Shown here: in pieces, positions 1 through 57,221 of the stretch
Position numbering within the stretch: the first letter of the stretch is position 1
How the letters are laid out: each line of letters starts with the position of its first letter
Assembly (NCBI GenBank): GCA_944389225.1
Contig: CALXLP010000005.1
Span: 1-57,221, forward strand
Length of the DNA stretch: 57,221 nt
Direction: 5' to 3'
Origin: an uncultured Clostridia bacterium
GTDB taxonomy: Bacteria > Bacillota > Clostridia > TANB77 > CAG-508
Made by a program: the position numbers and the translations under genes
Notes under the pieces: model-generated
Databases searched by the model: none
What the model was told of the DNA's origin: nothing
The model's input: only the letters and a program-made list of their open reading frames with translations

Positions 1-151
1 AATTTTAGCACTAATTCTATTAAAAATTAGTGCTAATGTTTAAAAAATTTTGAGACATTTTCAAAAATGATTGACATTTTTTTACATAAATTGGTATATT
101 CATAAAAGAAAAACGGGTAAGAAACTCTCCTCTCCCGTTCTTCTTTTCTAA

Positions 152-832
152 CTACTTGTGTTTTTTTCGCTTATCCCAAAATACTATGATGTATGATAAC
201 ATCAAAATCAATAGAGTAAATACAAAAATCCACTTGATAACTCCTAGATAACCTATTTGCTTGTAATCCAGGAATTTATATGCATATTCTCTAGAACCTC
301 CTATTCCAAAGAATCTTCCTCCTAGAGCACTGTATGTATATACATATATTACATATCCCCAAGGAAAGCATAACCAAACAAGTGGATACTTATATTTAAA
401 ATTACCTTTTTGGTCAAATATGACATAGTCTAGCAAAACTAGACTTGGTGATATTATATGGACAAATAAATTTGCCCAATACCTTTCTGTCCGCATGGTA
501 TAAGATATATCCATCTGAAAACCTTTTGGAGCTAAGGCTACTTGATACGTAATTGCAGTAACCAATATTGCCATTACTACAGCACCTTTCCAAAGATAAT
601 ATCTACTTGACCGATAATCTCTTTTTAAGATTATTGCTATTATTATTCTTACAAACATAACTAAGCAAATAATATTGCTTTGTAGCGTATAATAAGACAA
701 TATAGCACTTATCGATGTTGTGTGTACCACATTCAAAAGTATTCCTGTAAGAAGGCTTAAAATCACAAGCAGTTTATAAATGTTAGAAATTTTTTCTTTC
801 TTCATAGCGCCTGCCTCCTTTTCTACTGTCAT
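152..832 (-). CDS. Multi-pass membrane protein, Pr6Pr / FAR-17a-AIG1-like family (tentative)
   Basis: 226-aa ORF with about 6 hydrophobic segments and a 'YYTLQSN' motif typical of that family. A weak hairpin plus T-run lies downstream (112-139). Confidence 0.5.
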   Translation of the reverse strand: MTVEKEAGAMKKEKISNIYKLLVILSLLTGILLNVVHTTSISAILSYYTLQSNIICLVMFVRIIIAIILKRDYRSSRYYLWKGAVVMAILVTAITYQVALAPKGFQMDISYTMRTERYWANLFVHIISPSLVLLDYVIFDQKGNFKYKYPLVWLCFPWGYVIYVYTYSALGGRFFGIGGSREYAYKFLDYKQIGYLGVIKWIFVFTLLILMLSYIIVFWDKRKKHK

Positions 833-913
833 TATATATCGTTTTTCTCAGAATGTAAAATAAAATCACTGATAAATTCAGTGATTTTAGTAATTTATAT
901 AACATTTTGTTGA

Positions 914-1516
914 TTAAAAACCAAACATGCTTGTTACTTCCATATCATATTTTTTTAATATTTTCAGAACATTATCAAGATTTTGACTATTATTTTGTCT
1001 TTCATAATCTCCTGATGATTTTAAAGTGATAATCTCATTTGTATCATAATGGTAATATTTTATAGAGGTTTGTCCTGCATCATATGCTGCATGCTTTTCT
1101 GTAACATCGTTTGTTATTGTTGACAACTGTTCTTTTAATTGTTTTAAATCATCTTTGTTTACTGTTCCTTTACTTTCTGTTATATGTTCTAATATATCTT
1201 TGCTAGCTTTCGTTTTCTTATCATATTTTGTATCTGATGTTTTTTCAAATTTAAAACTATATATACTTCCATCTTCACAAATCACTGTACCACTATATTG
1301 GTATCCCCAAGCATAATTCTGATAAGATTTTTCAATTAATACTCTTTTGTTGGAAATGTCGATTCCATTAACTATATTGGATTTTTTATATATCCATAGG
1401 CTTACTATTGCAATAATCGCAATGATGATAATGATTAGACTAATCCCTATATATTTTTTTATATTTCTTTTATTAGATTTATTTGTTTCTTTCATTTCTT
1501 TCGTTTTACTATTCAT
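914..1516 (-). CDS. Hypothetical N-terminally membrane-anchored protein
   Basis: 200-aa ORF with a Lys-rich N-terminus, a single TM segment (IGISLIIIIIAIIAIVSLWIY), then a soluble domain. No family recognised. Confidence 0.5.
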   Translation of the reverse strand: MNSKTKEMKETNKSNKRNIKKYIGISLIIIIIAIIAIVSLWIYKKSNIVNGIDISNKRVLIEKSYQNYAWGYQYSGTVICEDGSIYSFKFEKTSDTKYDKKTKASKDILEHITESKGTVNKDDLKQLKEQLSTITNDVTEKHAAYDAGQTSIKYYHYDTNEIITLKSSGDYERQNNSQNLDNVLKILKKYDMEVTSMFGF

Positions 1517-1546
1517 TTTTATTTTCCCCTTTTATTTCATATCTCA

Positions 1547-2101
1547 TTATATATTTTTAACTACTCTACATGGATTTCCATGTGCTACTGTGTTTGATGG
1601 AATATCTTTTGTTACAACACTTCCTGCTCCTATTGTTACATTATCTCCTATTGTTACTCCTGGTAATACAACAACATTTCCACCAATCCATACATTGTTT
1701 CCTACTTTGATTGGTTTTCCAAATTCTAATCCTTGATTTCTTGTTTCTACATCTAATGGATGTCCTGCTGTATAAAATCCACAATTGGGTCCAATAAATA
1801 CATTGTCTCCAAATTCTACTTTTGCAACATCTAATATGACGCAATTATGGTTAACATAGAAGTTTTCTCCCACATGTGTATTATATCCATAATCACAGTA
1901 GAAATTAGATTCTACTTGTAGATTTTCTCCTGCACTTCCCAATATTTTCTTTATAAATTCTTTTCTTTCTTCCATTTTATCTGGACTTATTTGATTATAT
2001 TCATAACACAATTTTTTACAGTTTCTTATTTCTAATATAAGTTCCTCATCATTGGCTAAATTATATAATTCTCCTTTATCTCTTTTTTCTTTTTCTGTCA
2101 T
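1547..2101 (-). CDS. maa: Sugar O-acetyltransferase (maltose/galactoside acetyltransferase type, left-handed beta-helix)
   Basis: 184 aa. The N-terminal Mac-like segment (GELYNLANDEEL...CKKLCYEYN) is followed by hexapeptide repeats (IGDNVFIGPN, VGNNVWIGGNVVVLPGVTIGDNVTIGAGSVV). Confidence 0.78.
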   Translation of the reverse strand: MTEKEKRDKGELYNLANDEELILEIRNCKKLCYEYNQISPDKMEERKEFIKKILGSAGENLQVESNFYCDYGYNTHVGENFYVNHNCVILDVAKVEFGDNVFIGPNCGFYTAGHPLDVETRNQGLEFGKPIKVGNNVWIGGNVVVLPGVTIGDNVTIGAGSVVTKDIPSNTVAHGNPCRVVKNI

Positions 2102-2187
2102 GATTTTCTCCTTTTTATAATCTATCCTTATTATGCACCATCATATCAAAATTATCATTGAAATGCAATTCTTGTCCATTATTTTTC

Positions 2188-2216
2188 TTGTAAAATTATA
2201 TTAATTATGATATACT
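2188..2216 (+). promoter_or_regulatory. Sigma-A type promoter with extended -10, driving the orphan GC-rich transcript
   Basis: TTGTAA (2188-2193), 17-nt spacer ending in TGa, TATACT (2211-2216). Confidence 0.6.
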
Positions 2217-2221
2217 ATATG

Positions 2222-2546
2222 CACAACTCAAAGAGTTGTGTAATATTGGCCTTCGACAACTGGAGGTAGCATGGTGGTAAAGTGTCTGGGCATCCAACAG
2301 GTTTGTGTTGAGCTCAAAAGGCTCAACAACTACAGGGGACCACTGTTTCCCTGTACAACAGACAGAGAGTTCTTCATCGTGAGCAATCTTGCTTTGGAGA
2401 CTGCTGTTCTTCCTGAAGGATACCTTTACGATTCCGAAAGGAGCATTATCACCAACGGGATTGAGAGGTTTCCAGTTCTCTCTTTTGAGGACTTGCAACA
2501 CAAATCTCTCAAATGAAAAGGGCCCCTCTTCACGAGGGGTCTTTTT
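2222..2546 (+). ncRNA. Candidate structured non-coding RNA of unknown class (about 325 nt)
   Basis: Its G+C is sharply higher than the surrounding DNA. It has its own promoter (2188-2216) and intrinsic terminator (GGCCCCTC-ttcac-GAGGGGTC + TTTTT, 2521-2546). Several clean hairpins are present: 2222-2240, 2306-2328, 2331-2355 and 2463-2482. A GAAA tetraloop sits at about 2433-2442, and long-range pairing 'GGTGGTAA'/'TTATCACC' is possible. No plus-strand gene lies downstream. Long ORFs on both strands (114 aa and 81 aa) are what an RNA-driven GC island would produce. Confidence 0.5.
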
Positions 2547-2549
2547 CAT

Positions 2550-3248
2550 TTATATTTGATTAATATATTCATTATATTGATCTTGCAATGTTTGACTATT
2601 AAATACGATATTTTCTCCTTGTATTTCCCAACCATTTTTATTTTCTGCAAGGAAGTTAATAATTTGTGATTCAAGGTCAATTATTCTTGTAGCTTCATCT
2701 AAAGATTTTTCTAATTCCGCACTATCCTCTTCGAGTGCAGTATCTTCTGATAAGGCAATTTCTTTATATAAGTCTATATAATATTGGTCTAGATTTTTAT
2801 TTTCTATATATGACATAGCACCATCATTTGTTAATAATGTTAGTACTTCTTCTTTATATTGTTCAAGCTCTCCTTTTGCTTCTTCTAAAAATTGTTTGGT
2901 TTGAACAAAATCTGGTCCATCTTCTACATAATTCTCAGGTGTTAATGCATTTACAATTCTTTCATCATTTAATACATTTGCAATATTGACAGAAGCATTC
3001 ACAACATCTGCTAGATAATCTTTCATTGCTTTTTCCAAAACACCATAATCACCTGTTGTTTTAATTTCTCTTATCTTTTGGTCTATTTGATCTAAATCAA
3101 TATTTTCTGCACGTGTTAGATTCTCAAATTCTAACATTTCTTGTCTTAAGATATCCTCTTGTCTAAAATCGTTCACTACTAAAATTCCAATGCCTACAAC
3201 AGCCACTAAGACAATGGCTATAATAACTCCAATAATTGCTTTTTTCAT
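2550..3248 (-). CDS. Hypothetical membrane-anchored, Glu/Asp-rich helical protein
   Basis: 232 aa with an N-terminal TM (AIIGVIIAIVLVAVVGIGILVV) followed by an acidic, coiled-coil-like sequence. The hairpin at 2521-2541 could also terminate this gene. Confidence 0.55.
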   Translation of the reverse strand: MKKAIIGVIIAIVLVAVVGIGILVVNDFRQEDILRQEMLEFENLTRAENIDLDQIDQKIREIKTTGDYGVLEKAMKDYLADVVNASVNIANVLNDERIVNALTPENYVEDGPDFVQTKQFLEEAKGELEQYKEEVLTLLTNDGAMSYIENKNLDQYYIDLYKEIALSEDTALEEDSAELEKSLDEATRIIDLESQIINFLAENKNGWEIQGENIVFNSQTLQDQYNEYINQI

Positions 3249-3314
3249 ATTTAATTCCCCCTATTTTCCAATATGATATTAGTTTATCAATAACATACAT
3301 ATACTGCAATCTAA

Positions 3315-3902
3315 CTATATTGCTTCTTTCTTCTTTTTTGTACACATTTCTATGCATTTCATAATATATTCTCTTTTTTTCTCTTTATTGTATTTCTTTA
3401 ATTTTCCACTATATATAATTGTATAATCTTTTATGAATTTAAAATCCTCAGGTCTTACAATTGTTGGTAAATTAATTGGTATTTCTGCTGATTCTAAAAT
3501 ATATTTTACAAATTCAGCACAATAAAAAGAATGATTTGGTTGAATTTTTTTATGAAATCCCACAGCCAATAATCCTAATACATTAAAATAATATTCTGTT
3601 TTATGTTCTTCTATTCTTTTAATTTCGTTTTTTACCATGATATATTGTTCTTGTGTTATATCTAAAGAATAAATAAATGCCTCTGTTTTTTTAAATCTCT
3701 TAAATGTTCCTGTATGAATTCCTTCTTGTACAAATCCTCCCCAAAAAGGATTATATGGATTTAGTCTTCCAAAACTATACATTTGATTTAAATCCTCATC
3801 TAAGGCAATCGAAACATGTGTAAATTCATCTTTTGTCCATTTTCTGATAATCCTTGAAAGTAGTGTTCCTGTGTGTGTTAAAGCTATATATATCTTTTGC
3901 AT
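3315..3902 (-). CDS. Putative permuted papain-like / YiiX-type (NlpC-P60 superfamily) enzyme
   Basis: 195 aa. The N-terminal 'LSRIIRKWTKDEFTHVSIAL' and later 'YCAEFV' resemble the His...Cys arrangement of permuted papain-fold amidases. This is a family guess only. Confidence 0.4.
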   Translation of the reverse strand: MQKIYIALTHTGTLLSRIIRKWTKDEFTHVSIALDEDLNQMYSFGRLNPYNPFWGGFVQEGIHTGTFKRFKKTEAFIYSLDITQEQYIMVKNEIKRIEEHKTEYYFNVLGLLAVGFHKKIQPNHSFYCAEFVKYILESAEIPINLPTIVRPEDFKFIKDYTIIYSGKLKKYNKEKKREYIMKCIEMCTKKKKEAI

Positions 3903-4147
3903 GATATTTCTCCTTTATTTTATCTTATAACAGTATATCATGTATTTTGTAATATGTATTTAGTTTTTCATAAATTTTGCAAAATTTATATATTTATGTA
4001 TAAATATATTTTTTTTACATATACTATTATTACATTTAATTTTATATATTAGATGTAATTATTTCGTTTTAAGACGTTTTAAGACCTCTTTTCAGAAGAG
4101 GTCTTATCTAATTTTATATAGTTTTATCAGAGAAACAAAAAGTATCT

Positions 4148-6370
4148 TTATATTTTCTTTAATCGTAAACTATTTAATGTAACTGTTACACTACTAATCG
4201 TCATACTAAAAGCCGCAAACATAGGATTCATAGTTATACCCAATGGAATTAATACACCTGCTGCAATTGGTATCATACAGATATTATAGAAAAATGCCCA
4301 AAATAGATTTTGTTTGATAATTCGCATTGTCTTTTTACTAATATTAATCAAATCATTGATTTTATCTAAATTATCTTTCATTAAAACCACATCACTACTG
4401 TCCATAGCAATATCTGTACCACTTCCAACAGAAACACCAATATCTGCTTTTACTAAACTAATACTATCATTAATACCATCACCACACATCATAACCAAAC
4501 CATTTTCTTTGAGTTTAGTAATTTCTTCTGCCTTTTGTTTTGGTACAACTCCTGCAATTACTTTTTCAATTCCAATTGCTTTTCCGATTGCTTTTGCTGT
4601 TTTTTCATTATCTCCTGTTAGCATGACAGTAGATATATTTTTCTGTTTTAACTTATCAATCACTTCTTTTGCATTTTCTTTTATAATATCTTTTACACCA
4701 ATTAAAGCAATTAAAGTTTGTTCTTTTGCTACAAACAAGATGCTATTCCCATCATTTTCTAATGTTTCATCATCATTCATTCCATTTTCTTTTATGGTTT
4801 TATCAATATGAATATTGTTTTCTATCATTAGTTTCTTATTTCCGATAAGATAAGTTTCATCATTATATTTTGCTTGTATTCCATATCCAGAAATATTTTT
4901 AAAATCTGTTACTTTTTTTGTGTCCATTGGTATATTTCTTTCTTCTGCATATTTAACAATTCCTCTTGCAATTGGATGTTCTGAGTGGTTTTCTATATTG
5001 GATACTGCTTCTATGATTTCATTTTCTTTTAAGTCAGAATAGTTAAATATTTGAGATATACTTAAATGTCCTTTAGTTAATGTTCCTGTCTTATCAAATA
5101 CAATTGTTTTTATTTTATGTGCATTTTCTAGAGCTTCACTTGATTTTACTAATATGCCTTTTCTACTTGCCAATCCTGAAGCCATAACAATCGCAAGTGG
5201 TGTTGCTAATCCTAAACTACAAGGACAAGCTACAACTAATACAGTAATAAAAATATTTATGATAAATCCAATATCTTTTCCTAATATTGCCCATATAATA
5301 CTTGATAAAATAGCAATTATGATAATCCCTGGAACAAAATACCCACTAATGGTATCTGCAATTTTGGCAATCGGTGCTTTGGTATTTGTTGCTTCTACAA
5401 CCATTCTAACAATTTCTGATACAGTTGACTCTTTTCCTATCTTTTCTGCTTTATATTTTATACTTCCATCATAATTCATACTTCCAGCAATGACTTTATT
5501 TCCTGTTGTTTTCTTTACTGGAACACTTTCTCCTGTGATAAAAGATTCATCAATATGTGTTATCCCTTCTATAATTTCACCGTCTACTGCTATTTTTTCT
5601 CCTGGTTTACAAATTACGATATCACCTTTTTGAATTTCATCTAATGTGACTTGTTTTTGCTTTCCATCTTTTTCTATGGTAGCTAAGTTCGGGGTGATCA
5701 TCATTAAATCTTGTATTGCTTCTTTCGTTTTATCTTTGTTTCTTCCTTCTACATATTTTCCAATTTTGATAAAGAAGAGGATAATGACAATAGACTCATA
5801 ATATAAATGATGAACGGCTTCTTCATTTCCTATAAAGATTTGATAGGTATTATACATACTATATAATAAACTGCTGATAACACCTAACCCAACCAATGTA
5901 TCCATATTGGGTGTTTTATGCACTAAATTTTTATATCCATTTCGTATAATATCTTTTCCTAAAAATATAGCAATAATCGATAAGATAAATTGCACTATTG
6001 AAAAGTAAATCGGATGATGATGCATATTCAAAATTTCAAAAATAGGTAATCCTATCATTTGTCCCATAGAAATATATAAAATTAAAATAGCTAGGATCGT
6101 TAAGCCTATTAATTTATATTTTTCATTTGAGGCTTTCTTTTTTTCTTTTTCTAATTTGTCAATTCCTAAGCTTTCAAATCCTGCTTTTTCGACAAATTTT
6201 TCTATTTGTGGAATGTCTAATAATTTCTCATCATATTCAATACTTGCATTATTCATAACTAGGTTGACAGATGCTTGTTTAATCCCTTCTTGTTTGTTTA
6301 AATATTTTTCTAATCCATTAGAACAAGCACTACATGTCATTCCATCTATTTTCAAGAGAACTTTTTTCAA
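4148..6370 (-). CDS. copA: Copper-translocating P1B-type ATPase
   Basis: 740 aa with an N-terminal HMA domain (GMTCSACS), the transmembrane 'CPC' motif (VACPCSLGLATP), the phosphorylation site DKTGTLT, and GDGINDS. Confidence 0.95.
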   Translation of the reverse strand: MKKVLLKIDGMTCSACSNGLEKYLNKQEGIKQASVNLVMNNASIEYDEKLLDIPQIEKFVEKAGFESLGIDKLEKEKKKASNEKYKLIGLTILAILILYISMGQMIGLPIFEILNMHHHPIYFSIVQFILSIIAIFLGKDIIRNGYKNLVHKTPNMDTLVGLGVISSLLYSMYNTYQIFIGNEEAVHHLYYESIVIILFFIKIGKYVEGRNKDKTKEAIQDLMMITPNLATIEKDGKQKQVTLDEIQKGDIVICKPGEKIAVDGEIIEGITHIDESFITGESVPVKKTTGNKVIAGSMNYDGSIKYKAEKIGKESTVSEIVRMVVEATNTKAPIAKIADTISGYFVPGIIIIAILSSIIWAILGKDIGFIINIFITVLVVACPCSLGLATPLAIVMASGLASRKGILVKSSEALENAHKIKTIVFDKTGTLTKGHLSISQIFNYSDLKENEIIEAVSNIENHSEHPIARGIVKYAEERNIPMDTKKVTDFKNISGYGIQAKYNDETYLIGNKKLMIENNIHIDKTIKENGMNDDETLENDGNSILFVAKEQTLIALIGVKDIIKENAKEVIDKLKQKNISTVMLTGDNEKTAKAIGKAIGIEKVIAGVVPKQKAEEITKLKENGLVMMCGDGINDSISLVKADIGVSVGSGTDIAMDSSDVVLMKDNLDKINDLINISKKTMRIIKQNLFWAFFYNICMIPIAAGVLIPLGITMNPMFAAFSMTISSVTVTLNSLRLKKI

Positions 6371-6438
6371 ACTGTGTTCCTCCTTCTTTATTATTTTGCA
6401 TATATTTTTGATTGTATTTTTATTGTATAGGATTTTTC

Positions 6439-6657
6439 TTATTTTACAACTTCAAATCCAGCATCTTCAATTGCTTCATAAAAATCTTCTAATTTTGCAA
6501 TTGTTTCATCATATTCTATATCCGCTAATTTATTTTCTAAACTAACCTCTACTGTATTTACACCTTCTACATTACTTAATACTTTTGTTAATCGCTTTGA
6601 ACATCCTTCACAATGCATTCCTTCAATTTTAATTTCTACTTTTTTCATAATTAACAC
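6439..6657 (-). CDS. copZ: Copper chaperone, heavy-metal-associated domain
   Basis: 72 aa (about 69 aa from the likely true ATG at the 4th codon) with a GMHCEGCS metal-binding motif, directly upstream of copA. Confidence 0.9.
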   Translation of the reverse strand: MLIMKKVEIKIEGMHCEGCSKRLTKVLSNVEGVNTVEVSLENKLADIEYDETIAKLEDFYEAIEDAGFEVVK

Positions 6658-6707
6658 CTTTCCTTTCTTTATTTAAATAATATATTTTTAAAAAAATGTA
6701 TTAAAGT

Positions 6708-7007
6708 TTATCTCATCTTTTTGAACAAATTCATAATTTCTTCTGTTACTTCTGTATGTCCCTCTTTTATTTGTTTTGCTATACATCTTTCTAAATGTTT
6801 TTCTAAAATAACATTTTCTAAACTTTCTAATGCCTTATTGACAGCCAGCATTTGTGTTAAAACATCATCACAATATCGGTCATCTTGTATCATTTGTTTA
6901 ATGCCTCTAATCTGTCCTTCAATAATATTTAGTCTTTTCGTTAATTGCTTCTTTTCTTCTTCATCTCTATATGTTTTCTTTCCCGAAGTGCAACAATTTT
7001 CTTTCAT
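6708..7007 (-). CDS. csoR: CsoR-family copper-sensing transcriptional repressor
   Basis: 99 aa with 'RLNIIEGQIRGIKQMI...RYCDDVLTQ..A..ALE...H...C', characteristic of CsoR/RcnR. It is the first gene of the cop operon. Confidence 0.9.
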   Translation of the reverse strand: MKENCCTSGKKTYRDEEEKKQLTKRLNIIEGQIRGIKQMIQDDRYCDDVLTQMLAVNKALESLENVILEKHLERCIAKQIKEGHTEVTEEIMNLFKKMR

Positions 7008-7028
7008 TTTTCCTCACCTCTCGAATAG

Positions 7029-7057
7029 ATTATATACCCCTATGGGGTATATGTCAA
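7029..7057 (-). promoter_or_regulatory. cop operon promoter with embedded CsoR operator
   Basis: Minus strand reads TTGACA (7052-7057), 17 nt, TATAAT (7029-7034). The spacer is filled by a perfect palindrome ATATACCCC-TAT-GGGGTATAT (7032-7052), the G/C-tract inverted repeat typical of CsoR operators. Confidence 0.8.
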
Positions 7058-7092
7058 GTTGATTAAATAGAAAATTATATTTTTTTATTCAA

Positions 7093-7120
7093 CAAAAAAA
7101 CACTTCCTATTGGAAGTGTT
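7093..7120 (-). terminator. Intrinsic terminator after the DUF308/HdeD-like gene
   Basis: AACACTTCC-tatt-GGAAGTGTT stem flanked by an A-run and a T-run, so it is usable in both directions. Confidence 0.75.
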
Positions 7121-7128
7121 TTTCTTGC

Positions 7129-7665
7129 TTATTTATCTAAATAATCTTGAACTTTTTTCATAAATATTGATCTTGCAATAATATCTAATACTGCATAAAT
7201 AACAATCGTAATACCAACAATTCTAATTGCTAAAGTTGAACTTACTAATACAACAATTCCTGCAATAATCATTAATAAAGCACATAATACTGTTATTGTC
7301 CAAAGTCCTGATTTTACTTCTTTCCATACTAAAGATGTTTGGAAATTTCTAATTCCTGAAACAATAATCCATATTCCTAGTATTACTCTAAAGATTCCTG
7401 TAATTACATCTGAACAAGATAACACAATTACACCTAACACTGCTGCTATTAATGCAAATGTTAATAAATAGTCCTCTTTATCTTTAGATGTAAAATAATC
7501 TACCAATTTTAGAAATCCCATTATAAATAATACCATTCCTAAAAGTATAGATATAACAGACATCATTTCAATAGGTCTTATCGTTAGTAATGCTCCTAAT
7601 ATCACAAATAGTATAGATATTACGATATCTGTCCAGTTTGTTCTCTTTAAAAATTTTTCAGACAT
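7129..7665 (-). CDS. HdeD/DUF308-family membrane protein
   Basis: 178 aa with six regularly spaced TM segments. The N-terminal 'NWTDIVISILFVILGALLTIRP' pattern is typical of DUF308. Confidence 0.6.
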   Translation of the reverse strand: MSEKFLKRTNWTDIVISILFVILGALLTIRPIEMMSVISILLGMVLFIMGFLKLVDYFTSKDKEDYLLTFALIAAVLGVIVLSCSDVITGIFRVILGIWIIVSGIRNFQTSLVWKEVKSGLWTITVLCALLMIIAGIVVLVSSTLAIRIVGITIVIYAVLDIIARSIFMKKVQDYLDK

Positions 7666-7788
7666 TTGTATCTCCTCTCTTTCTTTTGTATTTTCTTTAG
7701 AATCATATCATAAAATAAAAAAAATGTACATATTTTTTTAAAATTTTTGTATTATTTTGTCATTCCTTTTTTTAAAATTTCTATTTGC

Positions 7789-8370
7789 TTAGATAATTCT
7801 TCTTTTCCGTTTTTCTTTTGATACTTTCTTGTGCATCACATCAATAATTTCTGCTCGTAAAATACAAGTTAATATTCTTAACATATATTCTATATCCTCA
7901 TCATTTTCAATAGATAATAAACTTGTATTAATATAACAATTGTCTTTATCTTCATCTGTTAAATCTGTCAGTTTCTTTAATCTTATATTTTTATAGATAT
8001 TGACATTTTCATTTCTTAATTTGTTAATAATATTTTGAAATAATTTTACTTCTGCTTCATGATAATTCTTTTCTACAAAGTATGAATATAAATCTAATGT
8101 CGTCAAAAATATATCTCCTTTATTTTGTATTAAGAACTCTTTTATTTTTTCTTTTTCATCATTTAAAAAGTCTTCTATAATATATTTTAAAGCATCTTCC
8201 TTATCTTCAAAATACTGATAAAAACTTCCTCTTGGTATGTTTGCCTCTTCTATCATATTACTAATTGATGCTTTTTCAAAAGTATGTTTTGTAAATTCAT
8301 TTTTTAAAGCTCTTTTTATTTTTTCTCTTTTTTCTTCATTTAAATTATAAAACGTAGATTTTGGCATCAT
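7789..8370 (-). CDS. TetR/AcrR-family transcriptional regulator
   Basis: 193 aa with an N-terminal HTH 'FEKASISNMIEEANIPRGSFYQYFEDKEDAL'. Confidence 0.82.
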   Translation of the reverse strand: MMPKSTFYNLNEEKREKIKRALKNEFTKHTFEKASISNMIEEANIPRGSFYQYFEDKEDALKYIIEDFLNDEKEKIKEFLIQNKGDIFLTTLDLYSYFVEKNYHEAEVKLFQNIINKLRNENVNIYKNIRLKKLTDLTDEDKDNCYINTSLLSIENDEDIEYMLRILTCILRAEIIDVMHKKVSKEKRKRRII

Positions 8371-8435
8371 ACACCTCCATATACATTATTAGATAACAAA
8401 AAATAGTACTTCTAAAAGCACTACTTTCCCCTTCA

Positions 8436-8627
8436 TTATGCATCTTTATTTTCTTTTTTAGCAATTACTTCTTTTCCATCATAATATCCGCAGTTTTTGC
8501 ATACTCTATGTGGCATTACTGGTTCATGACAATGTGGACAAGTTGTATATGCTGGTTGTTCTTTTTTCCATGTTGATCTTTTAGCATGTGTTCTTGCTTT
8601 AGACCATCTTCTTTTTGGTTGTGCCAT
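8436..8627 (-). CDS. rpmF: 50S ribosomal protein L32
   Basis: 63 aa starting 'MAQPKRRWSKARTHAKRS', with a CPHC...CKNC zinc ribbon. Confidence 0.93.
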   Translation of the reverse strand: MAQPKRRWSKARTHAKRSTWKKEQPAYTTCPHCHEPVMPHRVCKNCGYYDGKEVIAKKENKDA

Positions 8628-8699
8628 CTAAATCCCTCCTCGCTTAAGATATATATATATATCCATTGTTTATTTTATCGATATTTTAGTCACTATAAG

Positions 8700-8728
8700 A
8701 TTATACAAGTATTTTCATTTTTTGTCAA
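8700..8728 (-). promoter_or_regulatory. Consensus sigma-A promoter for rpmF
   Basis: Minus strand reads TTGACA (8723-8728), 17 nt, TATAAT (8700-8705). It overlaps the stop codon of the upstream gene. Confidence 0.65.
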
Positions 8729-9318
8729 CTGTTGCCACAATATTTTTTATATAATTCTTGTACATTTTTCTTCGTCAAAACCTTATCTATCCCTTCTATA
8801 CTGACTTGTGTGAAGAAATCTGTCAACATATCTTTTAATTTTTCATTGATTAATAATTTTTCCCTTTCTTTTTTCCAATATGTTAATGGATAATCCTTAT
8901 TCCAATTTTTCCCTTGATAAATCATTCCTGCTGCTAATTTATCACATATCATTTCTGCTGTATATACATATGGCATAATTGGTGTTTGTTCTGGAGCATT
9001 TCTATCCACCCAATATTCACTATGATGCTTATTTCTACCTTTATGGTGTAGCCATGCTTCCGAATATCCTTTATCTTGTTTTGTACTCACAATTGGTGAA
9101 CGATTTCCTTCATAATATCTTACACTTTCCCAAAATTCTGTTGGAGAATATTTAGATAAATCATGTACAAAACCTCTCCAAAATAATCCAAGTCTACAAC
9201 ATAATTTGAAAACGACCCATCTATGTTTGTTAATTAGTATAAAATGTTTCACTACATTTTTGAATTTTATTTTTCGCTTCATTCTTATACTCAGTCCTTT
9301 CTTAGAAATAAAATCCAC
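8725..9318 (-). CDS. Hypothetical protein (DUF5662-like, His-rich)
   Basis: 197-aa ORF with 'HDLSKYSPTEF...WLHHKGRNKHHSEYW'. The family assignment is from memory only. Confidence 0.45.
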   Translation of the reverse strand: MDFISKKGLSIRMKRKIKFKNVVKHFILINKHRWVVFKLCCRLGLFWRGFVHDLSKYSPTEFWESVRYYEGNRSPIVSTKQDKGYSEAWLHHKGRNKHHSEYWVDRNAPEQTPIMPYVYTAEMICDKLAAGMIYQGKNWNKDYPLTYWKKEREKLLINEKLKDMLTDFFTQVSIEGIDKVLTKKNVQELYKKYCGNS

Positions 9319-9442
9319 TTATTTCTCTTTCAGAATATATCAATTTGCTTTTCTTTGTTAAGTCTACTATACTTTTTTTCTAAAATCAATAAATTTTATT
9401 TCTTTTTTTGCATATGATATATAGATTGGAGGTATAAAATAC

Positions 9443-11293
9443 ATGTGTGGTTTTACTGGATTTGTGAATATAAAAGAACAATTACATGAAAATTCTAAAA
9501 CAATTTTAGAAAATATGAATGAAACATTATCGAAAAGAGGACCTGATGAAGATGGATATTTTGTTTCAGATAATGTCTATTTAGCACATAAACGATTAAT
9601 TGTGATTGACCCTGATGGTGGTAAACAGCCAATGATAGAACATACATCCTATGGAGATTACATTATTTGTTATAATGGACAAATATACAACACAAAAGAA
9701 CTTAGAGAAATCTTAATCAAAAATGGTTTTACTTTTAAAGGACATTGTGATACAGAAGTCATTTTAAAAGGATATATTCATTTTGGAAAAGAAATTGTTC
9801 ATCATTTAAATGGTATCTTTGCTTTTGCCATTTGGAATTCAAAAGATAAAGAATTATTTATGGCAAGAGACCATTTTGGTGTCAAACCATTATTTTATTC
9901 TGTATTCCATAATACCTTAGTATTTGGTTCAGAAATAAAAGCGATATTTCAATATCCTGGAATTGAAAAAATCTTAGATAGTCAAGGTATATCTGAATTA
10001 TTAGGCATTGGTCCTAGCCATACACCTGGTACAACCATTTTTAAAAATATCTATGAATTAAAACCTGCTCATTTTGCTGTATTTAATGAATATGGCTTAA
10101 AGATAAAACGATATTGGAAACTACATTCAGAAGAACATATTGATAATTTAGCACAAACTTGTCATCATGTTCGTTACTTATTAAAAGATGCAATTGAACG
10201 TCAATTGGTTTCAGATGTTCCTTTATGTACATTCTTATCTGGTGGTTTGGATTCTAGTATTATCACAAAATTTGCTGCTGATTTCTATGAGAAAGAAAAT
10301 TTACCACTTTTAGATACTTATTCAATTGATTATGTAGATAATGATAAAAACTTTGTTAAAAGTGATTTTCAGCCAAATTCAGATAATTATTATATAGAAT
10401 TAATGTGTAAAAATTTGCATACCAAACATCATAATATTGTCATTGACACCCCAGAACTTGCCTCTTATTTATATGATAGTATGATTGCAAGAGATATGCC
10501 TGGTATGGCTGATATTGATTCTTCTTTGCTATTATTCTGCAAAAATGTAAAGCCAGAGCAAACAGTTGCTCTAACAGGCGAATGCGCTGATGAAATTTTT
10601 GGAGGCTATCCATGGTTCTTTAGAGAAGATGCTTTAAATAGTGGTACTTTCCCTTGGTCAATCGCCATCAGCGAAAGGCAAACATTATTACATCCTGATT
10701 TAAGTAAAAAAGTACATTTAAAAGAATATATTGATTATCGTTATAATGAAAGTTTAGAAGAGGTTGAAATATTAGATACAGATTCTAAGGAAACTGCTGA
10801 AAAACGAAAAATTTCTTATCTGACTTTAAATTGGTTTATGCAAACATTGTTAGATCGTTCTGATAGAATGGCTATGTATAATGGATTTGAACTTCGTGTT
10901 CCTTTCTGTGATTACAGACTGGCACAATATGTATGGAATATTCCTTGGGAAATGAAGGCTCTAAATGGTAGAGAAAAAGGATTGCTTCGTTATATTTGTA
11001 AAGACTTTTTACCTGCTGAAATTGTCGATAGAAAAAAATCACCATATCCTAAAACACATAATCCTACGTATTTAGCTAAAGTAAAAGATATGCTAACAAA
11101 TATTATGCAAAATCCAAATGCACCAATTAATGATTTATTAAATAGAAAATATATTCTAGAAATCTTAGATACAAATGGTTCTAGTTTTACTAGACCTTGG
11201 TTTGGTCAATTGATGACAGGTCCACAGCTTATGGCATACCTTTGCCAGGTAAACATGTGGCTTGAGAAGTATGAGCCTAAGATTGAAATATAA
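9443..11293 (+). CDS. asnB: Asparagine synthase (glutamine-hydrolysing)
   Basis: 616 aa with an N-terminal Ntn nucleophile 'MCGF', a GATase-II domain and the PP-loop 'SGGLDSS'. GGAGG RBS lies upstream. Confidence 0.92.
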   Translation: MCGFTGFVNIKEQLHENSKTILENMNETLSKRGPDEDGYFVSDNVYLAHKRLIVIDPDGGKQPMIEHTSYGDYIICYNGQIYNTKELREILIKNGFTFKGHCDTEVILKGYIHFGKEIVHHLNGIFAFAIWNSKDKELFMARDHFGVKPLFYSVFHNTLVFGSEIKAIFQYPGIEKILDSQGISELLGIGPSHTPGTTIFKNIYELKPAHFAVFNEYGLKIKRYWKLHSEEHIDNLAQTCHHVRYLLKDAIERQLVSDVPLCTFLSGGLDSSIITKFAADFYEKENLPLLDTYSIDYVDNDKNFVKSDFQPNSDNYYIELMCKNLHTKHHNIVIDTPELASYLYDSMIARDMPGMADIDSSLLLFCKNVKPEQTVALTGECADEIFGGYPWFFREDALNSGTFPWSIAISERQTLLHPDLSKKVHLKEYIDYRYNESLEEVEILDTDSKETAEKRKISYLTLNWFMQTLLDRSDRMAMYNGFELRVPFCDYRLAQYVWNIPWEMKALNGREKGLLRYICKDFLPAEIVDRKKSPYPKTHNPTYLAKVKDMLTNIMQNPNAPINDLLNRKYILEILDTNGSSFTRPWFGQLMTGPQLMAYLCQVNMWLEKYEPKIEI

Positions 11294-11302
11294 ATGCTAA
11301 AA

Positions 11303-11325
11303 AGAATACAGCTGTGTTCTTTTTG
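11303..11325 (+). terminator. Intrinsic terminator after asnB
   Basis: AGAATAC-agct-GTGTTCT followed by TTTT. Confidence 0.55.
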
Positions 11326-11337
11326 GCGAACTTTTCT

Positions 11338-11583
11338 TTAGTCGTCTAATCGAAATTCTTCTTGATTACTCAATGCAAGAAATAAATTTGCTAGTGGATT
11401 AAACAATATTGGTGCAATAAATCCATAACCATTTGCACCAATTCCACCTTGCATCTCATAAAGTTGTGTCTGTTCGCCGTCATAATAAACCTCTGCCTTT
11501 ATTTCTTTCTTGTTTATCTTTGATAACATTTGGCAAATATCTTCTACCACTATAATTCTGCTTTTCAAAACTTGAGGTTCCAA
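11338..11583 (-). CDS. Doubtful small ORF (81 aa, TTG start inside a palindrome)
   Basis: The ORF exists, but its start codon lies within the 35-nt palindrome and no SD is visible. It may be a gene remnant. Confidence 0.2.
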   Translation of the reverse strand: MEPQVLKSRIIVVEDICQMLSKINKKEIKAEVYYDGEQTQLYEMQGGIGANGYGFIAPILFNPLANLFLALSNQEEFRLDD

Positions 11584-11601
11584 ATTGGAACCTCAAGTTT
11601 T
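11567..11601. terminator. Perfect 35-nt palindrome, likely bidirectional terminator
   Basis: AAAACTTGAGGTTCCAA-A-TTGGAACCTCAAGTTTT gives a 17-bp stem whose outer A4/T4 serve as a U-tract in either direction. It lies downstream of the GNAT gene. Confidence 0.6.
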
Positions 11602-11625
11602 CCAATGTTCAATCCTTATTGTATG

Positions 11626-12111
11626 TTATATTTCCTTAATTATTTTATAGGTTCTTATAATATATCCTTTTTTTTCATAAAACTCTAGACCAGTTTTATT
11701 AGTACCAAACACATCAATATCTACATATTTACAATCTATACTTTTCAAATAACTCTCAGCTTCTGCTAATAAAGTACTACCTATATTTTGTCCTCTTTCG
11801 TTTTCTTTTATAATTAATTTTAATATTCTCCCCCTTTTAGGGCAAGTACTAACATATTTATGTCCAAATGGTAAGTCATCAACTACACAAGCTATTAGAC
11901 CTACTATTTTAGAATCAATTAATGCAAGAAAGATTTTTCCATCTTTTTCTTTTACTACATTATACACCAAGTTAAAGTATTCTTCTCTATAATTATCTAC
12001 ATTCGTCATAATTTTTTGTTCATCTATTTTAGCATGATAATCTTGCAATTCTACTAATAATTTTTTTACTTCTTCTTTATATTCATCATTATATTCTAAT
12101 ATCTCTATCAT
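11626..12111 (-). CDS. GNAT-family N-acetyltransferase
   Basis: 161 aa with 'RGQNIGSTLLAEAESYLK', the Q/R-x-x-G-x-G/A acetyl-CoA motif. Confidence 0.8.
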   Translation of the reverse strand: MIEILEYNDEYKEEVKKLLVELQDYHAKIDEQKIMTNVDNYREEYFNLVYNVVKEKDGKIFLALIDSKIVGLIACVVDDLPFGHKYVSTCPKRGRILKLIIKENERGQNIGSTLLAEAESYLKSIDCKYVDIDVFGTNKTGLEFYEKKGYIIRTYKIIKEI

Positions 12112-12136
12112 TTTGCTACACCTCTTTTAAATAATT

Positions 12137-12796
12137 TTATTTTACAAATGTCTTAAAAAATTTATCAAAAAATTCTATGTCATTTAACGCTTCAGGATGC
12201 CATTGCACTCCTATTATATTTCCATTTTCTATTGCTTCAATTATTCCATCTTCACTTATGGCAGTCACTTTAAAATTATTAGCTAATTTTCTTACAGCTT
12301 GTCTGTGTAATGAGTTTATTTCGATTTCTTCTTTTTGATAAACACTATATAAAAATGAATCTGTTGTAATTTTAGCTTTATGTTTACTATTATCTAGTAA
12401 CTTGTGGTTTAATACATTTTGGTTTAAATCTCCTCCGAAATATACATTTAATGTTTGCATACCACCACATATTCCTAAAATAGGCTTTTTGGCTTTTATA
12501 AATACATCTATTACTTGTTTATCTAATTTGTATTCATCATATTTATATTCTTTACCCGGAAATGGAAGATCATTATAGTATTTAGGGTCTACACCTATTG
12601 AACTACCTGGCAATATTAAAGCATCACACATATTTTCAATTTTTTCTATATTTACTATTGATAATACTGGTATAATTAAAATATTTAACATATCAAATAT
12701 CTCTATATATGACTTATTTATTGTATATCTTTTCTTAAATGGCGTTTCTTCTTCATAATTTTCTAATCTTCCAATAATTGCAACATTCATAACCAA
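12137..12796 (-). CDS. Class-I glutamine amidotransferase-like, peptidase C26 / gamma-glutamyl-GABA hydrolase family
   Basis: 219 aa with the nucleophile elbow 'GICGGMQ' and C-terminal 'VQWHPE'. Confidence 0.8.
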   Translation of the reverse strand: MVMNVAIIGRLENYEEETPFKKRYTINKSYIEIFDMLNILIIPVLSIVNIEKIENMCDALILPGSSIGVDPKYYNDLPFPGKEYKYDEYKLDKQVIDVFIKAKKPILGICGGMQTLNVYFGGDLNQNVLNHKLLDNSKHKAKITTDSFLYSVYQKEEIEINSLHRQAVRKLANNFKVTAISEDGIIEAIENGNIIGVQWHPEALNDIEFFDKFFKTFVK

Positions 12797-12814
12797 CTTT
12801 CCCTTCTTTTTGAT

Positions 12815-13138
12815 TTAATCTATAAATGTTTTTAAAAATTTTTCAAATAATTTTATATCATACATTGCTTCTGGATGCCATTGTACCCCTATTATATTTC
12901 CGTTTTCTATTGCTTCAATCACACCATCTTTGCTTACAGCTGTAACCTCAAAATTTGGTGCTACATCTTTAATAGATTGTAAATGGTAAGAATTTACTTC
13001 CATATTTTCTTTATTATGTACTTTATATAGAAATGAATCTTTCTTTATTTTTATTTCATGTCTATCTACACTGTATTTTTTTAAAGAATGATTTGGTATT
13101 AATTGATTTAATGTTCCTCCAAATATTACATTTAATAT
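12815..13138 (-). pseudogene. 5'-truncated tandem paralogue of the C26 amidotransferase (C-terminal ~107 codons only)
   Basis: The in-frame translation 'ILNVIFGGTLNQ...NSYHLQS...VIEAIENGNIIGVQWHPEA' parallels the C-terminal half of 12137-12796. The Cys-elbow half is missing, and homology ends at the stop codon of the ORF6N gene. Confidence 0.65.
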
Positions 13139-13671
13139 ATGCTTTGTTTAAATTCTATTTTTTCATTTTTTTGAATTTCATCAAAAACTTTTTCAAACTT
13201 TTTTTCATGCTCTGTTAACATTTTGTTTTGTTCCAATATTTTATATTCTACGTTTGTTCGCCTTTCAAATACTTGTCCATTTCTTGCAATAAATTTTCGC
13301 ATTTCAACAAAGGCATTCATAATCCTAATACTTACTTGTATTGCTACTTGATTTCTTAGCAATCCTGAAAGCATGGCAATTCCCTGTTCTGTAAATACAT
13401 ATGGTAATGTTCTTCTGCCTCCATAGTTTTCTGCTTCAATTTCAGTTAATTTAAAGCAAAAATTTTCAGGAAATCTCTCGATGTTTCTTCTTACAGCTTC
13501 ATTTATACGTTTAGTTGGATACTGATATAACATAGCTACATCACTATCTAACATTACTTGTTTTCCTCTAATTGTATAAATTAAATTTTTTATGTTTTCT
13601 GTTTCAGATTTTGCTATATTTAATTTTTCATCTATTGGTACAATATTATTTTTTTCATTCATAATTAACAC
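13132..13671 (-). CDS. ORF6N (KilA-N-related) DNA-binding domain protein
   Basis: 179 aa with 'IRGKQVMLDSDVAMLYQYPTKRINEAVRRNIERFPENFCFKLT...RTLPYVFTEQGIAMLS', the typical ORF6N signature. Confidence 0.75.
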   Translation of the reverse strand: MLIMNEKNNIVPIDEKLNIAKSETENIKNLIYTIRGKQVMLDSDVAMLYQYPTKRINEAVRRNIERFPENFCFKLTEIEAENYGGRRTLPYVFTEQGIAMLSGLLRNQVAIQVSIRIMNAFVEMRKFIARNGQVFERRTNVEYKILEQNKMLTEHEKKFEKVFDEIQKNEKIEFKQSIY

Positions 13672-13809
13672 ATCCTTAATTTGTTGTATGTATTATAGAA
13701 CATATGTTCTCGAATGTCAAGTGCTTTTTTAAATCACAGGTAAATTCCATTTAATATTGTTTTTTAATAAAAAAATATAAGAGGCAGTACAAAAAACTAC
13801 CTCTTAACA

Positions 13810-16035
13810 CTATATCCATAATTCAAATCTATCCTCTAAAACATTTACAGAATCTCCTCCTACAAAAACTTTAAACTCTCCACTTTCTGCTATAAATTCT
13901 AATTTTTCATTCCAGAATTTTAACATATGCATATCTATATCAAAATGTATATATCTTATTTCATATGGCTTAAAATATTCTTTTTTAAATGCCTTTAATT
14001 CTTTTACTGGTCTTACCACACTTCCATATAAATCTTGTATATATAACTGTATCACTTCATATCCTGCATAATCACTTTGATTTTCTATTTTTACAGTTAC
14101 AGTAATCGTTTCATTTCCACTAAGTTTATGTTTGTTTAGATGTAACTCTGTATATCTAAAATCACAATATGACAAACCATATCCAAATGGGTAAAAACTT
14201 TCTGTTGGAATATCTTGATATCTGGATACATATCGAAGATTGTCATGATGTGGTCTACCTGTATTATAATGGTTATAATATACTGGACATTGTCCTACAT
14301 TTTGAGGAAAGCTCATGGTTAATTTTCCTGATGGATTTTCTTCTCCAAATAGCATTTCTACAATTGCTTTTGCTCCCATTGTTCCTGGGAACCATACTTC
14401 TAGAATTGCATCTAATTTTTCTTCTATTGTATTAAGTTCAATAGGTCTACCATTAAATAGAATTAATACCATTGGTTTGGATAATGTATATAATTTATTG
14501 ATTAATTGTATTTGATTTTCTGGTAGAGCAATATTAGAACGTGAACATGCTTCTCCACTTTGTTTGTAATGCTCTCCTAACGCTAAAAAAATAATGTCCG
14601 CTTTTTTTGCAGTTTGTATTGCTGAAACAATCATGTCTTGTTCTTTTTGACTTTCATTTTCTACATGCACAGTAGGTAATCCATCTGCTGATAATACTTT
14701 ATTAATTTCTTCTTGTCTTAAAATCTCACATCCTTTTGCATATAATACCTGACTTCCCATTTTTTCTTTAAATATATCTAAAATAGTACCATTTTTTGTT
14801 CTATCAGAAAACATAGACCATGAACCAGTAATTCCAATATTATCTATATATGGTCCAATTAAGGCAATCTTTTTATTTTTTTGTAATGGCAACACATGGT
14901 TTTTATTTTTTAATAAGACAAATGTTTCTTGTGTTAATTTTTTTGCTTTTTCTAGATTTGTTGGATTCATTAAATATGTCTTTTCTTTGATTTCATTCGT
15001 ATTTCCATACGGATTTTCAAATAATCCTAATTTATTTTTTAAGGTTAATATTCTCAAAACACTTTCATTTACTTTGTTTTCTGTTTCTTGATTTTCTAAG
15101 CACAAGTCTTTTAAGTGATTTGCATATAAGCTAGACATCATATCAATGTCAACACCTGCATTAATAGCATTTCTTGCTGCTTCTATTTCATTTGCAGAAT
15201 ACCCATGTGTTATAGTTTCTTCAATTGCCCCATAGTCTGAAATGATAATTCCTTTAAATCCCAATTCTTTCCTAATTACTTCTTGAATTAACCATTTGTT
15301 TACTGTAGATGGGATACCATTTAATATGTTAAATGATGTCATTAACATTTCTGCTCCTGCTTCTATTGCTGCCTTATATGCTGGTAGATAATACTGTCTA
15401 AATTCTCTTTCTGACATATCTACTGTATTATAATCCCTTCCTGCTTCTACTGCTCCATAGGCTGCTATATGTTTCACACAAGATGCTATTTTTCCTATTT
15501 CTGCAAGATTTTTCCCTTGATACGCTTTTACCATTGTTTTGGCATAAATTTCTCCTAGAAGAGGATCTTCCCCTCCAATGGATTCCATCACTCTGCCCCA
15601 TCTAGCATCTCTTGATAAGTCTACCATTGGTGAAAAATTTACATTAGCACCTGCTATACTAGATTCCATGCTAGATATTTCTGTCATCTCTTTTACAACT
15701 TTGGTATTCCATGAACACCCTTGTGCAATTGGTATCGGAAATGCAATTTTATATCCATTAATAACATCATCCATAAATAGAAGAGGTATTTTTAATCTAC
15801 TTTTGGATAAATATTCATCTTGTATCTTTTTAACCTTTTCTGCTCCTATAACATTTAAAACAGAACCTACATGATATGCTTTCTCTTTAGATAGATGTAA
15901 ATCTTTTAATGGTCCTGTTAATACACTGTTTGTATCTTCTGATAAGAATATATCTCCTGTAATTTGTACCATTTGACCTATTTTTTCTTCTACTGTCATT
16001 TCATTTAATAGTTCTACTATTTCCTTATGTTTCAT
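13810..16035 (-). CDS. Glycoside hydrolase family 3 beta-glucosidase
   Basis: About 741 aa with GH3 N- and C-terminal domains plus an FnIII-like tail, and a nucleophile region 'GFKGIIISDYGAI'. The start is placed at the second ATG (16035), which has GGAGG 5 nt upstream. Confidence 0.88.
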   Translation of the reverse strand: MKHKEIVELLNEMTVEEKIGQMVQITGDIFLSEDTNSVLTGPLKDLHLSKEKAYHVGSVLNVIGAEKVKKIQDEYLSKSRLKIPLLFMDDVINGYKIAFPIPIAQGCSWNTKVVKEMTEISSMESSIAGANVNFSPMVDLSRDARWGRVMESIGGEDPLLGEIYAKTMVKAYQGKNLAEIGKIASCVKHIAAYGAVEAGRDYNTVDMSEREFRQYYLPAYKAAIEAGAEMLMTSFNILNGIPSTVNKWLIQEVIRKELGFKGIIISDYGAIEETITHGYSANEIEAARNAINAGVDIDMMSSLYANHLKDLCLENQETENKVNESVLRILTLKNKLGLFENPYGNTNEIKEKTYLMNPTNLEKAKKLTQETFVLLKNKNHVLPLQKNKKIALIGPYIDNIGITGSWSMFSDRTKNGTILDIFKEKMGSQVLYAKGCEILRQEEINKVLSADGLPTVHVENESQKEQDMIVSAIQTAKKADIIFLALGEHYKQSGEACSRSNIALPENQIQLINKLYTLSKPMVLILFNGRPIELNTIEEKLDAILEVWFPGTMGAKAIVEMLFGEENPSGKLTMSFPQNVGQCPVYYNHYNTGRPHHDNLRYVSRYQDIPTESFYPFGYGLSYCDFRYTELHLNKHKLSGNETITVTVKIENQSDYAGYEVIQLYIQDLYGSVVRPVKELKAFKKEYFKPYEIRYIHFDIDMHMLKFWNEKLEFIAESGEFKVFVGGDSVNVLEDRFELWI

Positions 16036-16139
16036 AGAAACCTCCATTCAAGCAATTTGACTCTGTGTATAAGATTGGTGTAAAAAGCTTTCTTTCCACA
16101 CGAATTCTATTTATTAAAAGCAAAATTTCTATACAAAAA

Positions 16140-17390
16140 TCACACTCGAATTTCTTTTGTTTTTGTATTCATATTTTTTTTACTAATATTTAACATTTCT
16201 AATCCTTTTTGTACATATTCATTTTTCATGAGCTGATTCCATAGTAATTGAGATAAATAATTTTCTATCATCATCATAGATATGCCTTTATCAATTCCAA
16301 TGACTTCTTTTGAATACCATTGTCCATTTTCTAGGTTGTATCCATCAATAAAACCATATTTTCCCCATAATTTTGGATAATGGTTGTAATAATTTTCTAA
16401 TGCTTTTATACTTAATTCTGGTGTGAATACGACAGAACCTGCTGCACCACATGGGCTAACCGTTCCATCATTTAGTTTATTTACATCTGCTAAAGCTGGC
16501 ATTGCTCCATATTCTCCAGAATATCCATTAGGTCCTAGACATGCTGTTAATCCCCATGAATTTTCACCAAACGTTTTAAATCTATCTTTATTTTTAATAC
16601 AATATGTCCTATTGGCTATGGTTGCTTTTTTTGAATTTTCAAACCAGTCAATTCCATTTTCATCTTTTCTATCTCTAAAATCTATCCATGCATGAGAAAA
16701 TTGATAAGTAAATAATGTTCCACAATATGTATAAATAATATCTTCTATTCCTTCATATGTACATGTTTCTTTTCTCATTTCATCATACATTGTTTTTGGA
16801 ATGGGATATGTTGGAGAAGCCACGCCTAAAATATATAACATTAATTGCTCAGCATACATATCCCAATGTCCCCAAAATCCCGTTTCTGGTTTATATCCCA
16901 TATAAAAATAATTACTTTCTTTATTTCGATACCATTCCCAATTCACTCTTTTATATAGTTCTTCTGCTTTTTGCTTTATCTTTCCTCGAAAATATTCTCC
17001 TGCTGATATTGCTCCACATATAAAGATAGCTGTATCAATAATCGATATTTCACAATTCCATTCTCTTTTTCCTGTATAGATATTCACAAAATGATAATAA
17101 AATCCATTTTCTCCTTCTACATAATTTAAAAATGTATCTAACGTTTTACTTACTCTTCTATAAGCCTCTGGATAAGAAATCCAGTTTCTATTAGCTCCAA
17201 TCACTAAAGCTGCTAATCCATATCCGACAGATGCAATACTTGCAATTTCATCTGCATACATATCCTTATCTTTTATTAACCCATATCCTTTGCTTTTCAA
17301 ATCTACATTTGCTTCTTTTATGAAGAAATGATAACTTGCTTTTAATTCTTTTAACAATAATGTATCTCCATATTTCTTTAGTAATCTCAT
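16140..17390 (-). CDS. Glucoamylase-like (alpha/alpha)6-barrel protein, possibly beta-1,2-glucanase (GH144-like)
   Basis: 416 aa, cytoplasmic, Trp/Tyr-rich, resembling the 'putative glucoamylase' family. It is adjacent to and co-directional with the GH3 gene. Family call is from memory. Confidence 0.45.
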   Translation of the reverse strand: MRLLKKYGDTLLLKELKASYHFFIKEANVDLKSKGYGLIKDKDMYADEIASIASVGYGLAALVIGANRNWISYPEAYRRVSKTLDTFLNYVEGENGFYYHFVNIYTGKREWNCEISIIDTAIFICGAISAGEYFRGKIKQKAEELYKRVNWEWYRNKESNYFYMGYKPETGFWGHWDMYAEQLMLYILGVASPTYPIPKTMYDEMRKETCTYEGIEDIIYTYCGTLFTYQFSHAWIDFRDRKDENGIDWFENSKKATIANRTYCIKNKDRFKTFGENSWGLTACLGPNGYSGEYGAMPALADVNKLNDGTVSPCGAAGSVVFTPELSIKALENYYNHYPKLWGKYGFIDGYNLENGQWYSKEVIGIDKGISMMMIENYLSQLLWNQLMKNEYVQKGLEMLNISKKNMNTKTKEIRV

Positions 17391-17626
17391 ATATATATTT
17401 CACCTCTAATACTATCTTAGCATGTCTTTTTACTTTTTCCTATGGAAATTATTGGTCACTTATTTATTATAGAGAACAAATATCTAATAAAAATCTATCT
17501 ATTGTTAAATTTTATTATCCACTTGCATCAATTATGTAAATGTAATATAATATCTGCTGAAACTTATCCATAAAATACTGCTATTTTGCAGTATTTCTTG
17601 TAACTAAAATGAAAGAGGTATACAAA

Positions 17627-18145
17627 ATGACAGAAAAATTTAAAACAATTCTAGATTCTTTAGGAAATTATCCCCCTGAATATGTTACTGACTTCTCTAT
17701 ATATCGGAACTGCTATGCACACGCATTAAATTGCATGTACGAAGATAGAGATTATACAGTATATTCACCTGGTGCAATCTATGCTACTTTTAATGATAGT
17801 GATATATTCACAGATTGTGATGCTACGTACTATTTTAGAGAAGACCTATTTATAAAATTGATAAAAAGAGATTGCTCTGTTTTATCTATTAATGCCGATT
17901 GCTGTAGTTTTGATTCTAAGATAGATGAAAATGCATATAAGATTGCTTTAACATATTCTAAAGCAGATAATGATTTTCATTTTATCAGGCAAAACATCGA
18001 CGGCTCATGGTCTCATAAACCAGGGTATGGTAGCTTACACCACTTAATTAAAAGTGAACAGATTTCTTATCATGGTGAATCACATATCGACATAAAGGGG
18101 ATCCCATACAAAGTTATCGAAATCATGAAGTTACAGAAAGTCTAA
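17627..18145 (+). CDS. Hypothetical protein, possible papain-fold Cys/His enzyme
   Basis: About 172 aa from the ATG preceded by AAAGAGG. It has 'NCYAHALN' and 'FHFIRQNIDGSWSHKPG', a Cys...His arrangement. Confidence 0.45.
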   Translation: MTEKFKTILDSLGNYPPEYVTDFSIYRNCYAHALNCMYEDRDYTVYSPGAIYATFNDSDIFTDCDATYYFREDLFIKLIKRDCSVLSINADCCSFDSKIDENAYKIALTYSKADNDFHFIRQNIDGSWSHKPGYGSLHHLIKSEQISYHGESHIDIKGIPYKVIEIMKLQKV

Positions 18146-18156
18146 AAATTCAAAGA

Positions 18157-18196
18157 ACAGCTTGCTCCAAAATATTTTAAGAGCAAGCTGTTTTTA
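18157..18196 (+). terminator. Intrinsic terminator between convergent genes
   Basis: ACAGCTTGCTC-13 nt-GAGCAAGCTGT followed by TTTTT. Confidence 0.8.
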
Positions 18197-18231
18197 TTTA
18201 AATATCTTTATTTTTTATATAATTTTATCTA

Positions 18232-19368
18232 CTATTTATATTCTTCCATAAGTTCATCTCTCACTTTTTTATCTAATGCTAAAATCTCTTCAACAGATGT
18301 TAATGGTGTTACTTTATGATTATCTAAAGCTTTTTCAATCATTCTTGGTATCTCTGTATAAGTAATTTCTTTATCTAAAAATTTCTTTACCGCCACCTCA
18401 TTTGCTGCATTTAATACGACTTGTGCACTATGTCCCATTTCTATTGCTCTAAAAGCTAATTTTAAGCATTTAAACTTTTCTAAGTCTGGCTTTTCAAATT
18501 TTAGTGTTTGTACTTCAAATAAATCTAATTTTTCAATTCTGTTTTCTAGTCTCGTTGGATAATTTAATGCATAAGCTATTGGAATTTGCATATCTTTTGG
18601 TCCAATATTGGCCATAATGGTTCCATCTTTAAATTGTACCATAGAATGAACCAAACTTTGTCTATGTACAACCACTTGAATATGAGATGGATCTACATTA
18701 AATAACCATCTAGCCTCTATAACTTCAAAACCTTTATTCATCATTGTAGATGAGTCAATGGTAACTTTTGGTCCCATTTTCCATGTTGGATGATTTAATG
18801 CCTGTTCTGGGGTGATATCATCCGTAATTGGTTTATCAAAAAATGGTCCTCCTGACGCGGTTAATAATATTTTATCAATTGGATTAGTTTCCTCTCCTCT
18901 TAAACATTGCATAATAGCACTATGTTCACTATCTACTGTAAGTAATTCTGTTTTACATTCTTTTGCTAAATTCATAATCAAAGAACCACCTGTTACCAAC
19001 ACTTCTTTATTTGCTAGTGCAACTTGTTTTGTATGTTTTATCATGTTGTAAGTTGGTTCTAATCCTGAAATTCCAACTAAAGCTGATACAGCAATATCTG
19101 CATCTTCTAATTTGGAAATTTCTCTTAGTCCTTCTTCTCCATAGTAAACATCTAAACCAGGAAATTCCTCTTTTAACCTATCTGCATTTTCTTTTGCTGT
19201 AATATACACATGTTTTGGTTGAAATTTATGAATTTGCTCGATTAATTTTGTAATATTTCTTCCAGCAACCAATGTAATTGCTTGAAATAAATCAGGATTT
19301 TCCTCCACAATTCTTAATGTTGTTGTTCCAATGGAACCTGTTGAACCAAAAATAGATATTTTTTTCAT
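18232..19368 (-). CDS. dxr: 1-deoxy-D-xylulose-5-phosphate reductoisomerase
   Basis: 378 aa with 'ISIFGSTGSIGTTTL' NADPH binding, 'LANKE' and 'DSEHSAI'. Confidence 0.93.
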   Translation of the reverse strand: MKKISIFGSTGSIGTTTLRIVEENPDLFQAITLVAGRNITKLIEQIHKFQPKHVYITAKENADRLKEEFPGLDVYYGEEGLREISKLEDADIAVSALVGISGLEPTYNMIKHTKQVALANKEVLVTGGSLIMNLAKECKTELLTVDSEHSAIMQCLRGEETNPIDKILLTASGGPFFDKPITDDITPEQALNHPTWKMGPKVTIDSSTMMNKGFEVIEARWLFNVDPSHIQVVVHRQSLVHSMVQFKDGTIMANIGPKDMQIPIAYALNYPTRLENRIEKLDLFEVQTLKFEKPDLEKFKCLKLAFRAIEMGHSAQVVLNAANEVAVKKFLDKEITYTEIPRMIEKALDNHKVTPLTSVEEILALDKKVRDELMEEYK

Positions 19369-19381
19369 ATATAAATTCCTC

Positions 19382-19912
19382 CTATAACTTTTTTATCATT
19401 TCTTCTATTTGTTTATCTTCTTTTGCAGGGATTTCATTTGTATGTAATGAATAGATATAATCTTTTTCCCTATCAAAATCTGCATTCAAAAACTTAAAAA
19501 CTAATTTAGCTGTATCTAGTGCATGCTTTGGTTCTCCTGTTCCTCCACCAGCCAAAACTAAGATACCTCTTTTTTTCTTAAAAACAATTTTTTTATTTAA
19601 AAAGTATCGATTACTCCATATCCAATTTAATCTTGTTACCATATTAAACATAGGTGGTGTCATATTATACATATATACAGGAGAAGCTAAGATGAGAATA
19701 TCATAATCATCTTTATATAATTTCTCCATGTTATCTTTGATACTACAGCCTTCTTGTTTCCAACAATATTTACAATCTATACATGGTTTTATATTTTCAT
19801 CATATAAATAGATTTCTTCAATTTCTCCATTTAGTTTTTCTTTTATTTTACTTACTATATATGATGTGTTTCCATCTTTATGTGGTGAACCATTTAATAT
19901 TAATGTTTTCAT
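19382..19912 (-). CDS. Flavodoxin-like fold FMN reductase / iron-sulfur flavoprotein-like
   Basis: 176 aa with 'LILNGSPHKDGNTS' and a compact Cys cluster 'CIDCKYCWKQEGC'. Confidence 0.7.
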   Translation of the reverse strand: MKTLILNGSPHKDGNTSYIVSKIKEKLNGEIEEIYLYDENIKPCIDCKYCWKQEGCSIKDNMEKLYKDDYDILILASPVYMYNMTPPMFNMVTRLNWIWSNRYFLNKKIVFKKKRGILVLAGGGTGEPKHALDTAKLVFKFLNADFDREKDYIYSLHTNEIPAKEDKQIEEMIKKL

Positions 19913-20050
19913 TCTTTTTTCTTCCTTTATTTTTTCTTTATTATATCAACTATCATATTTTGAATCAATGATTTTTTAATATAAATACGAAAAAGAGCTT
20001 AGCCCTTTTGTTCTTTCTAAGCTAAGCTACCTTTTCCAAACTAATACTAA

Positions 20051-20380
20051 TCAATTAGCATGACGTATATCCCTTATGATATTATCGGAATATACGAACA
20101 AGTTAACTTTATCTCCCTCTTTGTAATCAGAAGAACCTTTCATAAACTTTTTTTGAAAAACTCTCCCATTCTCAAGATGAAACTCCCAAGTTTCCATCTT
20201 TTCTTCAGTATTTTGAGAAGTTGAGGATTTAATTTCAATTTTCTTAATTCTAGTCTCCAAAATAGTTTTAAGTTTTACCCGCCTATTTCTCTCTTTCTGT
20301 TTGATTTCTCGATGTTCAAATTCTGGTTTCTCGACGTCAACACTGCTTAAAATTCTTCTTAAAAATTCAAACACTTTCAT
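20051..20380 (-). CDS. Hypothetical protein
   Basis: 109-aa ORF that is basic and Lys/Glu-rich, with a hairpin plus T-run downstream (about 19996-20030). No family recognised. Confidence 0.4.
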   Translation of the reverse strand: MKVFEFLRRILSSVDVEKPEFEHREIKQKERNRRVKLKTILETRIKKIEIKSSTSQNTEEKMETWEFHLENGRVFQKKFMKGSSDYKEGDKVNLFVYSDNIIRDIRHAN

Positions 20381-20570
20381 TCATTTCCTTCCTCTTTTTT
20401 TGTTGTTAACTTCTAATTGTTTCTTAGTTATTATCTCTCCTTTCTTTCATTCGAAACCGGATGTTTCTACTGCTGAATCTGTATTTACTTATAACTTAGA
20501 TATTTTAACATATATTTAAAAGTTTTTCAAATAAACTGCAAGAAGAAGCCATTGCTGACTTCTTCTCTAC

Positions 20571-21353
20571 TTAATATAGAAAATAATGAGGAATCATCAT
20601 ATCTAGCTTTCGTATAAGCTGCCATGGTGTTTTAGGACACCACATTCCAGATGGATCCTCTTTTTTTAGCCATAGAACAGATTCTGTATATGCCTTTGCA
20701 TATAAGTTCATAACCATATATTGTATTTCCACGGTTTTCTCAATACCAAAGGTTCTTGATTTTTTAGCAATATAATCAAAATAAGTAATTTTATCATCTT
20801 TGAAAGATATCTTTTCATATATTGCTCTTATATGTTTCAGTTCCTTAGCTTCCTCGGGCTCAAATGTATCTGTAAGATGTCGATATCCTATCTCATCATC
20901 TTTATGACCTAATGCTTTTATGGCAATATGGATAAAGTCCTCAAACTCTTTATAAAACCGTTCTGTTTCAAATTTTTCATTCGGTTTTACATCATCTAGA
21001 GCTTGCCTTCTTATTACTTTTCCCATATTTAGAAGCAAAGAGTCTAGCTTTAGAGTATATTCCTTTTTTCGAATCTTTCGGATTATTTTTTTGCATTTAT
21101 AATACAAAGTTCCATAGAAACTCATTATCACCAATGCATATATCATTTCATCTTCTTTAACCCTTCCTCCAATCGGAATAACTCCATGTTCACAACGAAA
21201 TTCTATCATCCCTTCTGCATCAAGTCTTGTGTTCATATGGAAATGATTTAATTGTCTTACAATTTCATGAATTCTGAAATCTTCTTCTACTAAATCCATT
21301 AATTGTTTCCGCATATTTTCTATATTTTTTAATAATTCTTCTGATTTTCTCAT
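20571..21353 (-). CDS. Hypothetical protein
   Basis: 260-aa soluble ORF with its own upstream intergenic region. No family recognised. Confidence 0.5.
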   Translation of the reverse strand: MRKSEELLKNIENMRKQLMDLVEEDFRIHEIVRQLNHFHMNTRLDAEGMIEFRCEHGVIPIGGRVKEDEMIYALVIMSFYGTLYYKCKKIIRKIRKKEYTLKLDSLLLNMGKVIRRQALDDVKPNEKFETERFYKEFEDFIHIAIKALGHKDDEIGYRHLTDTFEPEEAKELKHIRAIYEKISFKDDKITYFDYIAKKSRTFGIEKTVEIQYMVMNLYAKAYTESVLWLKKEDPSGMWCPKTPWQLIRKLDMMIPHYFLY

Positions 21354-21445
21354 CCGTATATCCTCCCCTTAATTGTGGTTGAGTTATTGTAGTTACATAT
21401 TTATTATTATATCATTTTATACGATATTATGTCAATTTGAAACCA

Positions 21446-21478
21446 TATAAATAAAACCTATCCAAACTTGGATAGGTT
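21446..21478 (-). terminator. Intrinsic terminator after mutS
   Basis: AACCTATCC-6 nt-GGATAGGTT followed on the minus strand by a T-rich run. Confidence 0.65.
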
Positions 21479-21487
21479 CATATCATG

Positions 21488-24115
21488 CTATTTCATCTTT
21501 TCTTTTATTCTCACCAATGTATTTAATGCATCAATTGGTGTTAATTCATTTAAGTTAATTTTATCAATTTCATGAGCAATCTCTGCTAACTTGAAATTAT
21601 ACATATCAAACTGTCCTTCAACTTGTTTCTTATCTTTCTTTTCTTCTTTTTTACCTGTTAAGATATTTTTTCTTTCTAAAGATTTTAAGATTTTGTTTGC
21701 TTCTTCTGTTACTAGTTTTGGAACACCTGCTAATCTTGCTACATGAATACCATAGCTTTCATCTGTTCCTCCTCTCACAATCTTTCTTAAAAAGATAATA
21801 TCTTCTCCTTTTTCTTTAACGGCAATAGAATAGTTTTTAACACCTTCTACTTTGTTCTCTAATTCTGTTAATTCATGATAGTGTGTTGCAAATAACGTTT
21901 TTGCTCCACATTTTTCTTTATTTGCAATATATTCTGCTACCGCCCAAGCAATAGATAGTCCATCATAGGTAGATGTTCCTCTTCCGATTTCATCTAAGAT
22001 AACCAAACTGTTTGGCGTTGCTTCTTTTAAAATAGTGGCTACCTCCATCATTTCCACCATGAAGGTACTTTGTCCCATACTTAAATCATCAGATGCACCA
22101 ACTCTTGTAAAGATTTTATCAACCACACCAATTTTAGCTTCTTCTGCTGGTACAAAACTTCCAACTTGTGCCATTAACGTAATTAAGGCAACTTGTCTCA
22201 TATATGTTGATTTACCAGCCATATTAGGTCCTGTGATAATGGATAATCTATTTTCATCTTTGTCTAAATAGGTATCATTTTCAACAAACTCACCTGCACC
22301 TAGCATTTTTTCTATAACAGGATGCCTTCCACCCTTAATATCAATAACTCCTGAATTATCTACTTGTGGCATACAATAATTCATATCTTCTGCTACTTGT
22401 GCAAATGATGCTAACACATCTAATGTAGACACCATAGTTGCTGTTTTTTGCAATCTGATAACATTTTTAGCAATTTCTTCTCTAATTTTTGTAAATAAGT
22501 CATATTCTAGGCTAACAACCTTTTCTTCTGCACCTAAAATTTGATTTTCCAAGTTTTTCAATTCTTCTGTAATATATCTTTCTGCATTTGTTAAAGTTTG
22601 TTTTCTAATATATCTTTCAGGAACTTGATCTAGGTTTGATTTGGTAACTTCTATAAAATAGCCAAATACTTTATTAAATCCTACTTTTAAATTTTTAATT
22701 CCTGTTTTTTCTTTTTCATCAGCTTCCAATTGAATAATCCAATTCTTTCCCTCTGTTGTTGCTGTTTTTAATTTATCAACTTCTTCATCATATCCCATTT
22801 TAATGATTCCGCCATCTTTTACAGTCATTGGTGGATCATCTACAATAGATTTTTCAATCAATTCATAGATATCTTGTAACTCATCTAAGTTATCATAGAT
22901 GTCTTTTAACATAGCAGATGTACAATTTTCTAGTACTTTTCTAAGTTCTGGTAATCTTGCTAAAGAGTTTTTTAATGTAATCATATCTCTCGCATTGGCA
23001 TTACCATAAGCCATTTTTCCTGCTAGTCTTTCAATATCATAAACCTTTTTTAGATTATCTATCACATCACCTCTTAGCATGACATTTTCTTTTAATTCTT
23101 TAACAGCTTCTAATCTTCTATTAATCTCTAAAGTATCAATTAATGGATCATTTAGCCATCTTCTTAAATGTCTTCCTCCCATAGAAGTTGATGTTTTATC
23201 TAATACCCATAATAAGGTTCCTTTTTTAGATTTATCTCTCATTTTTTCTGTAATCTCTAGATTTCTTCTAGCATTCATATCTAATGACATATATTTTGAT
23301 ATTTGATAAACCGTAATTTTATTAATATGGTCTAAGCTAGTCATTTGTGTTTGCTCTATATATTCAATTAATGCATTGATACTAGCTACTGCAAAACTTC
23401 TTTCTTCTATATTTTCAATTGGTTTTTGATTGGTATCCACTAAGTTAAATCGTAATTTGATAATATCTGGTTTACTATCAAAAAATTTATCTTGAAATCT
23501 TGTAATATATGTACTAAAACGCTCTCTAATTTTACTCATTTCTTCTGTGCAATCTGCTAAATTAGAATTAATGACTAATTCTGATGGTGAATATCTTGCA
23601 ATTTCATCTAACAATTGTGGAAAATTGTTATTGTCTTTAATTTCTGCTGCATAGAATTCTCCTGTTGATATATCACATACACTAATACCAAAATAGATTC
23701 CAGATTTAAAAATAGACATGATATAGTTATTTTTTCTTTCTTCAAGCATATTGCTCTCTACAATGGTACCTGGTGTAACAACTCTAATAACACCTCTTTT
23801 GACAATTCCTTTTGCTGTTTTAGGATCTTCTAATTGTTCACATATAGCAACTTTGTATCCTTTTGCAATTAATCTGGAAATATACATTTCAGCTGCATGA
23901 TGTGGTACACCTGCCATTGGTGCTCTTTCTTCTTGTCCACAATCTTTTCCTGTTAATGTAATTTCTAGTTCTCTTGCTGCAGTAATGGCATCATCAAAAA
24001 ACATTTCATAAAAATCACCTAATCTATAAAACAAAATACAATCTTTGTATTGTTCTTTTGTTTCAAGATATCGTTGCATCATAGGTGAAAATTCTTTGTT
24101 TTTATTTTCTGACAT
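21488..24115 (-). CDS. mutS: DNA mismatch repair protein MutS
   Basis: 875 aa with 'PMMQRYLE...FYRLGDFYEMF', Walker A 'GPNMAGKST' and 'STFMVEM'. Confidence 0.97.
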   Translation of the reverse strand: MSENKNKEFSPMMQRYLETKEQYKDCILFYRLGDFYEMFFDDAITAARELEITLTGKDCGQEERAPMAGVPHHAAEMYISRLIAKGYKVAICEQLEDPKTAKGIVKRGVIRVVTPGTIVESNMLEERKNNYIMSIFKSGIYFGISVCDISTGEFYAAEIKDNNNFPQLLDEIARYSPSELVINSNLADCTEEMSKIRERFSTYITRFQDKFFDSKPDIIKLRFNLVDTNQKPIENIEERSFAVASINALIEYIEQTQMTSLDHINKITVYQISKYMSLDMNARRNLEITEKMRDKSKKGTLLWVLDKTSTSMGGRHLRRWLNDPLIDTLEINRRLEAVKELKENVMLRGDVIDNLKKVYDIERLAGKMAYGNANARDMITLKNSLARLPELRKVLENCTSAMLKDIYDNLDELQDIYELIEKSIVDDPPMTVKDGGIIKMGYDEEVDKLKTATTEGKNWIIQLEADEKEKTGIKNLKVGFNKVFGYFIEVTKSNLDQVPERYIRKQTLTNAERYITEELKNLENQILGAEEKVVSLEYDLFTKIREEIAKNVIRLQKTATMVSTLDVLASFAQVAEDMNYCMPQVDNSGVIDIKGGRHPVIEKMLGAGEFVENDTYLDKDENRLSIITGPNMAGKSTYMRQVALITLMAQVGSFVPAEEAKIGVVDKIFTRVGASDDLSMGQSTFMVEMMEVATILKEATPNSLVILDEIGRGTSTYDGLSIAWAVAEYIANKEKCGAKTLFATHYHELTELENKVEGVKNYSIAVKEKGEDIIFLRKIVRGGTDESYGIHVARLAGVPKLVTEEANKILKSLERKNILTGKKEEKKDKKQVEGQFDMYNFKLAEIAHEIDKINLNELTPIDALNTLVRIKEKMK

Positions 24116-25060
24116 TTATATTTCTTCTCCTTTCTTTCTTTCGTTTTCCTTATCTATTCCATTAATAATATCTTTTATTTCCCTTCTAAAAGAATCATCA
24201 TCTGTGTATTCTGGTAGCTTATACTTTTGCCATGCCCAATCACTAGGTTCTATTCTTTTTTCTAATTCTTCAGCAGGAATAACCCCAGACATGTGTGCAT
24301 CTCTCAAATTACACACACCTTCTAAAAATCTTTGGCTATTTTCTGAAATCAGAAATGGATTTTCTGTAAGAATATATTCTGATAATGACATATATCGGTT
24401 TCCTACCTTAACTAGAAAATTATCCCCAATAATCAAATGCATTTTTAGTTTTTTGATAGAATTTTTTAAAATCCTTGGGTATTTCACTATATATCTATTT
24501 ACTTGATCTTTGGATATATTGGGAGACCAATTATCAAATATTTCACACATGGGTTTCAATTTTCTTTCCACATCATTTGTCATAAATCTCGAATCTCTTA
24601 AAATCATCTGGATAACATCTTGTTTTGTAATATACCCCTCATCTCCTGGCTTCATTCCGTCATTTCTTTCAGTTACAAAATCAAATATTTCTACTAATTT
24701 CATAGCAAATGTGTCTTTTGCCATTGTTGTATGTTGATTAATATTTATATTTTCAAATATGGTTTCAATATCTTCTTTCCTTATTCCTAATTGTATTAAT
24801 TTTTCTATTGCTTCTTTATAGTTTTCTTCCCTTTGCTCTTTTTTTATTGTTTTTGCACTTTTTCTATTTTTTCGAAAATGGTTACTTAATACTCTTTGAA
24901 ATTCTTCTTTTTCTTCGTCTGACAAAATAGCTAAAATATTTTTTCTCAATGTTTTTCTATCAATATGAACTTCCTCTGCTAATGAACGAATGGATTGTCC
25001 TTGCATAATTTTATTTTTACAATCTATTAAAAAACTTCTTTCTAATATTAATTTATCCAT
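24116..25060 (-). CDS. Hypothetical protein with N-terminal HTH-like segment
   Basis: 314 aa with 'GQSIRSLAEEVHIDRKTLRKNI'. Its stop codon directly abuts the mutS ATG, so it appears co-transcribed with miaB and mutS. Confidence 0.55.
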   Translation of the reverse strand: MDKLILERSFLIDCKNKIMQGQSIRSLAEEVHIDRKTLRKNILAILSDEEKEEFQRVLSNHFRKNRKSAKTIKKEQREENYKEAIEKLIQLGIRKEDIETIFENININQHTTMAKDTFAMKLVEIFDFVTERNDGMKPGDEGYITKQDVIQMILRDSRFMTNDVERKLKPMCEIFDNWSPNISKDQVNRYIVKYPRILKNSIKKLKMHLIIGDNFLVKVGNRYMSLSEYILTENPFLISENSQRFLEGVCNLRDAHMSGVIPAEELEKRIEPSDWAWQKYKLPEYTDDDSFRREIKDIINGIDKENERKKGEEI

Positions 25061-25084
25061 ATAAACTTCCTTTAAATTTAACTT

Positions 25085-26506
25085 TTATTTTTCTACAACA
25101 ATTCCTTTTAAATACCACATATGTTCTGATACAATTTTTAATTCTATCATTTGATTAATTAAATTTTTGTCTCCTTCAAATATAACCACTTTATTGCTAT
25201 CTGTTCTTCCTGTTAGCATCTTTTCATTATTCTTACTCGTTCCTTCAACCAATACTTTTTGAATGGTTCCTACATATTTTTGATTATTTTCTTCTATTTG
25301 ACTTTCCACCAATGCTTTTAATCTATCAAAACGTTTATGTTTAATTTCTTCTGGAATTTGATTTTCCATTTTATCTCCTGGTGTTCCCACTCTTCTTGAA
25401 TAAATAAACATATATACTTGTTCAAATCTTACTTTTCTTACCACATCTAATGTATCTTTAAATTCCTCTTCTGTTTCTCCTGGGAATCCTACAATAATAT
25501 CTGTTGATAATGTTAGATTTGGTATTTTTGCCTTCATCTTATCTACTAGATTTAAATATTGTTCTTTTGTATATTTACGATTCATTTCTTTTAATACTTT
25601 TGTATTTCCAGATTGTAATGGTAAATGTATTAATTTACATACTTTATCACAGCTAGCAATTGCTTCAATGACATCATCTGTAAAATCTTTAGGATGTGGT
25701 GAAACAAAGCGAATTCTTTCAATTCCTTCTATTTTATTAATTGCTTTTAGTAATGTAGCAAAAGAATGAACACCTTCATATTCCTCAAATGGTATTCCTT
25801 TTTCTTTTTCTACTCGTAAATAGGAATTGACATTTTGCCCTAATAAAGTAATTTCTTTATATCCTTGTTTTGCTAATTCTTGTACTTCTTTGATAATTTC
25901 TTTTGGTTCTCTACTTCTTTCTCTTCCTCTTACATAAGGCACAATACAATAGGTACAAAAATTATTACAACCATTCATAATCGTAACAGATGCTTTTATA
26001 TCACTATCTCTTTTAATTGGTAGTCCTTCATATATCTCTCCATCAATATCTAAAATATCTTCTTGTTTTTTCTTTTCGATTAACGCTTTGTATAAATCTT
26101 CTGGGAAACGATATAATGTATGTGTTCCAAATATGATATCAACAAAAGGATAACTTTCTTTGATTTTATCGGTTATATGTTTTTCTTGCATCATACAACC
26201 ACCAATTGCAATAATCGTTCCTTTTTCTTCTTTTACACGTTTTAATTCTCCCAATTTTCCAAATAGCTTATCTTCTGCATTCTCTCTTACACAACAGGTA
26301 TTAAATAGATTTAAATCAGCATCTTGGAAGTTATTGGTTCTTGTATATCCCATTTCTTCTAACATACCACAAAGTTTTTCTGAATCATTTTCATTTAATT
26401 GACAACCCATTGTTAAAATATGATATTTTAATGTTTTTCCTTGATGTAATTGTTTTACTTTTTCTATATATTCTTCTTGTTTTTTTACTTCTTTTATTGT
26501 ATCCAC
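25085..26506 (-). CDS. miaB: tRNA-i6A37 methylthiotransferase (radical SAM)
   Basis: 473 aa with a UPF0004 N-domain, 'CNNFCTYC' radical-SAM cluster and a C-terminal TRAM domain. Confidence 0.92.
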   Translation of the reverse strand: MDTIKEVKKQEEYIEKVKQLHQGKTLKYHILTMGCQLNENDSEKLCGMLEEMGYTRTNNFQDADLNLFNTCCVRENAEDKLFGKLGELKRVKEEKGTIIAIGGCMMQEKHITDKIKESYPFVDIIFGTHTLYRFPEDLYKALIEKKKQEDILDIDGEIYEGLPIKRDSDIKASVTIMNGCNNFCTYCIVPYVRGRERSREPKEIIKEVQELAKQGYKEITLLGQNVNSYLRVEKEKGIPFEEYEGVHSFATLLKAINKIEGIERIRFVSPHPKDFTDDVIEAIASCDKVCKLIHLPLQSGNTKVLKEMNRKYTKEQYLNLVDKMKAKIPNLTLSTDIIVGFPGETEEEFKDTLDVVRKVRFEQVYMFIYSRRVGTPGDKMENQIPEEIKHKRFDRLKALVESQIEENNQKYVGTIQKVLVEGTSKNNEKMLTGRTDSNKVVIFEGDKNLINQMIELKIVSEHMWYLKGIVVEK

Positions 26507-26640
26507 ACTTATACCTCCATCATCTGCATATTTTATTATATTTTCGCGATTTTTGCAAGAAATTTGTCGGTAAAATCTTTTTTAATTCCTCTTTTAATGG
26601 TATAATATATAAAAAGACATACAAAGGAGGATTTTTAGAT

Positions 26641-27309
26641 ATGAATGATTTTAGTTCTTTATTAAAAACAAAAGCTTCTAAAAGAATTGGGCGTTCTAAT
26701 GTAATTGAAATATATAGGCAAGCAAGAAGTGAGAATAAAGAATTTTCATTAGAAGATTTACAATTATTAAATACGAACGATTTGCTAAAAAGAGATTTTA
26801 AGCATAAAATAGATAAACATATATTAGCTTTATGGGGAATGTTAGATATGAAATCTTTCGTTGATGCTTTATCAGGAAATACAGTAAATCCTTATTTTTT
26901 AACTACAAAAGATTTAAAACCTGTCAAAGATTTACCAGAATACACCTATCTATCTGATGAAGCAAGACTTTTAAATTTATTAGATATTAAATATATTAAA
27001 CATTTTGAATTAGAAGGAGTTTCATTTAGTGAAGTTTTTTTAGTAACTTATGAAATTGCAGATAAAGATAATTATTTTAGACCATATGTAACTTTTCTAA
27101 CACTAAATCAAGATAATCAATTTATTGAATTCGGATATGGATATGATACAAATGATAATGGTAATGTAGAGTTATTTTTATCTTCTTATAATTACTTGGT
27201 TTATTTAACGCCAAAAGGAGCTATCCATTCTCCATTGTCTGGTAAAATGACAAAATTAAAAATTCAAGATATCCTAACTTCTGAAGAAGTTTCAAAATTA
27301 TATAAATAG
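26641..27309 (+). CDS. Hypothetical protein
   Basis: 222 aa from the ATG preceded by AAAGGAGG. The longer 26341 start in the ORF track overlaps miaB antisense and has no RBS. Confidence 0.55.
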   Translation: MNDFSSLLKTKASKRIGRSNVIEIYRQARSENKEFSLEDLQLLNTNDLLKRDFKHKIDKHILALWGMLDMKSFVDALSGNTVNPYFLTTKDLKPVKDLPEYTYLSDEARLLNLLDIKYIKHFELEGVSFSEVFLVTYEIADKDNYFRPYVTFLTLNQDNQFIEFGYGYDTNDNGNVELFLSSYNYLVYLTPKGAIHSPLSGKMTKLKIQDILTSEEVSKLYK

Positions 27310-27311
27310 TT

Positions 27312-27337
27312 AAACCACTTTAAAAGTGGTTTTTTTC
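27312..27337 (+). terminator. Intrinsic terminator
   Basis: Perfect palindrome AAACCACTTTTAAAAGTGGTTT followed by TTTT. Confidence 0.75.
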
Positions 27338-27405
27338 GTACAGCTATTCTATACATAACTTTTTTTACACAAAAAAATAAAAGTAGAGTTTTTCTACTTT
27401 CATTT

Positions 27406-27606
27406 CTATGCAAGTCCATATTTTTTCTTGAATCTATCTGCTCTACCACCAGCTGTTTCTTGTCTTAAGTTTCCTGTCCAGAATGGATGACATTTAGAGC
27501 ATATATCTACTTTGATATCTTTTTTTGTTGAACCAACTTCTATAACATTTCCACATGCACATGTGATTGTTGTTTGGTTATAGTTTGGATGTATTCCTTC
27601 TTTCAT
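27406..27606 (-). CDS. rpmE: 50S ribosomal protein L31 (Zn-ribbon type A)
   Basis: 66 aa starting 'MKEGIHPNY', with CAC...CSKCHPF. Confidence 0.93.
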
Positions 27607-27684
27607 TGATTGTTCACCTCTTTCTTAATTTGAAATAATCTGACTGTTTTTTATCATAACATATTTTTTTATATTTTTCAAGAC

Positions 27685-27864
27685 CTAATTCGTGTTATTT
27701 TCATTATTATTTGTTTCATTTTGTTGTTGGTCATATATATATTGTGCAGATGACAACATTTCACTGTTTAGTGAAAGTTTATGCACTAATTTATTCATTA
27801 TATTAAACACACAAGCTACTATTAAAATAAGCATCCCAATTTTTTTCCAATATTTAGCAAGCAT
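27685..27864 (-). CDS. Possible small membrane protein (59 aa; below the ORF-track cut-off)
   Basis: Hand translation gives MLAKYWKKIGMLILIVACVFNIMNKLVHK...NETNNNENNTN. AGGGAG lies 7 nt upstream of the ATG, and there is one TM segment. Confidence 0.3.
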   Translation of the reverse strand: MLAKYWKKIGMLILIVACVFNIMNKLVHKLSLNSEMLSSAQYIYDQQQNETNNNENNTN

Positions 27865-27967
27865 ATGTTTTCTCCCTTTCTTTAATATACATATATAATT
27901 ATATATATTTTTTCATGAATTGTCAATAATTTTTAAAGTTTTGGTTACAATAAAATTGGTGATTTGA

Positions 27968-28672
27968 ATGAACAAAAAATTAGGAATCTTTATCATTATT
28001 GGATTACTTGCATTAATTGGAATTGGTATCTATTTTTATGTGCAAAATACTAGTACAGATAAACAAGAAACAAATTATGAAGCCAATAAAACTTCAGTAG
28101 AAGACAATACATCTAATGAAGAAAATACATCTAATAATGAAACTACTAATGAAACAAAAAATACCACTTCTGAGAACACCACCAATACAGATAATACACC
28201 TAAAACAGTAGAAGAACAACTTTCTGCCTTTTCTACAAAAATTTATTCTAATGATGCGAATAGAACAAAAAATATGGAAATTACCACTTCTACATTAGAC
28301 GGAACCATTGTAAAAAAAGGTGAAACATTTTCTTTTTGTAATACAGTAGGTCCTGCTACTAGTACTAAAGGCTATTTAGAAGCAGATATTTATGATCATA
28401 ATGGGAACAAGAAAAAAGGTTATGGTGGTGGTAATTGTCAAGTTAGTAGTACTTTATATAATGCCGTGTTAGAAGTATCAGATTTAACAATCATTGAAAG
28501 ACATCCACATAGTAATCATGTACCTTATGTACCAGATGGCAAAGATGCGGCTGTTGCTTATGGTAGTTATGATTTCAAATTTCGAAATGATACCGGAAAT
28601 GATATAAAAATTTTATCTTCTGTTACAGAAGGCTTAGTTAATGTTACCTTAATGAGCTTAAAAACGCAATAA
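27968..28672 (+). CDS. VanW-domain protein
   Basis: 234 aa with an N-terminal TM, an Asn/Thr-rich linker, then 'GETFSFCNTVGP...GGGNCQVSSTLYNA', the VanW core. Confidence 0.85.
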   Translation: MNKKLGIFIIIGLLALIGIGIYFYVQNTSTDKQETNYEANKTSVEDNTSNEENTSNNETTNETKNTTSENTTNTDNTPKTVEEQLSAFSTKIYSNDANRTKNMEITTSTLDGTIVKKGETFSFCNTVGPATSTKGYLEADIYDHNGNKKKGYGGGNCQVSSTLYNAVLEVSDLTIIERHPHSNHVPYVPDGKDAAVAYGSYDFKFRNDTGNDIKILSSVTEGLVNVTLMSLKTQ

Positions 28673-28680
28673 GGGATTTT

Positions 28681-28770
28681 GGGACAATTTGGGACGTTTC
28701 TTTTTGGACATTTTTTACTTACAATAAAAATTAAAATAACTGTCCAAAAAGAAACGTCCCAAATGGACAT
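28681..28770. repeat. Repeat-family site A: two inverted copies forming a 23-bp perfect-stem palindrome
   Basis: TTTGGGACGTTTCTTTTTGGACA (28688-28710), a 30-nt AT loop, then TGTCCAAAAAGAAACGTCCCAAA (28741-28763). An extra GGGACA / TGGACA word flanks each side. It starts 9 nt after the VanW stop codon. Confidence 0.85.
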
Positions 28771-28811
28771 AAATTTTGTTTTTCTTTAATATCATTTTAA
28801 AAGGTGATAGT

Positions 28812-30324
28812 TTGAGAAAAACAAAATTATTTTTTATTAATGGTATTATTTTAACCATAACCGCACTTAGCATGCGTGGTATTGGATTAATTTTTAATAT
28901 ATATGTAGCAAATAAGGTCGGATCTGAAGCAATCGGTATCTTTAGCTTAATTATGTCTGTTTATAATTTCGCAATCACACTTGCCACTTCTGGAATTGGT
29001 GTTGCTTGTACTTGTATTGTTTCTGAAGAATTTGCAAAAGGAAATTATATTAATGGTATAAAAGCTGTAAAAACCTCTATCATTTTTGCTATATTACTAG
29101 GGGGCTTTTCGTCTATTCTTGTTGTTCTATTTGCCCCTATTATTTCTGCTACATGGTTAAAAAATATGGTATCAAAAGTTCCTCTTTTATTGATTTCACT
29201 TGGCTTACCTCTCATTTCAGTTTCTTCTGTGATTGGTGGCTATTTTTCTTCTGTGGAAAAACCATATAAAAGTGCAATTTCACAAATTTTAGAAACTACC
29301 GTAAAGATTATCGCTACTGTTTGTTTACTATATTTCAATCCTTCAAAAGATGTAGAATCCATTTGTATTTTTCTTATTTTAGCTGATGTCATCTCTGAAA
29401 TATTCTCCTTTAGTTTAAACATTATCTTTTATCTGATTGATAGAAGAAAATACATATCAAAAAGAAGTTTACCAGTTCAAATGAAGAAAAAAATTTTTAC
29501 GATTGCTTTTCCGATTAGTATAACCTCTTGCATTCGTTCTGGACTTTCTTCTTTAAAACAATTTCTAATTCCCATTCGACTAGAATTATCTGGTATTTCT
29601 TATTCTTTAGCTGTTTCTAACTATGGTTTAATTGGTCGGAATGGTTATGCCTGTAATTATGTTTGCAAATGTTCTTATTGGTTCTTTTAGTGGATTATTG
29701 GTTCCAGAATTTTCGCGATTGCTTGCTGGTGGGAATTATAACAGACTAAAAACTGTTTGTGATACCATTTTTAAAGTTACCTTTATTTTTTCTATTTGTG
29801 TAACAGGAATTTTTATTATATTTGCCAATGAAATTAGTCTTATGGTTTATCAATCTATTGAGGCAGGTAAATGGATAAAAATATTATCCCCTCTTATCTT
29901 TTTTATGTATATTGATAATATTATTGACAATATGCTGAAGGGCATTAATGAACAAGTAAGTGTCATGATTTGTAACATTATTGATTTATTAGTTACGATA
30001 TCCATTATCTTTTTTATTGTTCCAATTATGGGAATGTATGGATATATTTTAAGTATTTTTGTGAGTGAACTTTTAAATTTTACGATTAGTAGTATTCAAT
30101 TAAAGAAAAAAATCAAGTATTCCGTAAATTTTAAAAAATTTATTATGCGACCTATTTTTGCTTGTCTAGTATCTTATTTGTTAATTAAACTGTTACCTAT
30201 AAACTTTTTATCTTTTTCATTAAATACGATTATGCAAATTGCCTTGTTTATTTTGTTTTATTTAATTTTTATGATAGTATTTAATAGAAAACGTGTTTAT
30301 GGAAAATTGAAAGAATTTTATTAA
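28812..30324 (+). pseudogene. SpoVB/MurJ-type (MOP superfamily) flippase, interrupted by a frameshift near 29631-29642
   Basis: Two overlapping ORFs (28776-29690 and 29632-30324) together give about 500 aa of multi-TM MOP-family protein ('LSMRGIGLIFNIYVANKVGSEAIGIF'). Removing one base near 'GGTCGGAATGG' restores '...YGLIGGMVMPVIMF...'. The probable start is TTG at 28812, after AAGGTGA. Confidence 0.65.
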
Positions 30325-30396
30325 AGATATTATATATTTTTGAATATTTTATGTGTTACTACTCATCTCTAAATAATGAATTTAATATAAAAACAC

Positions 30397-30425
30397 TTGC
30401 AACTCAGAGATTTCTATGTTATTAT
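30397..30425 (+). promoter_or_regulatory. Sigma-A promoter with extended -10 for the second orphan transcript
   Basis: TTGCAA (30397-30402), 17-nt spacer ending in TGt, TATTAT (30420-30425). Confidence 0.6.
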
Positions 30426-30431
30426 ATCTGC

Positions 30432-30752
30432 ATAGGTATATTTTGCCTATGTAACCTTAGCCATATCTTGTTTTTTTAGGGTATGGTGTGGCGAATCTGG
30501 TAACAGATTTTTTCACCTTTAAAAGGAGGTGAAACTATGAGATGCTCACATAAAATGAATTATGATGCGTCGAGGCGATGCCATAATTCTATGTTGACAT
30601 CTACGTTTGCTTCAGATAGTCTGTGGCGCAGTGAAAAGACTACGAAGCCACGTAGAGAAAATCTCTGGCCAAGATTTTTAGAATGATGTCTCGTTGATTG
30701 ATTTCTAAGATCCTTAACAGGATAGCCCTAGAAGAGGGCTATCCTGTTTTGA
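30432..30752 (+). ncRNA. Candidate structured RNA, or leader plus micro-ORF transcript (about 320 nt), class unknown
   Basis: This is a GC-enriched island in a 470-bp gap with its own promoter and a very strong terminator (14-bp stem AACAGGATAGCCCT/AGGGCTATCCTGTT, 30716-30748, then T-run). Internal hairpins include CATAGG/CCTATG, AATCTG-gtaa-CAGATT+TTTT and CACCT..AGGTG, which sequesters the SD-like AGGAGG. Nested pairings CTACGT/ACGTAG, GTGGC/GCCAC and AGTCT/AGACT are also present. Confidence 0.45.
30537..30686 (+). CDS. Alternative reading of the same locus: 49-aa basic Cys/His-containing micro-protein
   Basis: AAGGAGGTGAAACT-ATG gives MRCSHKMNYDASRRCHNSMLTSTFASDSLWRSEKTTKPRRENLWPRFLE. It uses many G/C-ending codons (GCG, TCG, AGG, CGA, CGC, CTG, ACG) that look atypical for this AT-rich genome, so coding is doubtful. 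Confidence 0.25.
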   Translation: MRCSHKMNYDASRRCHNSMLTSTFASDSLWRSEKTTKPRRENLWPRFLE

Positions 30753-30796
30753 AATTCGTACTTATTTAATTATATTTTTTACAATAAATTATATCT

Positions 30797-31786
30797 CTAC
30801 TCTACTCCCGTTGCAATCACTGTAACAACAACTTTGTCATCCAAAGATTCATCTGTAATCGTTCCAAATACAACATTGGCATCTTCACTAATTAAATCAT
30901 TAATTTTACCAATCCCATCATTAATTTCGCTTAAAGCCAATTCAGAATTTCCTCGAACATTAAAGATAACACCTTTTGCATTATTGATTTTATTTTCTGT
31001 AAGCGCATTATCAATGGCTTGATTAACTGCATCCACCATTCTGCCTTCTCCTTCAGCTTCACCAATTCCCATATATGCCATTCCTTTATATGTTAGCATT
31101 GTTGTTATATCTGCAAAATCAACATTAATATCTCCTACTGATGTAATTAAATCTGTAATACTTTTGATTCCTTGCTCTAACACATTATCTGCCATTTTGA
31201 AAGCATTAATAACACTCATCTTTTGATTTCCAGCAACCTTTAATAATTTATCATTTGAAATTAAAATTAAGCTATTAACATGCTGTTTTAATTTTTCAAT
31301 TCCAACATCTGCTCTACTTGATCGTAATCTTCCTTCAAAAAGAAATGGTTTTGTAACAATCGCAATCGTTTGAATTCCCATCTCTTGTGCAATTTCTGCA
31401 ACTACAGGGATTGCTCCTGTTCCAGTTCCTCCTCCCATTCCTGCTGTTAAGAATAATAATTGTGTACCTTCTAATAGTTTTTTAATATCTTCTTTACTTT
31501 CAATTGCTGCTTTTTCTCCCATATCTGGGTTTGCTCCTGCACCTAATCCTTTAGTTGTTTCTTTTCCGATTTGTAATACATTTTCCATTTTTGTTTTATT
31601 TAACATAGCAAGTTCTGTATTAATAAAATAAAATTCAACATCTTTTACTTGATCTTCAACCATTTGTCTGACAGCATTATTGCCACCTCCACCAATTCCA
31701 ATGACTTTTATTTTTGGAATAGATGTCTTTATTTCTCCATATATATTTCCATAATTGTTTCCATATTTATTTTCTATTTGTATCAT
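30797..31786 (-). CDS. ftsZ: FtsZ-family tubulin-like GTPase lacking the C-terminal linker and tail
   Basis: 329 aa with '[12 protein letters not shown]', the tubulin signature '[10 protein letters not shown]' and T7 loop 'NVDFAD'. It ends '[11 protein letters not shown]', immediately after the globular core. The usual NTD.Q.L motif reads 'NTELAML'. No ftsA or dcw genes are nearby. Confidence 0.85.
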
Positions 31787-31931
31787 TTTTACAACCTTCC
31801 TTTTCTAATTTACTTTTGTATGTATCGCTTAGTATTATATAGTTATCTTTTAAATTTTTCAATACCAATCTGGACTTTTTTAAATTATAATGAAAAATTT
31901 GTTTAAAAGCGAAAATTTGTTTTCAAAAGTA

Positions 31932-31974
31932 TTGCATTTTCATTTTTCGAATGATATAATCGTACATATGTTTG
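31932..31974 (+). promoter_or_regulatory. Promoter with adjacent LexA (Cheo-box-like) operator
   Basis: TTGCAT (31932-31937), 17 nt, TATAAT (31955-31960), immediately followed by CGTACATATGTTTG (31961-31974). This matches the Firmicutes SOS box CGAACnnnnGTTCG at 11 of 14 positions, counting the ATAT centre. A weaker CGAAAATTTGTTTT lies about 50 nt upstream. Confidence 0.6.
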
Positions 31975-31984
31975 GAGGTAGATT

Positions 31985-33283
31985 ATGGATATTTTTGATA
32001 AATTAAAAATACTTGCAGATTCTGCTAAATATGATGCTTCTTGTAGCTCTAGTGGTAGTAATCGAAAAAATACAAACGATGGAATTGGAAATGGTCATGT
32101 TTCTGGTATTTGCCATAGTTGGGGTGCAGATGGTCGTTGTATTTCTCTTTTAAAAATTCTATTTACAAATGCCTGTATGTATGATTGTAAATATTGTATT
32201 AATCGCTCTTCAAATTCTGTGCCTAGAGCCACCTTTACACCTCGTGAAGTTGCAGATTTAACCATTCATTTTTATAAACGAAATTATATTGAAGGTCTAT
32301 TTTTAAGTTCGGCAGTTATCAAATCTCCTGATTATACAATGGAAAGATTAGTTGAAACAGCTTCTATTTTGAGAAATGAATATCATTTTCATGGATATAT
32401 TCACTGTAAAACCATTCCTGGTTGTAGTCAAGAGTTGATTGATAAATTAGGTGTTTTGGTAGACAGGATGAGTATTAATATAGAACTTCCTTCAAATGAT
32501 AGTTTGAAATTATTAGCACCTCAAAAGGAAAAAGACGGAATTTTAAAACCAATGACCTATATTTCCAATACATTAAAATTAAATAAAATGGATAAATCAA
32601 AATATAAAGAGAAATTTGTTCCAGCAGGTCAAACCACACAATTAATGGTTGGTGCTACACCTGAAACAGATTTAAAGATATTAAAACTTTCTGAAGGAAT
32701 GTATAAATCTTTAAAACTAAAAAGAGTTTACTATTCTGCTTATGTTTCTATCAATAATGATAAAAACCTACCTACTTTAGAAAAACCACCACTTTTAAGA
32801 GAAAACCGATTATACCAAGCAGATTGGTTGCTTCGATTTTATGGGTTTCAAGCAGATGAACTATTAAATGAAGAACATCCAAATTTTAATACTTTATTAG
32901 ATCCTAAATGTGATTGGGCTTTAAGAAATTTAGATAAATTTCCAATAGAAATCAATACTGCTAATTATCACACTTTACTTAGAATTCCTGGTATTGGTGT
33001 GATTAGTGCCAAAAAAATTATTACTGCTAGAAGAGAATTTTTGTTAGATTTTGAAAGTCTAAAAAAATTAGGTGTTGTCTTAAAAAGAGCACAATATTTT
33101 ATAACTTGTAAAGGAAAATATTTTTATGAAGTCAATAAATTTAACAAAAATTTTATTGAAACTAATTTATTGTATACAGAAAGAAATACAATACCACAAA
33201 AGAAATTTGAACAATTATCAATGTTTGATACATTGTTGCCTACAAAGGAGGATAAAATAAAATGTCTAACTGGAAGCTTGTAA
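31985..33283 (+). CDS. Putative DNA modification/repair radical SAM protein (TIGR03916-type)
   Basis: 432 aa with a 'CMYDCKYC' CxxxCxxC cluster and a C-terminal helix-hairpin-helix 'LLRIPGIGVISAKKI'. Confidence 0.85.
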   Translation: MDIFDKLKILADSAKYDASCSSSGSNRKNTNDGIGNGHVSGICHSWGADGRCISLLKILFTNACMYDCKYCINRSSNSVPRATFTPREVADLTIHFYKRNYIEGLFLSSAVIKSPDYTMERLVETASILRNEYHFHGYIHCKTIPGCSQELIDKLGVLVDRMSINIELPSNDSLKLLAPQKEKDGILKPMTYISNTLKLNKMDKSKYKEKFVPAGQTTQLMVGATPETDLKILKLSEGMYKSLKLKRVYYSAYVSINNDKNLPTLEKPPLLRENRLYQADWLLRFYGFQADELLNEEHPNFNTLLDPKCDWALRNLDKFPIEINTANYHTLLRIPGIGVISAKKIITARREFLLDFESLKKLGVVLKRAQYFITCKGKYFYEVNKFNKNFIETNLLYTERNTIPQKKFEQLSMFDTLLPTKEDKIKCLTGSL

Positions 33284-34020
33284 ACACAACCTATTTATAT
33301 GATGGTACATTTGATGGATTATTAACCATTGTTTTTGAGAGCTATTCTCATAAAACATTGCCACAAAAAATTGTTTCAGAAGAGGAATATATACAAAATT
33401 TTTTAGATAAAACACAATATATAAATACCAATTATGAAAAGGCAAAACGTGTTTTTGAAGGAATTAATAAAAATATTTGCTATGAAGCTCTATATAATAG
33501 TTTTTATGCTTTTTTATCAGATGGAAAAGAGAAAGAAATTAAAATTCTAAAATATTTATGTGATGGATTTGACATCGGACCTAAAATTAACACTATGCTT
33601 ACTATTTCCTATGTCTTTTCTGTTATCAATATGAGAAAAAGAGCTTTATCAGAATGCCATAAGTTAAAAGGATTACTTCGATTTATGGAAATAGGAAAAA
33701 ATTTGTATTATGCCTCTATTCACCCAGATAACAATATTATAGAACCTTTAGGACATCACTTTATTAAAAGACTACCTACACAAAACTTTATCATTCACGA
33801 TAAGAACAGAAATATTTGTTTTTTATATAACTCACAAGAATACAAAATCATTGATAGCACCAATTTAACAATACCTGATGTTACTGAAGAAGAACAAAAA
33901 TACCAAGAACTTTGGAAATTATTTTTCAAAACCATTGCCATACAAGAAAGAAAAAATGCTAGATGTCAAATGCAATTTATGCCTAAAAAATATTGGCAAG
34001 ATTTAATTGAAGAACCATAA
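33262..34020 (+). CDS. TIGR03915/DUF4130-type putative DNA metabolism protein, partner of the radical SAM enzyme
   Basis: 252 aa starting '...YLYDGTFDGLLTIVFESY'. It overlaps the upstream gene by 22 nt, suggesting translational coupling. Confidence 0.72.
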   Translation: MSNWKLVNTTYLYDGTFDGLLTIVFESYSHKTLPQKIVSEEEYIQNFLDKTQYINTNYEKAKRVFEGINKNICYEALYNSFYAFLSDGKEKEIKILKYLCDGFDIGPKINTMLTISYVFSVINMRKRALSECHKLKGLLRFMEIGKNLYYASIHPDNNIIEPLGHHFIKRLPTQNFIIHDKNRNICFLYNSQEYKIIDSTNLTIPDVTEEEQKYQELWKLFFKTIAIQERKNARCQMQFMPKKYWQDLIEEP

Positions 34021-34237
34021 TGTCCAATTGGGGACGTTTCCTATTGGGACATTTTTAAATTATAAAAAACAACTTTTATCTTTACCATACATAAAATTTT
34101 CCCTACATATAAGACAAGGACACACCAAATTAGATATTTTTGTTTTTCGGTATGTCCTTTATCATTTTTATATCCGTTTTTTAATTATTTTATTTTGAAA
34201 AATGTCCAGACAGAAACGTCCCTAATTGGACATTTTT
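34019..34237. repeat. Repeat-family site B: 219-bp MITE-like element with ~37-nt terminal inverted repeats
   Basis: The left arm is AATGTCCAATTGGGGACGTTTCCTATTGGGACATTTTT (34019-34056). The right arm reverse-complemented is AATGTCCAATTAGGGACGTTTCTGTCTGGACATTTTT. It fills the gap between two convergent genes and overlaps both stop codons. Confidence 0.8.
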
Positions 34238-36780
34238 CTTACAATGCCTGTTGTTCCATCTAATTCCACTATATCACCGGTTTTTATATTATCCAGTAAT
34301 CCTGTAATTCCTACTACTGCAGGTATACCAAGTTCTCTTGAAACAATTGCTGAATGAGATAATAAACTTCCCCTTTCTACTAAAATTCCACTTGCAGCCG
34401 GAAATAGCATAATCCAACCCGGATCTGTATACTCAGCAACTAAAATTTCTCCTTGTTCTAATTTTGCATTTGCCGGATTATCTATTACTTTTACTCGTCC
34501 ACTAATTCTTCCTGGTGATGCTCCAATTCCTTTTAAAGTTTCTTTTTCATCTTTTATCTTATCTATATGTGTTTTATCTGCGTGAACTTCTATTTCCTTT
34601 TTAAAGTTATTTCCTATATTTACTGCTCCATAAGTGTAAAATCTTTCATCTGGATTAGTTTCCTTATATCTTTCATACTCTTTCTTTCGTATCGCAATTA
34701 AATCTTTCAAATTATTGGTCGTAGATTTTCCATCGATATAGTATAAAATTTCATCTACTTCTAAATAAAATATGTCTCTTTTTTCTTCTATAACATTTAA
34801 AGAAGTTAATATATATCCTATTCTTAAAAAGATTTCTCTTACTCTTCCAAAAAGTCTTGTTCTTTCAAACCTAAGATTTTCTCTATTTTTTACTGTATAT
34901 CTTGCTTGTTTTAATAAAAAGTTAAATTTAGCTTTTTCCAATGGCTTAAACTTTAAAATTTGTTTTACTTTTCTTTCTGCCTGTTTTCTAGCTTCTACAG
35001 AATCTAATGCATTTACTTTTGTTTTTTGCATTCTTCTTGCAAATGTCAATATTGAATGATATAAGCTAATAGGATTATCTTTTAATGTTAATGTTTCTAA
35101 TTTTAACTCCTGCAAACATCTATCTGAAAATTTATCTAAATATGCTTGTATTTTTTCATAAAATTCTGGATATTTAGGAAGTTCTTTTTGGATATATAAC
35201 ATATCTTCATTTTCTAATAATTTTAAAAGTTTTTCATCATCTTTTGCAATCTCTGCCATTTCTCGAATTCTTTTCGCTGGCTCTGCACTAATGATATTTC
35301 CTTCATCACATAATAAATCATTATGTATCAAGTTTCCATTTTCTTTAAATAATTTTTCACATTCTTGTTTCAATTGTCCATAAAAAATCATTGCCAAAAA
35401 GTCATTGACTAGTGGTGCATCCCATTTATGTAACAGTTTTCCTTCCAATTCATAGTAATAATCATGTAATTCATATAAGTCCATATGCTGGATATCTTTA
35501 TCTTCTAATGCTTCATTTAATCTTACATAGAATTTATCTGTCATTTTTCTTATTTTCATAAATCCTTTTAATAATCCATATCCAGTTGAAATCAATCCAA
35601 TTTTATCAGAAAATGTAGCTTGTGGTACTGGAAATAAGTCATCTGGCAAAGATTCTTTCACACCCATCATTTGCTCCATAAATTTCTTGTTTTTTCCTAA
35701 TCCTGGAAACATGGAAAGTAATCCATACCAACCATATAGATTATAATACACACGGCCGTCTATTAAAGCTAACATGTTTTTAAACATCTGTGCATTCATT
35801 TCTATTTTTTCTGCTTTTACATGAAATATTTTACACAATTCTAAATATACATTTTCATAGACAGTTCTAATAAAAGAGAATGTTAAGGGGGTTGTAATTC
35901 CTCCATAGCTCTCTACAATATTACTATTGTCAAATACATTTAACTTTTCTTCTTTATTTTTTACTGTTCCTAATGTTGTAATTGGTCTAGATTGTAATAG
36001 ATATAGATTCTCATCTTCATAAGCCCATTCAATATCTTGAAATCTTCCAAAAAACACATTTGCTTTTTCTACTAGTTCTTTAACTTCTAATATCTGGTTA
36101 TCTGTTAAAACTGCTTTATCCTTTTGTTTTTCGTTTACTGTTTCTTGCTTAATTTCACCATCTACATAAATATGACAATAATCTTTCTTGGCTATTGTTT
36201 TTGTAATTTTACCATTTAAAATAGTATAGGTATCTGCTGTTGCTATACCATCTACTAAACTACTTCCTAATCCATACACAGCATTAATGACAATTTCTTT
36301 TATATTAGAAGTAGTCGGATTTGCTCCAAATGCCACACCTGCTTTTTCTGATTTTACCATTTTTTGCACGATAACAGATGGAATCATTACCTCTTCTATA
36401 TGATTTTCTTTTCGATATGTTTCAATTCTTTCTGAAAAAGCAGATAAATATACTTCTTTTATTTTTTCGATAACCTCTTCTTTAGGAATATATAAAAAAG
36501 TATCGAATTGTCCTGCAAAAGATGTTTCTTTGGAATCCTCATTTCCTGCTGATGAACGAATGGCAAAATAAGTATCATCTGGAAACATTTTTAATGATTC
36601 TTCTACTTCTTTTACCGCTTCTTCTTTTAAGTTTTTTTCTTTTTTATCAAATCCTTCATAAGATACAACAAACCACTTTGGAATATTATCAATTGCCTGT
36701 CCCATTTTTGCCAAAGCTGTTGCTTTTCCTCCCATAAATTCATATTGTTTACTATTTTGTTCTAATACATATTTCATCAT
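34222..36780 (-). CDS. PEP-utilising dikinase-like enzyme: ATP-grasp N-domain plus C-terminal phospho-His swivel domain, no PEP/pyruvate TIM barrel (rifampin-phosphotransferase-like architecture)
   Basis: 852 aa with N-terminal 'GGKATALAKMG' (PPDK_N type) and C-terminal 'TDPGWIMLFPAASGILVERGSLLSHSAIVSRELGIPAVVG' (mobile His domain). Confidence 0.8.
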   Translation of the reverse strand: MMKYVLEQNSKQYEFMGGKATALAKMGQAIDNIPKWFVVSYEGFDKKEKNLKEEAVKEVEESLKMFPDDTYFAIRSSAGNEDSKETSFAGQFDTFLYIPKEEVIEKIKEVYLSAFSERIETYRKENHIEEVMIPSVIVQKMVKSEKAGVAFGANPTTSNIKEIVINAVYGLGSSLVDGIATADTYTILNGKITKTIAKKDYCHIYVDGEIKQETVNEKQKDKAVLTDNQILEVKELVEKANVFFGRFQDIEWAYEDENLYLLQSRPITTLGTVKNKEEKLNVFDNSNIVESYGGITTPLTFSFIRTVYENVYLELCKIFHVKAEKIEMNAQMFKNMLALIDGRVYYNLYGWYGLLSMFPGLGKNKKFMEQMMGVKESLPDDLFPVPQATFSDKIGLISTGYGLLKGFMKIRKMTDKFYVRLNEALEDKDIQHMDLYELHDYYYELEGKLLHKWDAPLVNDFLAMIFYGQLKQECEKLFKENGNLIHNDLLCDEGNIISAEPAKRIREMAEIAKDDEKLLKLLENEDMLYIQKELPKYPEFYEKIQAYLDKFSDRCLQELKLETLTLKDNPISLYHSILTFARRMQKTKVNALDSVEARKQAERKVKQILKFKPLEKAKFNFLLKQARYTVKNRENLRFERTRLFGRVREIFLRIGYILTSLNVIEEKRDIFYLEVDEILYYIDGKSTTNNLKDLIAIRKKEYERYKETNPDERFYTYGAVNIGNNFKKEIEVHADKTHIDKIKDEKETLKGIGASPGRISGRVKVIDNPANAKLEQGEILVAEYTDPGWIMLFPAASGILVERGSLLSHSAIVSRELGIPAVVGITGLLDNIKTGDIVELDGTTGIVRKMSN

Positions 36781-36788
36781 CTGTTCTC

Positions 36789-37782
36789 CTATAAAATTAA
36801 TATTACTAAACTACAATATACAATGGCTATATAGATATTTGCCGAAAGTCCTGCTAATTTTGCCATCTTTTTTGTTTTCTTTTTGGCAAATAAAATATTG
36901 GGAATATTGGCTAATATGTATAAAGCAACTATCCAGATATAATTTTTCTGTCCTAGGATTGTACCTTGTACAAGCATTAGCAAAGTTTCCAATACAAATA
37001 TTAGTCCCATTGCTTTACCAATACCTAAAATAGCTGTATAGGTTTTGACTCCCTCTTCTTCCTCTTCTTTACACCTAATTTTTCTAGCAACTTCTACTAT
37101 CCAAGATATAATATATGCCATCACTAATATTTTCCAAACATTTGGGTTTACAAATATAATAGAATTCGTTATGGTAAAATCTGCTGATGAATTATAATTA
37201 AGATAAATTTGTGGAATAAAATTTGCTAAATATAGAACCATTATGGGAAGTATCAGTTCATCTAAGGTAACTTCTAGTAATAAATGTTTATCTAATATCT
37301 TTTTTATAAAAAATCCTTTACTCATAAGTGCAAAAAACACCCACAATATGATTAAATATAAAATTCCATTTTGTGAACACGTAATTGTTAAAATTAGTTG
37401 AAGGATTATACAAATAACAAATAATATTTTTAATTCTTTTAATTTTATCAGACCTCTTGGTACTGGTCTATAAGGTCTATATTTACAATCTTCTTCATAA
37501 TCCTTAAACTCATCTACAATTCTTACCATTAGAAATTGCAAAAATGTTACAATAAACATAGGAATCAATTTTATCCATTGTATTTGATATTCTGGCGGTC
37601 TTCCGCATCAAATCCGTATATGCAACATCACTAAAATTATTCATCCATTCATAATAATACATTTCTCCATAATAGTTAAAGAAACAAAAAGTAGCAAATA
37701 CAATACAAAACACATATAGTCCATATACAAGTACTGGAAATCTCTCTTTTTGGTATGTATACCATTTTTTTATTTGATTCAT
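36789..37782 (-). pseudogene. UbiA-superfamily prenyltransferase-like membrane protein, apparently frameshifted near 37590-37610
   Basis: The 259-aa ORF carries 'RIVDEFKDYEEDCKYRPYRPVPRGLI', an Asp-rich first motif followed by RP.P.G, plus about 8 TMs. A 90-aa upstream ORF supplies a further N-terminal TM. The downstream frame stays open back to 'CGRPPEYQIQWIKLIPMF'. Alternatively the gene starts at 37568. Confidence 0.55.
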
Positions 37783-37793
37783 ATTTTCCCCCT

Positions 37794-39287
37794 TTATTTA
37801 TTTAATATTTTTCTTAATTCATTATAATCTACCTTTGTACTATGTCTTTTATCTACTGGTATCTTCGAAACATATTTAATTTCATCAATTTTTTCAAAAG
37901 GAATGGCTTTTTTAATTTCTTCTATTGGTGTTTTTTCATGATTTTCCAATACCAAAATCAATTTTGAGTCATTTTCAAAGACTGCTGTCTTTCCAATTGC
38001 AAATTTTGCATGTAAAGCTGCTTCAATATGAAAATATGGTTCTTTTACTCTTCCTCTTAACCATAACCTTCCTTTTTCATCAAGTTGCCCCATATCTCCT
38101 GTTCTGTGATATATCGTATCTTCTACTGTAAATTTGTTTTCTTTATCACCTATGCCACCAACATATCCTTTTAGCACATTTGTTCCTGTTACCACAATCT
38201 CTCCCACTTCATTTGTTTGTAAATTTAAAAATTTACCCTTTGTGATAGTTCCGATTGGCTCTTTTTGTGGTTTTATGATGTTACATTCCGTCACACCAAC
38301 AATCTCTCCTGCCAAAATGCCTTTTCCATTTTCTGTGTCTTTTATGTCTTGTTTTGTCATATCCTCTATATGTAATATAGCAATTGGTTCTGCCTCTGTT
38401 GATCCATAGATTGTATGTATGGTTGCATTTTCAAAAACCTGTTGTAATTTTTTGATTAAATCTAAAAATACAGCACCTCCGCCTGTATAGATTTTTTTCA
38501 CATCTTTTAATTTTATATCTTTATCAATACAATAGTTTGTAATTACTTGTAATAGTCCAGGTGATGCCATGATTCTATTAATGTTTTTATCTCTTATTTG
38601 TTTTATCAATCTTTTAGGATTCGATTTTCCTAAATTGGTAAAATTCCCATTTGCTATAACGGTTGTGATTCCTACGTAAATATTTGATAATGTAAAAATA
38701 GGAATAGTTGAAAGTTCTCTATCTTTTTCTTCATAATCCGCAATTTGTTTTAAGATATTTCCTTGATTTTCTAAAAATTCATGTGTCCTTGCTGCTATCT
38801 TTGGAACACCTGTTGTTCCACTTGTATATGTTAAAATCCCTGGAAAATCTTTTTCTACTTCTTCTACTACTAACTTTCTACTGAATGGTGTTTTTTTGAT
38901 TTGTTTAACATCTATCTTTATTTTTAATTTTTTTAAATTTTCATTCACTTGGCTATATAAAATATATTTCGTCGTTCCAACAATACTATTAATATCATCA
39001 AATTCATTTTTCTTTAATCCATTTTTAATAAATCCTGCATCCATAAAACAAGGAATCGCTCCTAGTGACCAAATAGAGAGTAAAGTTACATATAAATTGA
39101 TTGACATAGGAACTAGTACTAACACTTTATCTCCTTGTTTAATTCCTTTACTTTTCAAATTGTCTTTAAAATTTGCTACTAGGTTATATAGCTCTGCATA
39201 AGTAACTTGTGTATCCTTTTCTATTAAACATATTTTATTCGGCATCTTTTCATAATTTTTGATTAGTTGATAGGCTAAATTCCTCAT
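37794..39287 (-). CDS. AMP-forming adenylating enzyme (acyl-CoA/acyl-carrier ligase superfamily)
   Basis: 497 aa with 'LTYTSGTTGVPK' (A3), 'YHRTGDMG...GRLWLRGR' (A8) and a C-terminal catalytic Lys region. Confidence 0.85.
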   Translation of the reverse strand: MRNLAYQLIKNYEKMPNKICLIEKDTQVTYAELYNLVANFKDNLKSKGIKQGDKVLVLVPMSINLYVTLLSIWSLGAIPCFMDAGFIKNGLKKNEFDDINSIVGTTKYILYSQVNENLKKLKIKIDVKQIKKTPFSRKLVVEEVEKDFPGILTYTSGTTGVPKIAARTHEFLENQGNILKQIADYEEKDRELSTIPIFTLSNIYVGITTVIANGNFTNLGKSNPKRLIKQIRDKNINRIMASPGLLQVITNYCIDKDIKLKDVKKIYTGGGAVFLDLIKKLQQVFENATIHTIYGSTEAEPIAILHIEDMTKQDIKDTENGKGILAGEIVGVTECNIIKPQKEPIGTITKGKFLNLQTNEVGEIVVTGTNVLKGYVGGIGDKENKFTVEDTIYHRTGDMGQLDEKGRLWLRGRVKEPYFHIEAALHAKFAIGKTAVFENDSKLILVLENHEKTPIEEIKKAIPFEKIDEIKYVSKIPVDKRHSTKVDYNELRKILNK

Positions 39288-39338
39288 CTTTTGTATTTCA
39301 TCCCCTTTTTCCCGTTGGATTTTTAAGTTAGAAAAGAA

Positions 39339-40271
39339 TTAAATTTTCTTTCCATACAAGGCATACTCTCGCATAAGTTCTGTTTGATTTCGTTTTGCCA
39401 TTTTTTGTGAAGTGTTATTGGCATACATAAAAGCACATATCCAATTTCTAAATCCTTTTTGTTTAGCAATTTTAGCAATATCACTCATTAGTACATTTCC
39501 AATGGCAAGATTTTGAAATTCCGGTATCACTGCGACAGTTTTCACAATAATCGTACTTATCTTTTCTCCTCTTTTTGTTTCTTCAAAATCTGGTATACAG
39601 AATATAAAGCCAATTTCTTTTCCATCTTTTTCTGCCAATAAAATAATATCTTCATCAGCTAAATGAACATAAGGTATATATTGTTTTAAAAAAGGTTCTT
39701 CATCAATTGGTGTATATAGTGGATTTCTCCCAAAGCTTTTTAATGAAATATGATATATTTTCTTTAAATCCTCCATATACTTTTCTTTATTAAATTTTCT
39801 AATGGTAATACCCTCTTCTTGTATTTTTTTCCTCATCATTTCTATACTTTGAGATTGGTAAGCATTTTCCAACTTTCCTTTGGTTGAAGTATATGTATAT
39901 ATCTCTTGATAACCTGCTTTTAATAATAATTCATTATCACTCATTGGATTGACATTCTCTAATAAAAATAGAGGTTCTCCATTTGACTGTTTCATTGTTC
40001 TATATTTTCCCCATGTATTTTCATTCATCGGTGCAACTATATAATACAATCCTTTTCCTTTTAAAATTTCTTCACATTTTTCTAATAAAAATTTTCCATA
40101 TTGTTTGTCTGAGATTTCCATTTCTCCAATTGTTCCCATTTTTTCGTCATTTACGATTGGTGTATTTTGAAAATAGCAAGTAGCTTTTGCTTTTTCTTCT
40201 CCATTTTCTAAAATTGTTACTTTTATATTTTCTTGATTCTCTACAATTTCAAAATTCATCTTCTTTTTCAT
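39339..40271 (-). CDS. Two-domain GNAT-family acyltransferase
   Basis: 310 aa. The C-terminal half has 'VIPEFQNLAIGNVLMSDIAKIAKQKGF', the acyl-CoA binding motif. Confidence 0.65.
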   Translation of the reverse strand: MKKKMNFEIVENQENIKVTILENGEEKAKATCYFQNTPIVNDEKMGTIGEMEISDKQYGKFLLEKCEEILKGKGLYYIVAPMNENTWGKYRTMKQSNGEPLFLLENVNPMSDNELLLKAGYQEIYTYTSTKGKLENAYQSQSIEMMRKKIQEEGITIRKFNKEKYMEDLKKIYHISLKSFGRNPLYTPIDEEPFLKQYIPYVHLADEDIILLAEKDGKEIGFIFCIPDFEETKRGEKISTIIVKTVAVIPEFQNLAIGNVLMSDIAKIAKQKGFRNWICAFMYANNTSQKMAKRNQTELMREYALYGKKI

Positions 40272-40351
40272 GATTTAGATCTGTTTGCTTAATATTTTAT
40301 TTAGTAAAATATATTAAAAATATATATTATCAGATTTAAATCATTTTCCTC

Positions 40352-41698
40352 CTATACAATGTTAAAATATTGGATAAAACAAATGATAGCTGTTAATACT
40401 AGCACAATTTCTGTATGCATATATCCATTTTTTATTGAAATTTCTTCTTTTTCTACTTTTCTTTTTTGTATATATATCATCAAACAACTAGCAAACAAGC
40501 ATACAATCATAAGAATAATCATTTGTAAACTAGGTAAATTATGAAATACCAGATTTTGAATGACTAAACTTGGTAAAAAGATAAAACATAATCCTTTAGC
40601 AAAAGACAGGATCATACTATCTATTTCTGATAAATTAAAATAATATTTTAATCTTACAAATGTATTAATATCTAAATGCATGCTATATACTAAACTATAT
40701 ATCATAAAAAATTCTGCTTTCCAACCAGTAATTGCTACAATTCCGCAAATAGCTATTCCTAAAATCACATTGGTTTCAATAATTCTAGCATCATATAGAT
40801 TATGTTGTTCCTTTTCTGTTACTTTTGGAAATCTCATAACTGTTAAAAACAAAATCAATGGCGGTATAATGGCATATATTCCATATAATGTAATTGTTAG
40901 ATAGCCTACAACTAGTGTTTCTACTAGTGCCAATTTACTCCATGCCTTTACTCTGTTAGCAATCGTTACTAGTATAAATATCACACCTAATATAATCAAA
41001 TTGATTCTTAATTGTTCTACACCTAACCCCATATGTGTTGCCAAAAAAGCATATGTTGTTAATGGAATCAATAGATTATCATTTCCACTATGTGAAATCA
41101 TCTCAACTAGAGCCACATTAAATCCTACAATAGTAGCAATAATCAATGTTTCTTCTCTTCCTACTTGTGTAAATAGTAATAAAGGTACCAATGTTGCTAC
41201 AAAAGCTACCATAAAAAAGATAAAACTTCCTTCAATACTTTTAGCATCTTCATTTAACTCTGCCAAATTTTTCTTTCCATAATTCTTTCCAATTAATGCT
41301 GCTGCACTATCTGCAAAGGTTAAAATTAATATAGGAATACTATATAAAACTTTATCTCCTTTTGATAAATAGAAAATCAAAAATACAGATATCACAAAAA
41401 AGATTTCCCCTAAAGATTCTCTATTGACACTATATAATACCGTTCCTAATCCTTCTTTTAATTTTGTATGCTTTAACAAAACTAATATTGCTAATGCAAT
41501 AACTGCTAATATGCACACAGAAAGTACATTATGAAATACATAAGGAAATGTTAGCATAATCAATCCCATTGTCATATGTAATAATTTTCGTTTTAATTCT
41601 GTATGTATTTTGGTTTTTTTTTCGATTAACTTTATCACACACATAGCTATCAAAAGCATACACAAAACAAATCCAATGCTTAACCACTCTATATTCAT
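40352..41698 (-). CDS. Polytopic membrane protein with N-terminal CTP-transferase-1 (dolichol/phytol-kinase or CdsA-like) domain fused to an extra ~230-aa TM domain
   Basis: 448 aa with 'KRKLLHM..G', 'FADSAAALIGKNYGKK' and 'KSIEGSFIFF', as in the VTE5/DolK/CdsA family, followed by 6-7 further TMs. Confidence 0.55.
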   Translation of the reverse strand: MNIEWLSIGFVLCMLLIAMCVIKLIEKKTKIHTELKRKLLHMTMGLIMLTFPYVFHNVLSVCILAVIALAILVLLKHTKLKEGLGTVLYSVNRESLGEIFFVISVFLIFYLSKGDKVLYSIPILILTFADSAAALIGKNYGKKNLAELNEDAKSIEGSFIFFMVAFVATLVPLLLFTQVGREETLIIATIVGFNVALVEMISHSGNDNLLIPLTTYAFLATHMGLGVEQLRINLIILGVIFILVTIANRVKAWSKLALVETLVVGYLTITLYGIYAIIPPLILFLTVMRFPKVTEKEQHNLYDARIIETNVILGIAICGIVAITGWKAEFFMIYSLVYSMHLDINTFVRLKYYFNLSEIDSMILSFAKGLCFIFLPSLVIQNLVFHNLPSLQMIILMIVCLFASCLMIYIQKRKVEKEEISIKNGYMHTEIVLVLTAIICFIQYFNIV

Positions 41699-42850
41699 TT
41701 ATATAACCTCCTCTATAATAAATTTACTATAGAAAAAGGCTTTATCTTGTTTAAATAATTCTTTTGATTCTTTTTCTTTATATACTAAATTATCAAAATA
41801 TTTTGATGCCCTTTTATCGGCCAACATATTCCAATAAGCAATTCTTGTTCCAGATGGTGATTTCGTAAATATCTTTTCAAAAATTTTACACATTTGCTCA
41901 TCACTCATATATTCAAAGATATCGCTTAAATTATATTTACTAATATAATCTATCTCTTCTTTTTGGATAAAATCCTCAACAGAATCCTTTAACAAGTAAA
42001 TTTTATCTATATTTTTCTTAATCATTTCAAAATTTTCTTTTCTATATGCTACTGGCAATACATTTTCATCATATTTTCCATTAATAATATACTGTAAATA
42101 TGAATTTTCTGATGTATCTAATTCTGTAATAGCATATTTGGTTCTTTCTAAAATATGCTCAGCCACATTTACATGAACATAGCGAAAAAAAGCTTTATCT
42201 CTACCTAATTTTCCCATAACGGTTTTAGAAAAGAATAACCTAAAAAGCATTTGCCATCTCATATTATTCCATTTTTGATCATAGAATTGAATTCTCTCTT
42301 CTCTTGTTTTCTTTTGTAATAATTCTTCTCTTATTGATTTTTTATGAATAAATGGTAAGACTTTTTTACCAAATAGATGAAAATATCTTTCGAATTTTCC
42401 TGTATGGATAATTCCTTTTTCTACCATTTCCAAATTGCTATCTAAATATGCTCTTGTATGTTTAGATAGTTTATCTGCAATTTTTTGGTAGATTGTAATT
42501 CTATCTTCACAATCAAAAACACCAATGAATTCCATACATTCTTGATAATCTAAATATTTATACCCTATGATTTTTAATTCTGTACAAGCAATCTGATTTT
42601 CACTTAAATCAATTGCAAAAACTTTATTTGGATTTTTGATTAACATGCTAATTGCATTTTCTCCTGCTGATGCAATAGACAATATATTATCATTTTCATG
42701 TATATCTAATGCTTGTAATAAAATGTCTGCATCTTCCCAAACTTGTGCATATCTTAATATATCAAATTTTGCATAATCTTCTACTTCACTTTTTACTAAT
42801 TGTTTTTCTTCTAGATTTTCTTTATTTTCCACAATTTCTTTTGTACTCAT
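41699..42850 (-). CDS. BtaA-like (DUF3419) S-adenosylmethionine:lipid 3-amino-3-carboxypropyl transferase homologue
   Basis: 383 aa with 'RYAQVWEDADILLQALDIHENDNILSIASAGENAISML', matching the conserved N-terminal region of BtaA-type proteins. Its stop abuts the next gene's start. Confidence 0.68.
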   Translation of the reverse strand: MSTKEIVENKENLEEKQLVKSEVEDYAKFDILRYAQVWEDADILLQALDIHENDNILSIASAGENAISMLIKNPNKVFAIDLSENQIACTELKIIGYKYLDYQECMEFIGVFDCEDRITIYQKIADKLSKHTRAYLDSNLEMVEKGIIHTGKFERYFHLFGKKVLPFIHKKSIREELLQKKTREERIQFYDQKWNNMRWQMLFRLFFSKTVMGKLGRDKAFFRYVHVNVAEHILERTKYAITELDTSENSYLQYIINGKYDENVLPVAYRKENFEMIKKNIDKIYLLKDSVEDFIQKEEIDYISKYNLSDIFEYMSDEQMCKIFEKIFTKSPSGTRIAYWNMLADKRASKYFDNLVYKEKESKELFKQDKAFFYSKFIIEEVI

Positions 42851-42995
42851 ATTTCCCCTCTTTAACTTTTTACTTTCATTAATATAATCCTACCATAAAA
42901 CGATTTTTTCTTCAATAAAAATTGATTATTTGACATGTATTTTTTTGGTAAAAATAGAAAATTATGATAGTACTTATTAATTCAATAGTTAACCC

Positions 42996-43032
42996 AAAAC
43001 CGCCAGCGAGAATATGACTTGCTGGCGGTTTT
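42996..43032 (-). terminator. Intrinsic terminator of the ABC transporter operon
   Basis: AAAACCGCCAGC-13 nt-GCTGGCGGTTTT. The stem is GC-rich and a T-run follows on the minus strand. Confidence 0.75.
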
Positions 43033-43057
43033 CCTAATTTACTAAATATATGAAATT

Positions 43058-43115
43058 AAAAAATGTTCTGTCCCTTTTGGACGAAAAATGTCCATTTTGA
43101 CACGTCCCCAAAAGA
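43058..43115. repeat. Repeat-family site C
   Basis: Minus strand, right after the permease stop codon, reads TAG-tcttttgGGGACGTGTCAAAATGGACATTTTTCGTCCAAAAGGGACAGAACATTTTTT. Confidence 0.7.
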
Positions 43116-45713
43116 CTAAATATTTTCTTTTCTAATGGTTTCTATAATATTTTGATTTTTTGTTTTCTTAACAGCATATTGCATTGTCATAAAGATAATA
43201 GCAAATACAAATATGATAGAAATCAAAATTGGTATGATTGGAAGTTCATAACTGGTTGTATACACATCTGCAGTAACTGTATAGATTAGGTAAGATAATG
43301 CTACTCCTACTGGTAATCCAAATATAAGTGCTTTTAATCCATATATAAAGCTTTCATAATGAATCATTTTCTTAAATTCTTTATTTGTCATCCCTATAGA
43401 TTTTAATATGGCAAATTCTCTAGTTCTAAGTGCCATATTTGTTGTTATGGTATTAAATATATTGGTTACACCAATAATGCTAATCACTGCTATAAATCCA
43501 TATACAAATATTGATACAATTAGATTCATATTTTTTGCTGCTCTTACATCCTCTTCTGCATTATAAATATTGTTTTGATTGGTCTTATCAATTTCTACAA
43601 TTTCTTCTTGTAATTTATATGGGTCTTCTGCATTAATAGGCATAGAAACTAAACTATGTTCAAAGTTTTCCATCATTTCATCTGAGATAATAATAACAGG
43701 ATGTGTGTCTTGTTGAAAAGATAATCCTAATGGATATTTATCTGCTCTTTTAGCAATTTTAATACTTCCTTTTTCTGTTAAATTTCCTTCTTCATCTTGC
43801 GTCTTATAATATTCTAATGTATCTCCCGCATTTAAATTCGTTAGATTTGTTTCTACTCGTTTAACACCATCTCTTCCCTCTTCATATTCATATAAAATTC
43901 TTGTATCAGAAAGAATTGCTTCATCTTTTACTTCATCATAATTTAATCCTAATTCTGCTACATAATTTCTATAAGCTTCATCACCAAGTGAATAAATAAT
44001 AAGTATGGTATTTACTTCTTCTGAATAATATTCTAATGCTTCCTCTGTATATATATCAGGATTATCCATATGTACATATGCATCTTTTAAAATCATATAT
44101 TCTTTGATTCCATCTAAATCTTTAATTTTATCAAAATAAGCTTCTTTTTCTTCTTCTGTTTGATTATTACTATATACCGTTAAATTGATTCTTGAATCTT
44201 GATATTCCAAAGAAGATAATCCAAATACACTTTCTGCAAAGGCATTCATTGAGATAAACAAGACAATACTTAGAAATATAGAAAATATAGTTGTTCTATA
44301 TCTTTTTCTACTTCTTCTAAAATTCTTTCTGGCAATCACGCCTTCTATTCCAAATAATTTTTTCGTTAGTTTATATTCTTTATTTTTTCTCTTTTTATTC
44401 TTTTTTACTTTTACATCTGAACTTTCTCTTATAGCATCAATTGGTGATATTTTTCCTGCTCGATAACTTGGTCTAATTAGTGAAATGATAATCATAACAA
44501 TCGATACTATGATTGCAACAATAATTGCTCCCCATGATATGGTTAACTGTAACTCAAAATTATCAATTAATGGTGTACTTCCTGAATTGATAATTCCATT
44601 AACAATGGCTAACACAATTCCAATTGCTACAATTCCTATCGCAATTCCTAGTGGTATAGAAATTAGTCCTAATATAGCACCTTCAAAAAAGATACTTTTT
44701 CTAATTTGTTTTGCTGTTGCTCCTACACTTGCTATCATCCCTAATTCTCTTGTTTTTTCCGTGAGAGATATACTAAAACTATTTTTGATAACAAAGGCAG
44801 AAGTCAAAACAATAATGCCAATTACAATGACTAACATTGTTATCACAAAAGTTTCTACTCTATCACTTTTGAAAATTCCCATGTAATATAATAAATCTTG
44901 GTTTTCTGAAATATTTATCTCGTCAATCTGTAAATCATTTTTTAAATAATCTTCAAACTCATATACTTCTGTTGGGTCTTTTAATATAATAGACATATTT
45001 ACATTTTTGGTATCATCAATTTTATCTAATTTTGTTATCATGGTATAACCTGGAGCAGAATAACTCTCACTATTTAATCGTTCCACAATACCTACAATTG
45101 TATACGTTTTTTTGGTACTTGCAACAAAAGTTTCTTGTTCCAAATCATCTTCAATACCGCTTTCTTTTCTATCTAATCTATCTTGATCTGTATAGTATGG
45201 ATTTGACTGATTTAATATATATCCTCCTTTGTATCGATTACCGATATCTAATTCTATGGTATCACCAACATTCCAATCTACTTTTCCATTTTGGATAACA
45301 TGTTCTGGTATCACAATTTCATTTTCATTTTCTGGTAATCTTCCTTCTACTAAAACAATACCTCCATTTTGCAAAAGTTTCTCATCATATCCTTCGATAT
45401 AGGCATAAGGCTTGTTTTCATTTTGAGATTTTTCTAATGGTGCATATCCAATCTCTTGTGATATTTGTAATTCCTCTATTTTCGCATTATTTTCCAAATA
45501 TTTTTCATTTTCTTTTGATACATCTTGTACACGAATATGATAATTTCCATTTGTTTTGATTTCTCTTTCTAGTAAAGATTTTTGAATACTAACTGTAAAT
45601 GTCGTAATGGCACATATTAAAGCAACAGAAAGAGAAATTCCAATAATAGTTACAATCGTTCTTTTTTTATTTAATTTTAAATTTTTGAGCGTCAATGTAT
45701 TTAAAATTTTCAT
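43116..45713 (-). CDS. ABC transporter permease with two FtsX/MacB-type domains
   Basis: 865 aa with an N-terminal TM plus large extracytoplasmic domain, four TMs, then a second extracytoplasmic domain and four more TMs. This is a duplicated FtsX architecture. Confidence 0.85.
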   Translation of the reverse strand: MKILNTLTLKNLKLNKKRTIVTIIGISLSVALICAITTFTVSIQKSLLEREIKTNGNYHIRVQDVSKENEKYLENNAKIEELQISQEIGYAPLEKSQNENKPYAYIEGYDEKLLQNGGIVLVEGRLPENENEIVIPEHVIQNGKVDWNVGDTIELDIGNRYKGGYILNQSNPYYTDQDRLDRKESGIEDDLEQETFVASTKKTYTIVGIVERLNSESYSAPGYTMITKLDKIDDTKNVNMSIILKDPTEVYEFEDYLKNDLQIDEINISENQDLLYYMGIFKSDRVETFVITMLVIVIGIIVLTSAFVIKNSFSISLTEKTRELGMIASVGATAKQIRKSIFFEGAILGLISIPLGIAIGIVAIGIVLAIVNGIINSGSTPLIDNFELQLTISWGAIIVAIIVSIVMIIISLIRPSYRAGKISPIDAIRESSDVKVKKNKKRKNKEYKLTKKLFGIEGVIARKNFRRSRKRYRTTIFSIFLSIVLFISMNAFAESVFGLSSLEYQDSRINLTVYSNNQTEEEKEAYFDKIKDLDGIKEYMILKDAYVHMDNPDIYTEEALEYYSEEVNTILIIYSLGDEAYRNYVAELGLNYDEVKDEAILSDTRILYEYEEGRDGVKRVETNLTNLNAGDTLEYYKTQDEEGNLTEKGSIKIAKRADKYPLGLSFQQDTHPVIIISDEMMENFEHSLVSMPINAEDPYKLQEEIVEIDKTNQNNIYNAEEDVRAAKNMNLIVSIFVYGFIAVISIIGVTNIFNTITTNMALRTREFAILKSIGMTNKEFKKMIHYESFIYGLKALIFGLPVGVALSYLIYTVTADVYTTSYELPIIPILISIIFVFAIIFMTMQYAVKKTKNQNIIETIRKENI

Positions 45714-45728
45714 TTTTTTCTCTCCCCC

Positions 45729-46409
45729 TTACTTTATTTTTTCATCACTGATTAGCTTACCATCTTGTATTGTAATAATTCTATCTGCTTCTAAAGCAAT
45801 ATTTTCATCATGTGTAATCACAATTAAGGTTTGATTATATTTCTGGTTCGATACTTTTAATAAATCCATAATTTCTCTTGAAGCTTTACTATCCAAGTTT
45901 CCTGTTGGTTCGTCTGCTAATACAATACTTGGATGATTAATCATAGCTCTTCCAATGGAAACCCTTTGTTGTTGTCCTCCTGATAACTCATTTGGTAAGT
46001 GATTAATTCTTTTTTCTAGTCCAAGGATATATAACAATTCATTTAATCTCTTTTCATCTACCTTTTGCCCATCCAAATCACATGGTAATGTAATATTTTC
46101 TTTTACATTTAATATAGGAATTAAGTTATAGAATTGATAAATAAGTCCCACTTGTCTTCTTCTAAAAATTGCCAAATTATCATTATTCAAAGAATAGATA
46201 TCTGTTCCATTAATATATACTTTTCCACTTGTTGGTTTATCTACACCTCCAATTAAATGTAACAAAGTGGATTTGCCACTTCCAGAAGCACCTACAATGG
46301 CTACAAATTCTCCTTTGTTTACACTAAAAGATACATTGTCTAATGCAACAACCTCTGTATCTTTTTTACCATATTTTTTTGTTAGATTTTCTACTTTTAA
46401 TATTTCCAT
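45729..46409 (-). CDS. ABC transporter ATP-binding protein (MacB/LolD-like)
   Basis: Walker A 'GASGSGKST', signature 'LSGGQQQR' and Walker B 'LADEPTGNLD'. The start is placed at the ATG with AGGAG 7 nt upstream. Confidence 0.92.
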   Translation of the reverse strand: MEILKVENLTKKYGKKDTEVVALDNVSFSVNKGEFVAIVGASGSGKSTLLHLIGGVDKPTSGKVYINGTDIYSLNNDNLAIFRRRQVGLIYQFYNLIPILNVKENITLPCDLDGQKVDEKRLNELLYILGLEKRINHLPNELSGGQQQRVSIGRAMINHPSIVLADEPTGNLDSKASREIMDLLKVSNQKYNQTLIVITHDENIALEADRIITIQDGKLISDEKIK

Positions 46410-46522
46410 AAACAATCTCCTTTCTTATGTTTTAATGACTATAATTTTGCTAATCATTTTTCTATACGTTTTAACCTTTATTATATGCGTATTTAGTACC
46501 TAGAAAGAAACGTATTAAAAAT

Positions 46523-46564
46523 GTCACTTTTATTGTTAGTATTATATTACTACATAAAAGTGAC
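46523..46564 (-). terminator. Hairpin between the sensor genes and the ABC genes (terminator and/or regulator binding site)
   Basis: GTCACTTTTA-22 nt-TAAAAGTGAC followed on the minus strand by ATTTTTA. The adjacent 'GAAACGTATTAAAAATGTCAC' resembles the dispersed repeat words. A TATAAT with a poor -35 lies downstream, as expected for an activator-dependent promoter. Confidence 0.45.
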
Positions 46565-46629
46565 TCTAAAATGACTTATTTAATTTTTTTATTTCTAATT
46601 TTATTTTCTACAAATAATACATGTCTACA

Positions 46630-47004
46630 TTATCTAAAAAATAAATACATATTTATCAACGATATATAAGTTTCTCTTCCTAATATTAGTTGACTTCCAC
46701 CCATATTATGTTGCATTCCAATTGGAAGCCATAACAACAATATAAAAACAAGTAATAAAATAATATATTTAAATTTTATATTATTCTTCTTATTAAAAGT
46801 GACACATACACTAACTATAAAGATTGCTAGTAAAATGCAAATATTAAAAATGAATATATCTATATATCCATAGTCTCCATCAATATTTGCCATTTCTTGA
46901 CTTCCAAATTCTTTAATTGTTGTTCCAACTGTAATTCCTTTCGTTATTATCATGACAATACATATTAAGATCAATACAATATATATAATTTTATACTTTT
47001 TCAT
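46630..47004 (-). CDS. Small 4-TM membrane protein
   Basis: 124-aa hydrophobic ORF, 32 nt downstream of the kinase gene. Confidence 0.5.
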   Translation of the reverse strand: MKKYKIIYIVLILICIVMIITKGITVGTTIKEFGSQEMANIDGDYGYIDIFIFNICILLAIFIVSVCVTFNKKNNIKFKYIILLLVFILLLWLPIGMQHNMGGSQLILGRETYISLINMYLFFR

Positions 47005-47036
47005 TTTTTTCCTTTCAACACTTCTTTATTTTTCAT

Positions 47037-48254
47037 TTATTTATATAATTTTATAGTGAATTCCGTCCAACTATCCTCTTCCTTTTTAGAACTCTTTACA
47101 CGGATATCTCCATCTTGATTTCTAATAATACTTTTGCAAAAAGCAAGTCCAATTCCTAAACTATTTTCTTTACTATTTTTTGCTTTATAAAATCTGTCAA
47201 AAATATGTCCTAAATCTTCTTTGTCAATACCTTCACCATTATCTCTTATTGTAACTTTTGTATACATCGTATTTTCTTCTAGTTTTATGGTTATTACTTT
47301 TGCTCCATGCTCGATTGCATTTTTTACAATATTATTCATAGCTTCTATTGTCCATTTTTTATCACAATTAATGGTTTCTTCTTTATTAGATACAATTTCT
47401 ATATCTGCATGATTTATCTCACACATAGCTTTAAAGTTGTTTTTCACTTCTAAGCATAAATGATATGCATTTTCATTCTTTTTGTCTAAAATCAGTGTTT
47501 TCGAGTCTAATTTGGCTATATTTAATACAGTTTTAATTAGCCAATTAATTTTTTCTAATTCTTTTTGACTGCTATCTAAAAATTCTTTTTTCTTTTCTTC
47601 TGGTAAATCTGTATACAAAATATCATTAATTAGATTCAAAGAAGTTAGTGGGGTTTTTAACTGATGAGAAATATCTGCTATCAATTTTTCAATATCTTTA
47701 TTATTCTTTTCTAATAAACTATTTTTTTCTTTTAACATAATGGTCATATCATAAATATCATTTTTTAATTTGCTAAAATCACTCTCATCTTGTTCTTTTA
47801 AATCTATGATATAATTTCCTTTTAAGATTTCTTTGCAATAAGCATCCAAATTTTTTAATTTTTGATTTTGTTTTCGGATATATTTAGCATATATACATAT
47901 GACGCCTAAAATTGCTATGATAAAGAAAATGGAAAATAGAATAATTACTTTTTGAATAATTTCAAACTGCGTATTTTCTATATCAATATTTTCGGCACTA
48001 AATCCATATTTACTTAAAATATCTTCTACATTCTCATGATTTTCCTGGTTGTTTAAAAATATATTTTGTACAATCTCCTCTTCTTGTTCAGGATATTCTT
48101 CTACAATTTTTGCCATTACTTGATTTGTATAATCATATAGACTTTCTTTATAGTTTTTTTGAATATAATAAATGGCAAATATGGCTAATAATATGATAAT
48201 GATTAATAACATAGTAATATAGATAAATAGATTTCTTTTTTGTTTTGTATTCAT
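47037..48254 (-). CDS. Sensor histidine kinase (HisKA + HATPase_c)
   Basis: H-box 'ISHQLKTPLTSL', N-box 'NAIEHG', 'DNGEGI' and 'GLGIGLAF', with two N-terminal TMs. The start is placed at the ATG with AAGGAG upstream (48254). The longer 48290 start lies inside the repeat hairpin and lacks an SD. Confidence 0.85.
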   Translation of the reverse strand: MNTKQKRNLFIYITMLLIIIILLAIFAIYYIQKNYKESLYDYTNQVMAKIVEEYPEQEEEIVQNIFLNNQENHENVEDILSKYGFSAENIDIENTQFEIIQKVIILFSIFFIIAILGVICIYAKYIRKQNQKLKNLDAYCKEILKGNYIIDLKEQDESDFSKLKNDIYDMTIMLKEKNSLLEKNNKDIEKLIADISHQLKTPLTSLNLINDILYTDLPEEKKKEFLDSSQKELEKINWLIKTVLNIAKLDSKTLILDKKNENAYHLCLEVKNNFKAMCEINHADIEIVSNKEETINCDKKWTIEAMNNIVKNAIEHGAKVITIKLEENTMYTKVTIRDNGEGIDKEDLGHIFDRFYKAKNSKENSLGIGLAFCKSIIRNQDGDIRVKSSKKEEDSWTEFTIKLYK

Positions 48255-48273
48255 ATTTCTCCTTTTTAAGGTC

Positions 48274-48346
48274 TGTCCCTTTTGTTTCATTTTGAAACAT
48301 TGGGGACAGGTTAAATCGTTTCAAAATGGAACGATTTGGCACGTCC
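48274..48346. repeat. Repeat-family site D: double hairpin filling the regulator-kinase intergenic spacer
   Basis: Minus strand reads TAG-GGACGTGCC, then AAATCGTT..AACGATTT, then CTGTCCC-caa-TGTTTCA-aaa-TGAAACA-aaa-GGGACAG. It starts at the stop codon of the response regulator. Confidence 0.7.
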
Positions 48347-49025
48347 CTAACGTTCCATCTTATATCCTAATCCTCTGACTGTTTTGATGATTTCTGGTTT
48401 GTTTGGATCTTTTTCTATTTTTTCTCTAATTCTTTTGATATATACGGTCAAGGTATTGTCATTAACAAAGTTTTCTTCATTATCCCAAATATAGGATAAG
48501 ATTTGTTCTCTTGTTATGATTTTTCCTTTGTTTTTAAATAACATAACTAAAATTTTGTATTCTAATGCTGTTAGTTCTACCTCTTGTTTATCTTTTAATA
48601 CTTTCCCGTGTTGTATAATTGATTTCTACATGTTTAATTTTTACGATTTCTTCTTTTTCTTTTTTTACATTATGTCTTAATACATTTTTTATCCTAGATA
48701 ATAATTCTCCTGCATGAAATGGTTTGGTAATATAGTCATCTGCTCCTAAATCAAAGCCTTTAACTATATCTTTTTCTTCATCTAATGCTGTTAAAAATAT
48801 GGTTGGAATTTCTTGTATAGTTTTCATTTCTTGATATAAGTCATATCCTGTACCATCTGGTAAATTAATGTCTAACAACATCAAATCATAATTATTATTT
48901 TTTATTTTCTCAATACCTTCTTTTACAGTTTTGGCTGTATGAATTGTAAATCCTTCTAATTGCAAATAATATGAAATGGTATTTGATATGCTTTTATCAT
49001 CTTCTACTAGTAATATGGTAATCAT
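48347..49025 (-). pseudogene. OmpR/PhoB-family response regulator, split by a +1 frameshift in an A4 run (48593-48596)
   Basis: The receiver ORF (48588-49025; 'LLVEDD', 'DLMLLDINLPDG', 'KPF') and the winged-helix ORF (48347-48544; 'TVYIKRIREKIE...IKTVRGLGYKM') join cleanly. Deleting one A restores '...ESIKDKQEVELTALEYKILVMLF...'. Confidence 0.8.
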
Positions 49026-49042
49026 TATTTTTTCCTCTTCTT

Positions 49043-49765
49043 TTATTCTTTTAATAAATATGGTGCATGTTTTTTTATCATTTTTAAAATAAATACAACA
49101 GATGTATCTACTAATTCCAGCATTTCTTTTTCGCTATATATTCTATATTCTGTACTTTCTCCATTTTCTAGCACTTGAGCTTTTCCTGTGCATCTATCAC
49201 TTATGTATGCTATTGTTTTTTGTATATCTGATTCTTCCAATATAATCCAATCAATTTCTTTTAAGTATTCTTCTATTTTCTCTTGATATTCTGGTTTATC
49301 TGCTAAATGATGATCATAAATATATTTTGAAAATATTTTAAAGTCTTGTGTTTTGATTTGTCTTGCTTTTTCTTTACTACATAAAATTCTTTCTCCATCA
49401 TTTAAAACTAACCCTATTCGATTTTTTTCTTCATCATAAATTCCATGCTCTCCATATGTTTTATCATTCCAAAAATAATCTGTTAATAGATGTACATAGT
49501 ATCCTAACATTAATGGATTAGAAAATTTAGATTTATATTTTTCTGCAAAATTTCTTAAATCATATCTTTTTTCCATATGTTCTACTACTAAAATATCTGT
49601 TTCAAAATGTGTTTTTGCATGTGATACATGATGTGTGATTTCTTTTACAACATATTCATTTGGTATATCTGGCAATATATTTCCAAATGTAAATATATTT
49701 TTGTTTATATTTATCTTTTCACTTACTTTTTTGGCTGTTGCTAAGTGGATTGCCCATGTTGGCAT
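49043..49765 (-). CDS. Hypothetical protein, possibly zinc-dependent phospholipase C-like fold
   Basis: 240 aa. The N-terminal 'TWAIHLATA' and 'YYVHLLTDYFWN' His/Asp pattern is reminiscent of that family. Weak. Confidence 0.35.
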   Translation of the reverse strand: MPTWAIHLATAKKVSEKININKNIFTFGNILPDIPNEYVVKEITHHVSHAKTHFETDILVVEHMEKRYDLRNFAEKYKSKFSNPLMLGYYVHLLTDYFWNDKTYGEHGIYDEEKNRIGLVLNDGERILCSKEKARQIKTQDFKIFSKYIYDHHLADKPEYQEKIEEYLKEIDWIILEESDIQKTIAYISDRCTGKAQVLENGESTEYRIYSEKEMLELVDTSVVFILKMIKKHAPYLLKE

Positions 49766-49890
49766 TTTTCATTCCTCCTTTATTTCTTTTATCTTATCTT
49801 TATTCCAAAATATTGTCAAGAAAAAGAGAGGAAGAAAAAAACTTCAATAACCGAATTTCTTTTCTTCCCCTCAGGAGCTATTTTACTATC

Positions 49891-50121
49891 CTATTCTTCG
49901 TCGAACAGGAATTCCACCTTCTTGTTTGGCAAAAGTTCCTTCATTGTTTCTTCCCATACTTCTCTGGGCAGTGCCTCAAAATCCTTCCGTGAGAGCTTGC
50001 ATTCTCCTAAGCCCATATGGAGTTCAAACGGATACCGTTCCTTTGTAGAGGTAATCACCAAATCAGCCTCCAGTGAAAGATTTTCCTGATTTAATTTTTT
50101 TGCTAAAATCATTTTTTTCAT
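49891..50121 (-). CDS. Hypothetical small protein in a locally GC-richer patch
   Basis: 76-aa acidic ORF with a hairpin plus T-run downstream (about 49826-49880). The two plus-strand ORFs overlapping it look like by-products of the higher GC. Confidence 0.4.
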   Translation of the reverse strand: MKKMILAKKLNQENLSLEADLVITSTKERYPFELHMGLGECKLSRKDFEALPREVWEETMKELLPNKKVEFLFDEE

Positions 50122-50303
50122 GTCTTTGTTCTCCTTCTAAATATTAATGTATTTACATTGCTCCCATACCATTATCCCACTCTTTTAGCATTTTTTCAAG
50201 TTTTACTACCTTTTCCAGTTCTTTTTTGTTTTTTCCATCATATATTTTAATAAAATATTTTTAAGTATATTTCTAGCAGCTATCTGCTATTTTGGAGGTT
50301 TTT

Positions 50304-51735
50304 ATGATGTACAAATATATGAATAAAACAAATGTGAAACGTTTCTTTAGTATTCTTCTTATACTTTGTCTTTTTATTTCTTACTTTTCTTTTGTGTATG
50401 CTTCAGATGATTCTTTATATGTTTGGTCTAGCAATGCCAATACATTAAATATTGTTGGTAATACAACAAATTCTACTAATAGCACAAATATGACAAATAC
50501 AAATACAAATTCCAATAGTTCTAATATGACATCTACAAATGCTACAAACACTTCTAACAATTTAAATATGAATACAACTACTAACACTTCTACTGGTGTT
50601 TTTAATATAGAAGAGGATCCTTCTTTACTTACCAATGCAACAAGTGAGGTAACAGATAATAATTCTTTAAATTTAGAATCTGCGTCTGCCATTTTAATTG
50701 AACAATCTTCTGGTAGAATTTTGTATGCCCACAATATTCATGAGCAGTTAAGGCCTGCTTCTGTTACCAAAGTTATGAGTATTCTTCTTATTATGGAAGC
50801 TCTTGATTCTGGTAAAATCTCTTTAACAGATTCTGTTCCCTGTAGTGAAAATGCAGCTTCTATGGGTGGTTCTCAAATATGGTTAGATACAACCGAAACT
50901 TTGACAGTTGATGAGATGTTAAAAGCAATTTGTGTAAATTCTGCTAATGATTGTGTTGTTGCAATGGCTGAATATATTGCAGGCTCAGAAGAAGCATTTG
51001 TTCAAATGATGAATGATAAAGCTTACGAATTAGGTATGAGTGATACTACTTTTAAAAATTGTCATGGTTTAGATGAAGATGGTCATGTGACTTCTAGTTA
51101 TGATATTGCCATTATGTCTAGAGAATTACTTAACAAATATCCTGAAATTAAAAATTATACAACGATTTGGATGGATACTTTACGAGATGGTGAGACTCGG
51201 GCTTTCTAATACAAATCGATTAATAAAAAACTATCCGGGTGCTACTGGTTTAAAGACTGGCTCTACTTCTCTTGCTTTATATAATTTATCTGCCAGTGCC
51301 ACACGTGATGACTTGTCTTTAATTGCTGTCATTATGAAAGCTCCTTCTACAAAGGTTAGATTTTCAGAAGCTCAAAAGTTATTAGATTATGGTTTTAATA
51401 ATTTTTCTTATCAAAGTTTTGGGAAAGCTGGAGATTTAATTCAAACCGTTAGTATTGATAAAGGTGTGCAAGCAACGATTCCTGTTGTATTGGAGAATGA
51501 TGCTGGTATCTTGTTAGCAAAAGGTAGTGAAAAAAATATAGAACAAACTGTGACGATTGATGAAAATATTTCTGCCCCTATTTCTGCAGGACAAAAAGTA
51601 GGTGAAGTTTCTTTTTCTTTAGATGGTGAAGTTCTTACAACTGTTAACTTAGTTTCTCAAGTTTCTGTTAATAAGATGGATATTGCTACCATGAGTACAA
51701 AAGTATTTTCTAGTTGGTTTAATTTGTTAAGATAA
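50304..51735 (+). pseudogene. Serine-type D-Ala-D-Ala carboxypeptidase (peptidase S11, PBP5-like), split by a frameshift at the G-run 51199-51201
   Basis: SxxK 'SVTKVM', SxN 'NSAND' and KTG 'LKTGST' are spread over two ORFs. Removing one G restores '...LRDGETRLSNTNRLI...'. The protein has an N-terminal signal/TM plus an Asn/Thr-rich linker. The start ATG follows GGAGG. Confidence 0.8.
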
Positions 51736-51757
51736 AATGTAAATTATCTATTACTGT

Positions 51758-51800
51758 AAAATAAACACTCCTTCATATAAATAAAAGGAGTGTTTATTTT
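51758..51800. terminator. Bidirectional terminator between the carboxypeptidase gene and valS
   Basis: AAAATAAACACTCCTT-11 nt-AAGGAGTGTTTATTTT. Confidence 0.8.
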
Positions 51801-51808
51801 ATATTTTA

Positions 51809-54475
51809 TTAACTTAAAGATTCCATCACTTTTGCTAACATATCTTTGTATTTTTCTAATTTTGCTTTTTCTTCATCAATTTTACTTTGTGGTGCTTTAT
51901 TCATAAATCCTGGATTAGACAACATTTTTTCACATCTTGCCACTTCACCTTCTAGTCTTTTCTTCTCTTCTTGTAATCTCTTTCTTTCTTGTTCTATATC
52001 CACTAATCCTTCAAATGGCATATATAGTTCTATTCCATCTTGTACAATGCTAATCGCATCATCTTTAATTCCTACTTTATCTTTTTGAATAGTTATATTA
52101 CTTCCAAATCCTAATTTTAATAGGAATTCTTTTGCTTCCTCTATTTCTTTTTCATATTTTTCAGTTACAAAAATCAATTCTGCTTTTTTAGATGGATGTA
52201 CATTCATATTTGCTCTTGTATTTCTGATTTCAGTAATCATCGCTTTTAGTCTTTCAACAAACTCTTCTTCCTCTTTAAATGGATTCTCATTTTTTGCATA
52301 AGGCCATTTTGATACCATTAATTCTTTATCATTATATTTTACTAAATTTCTATAAATTTCTGTTGTCACAAATGGCATAAATGGATGTAATAGTTTCATT
52401 GAAATACCAAATACATAATCTAGTACATAGCAAACTTTTACTTTTTCTTTGTAATCATCACTATATAGTCTTGGTTTTACCATTTCAATATACCAGTCAC
52501 AAAATTCATTCCAAATAAAGTTATATACTTTATCTAAAGCAACACCTAAGTCATAATTTTCCATATTATTGGTTACTTCTGTGATTAATGTTTCTAGTTT
52601 ATTGATAATCCATTTATCTTCTAAATGTAATAATTCTTTTTTGTATTTACCTGTTTCTTTGTCAAATACTTCTGTGTGGAATGCAATAATATCTTCATCT
52701 TTTACATCACTATTTCTAATGAATTTTGTTGCATTCCATATTTTATTAGCAAAGTTTGATGCTTGCTCTAATTTTTCTGGCATATATCGAATATCATTTC
52801 CCATTGTCGTTCCTGATATGACAGCAAATCTTAAACTATCTGCTCCATATTCATCAATAATTTCAATTGGATCTATACCATTTCCTAATGTTTTAGACAT
52901 TTTTCTTCCTTGACTATCACGAACCATTCCATGGATTAAAATATCTTTAAATGGTGCTTGACCAGTAAATTCTAATCCTTGTGACATCATTCTAGATACC
53001 CAGAAAGTAATAATATCAAATCCTGTAACCAATACATTTGTTGGATAGAATGTTTTATAATCTTCTGTTTCTGTGTTTGGCCAACCTAATGTTGAAAATG
53101 GCCATAATGCAGAACTAAACCATGTATCTAATGTATCTTCATCTTGATGTAATTTTGTACTTCCACATTTTTCACATTTTTCTGGCGCTGTTTTTGCAAC
53201 ATTAATATGTCCACATTCTTCACAGTAATATGCTGGTATTTGATGTCCCCACCATAATTGTCTTGATATACACCAATCTTGTATATTATCTAGCCAATTA
53301 AAATATTGTTTTTCATATTTTTTAGGGATAAATCTAGCCTCATTGTTTCTAACAGAATCTGCTGCTCTTTTTGCTAATTCTTTCATAGAAACAAACCATT
53401 GCTCAGATATTTTAGGTTCTATGGTTGTTTTACATCTTTCACATTTTGCTACATTGTGGGTATAGTCTTCTGTTTTTACCAACGCTCCAATTTCTTCTAG
53501 TTTTTTTACAATTGTTTTTCTAGCTTCTAATAAATCCATTCCTTTGTATTCTGGAACTAGATCACCCATTTTATAATCTTCATCAAATACTTCTACAATT
53601 TCTAAGTTATGTCTTAAACCTGCCTGATAGTCATTCATATCATGAGCTGGTGTGATTTTAACACATCCTGTTCCAAATTCTTTATCAACAAAGTCATCTG
53701 CAATAATTGGAATTTCTTTATTCATAATTGGCAAAATACATGTTTTTCCAACTAAATCTTTATATCTTTCATCTTCTGGATGTACAGCAACTGCTGTATC
53801 TCCAAGCATTGTTTCAGGTCTTGTTGTGGCAACAATAATATATCTATCTTTTTCACCTGTTATTTGATAACGGATATGCCATAAATGAGAAGCTTCTTCT
53901 TTGTATTCTACTTCTGCATCTGATATAGATGTTTTACAACTTGGACAATAGTTAATCATTCTTTTTCCTTTATAGATTAATCCTTTGTTATATAGATCAA
54001 CAAATTGCTCTAAAACAGCATCTGACAATCCTTCATCCATTGTAAAACGTTTTCTATCCCAGTCACAAGAACAACCTAATTTCTTTTGTTGCATTTCAAT
54101 GGTTCCACCATAGATTCTTGTCCATTCCCATGCTTCTTCTAGGAATTTTTCTCTACCTAATTCTTGTTTTGTTTTTCCTTCATTTCTTAGTTTTTCAACT
54201 ACTTTCATTTCTGTTGAAATAGCTGCATGGTCTGTTCCTGGAAGCCACAAGGTATTATATCCTTGCATTCTTTTAAAACGAATTAAAATGTCTTGTATTG
54301 TATCATCTAAAGCATGCCCCATGTGTAATTTTCCTGTTACATTTGGAGGTGGCATCATGATACAAAAACTTTCTTTCGTTTTATCCATACTTGGTTTAAA
54401 ATACCCTTTTTTCTCCCATTCTTGATATAGTTTTTCTTCAAAATCTTTTGGATTGTACTTATTTTGCATATTCAT
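51809..54475 (-). CDS. valS: Valine--tRNA ligase
   Basis: 888 aa with 'PPPNVTGKLHMGH' (HIGH), 'KMSKTLGN' (KMSKS) and a C-terminal coiled coil. Confidence 0.97.
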   Translation of the reverse strand: MNMQNKYNPKDFEEKLYQEWEKKGYFKPSMDKTKESFCIMMPPPNVTGKLHMGHALDDTIQDILIRFKRMQGYNTLWLPGTDHAAISTEMKVVEKLRNEGKTKQELGREKFLEEAWEWTRIYGGTIEMQQKKLGCSCDWDRKRFTMDEGLSDAVLEQFVDLYNKGLIYKGKRMINYCPSCKTSISDAEVEYKEEASHLWHIRYQITGEKDRYIIVATTRPETMLGDTAVAVHPEDERYKDLVGKTCILPIMNKEIPIIADDFVDKEFGTGCVKITPAHDMNDYQAGLRHNLEIVEVFDEDYKMGDLVPEYKGMDLLEARKTIVKKLEEIGALVKTEDYTHNVAKCERCKTTIEPKISEQWFVSMKELAKRAADSVRNNEARFIPKKYEKQYFNWLDNIQDWCISRQLWWGHQIPAYYCEECGHINVAKTAPEKCEKCGSTKLHQDEDTLDTWFSSALWPFSTLGWPNTETEDYKTFYPTNVLVTGFDIITFWVSRMMSQGLEFTGQAPFKDILIHGMVRDSQGRKMSKTLGNGIDPIEIIDEYGADSLRFAVISGTTMGNDIRYMPEKLEQASNFANKIWNATKFIRNSDVKDEDIIAFHTEVFDKETGKYKKELLHLEDKWIINKLETLITEVTNNMENYDLGVALDKVYNFIWNEFCDWYIEMVKPRLYSDDYKEKVKVCYVLDYVFGISMKLLHPFMPFVTTEIYRNLVKYNDKELMVSKWPYAKNENPFKEEEEFVERLKAMITEIRNTRANMNVHPSKKAELIFVTEKYEKEIEEAKEFLLKLGFGSNITIQKDKVGIKDDAISIVQDGIELYMPFEGLVDIEQERKRLQEEKKRLEGEVARCEKMLSNPGFMNKAPQSKIDEEKAKLEKYKDMLAKVMESLS

Positions 54476-54815
54476 CTTCCTCCTTTTTTGAATATTGAGA
54501 ACATTTAAAACTGTTCAACTTTATTCTTTTTAATATTTCTTCTTTATGTTCTATTAAAAATTTTTGTGTTTCTTCTGCAATGACTACTGTTTTCATATTT
54601 ATTTCTGTTTTTTCTTGTTCGCTTTTTTCCATTTTTGTTCTTCTCAAAGCTTCTATATCTAAGTTCAGATATGTTTCAAATTCTTCTTCTGTTAAATTAC
54701 TAAGTCCATTTCTTTGAAGTGGCTTAAAAATCAATTCTTCTATGGGACTTAGTTTATATTTTCCATATAGTTCAACAAATTTTTTCTTTTTGCTACTTTC
54801 TGCTTCATCTCCCAT
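54459..54815 (-). CDS. Hypothetical Lys/Glu-rich protein encoded between the T-box leader and valS
   Basis: About 118 aa from the ATG that has GGAGG 8 nt upstream. Its 3' end overlaps the valS start by 17 nt. Confidence 0.45.
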   Translation of the reverse strand: MGDEAESSKKKKFVELYGKYKLSPIEELIFKPLQRNGLSNLTEEEFETYLNLDIEALRRTKMEKSEQEKTEINMKTVVIAEETQKFLIEHKEEILKRIKLNSFKCSQYSKKEEDEYAK

Positions 54816-54843
54816 TTTTATTTCCTCCATTTAAATAAAATAT

Positions 54844-55126
54844 CAAAAAAGCCCTTATGTATAAAACATAAGGGCGAATGATATTCACGGTACCACCTTA
54901 CTTATATAATAATTTGCTTATCTATTCGTGCTTTCTTCGAAAATCCATTATAGTATAATGCAAATATTTATATATCTCTTTAGCCTATAACGTGGCTTAG
55001 ACGGATATTCTTACTGTTATTTCAGAATATCAACAAAAAAGCTACCTTCCATTTATCCTAATTTAAGAAGCTTTCAGCCTATGACTTCTATTCTCTAAAA
55101 ATCCGTATAAATGTACTCCTCTTTTT
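54844..55126 (-). promoter_or_regulatory. T-box riboswitch leader (valine specifier candidate GUA)
   Basis: The minus strand carries the T-box sequence GGTGGTACCGTG (54885-54896) and the terminator GCCCTTATG..CATAAGGGC + T6 (54844-54874). Stem I (55034-55126) has base helix AAAAAAG/CUUUUUU and 5' specifier-loop side AGGAGUA (AGUA element). It also has helix CAUUUAU/AUAAAUG, AG bulge AGAGA (55091-55095) and 3' loop GAAG-GUA-G. GUA lies at 55042-55044 next to the helix. Confidence 0.82.
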
Positions 55127-55249
55127 TATTGTCTTTTTCTATTATGTCAATATTATTACACATTTTTTTAGATTTTACAAGTGTTTTTTGAATTTTAATT
55201 CAAAACCTTAAGAATTTTTCAATTTTATAAGCAATCCAAATATTAAATA

Positions 55250-56401
55250 TTATTTTATTTTTTCTACTTGAAAATTATCTGGTAATTCTACAACAGGACG
55301 AACACCAAAGACTCCATTTGAATAGTCAATTCCATACCAATAATTTACTTCATATACAGAGTTATTAGAATCATCATGTGGAGAAGCTAGTATATAGTTC
55401 CATATATTTTCATTATTATATCCATATTCTTCTAAACTTGCTAACTGGAATAACCCTTTTGCTCCATCATCAGCATTTAATGTACTTGTTGAACGTAAAT
55501 CACTTTCTCCTCTTGCAGTATTTAATTCTGCTAACGTTAAATTATATACCTTTGTAGCTCCACCTTTTAAAAAGGCTGTTTCTTCCAACTCACCTTCTGT
55601 TTGCCCATTTATATTTATATAATAGCCTTCATTATCATTTGGATATTCATCTTGATTAAGCTCTCTACTAAATCTTATTTTTGCAAAATTATAATATAAA
55701 CCTGCTGCTACATACATATTTTTATTATTGTTGTTATTGTTAATAGAAGACCAAAATAAATCTGCATATGCATTTCTTTGACTTTCATTTCCTGCCCAGT
55801 TTCCATATACTCCATTATACTCTTTATTTTCTATTGTTTGTTGCTCATAATATAATTGTGCTGGTATTCCTGTAGATATTAGTTTTAATCCTGTATATGT
55901 TCCATCACCATTATTGGTTCCTGTTTCTAATACTCTCCATCCAGTTTCACTTGTAAATTCATTTCCTGTATTTATATCTGTATAAGTTACATCATATTTT
56001 ACATAGTCCCCTATTTTCAAAATAACTGGTTCTCTTGTTAATGTACCATCATAAATTTCCTTTATAGGAATTTCATAACCATTTTCTGTTATTAATACTT
56101 TATCTAATAAATCCCCATTACCTTCTAAAGTTCCGTAATTTTCTAATATTTCTTGTAACTCCTTCTCTGTTATTTGAGAACTCATCTTCTCTGATTGTTT
56201 TTCAGTTATATCTATTTTTGCTTGTTCTTTAATTTCTGCAATTTCAGTTTGTTCTTTTGCTCTTCCCGCTTGTGACAATATACCATTATCTCCTACTAAA
56301 GTCGCAATACTTACTCCTGCTAAAATTAATAACACGATGATTGTAATAACCAATGCAATTAATGTAATCCCTTTGTTTCTTTTTAACTCTTTTGTTTTCA
56401 T
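55250..56401 (-). CDS. Prepilin-type N-terminal domain (type IV pilin/pseudopilin-like) protein with a large C-terminal domain
   Basis: 383 aa starting 'KRNKG|ITLIALVITIIVLLILAGVSIATLVGDNGILSQA', a class-III signal-peptide-like start with Ala rather than Glu at +5. No pilus assembly genes are in the window. Confidence 0.62.
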   Translation of the reverse strand: MKTKELKRNKGITLIALVITIIVLLILAGVSIATLVGDNGILSQAGRAKEQTEIAEIKEQAKIDITEKQSEKMSSQITEKELQEILENYGTLEGNGDLLDKVLITENGYEIPIKEIYDGTLTREPVILKIGDYVKYDVTYTDINTGNEFTSETGWRVLETGTNNGDGTYTGLKLISTGIPAQLYYEQQTIENKEYNGVYGNWAGNESQRNAYADLFWSSINNNNNNKNMYVAAGLYYNFAKIRFSRELNQDEYPNDNEGYYININGQTEGELEETAFLKGGATKVYNLTLAELNTARGESDLRSTSTLNADDGAKGLFQLASLEEYGYNNENIWNYILASPHDDSNNSVYEVNYWYGIDYSNGVFGVRPVVELPDNFQVEKIK

Positions 56402-56642
56402 CTTTTCCTCCTTATATTTTCTTTTTGTACATTACTATAAGAAAATATAAATTTCTAGAAACATTGAAAATAAAGAGTTTTATTGATTTTGTTTTAAATC
56501 ACAAATATAGTTTCTATATTAGTTAAATTAGAAAGTCTTTTCAAGAATCTTCTGATAAACTAACCTTTTAAGAAAAACATTTTCGTAAAAAATTTCCTAG
56601 AGTAATGTACTCTAAGAAATTTTTTAAATTTAATTATTTACT

Positions 56643-57221
56643 TTATTGTGCTGCTCTTCTATATAATTCAATGAAATCTTCCTTTGTAACCTCTCTTGGA
56701 TTTCCTGGTTTACATGGATCATTCATTGCTTTTTCAGCAAGCATTTCAAAATCTTCTTCTTTTGCTCCATAATCTGTAATTTTTGTGTTAATTCCTACTG
56801 TTTTACTTAATTCTGAAATCATCCATACGAATGTATTAATAACATCTTGGTCATTTAAATGCTCTGCATCTGGTCTTCCGATATTCATTAAGATTTCTCT
56901 AAATCTTTGTGCAGTTGCTGGATCTTCTCCATTAAATCTCATAACTGTTGGTAATAACATAGCATTGGCAATTCCATGTGGTGTATCATATACGGCTCCT
57001 AATTGATGTGCCATTGAATGAACAATTCCAAGTCCTACATTTGAGAATCCCATTCCAGCAATATATTGTGCCATTCCCATCATTTCAACAGCTTTTTCAT
57101 CTTTCTCATTAACTGCTGCTGGTAAATATTTGAATATCATTTTAATAGCCTTCATATGAAACATATCTGACATTTCATTATGTGCTTTTGTAATATATCC
57201 TTCTACTGCATGTGTTAATGC
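56643..57221 (-). CDS. Iron-containing (group III) alcohol dehydrogenase, C-terminal part; gene continues beyond the window
   Basis: 'ALTHAVEGYI...GLGIVHSMAHQLGAVYDTPHGIANAMLLP' contains the Fe-ADH metal-binding His motifs. The frame is open to the window edge. Confidence 0.85.
   Translation of the reverse strand, partial: ALTHAVEGYITKAHNEMSDMFHMKAIKMIFKYLPAAVNEKDEKAVEMMGMAQYIAGMGFSNVGLGIVHSMAHQLGAVYDTPHGIANAMLLPTVMRFNGEDPATAQRFREILMNIGRPDAEHLNDQDVINTFVWMISELSKTVGINTKITDYGAKEEDFEMLAEKAMNDPCKPGNPREVTKEDFIELYRRAAQ

What the first reader, a model, noticed from the sequence alone, without database searches (positions are those of the whole stretch)
34222..42850. Six-gene operon that looks like an uncharacterised membrane-lipid / isoprenoid-conjugate pathway
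Seen in the sequence: six co-directional genes are packed with gaps of 0, 80, 51, 11 and 8 nt.
- A BtaA-like DUF3419 protein (41699-42850).
- A membrane protein whose N-half resembles CTP-dependent prenol kinases or CdsA, fused to an extra polytopic domain (40352-41698).
- A two-domain GNAT (39339-40271).
- An adenylate-forming ligase (37794-39287).
- A UbiA-type prenyltransferase (36789-37782).
- A dikinase-like enzyme with an ATP-grasp domain and a phospho-His swivel domain but no PEP/pyruvate barrel (34222-36780).

Established knowledge:
- BtaA transfers the 3-amino-3-carboxypropyl group of SAM to diacylglycerol in betaine-lipid (DGTS) synthesis and normally works with the methyltransferase BtaB, which is absent here.
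- VTE5 / dolichol kinases phosphorylate prenols with CTP.
- UbiA enzymes transfer prenyl chains.
- The ATP-grasp + swivel-His architecture without a barrel is that of rifampin phosphotransferase, which phosphorylates a small-molecule hydroxyl.

Inference: the set could activate a prenol or lipid alcohol and prenylate or alkylate an acceptor. It could then install a homoserine-type head group and N-acylate it via ligase plus GNAT instead of methylating it. I know of no characterised pathway with this gene combination. The cluster is bracketed by copies of the dispersed repeat (sites B and C).
Basis: partly seen in the sequence, partly recalled or inferred. Interest (0 to 1): 0.72.

Follow-up and report, generated by a model that had tools for sequence, protein, structure and literature searches.

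The report
Conserved six-gene lipid-conjugate operon, uncharacterised
This gut Clostridia operon is one copy of a six-enzyme gene cassette found next to each other in bacteria of more than a dozen phyla, which probably makes an unknown membrane-bound isoprenoid/amino-acid-type lipid and which no paper or curated protein family that I could search describes.

Summary
The six co-directional genes, their gaps (0, 80, 51, 11, 8 nt) and all six family assignments hold. One correction is needed. The UbiA gene is not one open frame: it is 994 nt and needs a +1 shift near 37607-37593.

In 68 of 82 related loci all six families are contiguous. The loci come from Clostridia, Bacteroidota, Acidobacteriota, Verrucomicrobiota, Proteobacteria, Deinococcota, Melainabacteria, Actinomycetota and others. 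Three gene pairs are always kept: UbiA + Rph-like kinase, DUF3419 + membrane protein, GNAT + ligase.

- The DUF3419 protein belongs to a clade separate from true BtaA (23-24% identity), and no BtaB is present.
- The UbiA is nearest to the O-prenylating DGGGP and chlorophyll synthases.
- The membrane protein is a remote DUF92/CdsA-type relative.
- The GNAT is a tandem GNAT.
- The dikinase-like enzyme has the Rph/PigC architecture.
- HMG-CoA reductase joins the cluster in seven loci.

NCBIfam has no specific model for three of the proteins. Ten literature searches found nothing on this gene combination.

Best reading: an uncharacterised pathway for a prenylated, N-acylated lipid head-group conjugate. 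The chemistry is inferred, not shown. Two cultured carriers, Brevibacillus laterosporus and Roseinatronobacter, make it testable.

The parts
41699..42850 (-). DUF3419 (BtaA-family) SAM-dependent transferase, 383 aa, first gene of the operon. It belongs to a cluster-specific clade, not the BtaA clade.
   Evidence: Pfam PF11899, E 1.6e-66, covering profile positions 4-383 of 385. No NCBIfam hit and no PDB sequence match. The tree and identities place it with cluster-type orthologues (33-73% identity). It shares 23-24% identity with BtaA proteins that sit next to BtaB. The WED and SAG(D/E)N motifs are shared with BtaA.
40352..41698 (-). Polytopic membrane protein, 448 aa. The conserved N-half (about 1-230) is a remote DUF92/CdsA-type CTP-enzyme-like domain. 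The C-half is polytopic, poorly conserved and of unknown role. Its start codon abuts the stop codon of the DUF3419 gene.
   Evidence: No Pfam or NCBIfam hit of its own. The family is large: 3049 representatives at E<=1e-3, mostly 430-460 aa. Invariant motifs are E..RK..H, R.S.GE, ADxxAxxxG, K.xEG and GxDN..IP. DUF92 is the only recurrent Pfam hit among relatives: 7 of 36 and 11 of 87, best E 1.3e-7. The AF2 model has pLDDT 90.7. The top PDB fold is CdsA 4Q2E, probability 0.97 but E 0.15.
39339..40271 (-). Tandem-GNAT acyltransferase, 310 aa (relatives start at Met5, giving 306 aa).
   Evidence: Pfam Acetyltransf_1, E 5e-12, on residues 188-294 only. The AF2 model has pLDDT 93.5. Foldseek matches two-domain GNATs over the full length: GlcN N-acetyltransferase 5KF2, MAB_4324 7Q3A, MshD 1OZP, VipF, FemX and the MprF synthase domain, with E from 2e-13 to 1e-8. 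Orthologues conserve PMxGNTWxxYR, NFLYxPI and ILKT.AV.
37794..39287 (-). Adenylate-forming (ANL) ligase, 497 aa, of the fatty-acid-CoA-ligase-like type.
   Evidence: Pfam AMP-binding, E 1.5e-41. The best NCBIfam model is PRK09274 'fatty acid CoA ligase family protein' at 282 bits, below its cut-off of 478; OleC-type models come next. PDB hits are ANL enzymes, E 5e-17 and weaker. The core motifs TSGTTGxPK, GSTE and TGD can be read directly in the translation.
37608..37782 (-). UbiA gene, part 1 (frame A). It encodes the invariant N-terminal KWxxYQKERFP motif and the first transmembrane helix. The ORF runs on to a stop at 37510.
   Evidence: ORF list and three-frame translation. The motif is invariant across phyla. 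Variable sites in 18 sequences give 9 synonymous to 5 non-synonymous in this frame, against 3 to 11 in the other frame.
37593..37607 (-). Zone where reading must pass from frame A to frame B by a +1 shift. The sequence is ..TTG ATG CGG AAG ACC.., and CGG is the second-rarest sense codon in the window.
   Evidence: The last frame-B stop is at 37608-37610, and homology to intact orthologues resumes just downstream. CGG occurs 8 times in 15,247 codons. All 18 sequences share the arrangement.
36789..37607 (-). UbiA gene, part 2 (frame B). It encodes transmembrane helices 2 onward with both catalytic motifs, (D)EFKDYEED..RPYRPVPRGL and VEVARKIR..EEEEEGVKTY. The mechanical ORF runs 36789-37568.
   Evidence: Pfam UbiA, E 3.8e-12, 46.5 bits against a cut-off of 34.2. 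All 22 orthologues hit UbiA. The orthologue profile is closest to DGGGP synthase 6M31 (6.3e-9), then chlorophyll synthase. dN/dS is 0.13-0.21 against close relatives.
34222..36780 (-). Rph/PigC-type phosphotransferase, 852 aa: ATP-grasp domain, middle domain and C-terminal phospho-His swivel domain, with no PEP/pyruvate-binding barrel. Last gene of the operon.
   Evidence: Pfam PPDK_N (residues 53-278) and PEP-utilizers (775-845) only. The L001 orthologue also carries PF27448 Rph_4th. The best PDB match is Listeria rifampin phosphotransferase 5FBS/5HV1, E 2e-68. NCBIfam scores are PRK06241.2-2 719 bits (cut-off 883), PigC 336 bits and Rph 322 bits (cut-off 999). The swivel motif LLSHSAIVSRELGIP is present.
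42851..43032 (-). Upstream non-coding region. It holds a GC-rich hairpin followed by a T-run (about 42996-43032) that would end the preceding ABC-transporter genes, then about 140 nt of leader and promoter region for the operon.
   Evidence: Read directly from the sequence. No Rfam family matches. Promoter-like hits are no more frequent than in shuffled sequence.
34199..34222 (-). Copy of the lineage-specific intergenic repeat (GGGACGTNTC-N-GGACATTTT) that overlaps the stop codon of the last gene. Partner copies lie at 34031-34055 (+) and 43085-43108 (-).
   Evidence: Four matches against 0 expected. The repeat is found only in the closest relatives.

Best explanation
**What it is.** The six genes are one transcription unit. 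They encode a self-contained biosynthetic cassette that is spread across bacterial phyla and has not been characterised. It is built from three invariant gene pairs:
1. An intramembrane UbiA-family prenyltransferase of the O-prenylating (DGGGP-synthase / chlorophyll-synthase) type, with an Rph/PigC-type ATP-grasp / swivel-His phosphotransferase.
2. A DUF3419 (BtaA-family) SAM-dependent transferase, with a membrane protein whose N-half is a DUF92/CdsA-like CTP-using enzyme.
3. A tandem-GNAT acyltransferase, with an acyl-adenylate-forming ligase.

**Most likely mechanism (inferred).**
- A lipid or prenyl alcohol is phosphorylated by the Rph-like enzyme.
- The DUF92-like domain then converts it to the diphosphate or to a CDP-activated form. 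This parallels plant phytol salvage by VTE5 and VTE6.
- The UbiA enzyme transfers the prenyl group onto an oxygen of an acceptor in the membrane.
- The DUF3419 enzyme adds a SAM-derived 3-amino-3-carboxypropyl (homoserine-type) group.
- The free amine of that group is N-acylated by the tandem GNAT, using an acid activated by the ligase.
- The product would be a membrane-anchored isoprenoid amino-lipid.

**Shown versus inferred.** Gene content, domain architectures, family affinities, operon structure and conservation are shown. Every substrate, the order of steps and the product are inferred.

**This lineage.** The UbiA gene carries a fixed +1 frame break but is still under purifying selection. 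The pathway is therefore probably still active here, through recoding or through a two-piece enzyme.
For: **Synteny**
- All six families are contiguous in 68 of 82 loci. The loci come from Clostridia, Tannerella/Porphyromonadaceae, Oscillospiraceae, Defluviitaleaceae, Acidobacteriota, Gemmatimonadota, Verrucomicrobiota, Alpha- and Gammaproteobacteria, Desulfobacterota, Deinococcales, Melainabacteria, Coriobacteriia and Vulcanimicrobiota.
- Brevibacillus and Roseinatronobacter carry it too.
- There are two gene orders. Each is a circular permutation of the other, and both keep the three pairs.

**Family and architecture evidence**
- Pfam, NCBIfam and PDB assignments.
- UbiA profile nearest to DGGGP synthase and chlorophyll synthase.
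- DUF92 is the only recurrent Pfam hit for the membrane protein family, and CdsA is the top fold match.
- Tandem GNAT fold.

**Links to isoprenoid and fatty-acyl metabolism**
- HMG-CoA reductase lies directly upstream of the cluster (next to UbiA where UbiA is present) in L058, L066, L072, L073, L074 and L087, and next to the membrane-protein gene in the incomplete L064.
- A fatty-acyl-type ligase fused to a carrier domain follows the cluster in many Clostridia relatives.

**Signs the genes are functional**
- dN/dS is mostly 0.05-0.2 for the six genes (0.33-0.38 in three very close comparisons that rest on few substitutions).
- There is no internal terminator.

**Not described elsewhere**
- No NCBIfam model exists for three of the proteins.
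- PGAP names two of them 'hypothetical protein'.
- Literature searches found nothing.
Against: - No substrate or product is known. Each family is functionally broad.
- The DUF3419 protein is only 23-24% identical to BtaA proteins linked to BtaB. Other DUF3419 proteins sit in unrelated contexts, next to speD or a CoF-synthetase-like gene. Aminocarboxypropyl transfer is therefore not assured.
- The kinase assignment of the membrane protein rests on remote hits. The window protein itself has no Pfam hit, and the Foldseek match has E 0.15.
- The second UbiA motif is Glu-rich rather than the canonical Asp-rich motif.
- PigC-type relatives of the dikinase-like enzyme catalyse condensation, not simple phosphorylation.
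- Accessory genes (a P450 in Brevibacillus; a ligase-carrier fusion) would also fit a diffusible natural product.
- The UbiA gene of this window is interrupted.
Confidence: 0.55

Rival explanations
1. The cassette is a secondary-metabolite gene cluster. It would make a diffusible prenylated, N-acylated small molecule such as a signal, siderophore-like compound or antibiotic, not a structural membrane lipid. In this reading the Rph/PigC-like enzyme acts as an ATP-dependent condensing or activating enzyme, as PigC does in prodigiosin assembly.
For: - The dikinase-like protein scores as well against PigC/RedH models (336 and 320 bits) as against Rph (322 bits).
- Variable accessory tailoring genes occur at the edges: a P450 in Brevibacillus and an adenylation-carrier didomain in Clostridia relatives.
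- The patchy distribution across phyla suggests horizontal transfer of a module.
Against: - Two of the six invariant proteins are polytopic membrane enzymes.
- The core is remarkably invariant, with few tailoring genes.
- There is no transporter, regulator or NRPS/PKS core among the conserved genes.
Confidence: 0.2
2. The cassette is a variant betaine-lipid (DGTS/DGHS) pathway. The DUF3419 protein would be a true BtaA acting on diacylglycerol, and the other genes would merely be neighbours.
For: - The match to the BtaA family domain is full length, E 1.6e-66.
- Rhodobacter BtaA is the founding member of DUF3419 (PMC6642084).
- The WED and SAGxN motifs are shared.
Against: - Identity to BtaA proteins that sit next to BtaB is only 23-24%, and the cluster-type proteins form a separate clade.
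- No BtaB-type methyltransferase is present in any of the 68 clusters.
- The DUF3419 gene abuts or overlaps the membrane-protein gene and travels with five other families across phyla.
Confidence: 0.07
3. The cassette is a drug-resistance or detoxification island. The Rph-like enzyme would phosphorylate a rifamycin-type antibiotic and the GNAT would acetylate an aminoglycoside-type drug.
For: - The closest solved structure is Listeria rifampin phosphotransferase, E 2e-68.
- There are weak GNAT hits to AAC(6') and ArsN1 models.
Against: - The Rph equivalog score is 322 bits against a cut-off of 999, and the AAC(6') score is 17 bits against 265.
- Strict co-inheritance with UbiA, DUF3419, a ligase and a membrane enzyme across phyla is not expected of resistance genes.
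Confidence: 0.03
4. In this particular lineage the cassette is decaying. The UbiA frameshift would be an inactivating mutation inherited from a recent ancestor, and the operon would no longer make its product.
For: - The UbiA reading frame is broken in the window and in all 17 related sequences examined that carry this UbiA variant.
- Two relatives (L007, L008) also have a one-base insertion before the swivel domain of the dikinase-like gene.
- No slippery sequence or Shine-Dalgarno stimulator is evident at the junction.
Against: - Both halves of UbiA evolve under purifying selection: dN/dS is about 0.1 and 0.13-0.21, like the neighbouring genes.
- Variable sites favour frame A before the junction (9 synonymous to 5 non-synonymous) and frame B after it. 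The dead tail of frame A shows 0 synonymous to 4 non-synonymous.
- The break lies in a hypervariable loop between the first and second transmembrane helices.
- The break is fixed across 15 haplotypes from many samples without further lesions.
Confidence: 0.15

Closest known systems
BtaA/BtaB betaine-lipid (DGTS) synthesis (Rhodobacter sphaeroides; rhizobia)
   Same: The first gene is a full-length member of the BtaA family (DUF3419). It has the same N-terminal WED and SAGxN motifs. Like BtaA, it sits in what appears to be a lipid context.
   Different: It belongs to a separate clade, with 23-24% identity to BtaA proteins that sit next to BtaB. No BtaB methyltransferase is present. It is always paired with a DUF92-like membrane enzyme and four other families.
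Plant/cyanobacterial phytol salvage feeding UbiA-type transferases (VTE5 phytol kinase, VTE6 phytyl-phosphate kinase, then VTE2/ChlG). This comparison rests on my own knowledge of the pathway.
   Same: The logic is the same: a membrane CTP-dependent kinase-type enzyme of the DUF92/CdsA superfamily works with a UbiA-family transferase. The UbiA here is nearest to chlorophyll synthase and DGGGP synthase. DUF92 is the only recurrent Pfam hit for the membrane protein family.
   Different: The homology is remote, and the window protein itself misses the DUF92 model. The first kinase would be an unrelated soluble Rph-type enzyme. Three further enzymes (DUF3419, GNAT, ligase) have no counterpart in phytol salvage.
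Rifampin phosphotransferase (Rph) and prodigiosin condensing enzymes PigC/RedH
   Same: The three-part architecture is the same: ATP-grasp domain, substrate domain and C-terminal swivel His domain, with no PEP-binding barrel. The best solved relative is Listeria Rph.
   Different: It scores far below the Rph and PigC equivalog cut-offs (322 against 999; 336 against 1300). It is closer to the unnamed group PRK06241.2-2 (719 bits). It is always adjacent to, or overlapping, a UbiA gene.
Archaeal ether-lipid steps: DGGGP synthase (UbiA family) followed by CDP-archaeol synthase CarS (CdsA-like)
   Same: It pairs a UbiA enzyme, whose closest solved structure is M. jannaschii DGGGP synthase (6M31, E 6.3e-9), with a CdsA-like membrane enzyme.
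   Different: It scores far below the DGGGPS equivalog cut-off (20 bits against 353). No GGGP synthase or G1P dehydrogenase is present in the cluster. The organisms are bacteria from many phyla.
ebo cluster (six-gene, UbiA-containing, widely transferred bacterial/plastid operon; PMC5133447, PMC6282210)
   Same: It is a conserved six-gene cassette centred on a UbiA prenyltransferase. It is scattered across phyla and its product was unknown when it was found.
   Different: Only the UbiA family is shared. To my knowledge the other ebo genes (TatD-like, sugar-phosphate-cyclase-like, xylose-isomerase-like, pyrophosphatase-like) are absent here.
MprF / FemX-type tandem-GNAT transferases that modify lipid or cell-wall head groups
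   Same: The GNAT has the two-domain GNAT fold of these enzymes (Foldseek E about 1e-9). It lies in a cluster with polytopic membrane proteins.
   Different: The best fold matches are acetyl-CoA-dependent tandem GNATs: GlcN N-acetyltransferase, MshD and MAB_4324. It is partnered with an ANL ligase rather than aminoacyl-tRNA.

Membership tests
BtaA (SAM:diacylglycerol 3-amino-3-carboxypropyl transferase) | Full-length DUF3419/BtaA domain | tested here: met
   PF11899, E 1.6e-66, profile positions 4-383 of 385.
BtaA (SAM:diacylglycerol 3-amino-3-carboxypropyl transferase) | Groups with BtaA proteins of known genomic context (next to btaB) | tested here: not met
   Identity is 23-24% to the Rhizobium leguminosarum and Chondrinema proteins that sit next to a class I methyltransferase. 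Cluster-type proteins form their own clade.
BtaA (SAM:diacylglycerol 3-amino-3-carboxypropyl transferase) | Partner N-methyltransferase BtaB present | tested here: not met
   No methyltransferase is among the conserved or recurrent neighbours in 68 clusters.
BtaA (SAM:diacylglycerol 3-amino-3-carboxypropyl transferase) | Transfers the aminocarboxypropyl group of SAM to diacylglycerol | not testable with these tools
   This needs an enzyme assay that detects methylthioadenosine release and a homoserine lipid.
UbiA intramembrane prenyltransferase superfamily | Pfam UbiA match above the curated cut-off | tested here: met
   46.5 bits against a cut-off of 34.2 for the 259-aa part. All 22 orthologues match.
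UbiA intramembrane prenyltransferase superfamily | Two acidic metal-binding motifs | tested here: inconclusive
   The first motif, DE(F/H)KDxxxD followed by RPxRPVPRG, is conserved. The second is Glu-rich, (D/E)EExGVxTY, rather than the canonical DxxDxxxD.
UbiA intramembrane prenyltransferase superfamily | Uninterrupted reading frame | tested here: not met
   A +1 break lies between the first and second transmembrane helices in the window and in 17 related sequences. Orthologues elsewhere are intact.
DGGGP synthase / chlorophyll synthase (O-prenylating UbiA enzymes) | Reaches the equivalog score of those families | tested here: not met
   These are the nearest solved structures (6M31 at 6.3e-9; ChlG at 4.7e-4). 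NCBIfam scores are 20 bits against a cut-off of 353, and 20 bits against 212.
Rifampin phosphotransferase (Rph) | ATP-grasp domain plus C-terminal swivel His domain, no PEP/pyruvate barrel | tested here: met
   Only PPDK_N and PEP-utilizers match. The orthologue carries Rph_4th. The best PDB match is 5FBS.
Rifampin phosphotransferase (Rph) | Reaches the Rph equivalog score | tested here: not met
   NF041857: 321.6 bits against a cut-off of 999. NF000283: 227.6 bits against 1700.
PEP synthase / pyruvate phosphate dikinase | C-terminal PEP/pyruvate-binding TIM barrel | tested here: not met
   There is no PEP-utilizers_C match. The swivel domain is the C-terminus.
DUF92 / CdsA-type CTP-dependent membrane enzymes (VTE6, CdsA, CarS, dolichol kinase) | Significant match to a family model or solved structure | tested here: inconclusive
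   The window protein has no Pfam hit at E<=1. Among relatives, 18 of 123 hit DUF92, best E 1.3e-7. A profile against PDB sequences gave no hit. Foldseek's top hit is CdsA 4Q2E, probability 0.97, E 0.15, TM 0.22-0.34. The D..A...G and K.xEG motifs are invariant.
Tandem GNAT acyltransferases | Two GNAT-fold domains in one chain | tested here: met
   The AF2 model has pLDDT 93.5. Full-length Foldseek matches to 5KF2, 7Q3A, 1OZP and 2WPW have E from 2e-13 to 6e-10.
ANL adenylate-forming ligases | AMP-binding domain with core motifs | tested here: met
   PF00501, E 1.5e-41. The TSGTTGxPK, GSTE and TGD motifs can be read in the translation. It falls below the PRK09274 cut-off (282 bits against 478), so substrate specificity is unknown.

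The most novel reading that the evidence does not exclude
The cassette encodes a previously undescribed pathway, found across many bacterial phyla, for a new class of isoprenoid amino-lipid. A prenol would be activated by a two-enzyme relay: an Rph-type swivel-His kinase followed by a DUF92-type CTP enzyme. A DGGGPS-like UbiA would attach it through oxygen. The molecule would carry a SAM-derived aminocarboxypropyl head group N-acylated by a tandem GNAT and ligase pair. In this Clostridia lineage the prenyltransferase would be made through a programmed +1 ribosomal frameshift at a rare CGG codon.
Probability: 0.15. Interest if true: 0.85.

Novelty: new variant of a known kind. Interest (0 to 1): 0.66.

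Why it matters
All six enzyme families are known, but this fixed combination is not described in anything I could search. It recurs almost unchanged in gut Clostridia of humans, chickens, rabbits and sheep. It is also present in Tannerella, Akkermansiaceae, soil Acidobacteriota, Deinococcales, Melainabacteria and others. A cassette this widely transferred and this strictly conserved very likely makes a defined molecule with a selectable role at the cell envelope.

Identifying the molecule would have several consequences:
- It would assign a function to a membrane protein family with about 3,000 representative sequences and no Pfam model.
- It would assign a function to a second clade of DUF3419 proteins, which are now annotated by default as BtaA-like.
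- It would assign a function to a third branch of the Rph/PigC enzyme group.
- It would warn against inferring betaine-lipid synthesis or rifampicin resistance from those domain hits.

Cultured carriers make the question directly testable. The conserved frame break in the UbiA gene is a candidate case of recoding, or of a naturally split membrane enzyme.

Tried and rejected
- **Literature.** Ten full-text searches found no paper on this gene set. They combined DUF3419, BtaA, UbiA, phosphoenolpyruvate synthase, rifampin phosphotransferase, HMG-CoA reductase, GNAT, acyl-CoA ligase, Brevibacillus and VTE6/DUF92.
  - The lipocone paper (PMC12419801) describes other UbiA and GNAT neighbourhoods, not this one.
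  - The BtaA+UbiA hit in PMC10134865 came only from strings in its reference list.
- **Membrane protein.** A profile of the family against PDB sequences gave no hit. Foldseek gave only a weak CdsA match and nothing for the C-terminal half.
- **Searches that needed a second attempt.**
  - The first genome scan, with a 36-sequence alignment, failed for lack of a conserved block. It worked with 9 closer sequences.
It was repeated with database hits.
- **Names and regulatory elements.**
  - The cluster-member look-up gave no names for any of the proteins.
  - No riboswitch or other Rfam element lies in or upstream of the operon.
  - Promoter-like hits are at the level of shuffled sequence.
- **Ideas rejected.**
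  - Transcriptional slippage at the A7 run near the UbiA start cannot explain the frame break, because frame B has stops until 37608.
  - Internal initiation at TTG 37568 or ATG 37559 has no Shine-Dalgarno sequence, and one synonymous-only site lies upstream of them. I consider it less likely, but it is not excluded.
  - A single 596-aa DUF3419-membrane fusion (P0201) looks like a read-through or frameshifted gene call in a high-GC contig. I did not use it as evidence.

Full report
**1. The observation**

The window has about 28% G+C. It matches MAGs labelled uncultured Clostridia or Eubacteriales from chicken, rabbit, sheep, mouse and human gut at 92-97% protein identity.

There is no terminator-like site on the coding strand inside the block. 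No Rfam family matches in or upstream of it. A GC-rich hairpin with a T-run at about 42996-43032 separates the block from the preceding ABC-transporter genes. One transcription unit is therefore the natural reading.

One point is wrong. 36789-37782 is 994 nt and is not a single ORF. It consists of a 90-aa ORF (37510-37782) and a 259-aa ORF (36789-37568) in frames offset by +1.

**2. The six proteins**

*DUF3419 (41699-42850)*
- It matches Pfam PF11899 over the full length, E 1.6e-66.
- It has no NCBIfam model and no PDB relative by sequence.

*Membrane protein (40352-41698)*
- It has no Pfam or NCBIfam hit.
- An exhaustive HMMER search found 3049 representative relatives, 401 of them at E<=1e-30. 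Nearly all are 430-460 aa at 30-40% identity. This is a large unnamed family with a fixed architecture.
- Its invariant residues all lie in the N-half: E..RK..H, R.S.GE, ADxxAxxxG, K.xEG and GxDN..IP.
- DUF92 is the only Pfam family that relatives hit repeatedly: 7 of 36 and 11 of 87, best E 1.3e-7.
- A confident AF2 model (pLDDT 90.7) has CdsA (4Q2E) as its top PDB fold match. That match is weak: probability 0.97, E 0.15.
- To my knowledge DUF92 contains the plant phytyl-phosphate kinase VTE6, and the D..A...G / K.xEG pattern is that of the CdsA, dolichol-kinase and phytol-kinase group.
- The C-half is poorly conserved and is missing from some distant orthologues.

*GNAT (39339-40271)*
- Only its C-half hits Acetyltransf_1.
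- Its AF2 model (pLDDT 93.5) matches two-domain GNATs over the full length: GlcN N-acetyltransferase, MAB_4324, MshD, VipF, FemX and the MprF synthase domain.

*Ligase (37794-39287)*
- It is an ANL enzyme, nearest to the 'fatty acid CoA ligase family' model PRK09274 and then to OleC-type models. All scores are below the cut-offs.

*UbiA*
- The UbiA fragment passes the Pfam cut-off, and all 22 orthologues match UbiA.
- A profile of orthologues is nearest to M. jannaschii DGGGP synthase (6M31, E 6.3e-9), then chlorophyll synthase. Both of these transfer prenyl groups to oxygen.
- The first acidic motif is conserved. The second is Glu-rich.

*Dikinase-like protein (34222-36780)*
- It has PPDK_N and the swivel domain but no PEP-binding barrel.
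- Its orthologue carries Rph_4th.
- Its best solved relative is Listeria rifampin phosphotransferase, E 2e-68.
- It scores far below the Rph and PigC equivalog cut-offs. It is closest to an unnamed group, PRK06241.2-2, at 719 bits against a cut-off of 883.

**3. Synteny**

I scanned one genome per GTDB species with a small alignment of the membrane protein and obtained 80 loci. Together with two plasmid-collection records, I called ORFs and assigned them to the six families with phmmer.

- All six families are contiguous in 68 of 82 loci. Most of the rest are cut by contig ends.
- Thirty-five loci (gut Clostridia) have the window's order.
- Thirty-three have UbiA-kinase-DUF3419-membrane-GNAT-ligase. 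These come from:
  - Tannerella and Porphyromonadaceae;
  - Oscillospiraceae, Defluviitaleaceae, Gracilibacteraceae and Peptostreptococcaceae;
  - Acidobacteriota;
  - Verrucomicrobiota;
  - Alpha- and Gammaproteobacteria;
  - Desulfatibacillum;
  - Deinococcales;
  - Melainabacteria;
  - Coriobacteriia;
  - Vulcanimicrobiota.
- Contig-truncated or partial versions also occur in Gemmatimonadaceae and Latescibacterota.
- The two orders are circular permutations. Both keep three pairs together: UbiA + kinase, DUF3419 + membrane protein, GNAT + ligase.

Only two other gene families recur at the edges of the cluster:
- HMG-CoA reductase lies directly upstream of the cluster in L058, L066, L072, L073, L074 and Brevibacillus L087, and next to the membrane-protein gene in the incomplete L064.
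- A fatty-acyl-type ligase fused to a carrier domain lies downstream in many Clostridia relatives. It is absent from the window.

Two carriers are cultured: Brevibacillus laterosporus B9 and Roseinatronobacter sp. S2. In the latter, PGAP calls the membrane protein and the GNAT 'hypothetical protein'.

**4. Relation to BtaA**

DUF3419 proteins that sit beside a class I methyltransferase, the btaA-btaB arrangement, occur in Rhizobium leguminosarum and Chondrinema. They are 23-24% identical to the window protein. Cluster-type proteins from other phyla are 33-73% identical to it and form one clade.

Other DUF3419 proteins occur beside speD or a CoF-synthetase-like gene, so the family is functionally diverse. 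The shared WED and SAGxN motifs fit a SAM-dependent transferase, but they do not fix the group that is transferred.

**5. Mechanism**

What is shown:
- A conserved operon encodes two membrane enzymes and four soluble ones.
- Their nearest relatives are O-prenyltransferases, hydroxyl-phosphorylating swivel-His enzymes, CTP-dependent lipid kinases or cytidylyltransferases, a SAM aminocarboxypropyl transferase of lipids, amine-acylating tandem GNATs and acyl-adenylate ligases.
- There is a recurrent link to HMG-CoA reductase and to a fatty-acyl-carrier ligase.

What I infer from this:
- A lipid or prenyl alcohol is activated in two steps, first by the Rph-like enzyme and then by the DUF92-like enzyme.
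- UbiA transfers it to an oxygen of an acceptor.
- The DUF3419 enzyme builds a SAM-derived amino-acid-type head group.
- GNAT and ligase N-acylate that head group.

No step has direct evidence.

The main rival is a diffusible prenylated natural product. It is favoured by the PigC similarity and by the P450 and carrier-ligase accessories. Readings as a resistance island, PEP synthase or true DGTS pathway fail specific tests (see the membership table).

**6. The frame break in UbiA**

- The break lies in the loop between the first and second transmembrane helices, which varies in length between orthologues.
- Three near relatives (L012-L014) have an intact 305-aa gene with a different loop that is 25 nt shorter. 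The window, L007-L011 and 12 further metagenome contigs from other samples all carry the break: 18 sequences, 15 haplotypes.
- The part upstream of the break encodes the family's most conserved motif, KWxxYQKERFP.
- dN/dS is about 0.1 upstream of the break and 0.13-0.21 downstream, like the neighbouring genes.
- Variable sites are 9 synonymous to 5 non-synonymous in frame A before the junction.
  - After the junction, frame B is favoured.
  - The frame-A tail shows 0 synonymous to 4 non-synonymous.
  - One site that is synonymous only in frame B lies upstream of the possible internal start codons.
- The shift has to occur within 37607-37593, at ..ATG CGG AAG... CGG is used 8 times in 15,247 codons.

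This fits a +1 recoding event at a hungry codon, or a two-piece enzyme. It argues against a dead gene. The counts are small, and no known stimulator is present.

**7. Novelty and verdict**

I found no description of this cassette in ten literature searches. Curated libraries leave the DUF3419 and membrane proteins without any NCBIfam hit, and the GNAT with only far-sub-threshold hits to unrelated models. The other three match only sub-threshold or generic models.

All the parts belong to known enzyme superfamilies. I therefore rate it a new variant of a known kind, a lipid or isoprenoid-conjugate biosynthetic operon, rather than categorically new.

The breadth and strictness of conservation, the presence in animal and human gut bacteria, the availability of cultured carriers and the possible recoding event make it worth experimental follow-up.

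Noticed in passing
window 37593-37610 (minus strand), within 36789-37782: The UbiA gene needs a +1 frame change at ..TTG ATG CGG AAG.., where CGG is the second-rarest sense codon. The break is fixed in 18 sequences (15 haplotypes) from many samples, and both halves are under purifying selection. It is a candidate programmed +1 frameshift or a naturally split membrane enzyme.
   Followed up: partly
L087 3935-5395; L058, L064, L066, L072, L073, L074 upstream of UbiA: An HMG-CoA reductase gene (PF00368, E 1e-106 to 1e-118) sits directly upstream of the cassette in seven loci. These are Brevibacillus, Acidobacteriota, Chloroflexota, Akkermansiaceae, Opitutia, Desulfatibacillum and an unclassified bacterium. 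Brevibacillus also has a P450 directly downstream.
   Followed up: partly
L001 17209-18945 and the same position in L015, L016, L019, L024, L029-L032, L036, L037: A seventh gene follows the cassette in many Clostridia relatives but is absent from the window. It encodes a fatty-acyl-type AMP ligase fused to a phosphopantetheine carrier domain.
   Followed up: partly
window 28691-28714, 28751-28760, 34031-34055, 34199-34222, 43085-43108: A short dispersed intergenic element is built of GGGAC(G/A)T units in both orientations (GGGACGTNTC-N-GGACATTTT), often as inverted pairs at gene 3' ends. One copy supplies the last codons and the stop of the dikinase-like gene. It is found only in the closest relatives, and its function is unknown.
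   Followed up: partly
window 34450-34560 region of 34222-36780; L007, L008, L010, L011, L013: The linker before the swivel-His domain of the dikinase-like protein varies in length between close relatives: a Lys/Glu/Asn/Asp-rich insert of up to about 30 codons. L007 and L008 have an extra C there that breaks the frame.
   Followed up: no
window 36789-37782 compared with L012-L014: The UbiA gene is much more diverged between the window group and L012-L014 than the flanking genes are. blastn aligns only the last 337 nt, whereas the neighbours are 90-98% identical. This suggests allelic replacement or recombination inside the operon.
   Followed up: no
L090 2989-4475; L091 1695-4083: Other DUF3419 proteins sit next to an S-adenosylmethionine decarboxylase gene (Deefgea plasmid) or a CoF-synthetase-like adenylating enzyme (Rhizobium plasmid). 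These are further uncharacterised contexts for this family.
   Followed up: no
window 31985-34020 (plus strand), 30797-31786 (minus strand): A radical-SAM-like protein (432 aa) and an overlapping 252-aa partner converge on the operon's 3' end. Beyond them lies a short FtsZ-like protein (329 aa). I did not run family searches on these.
   Followed up: no
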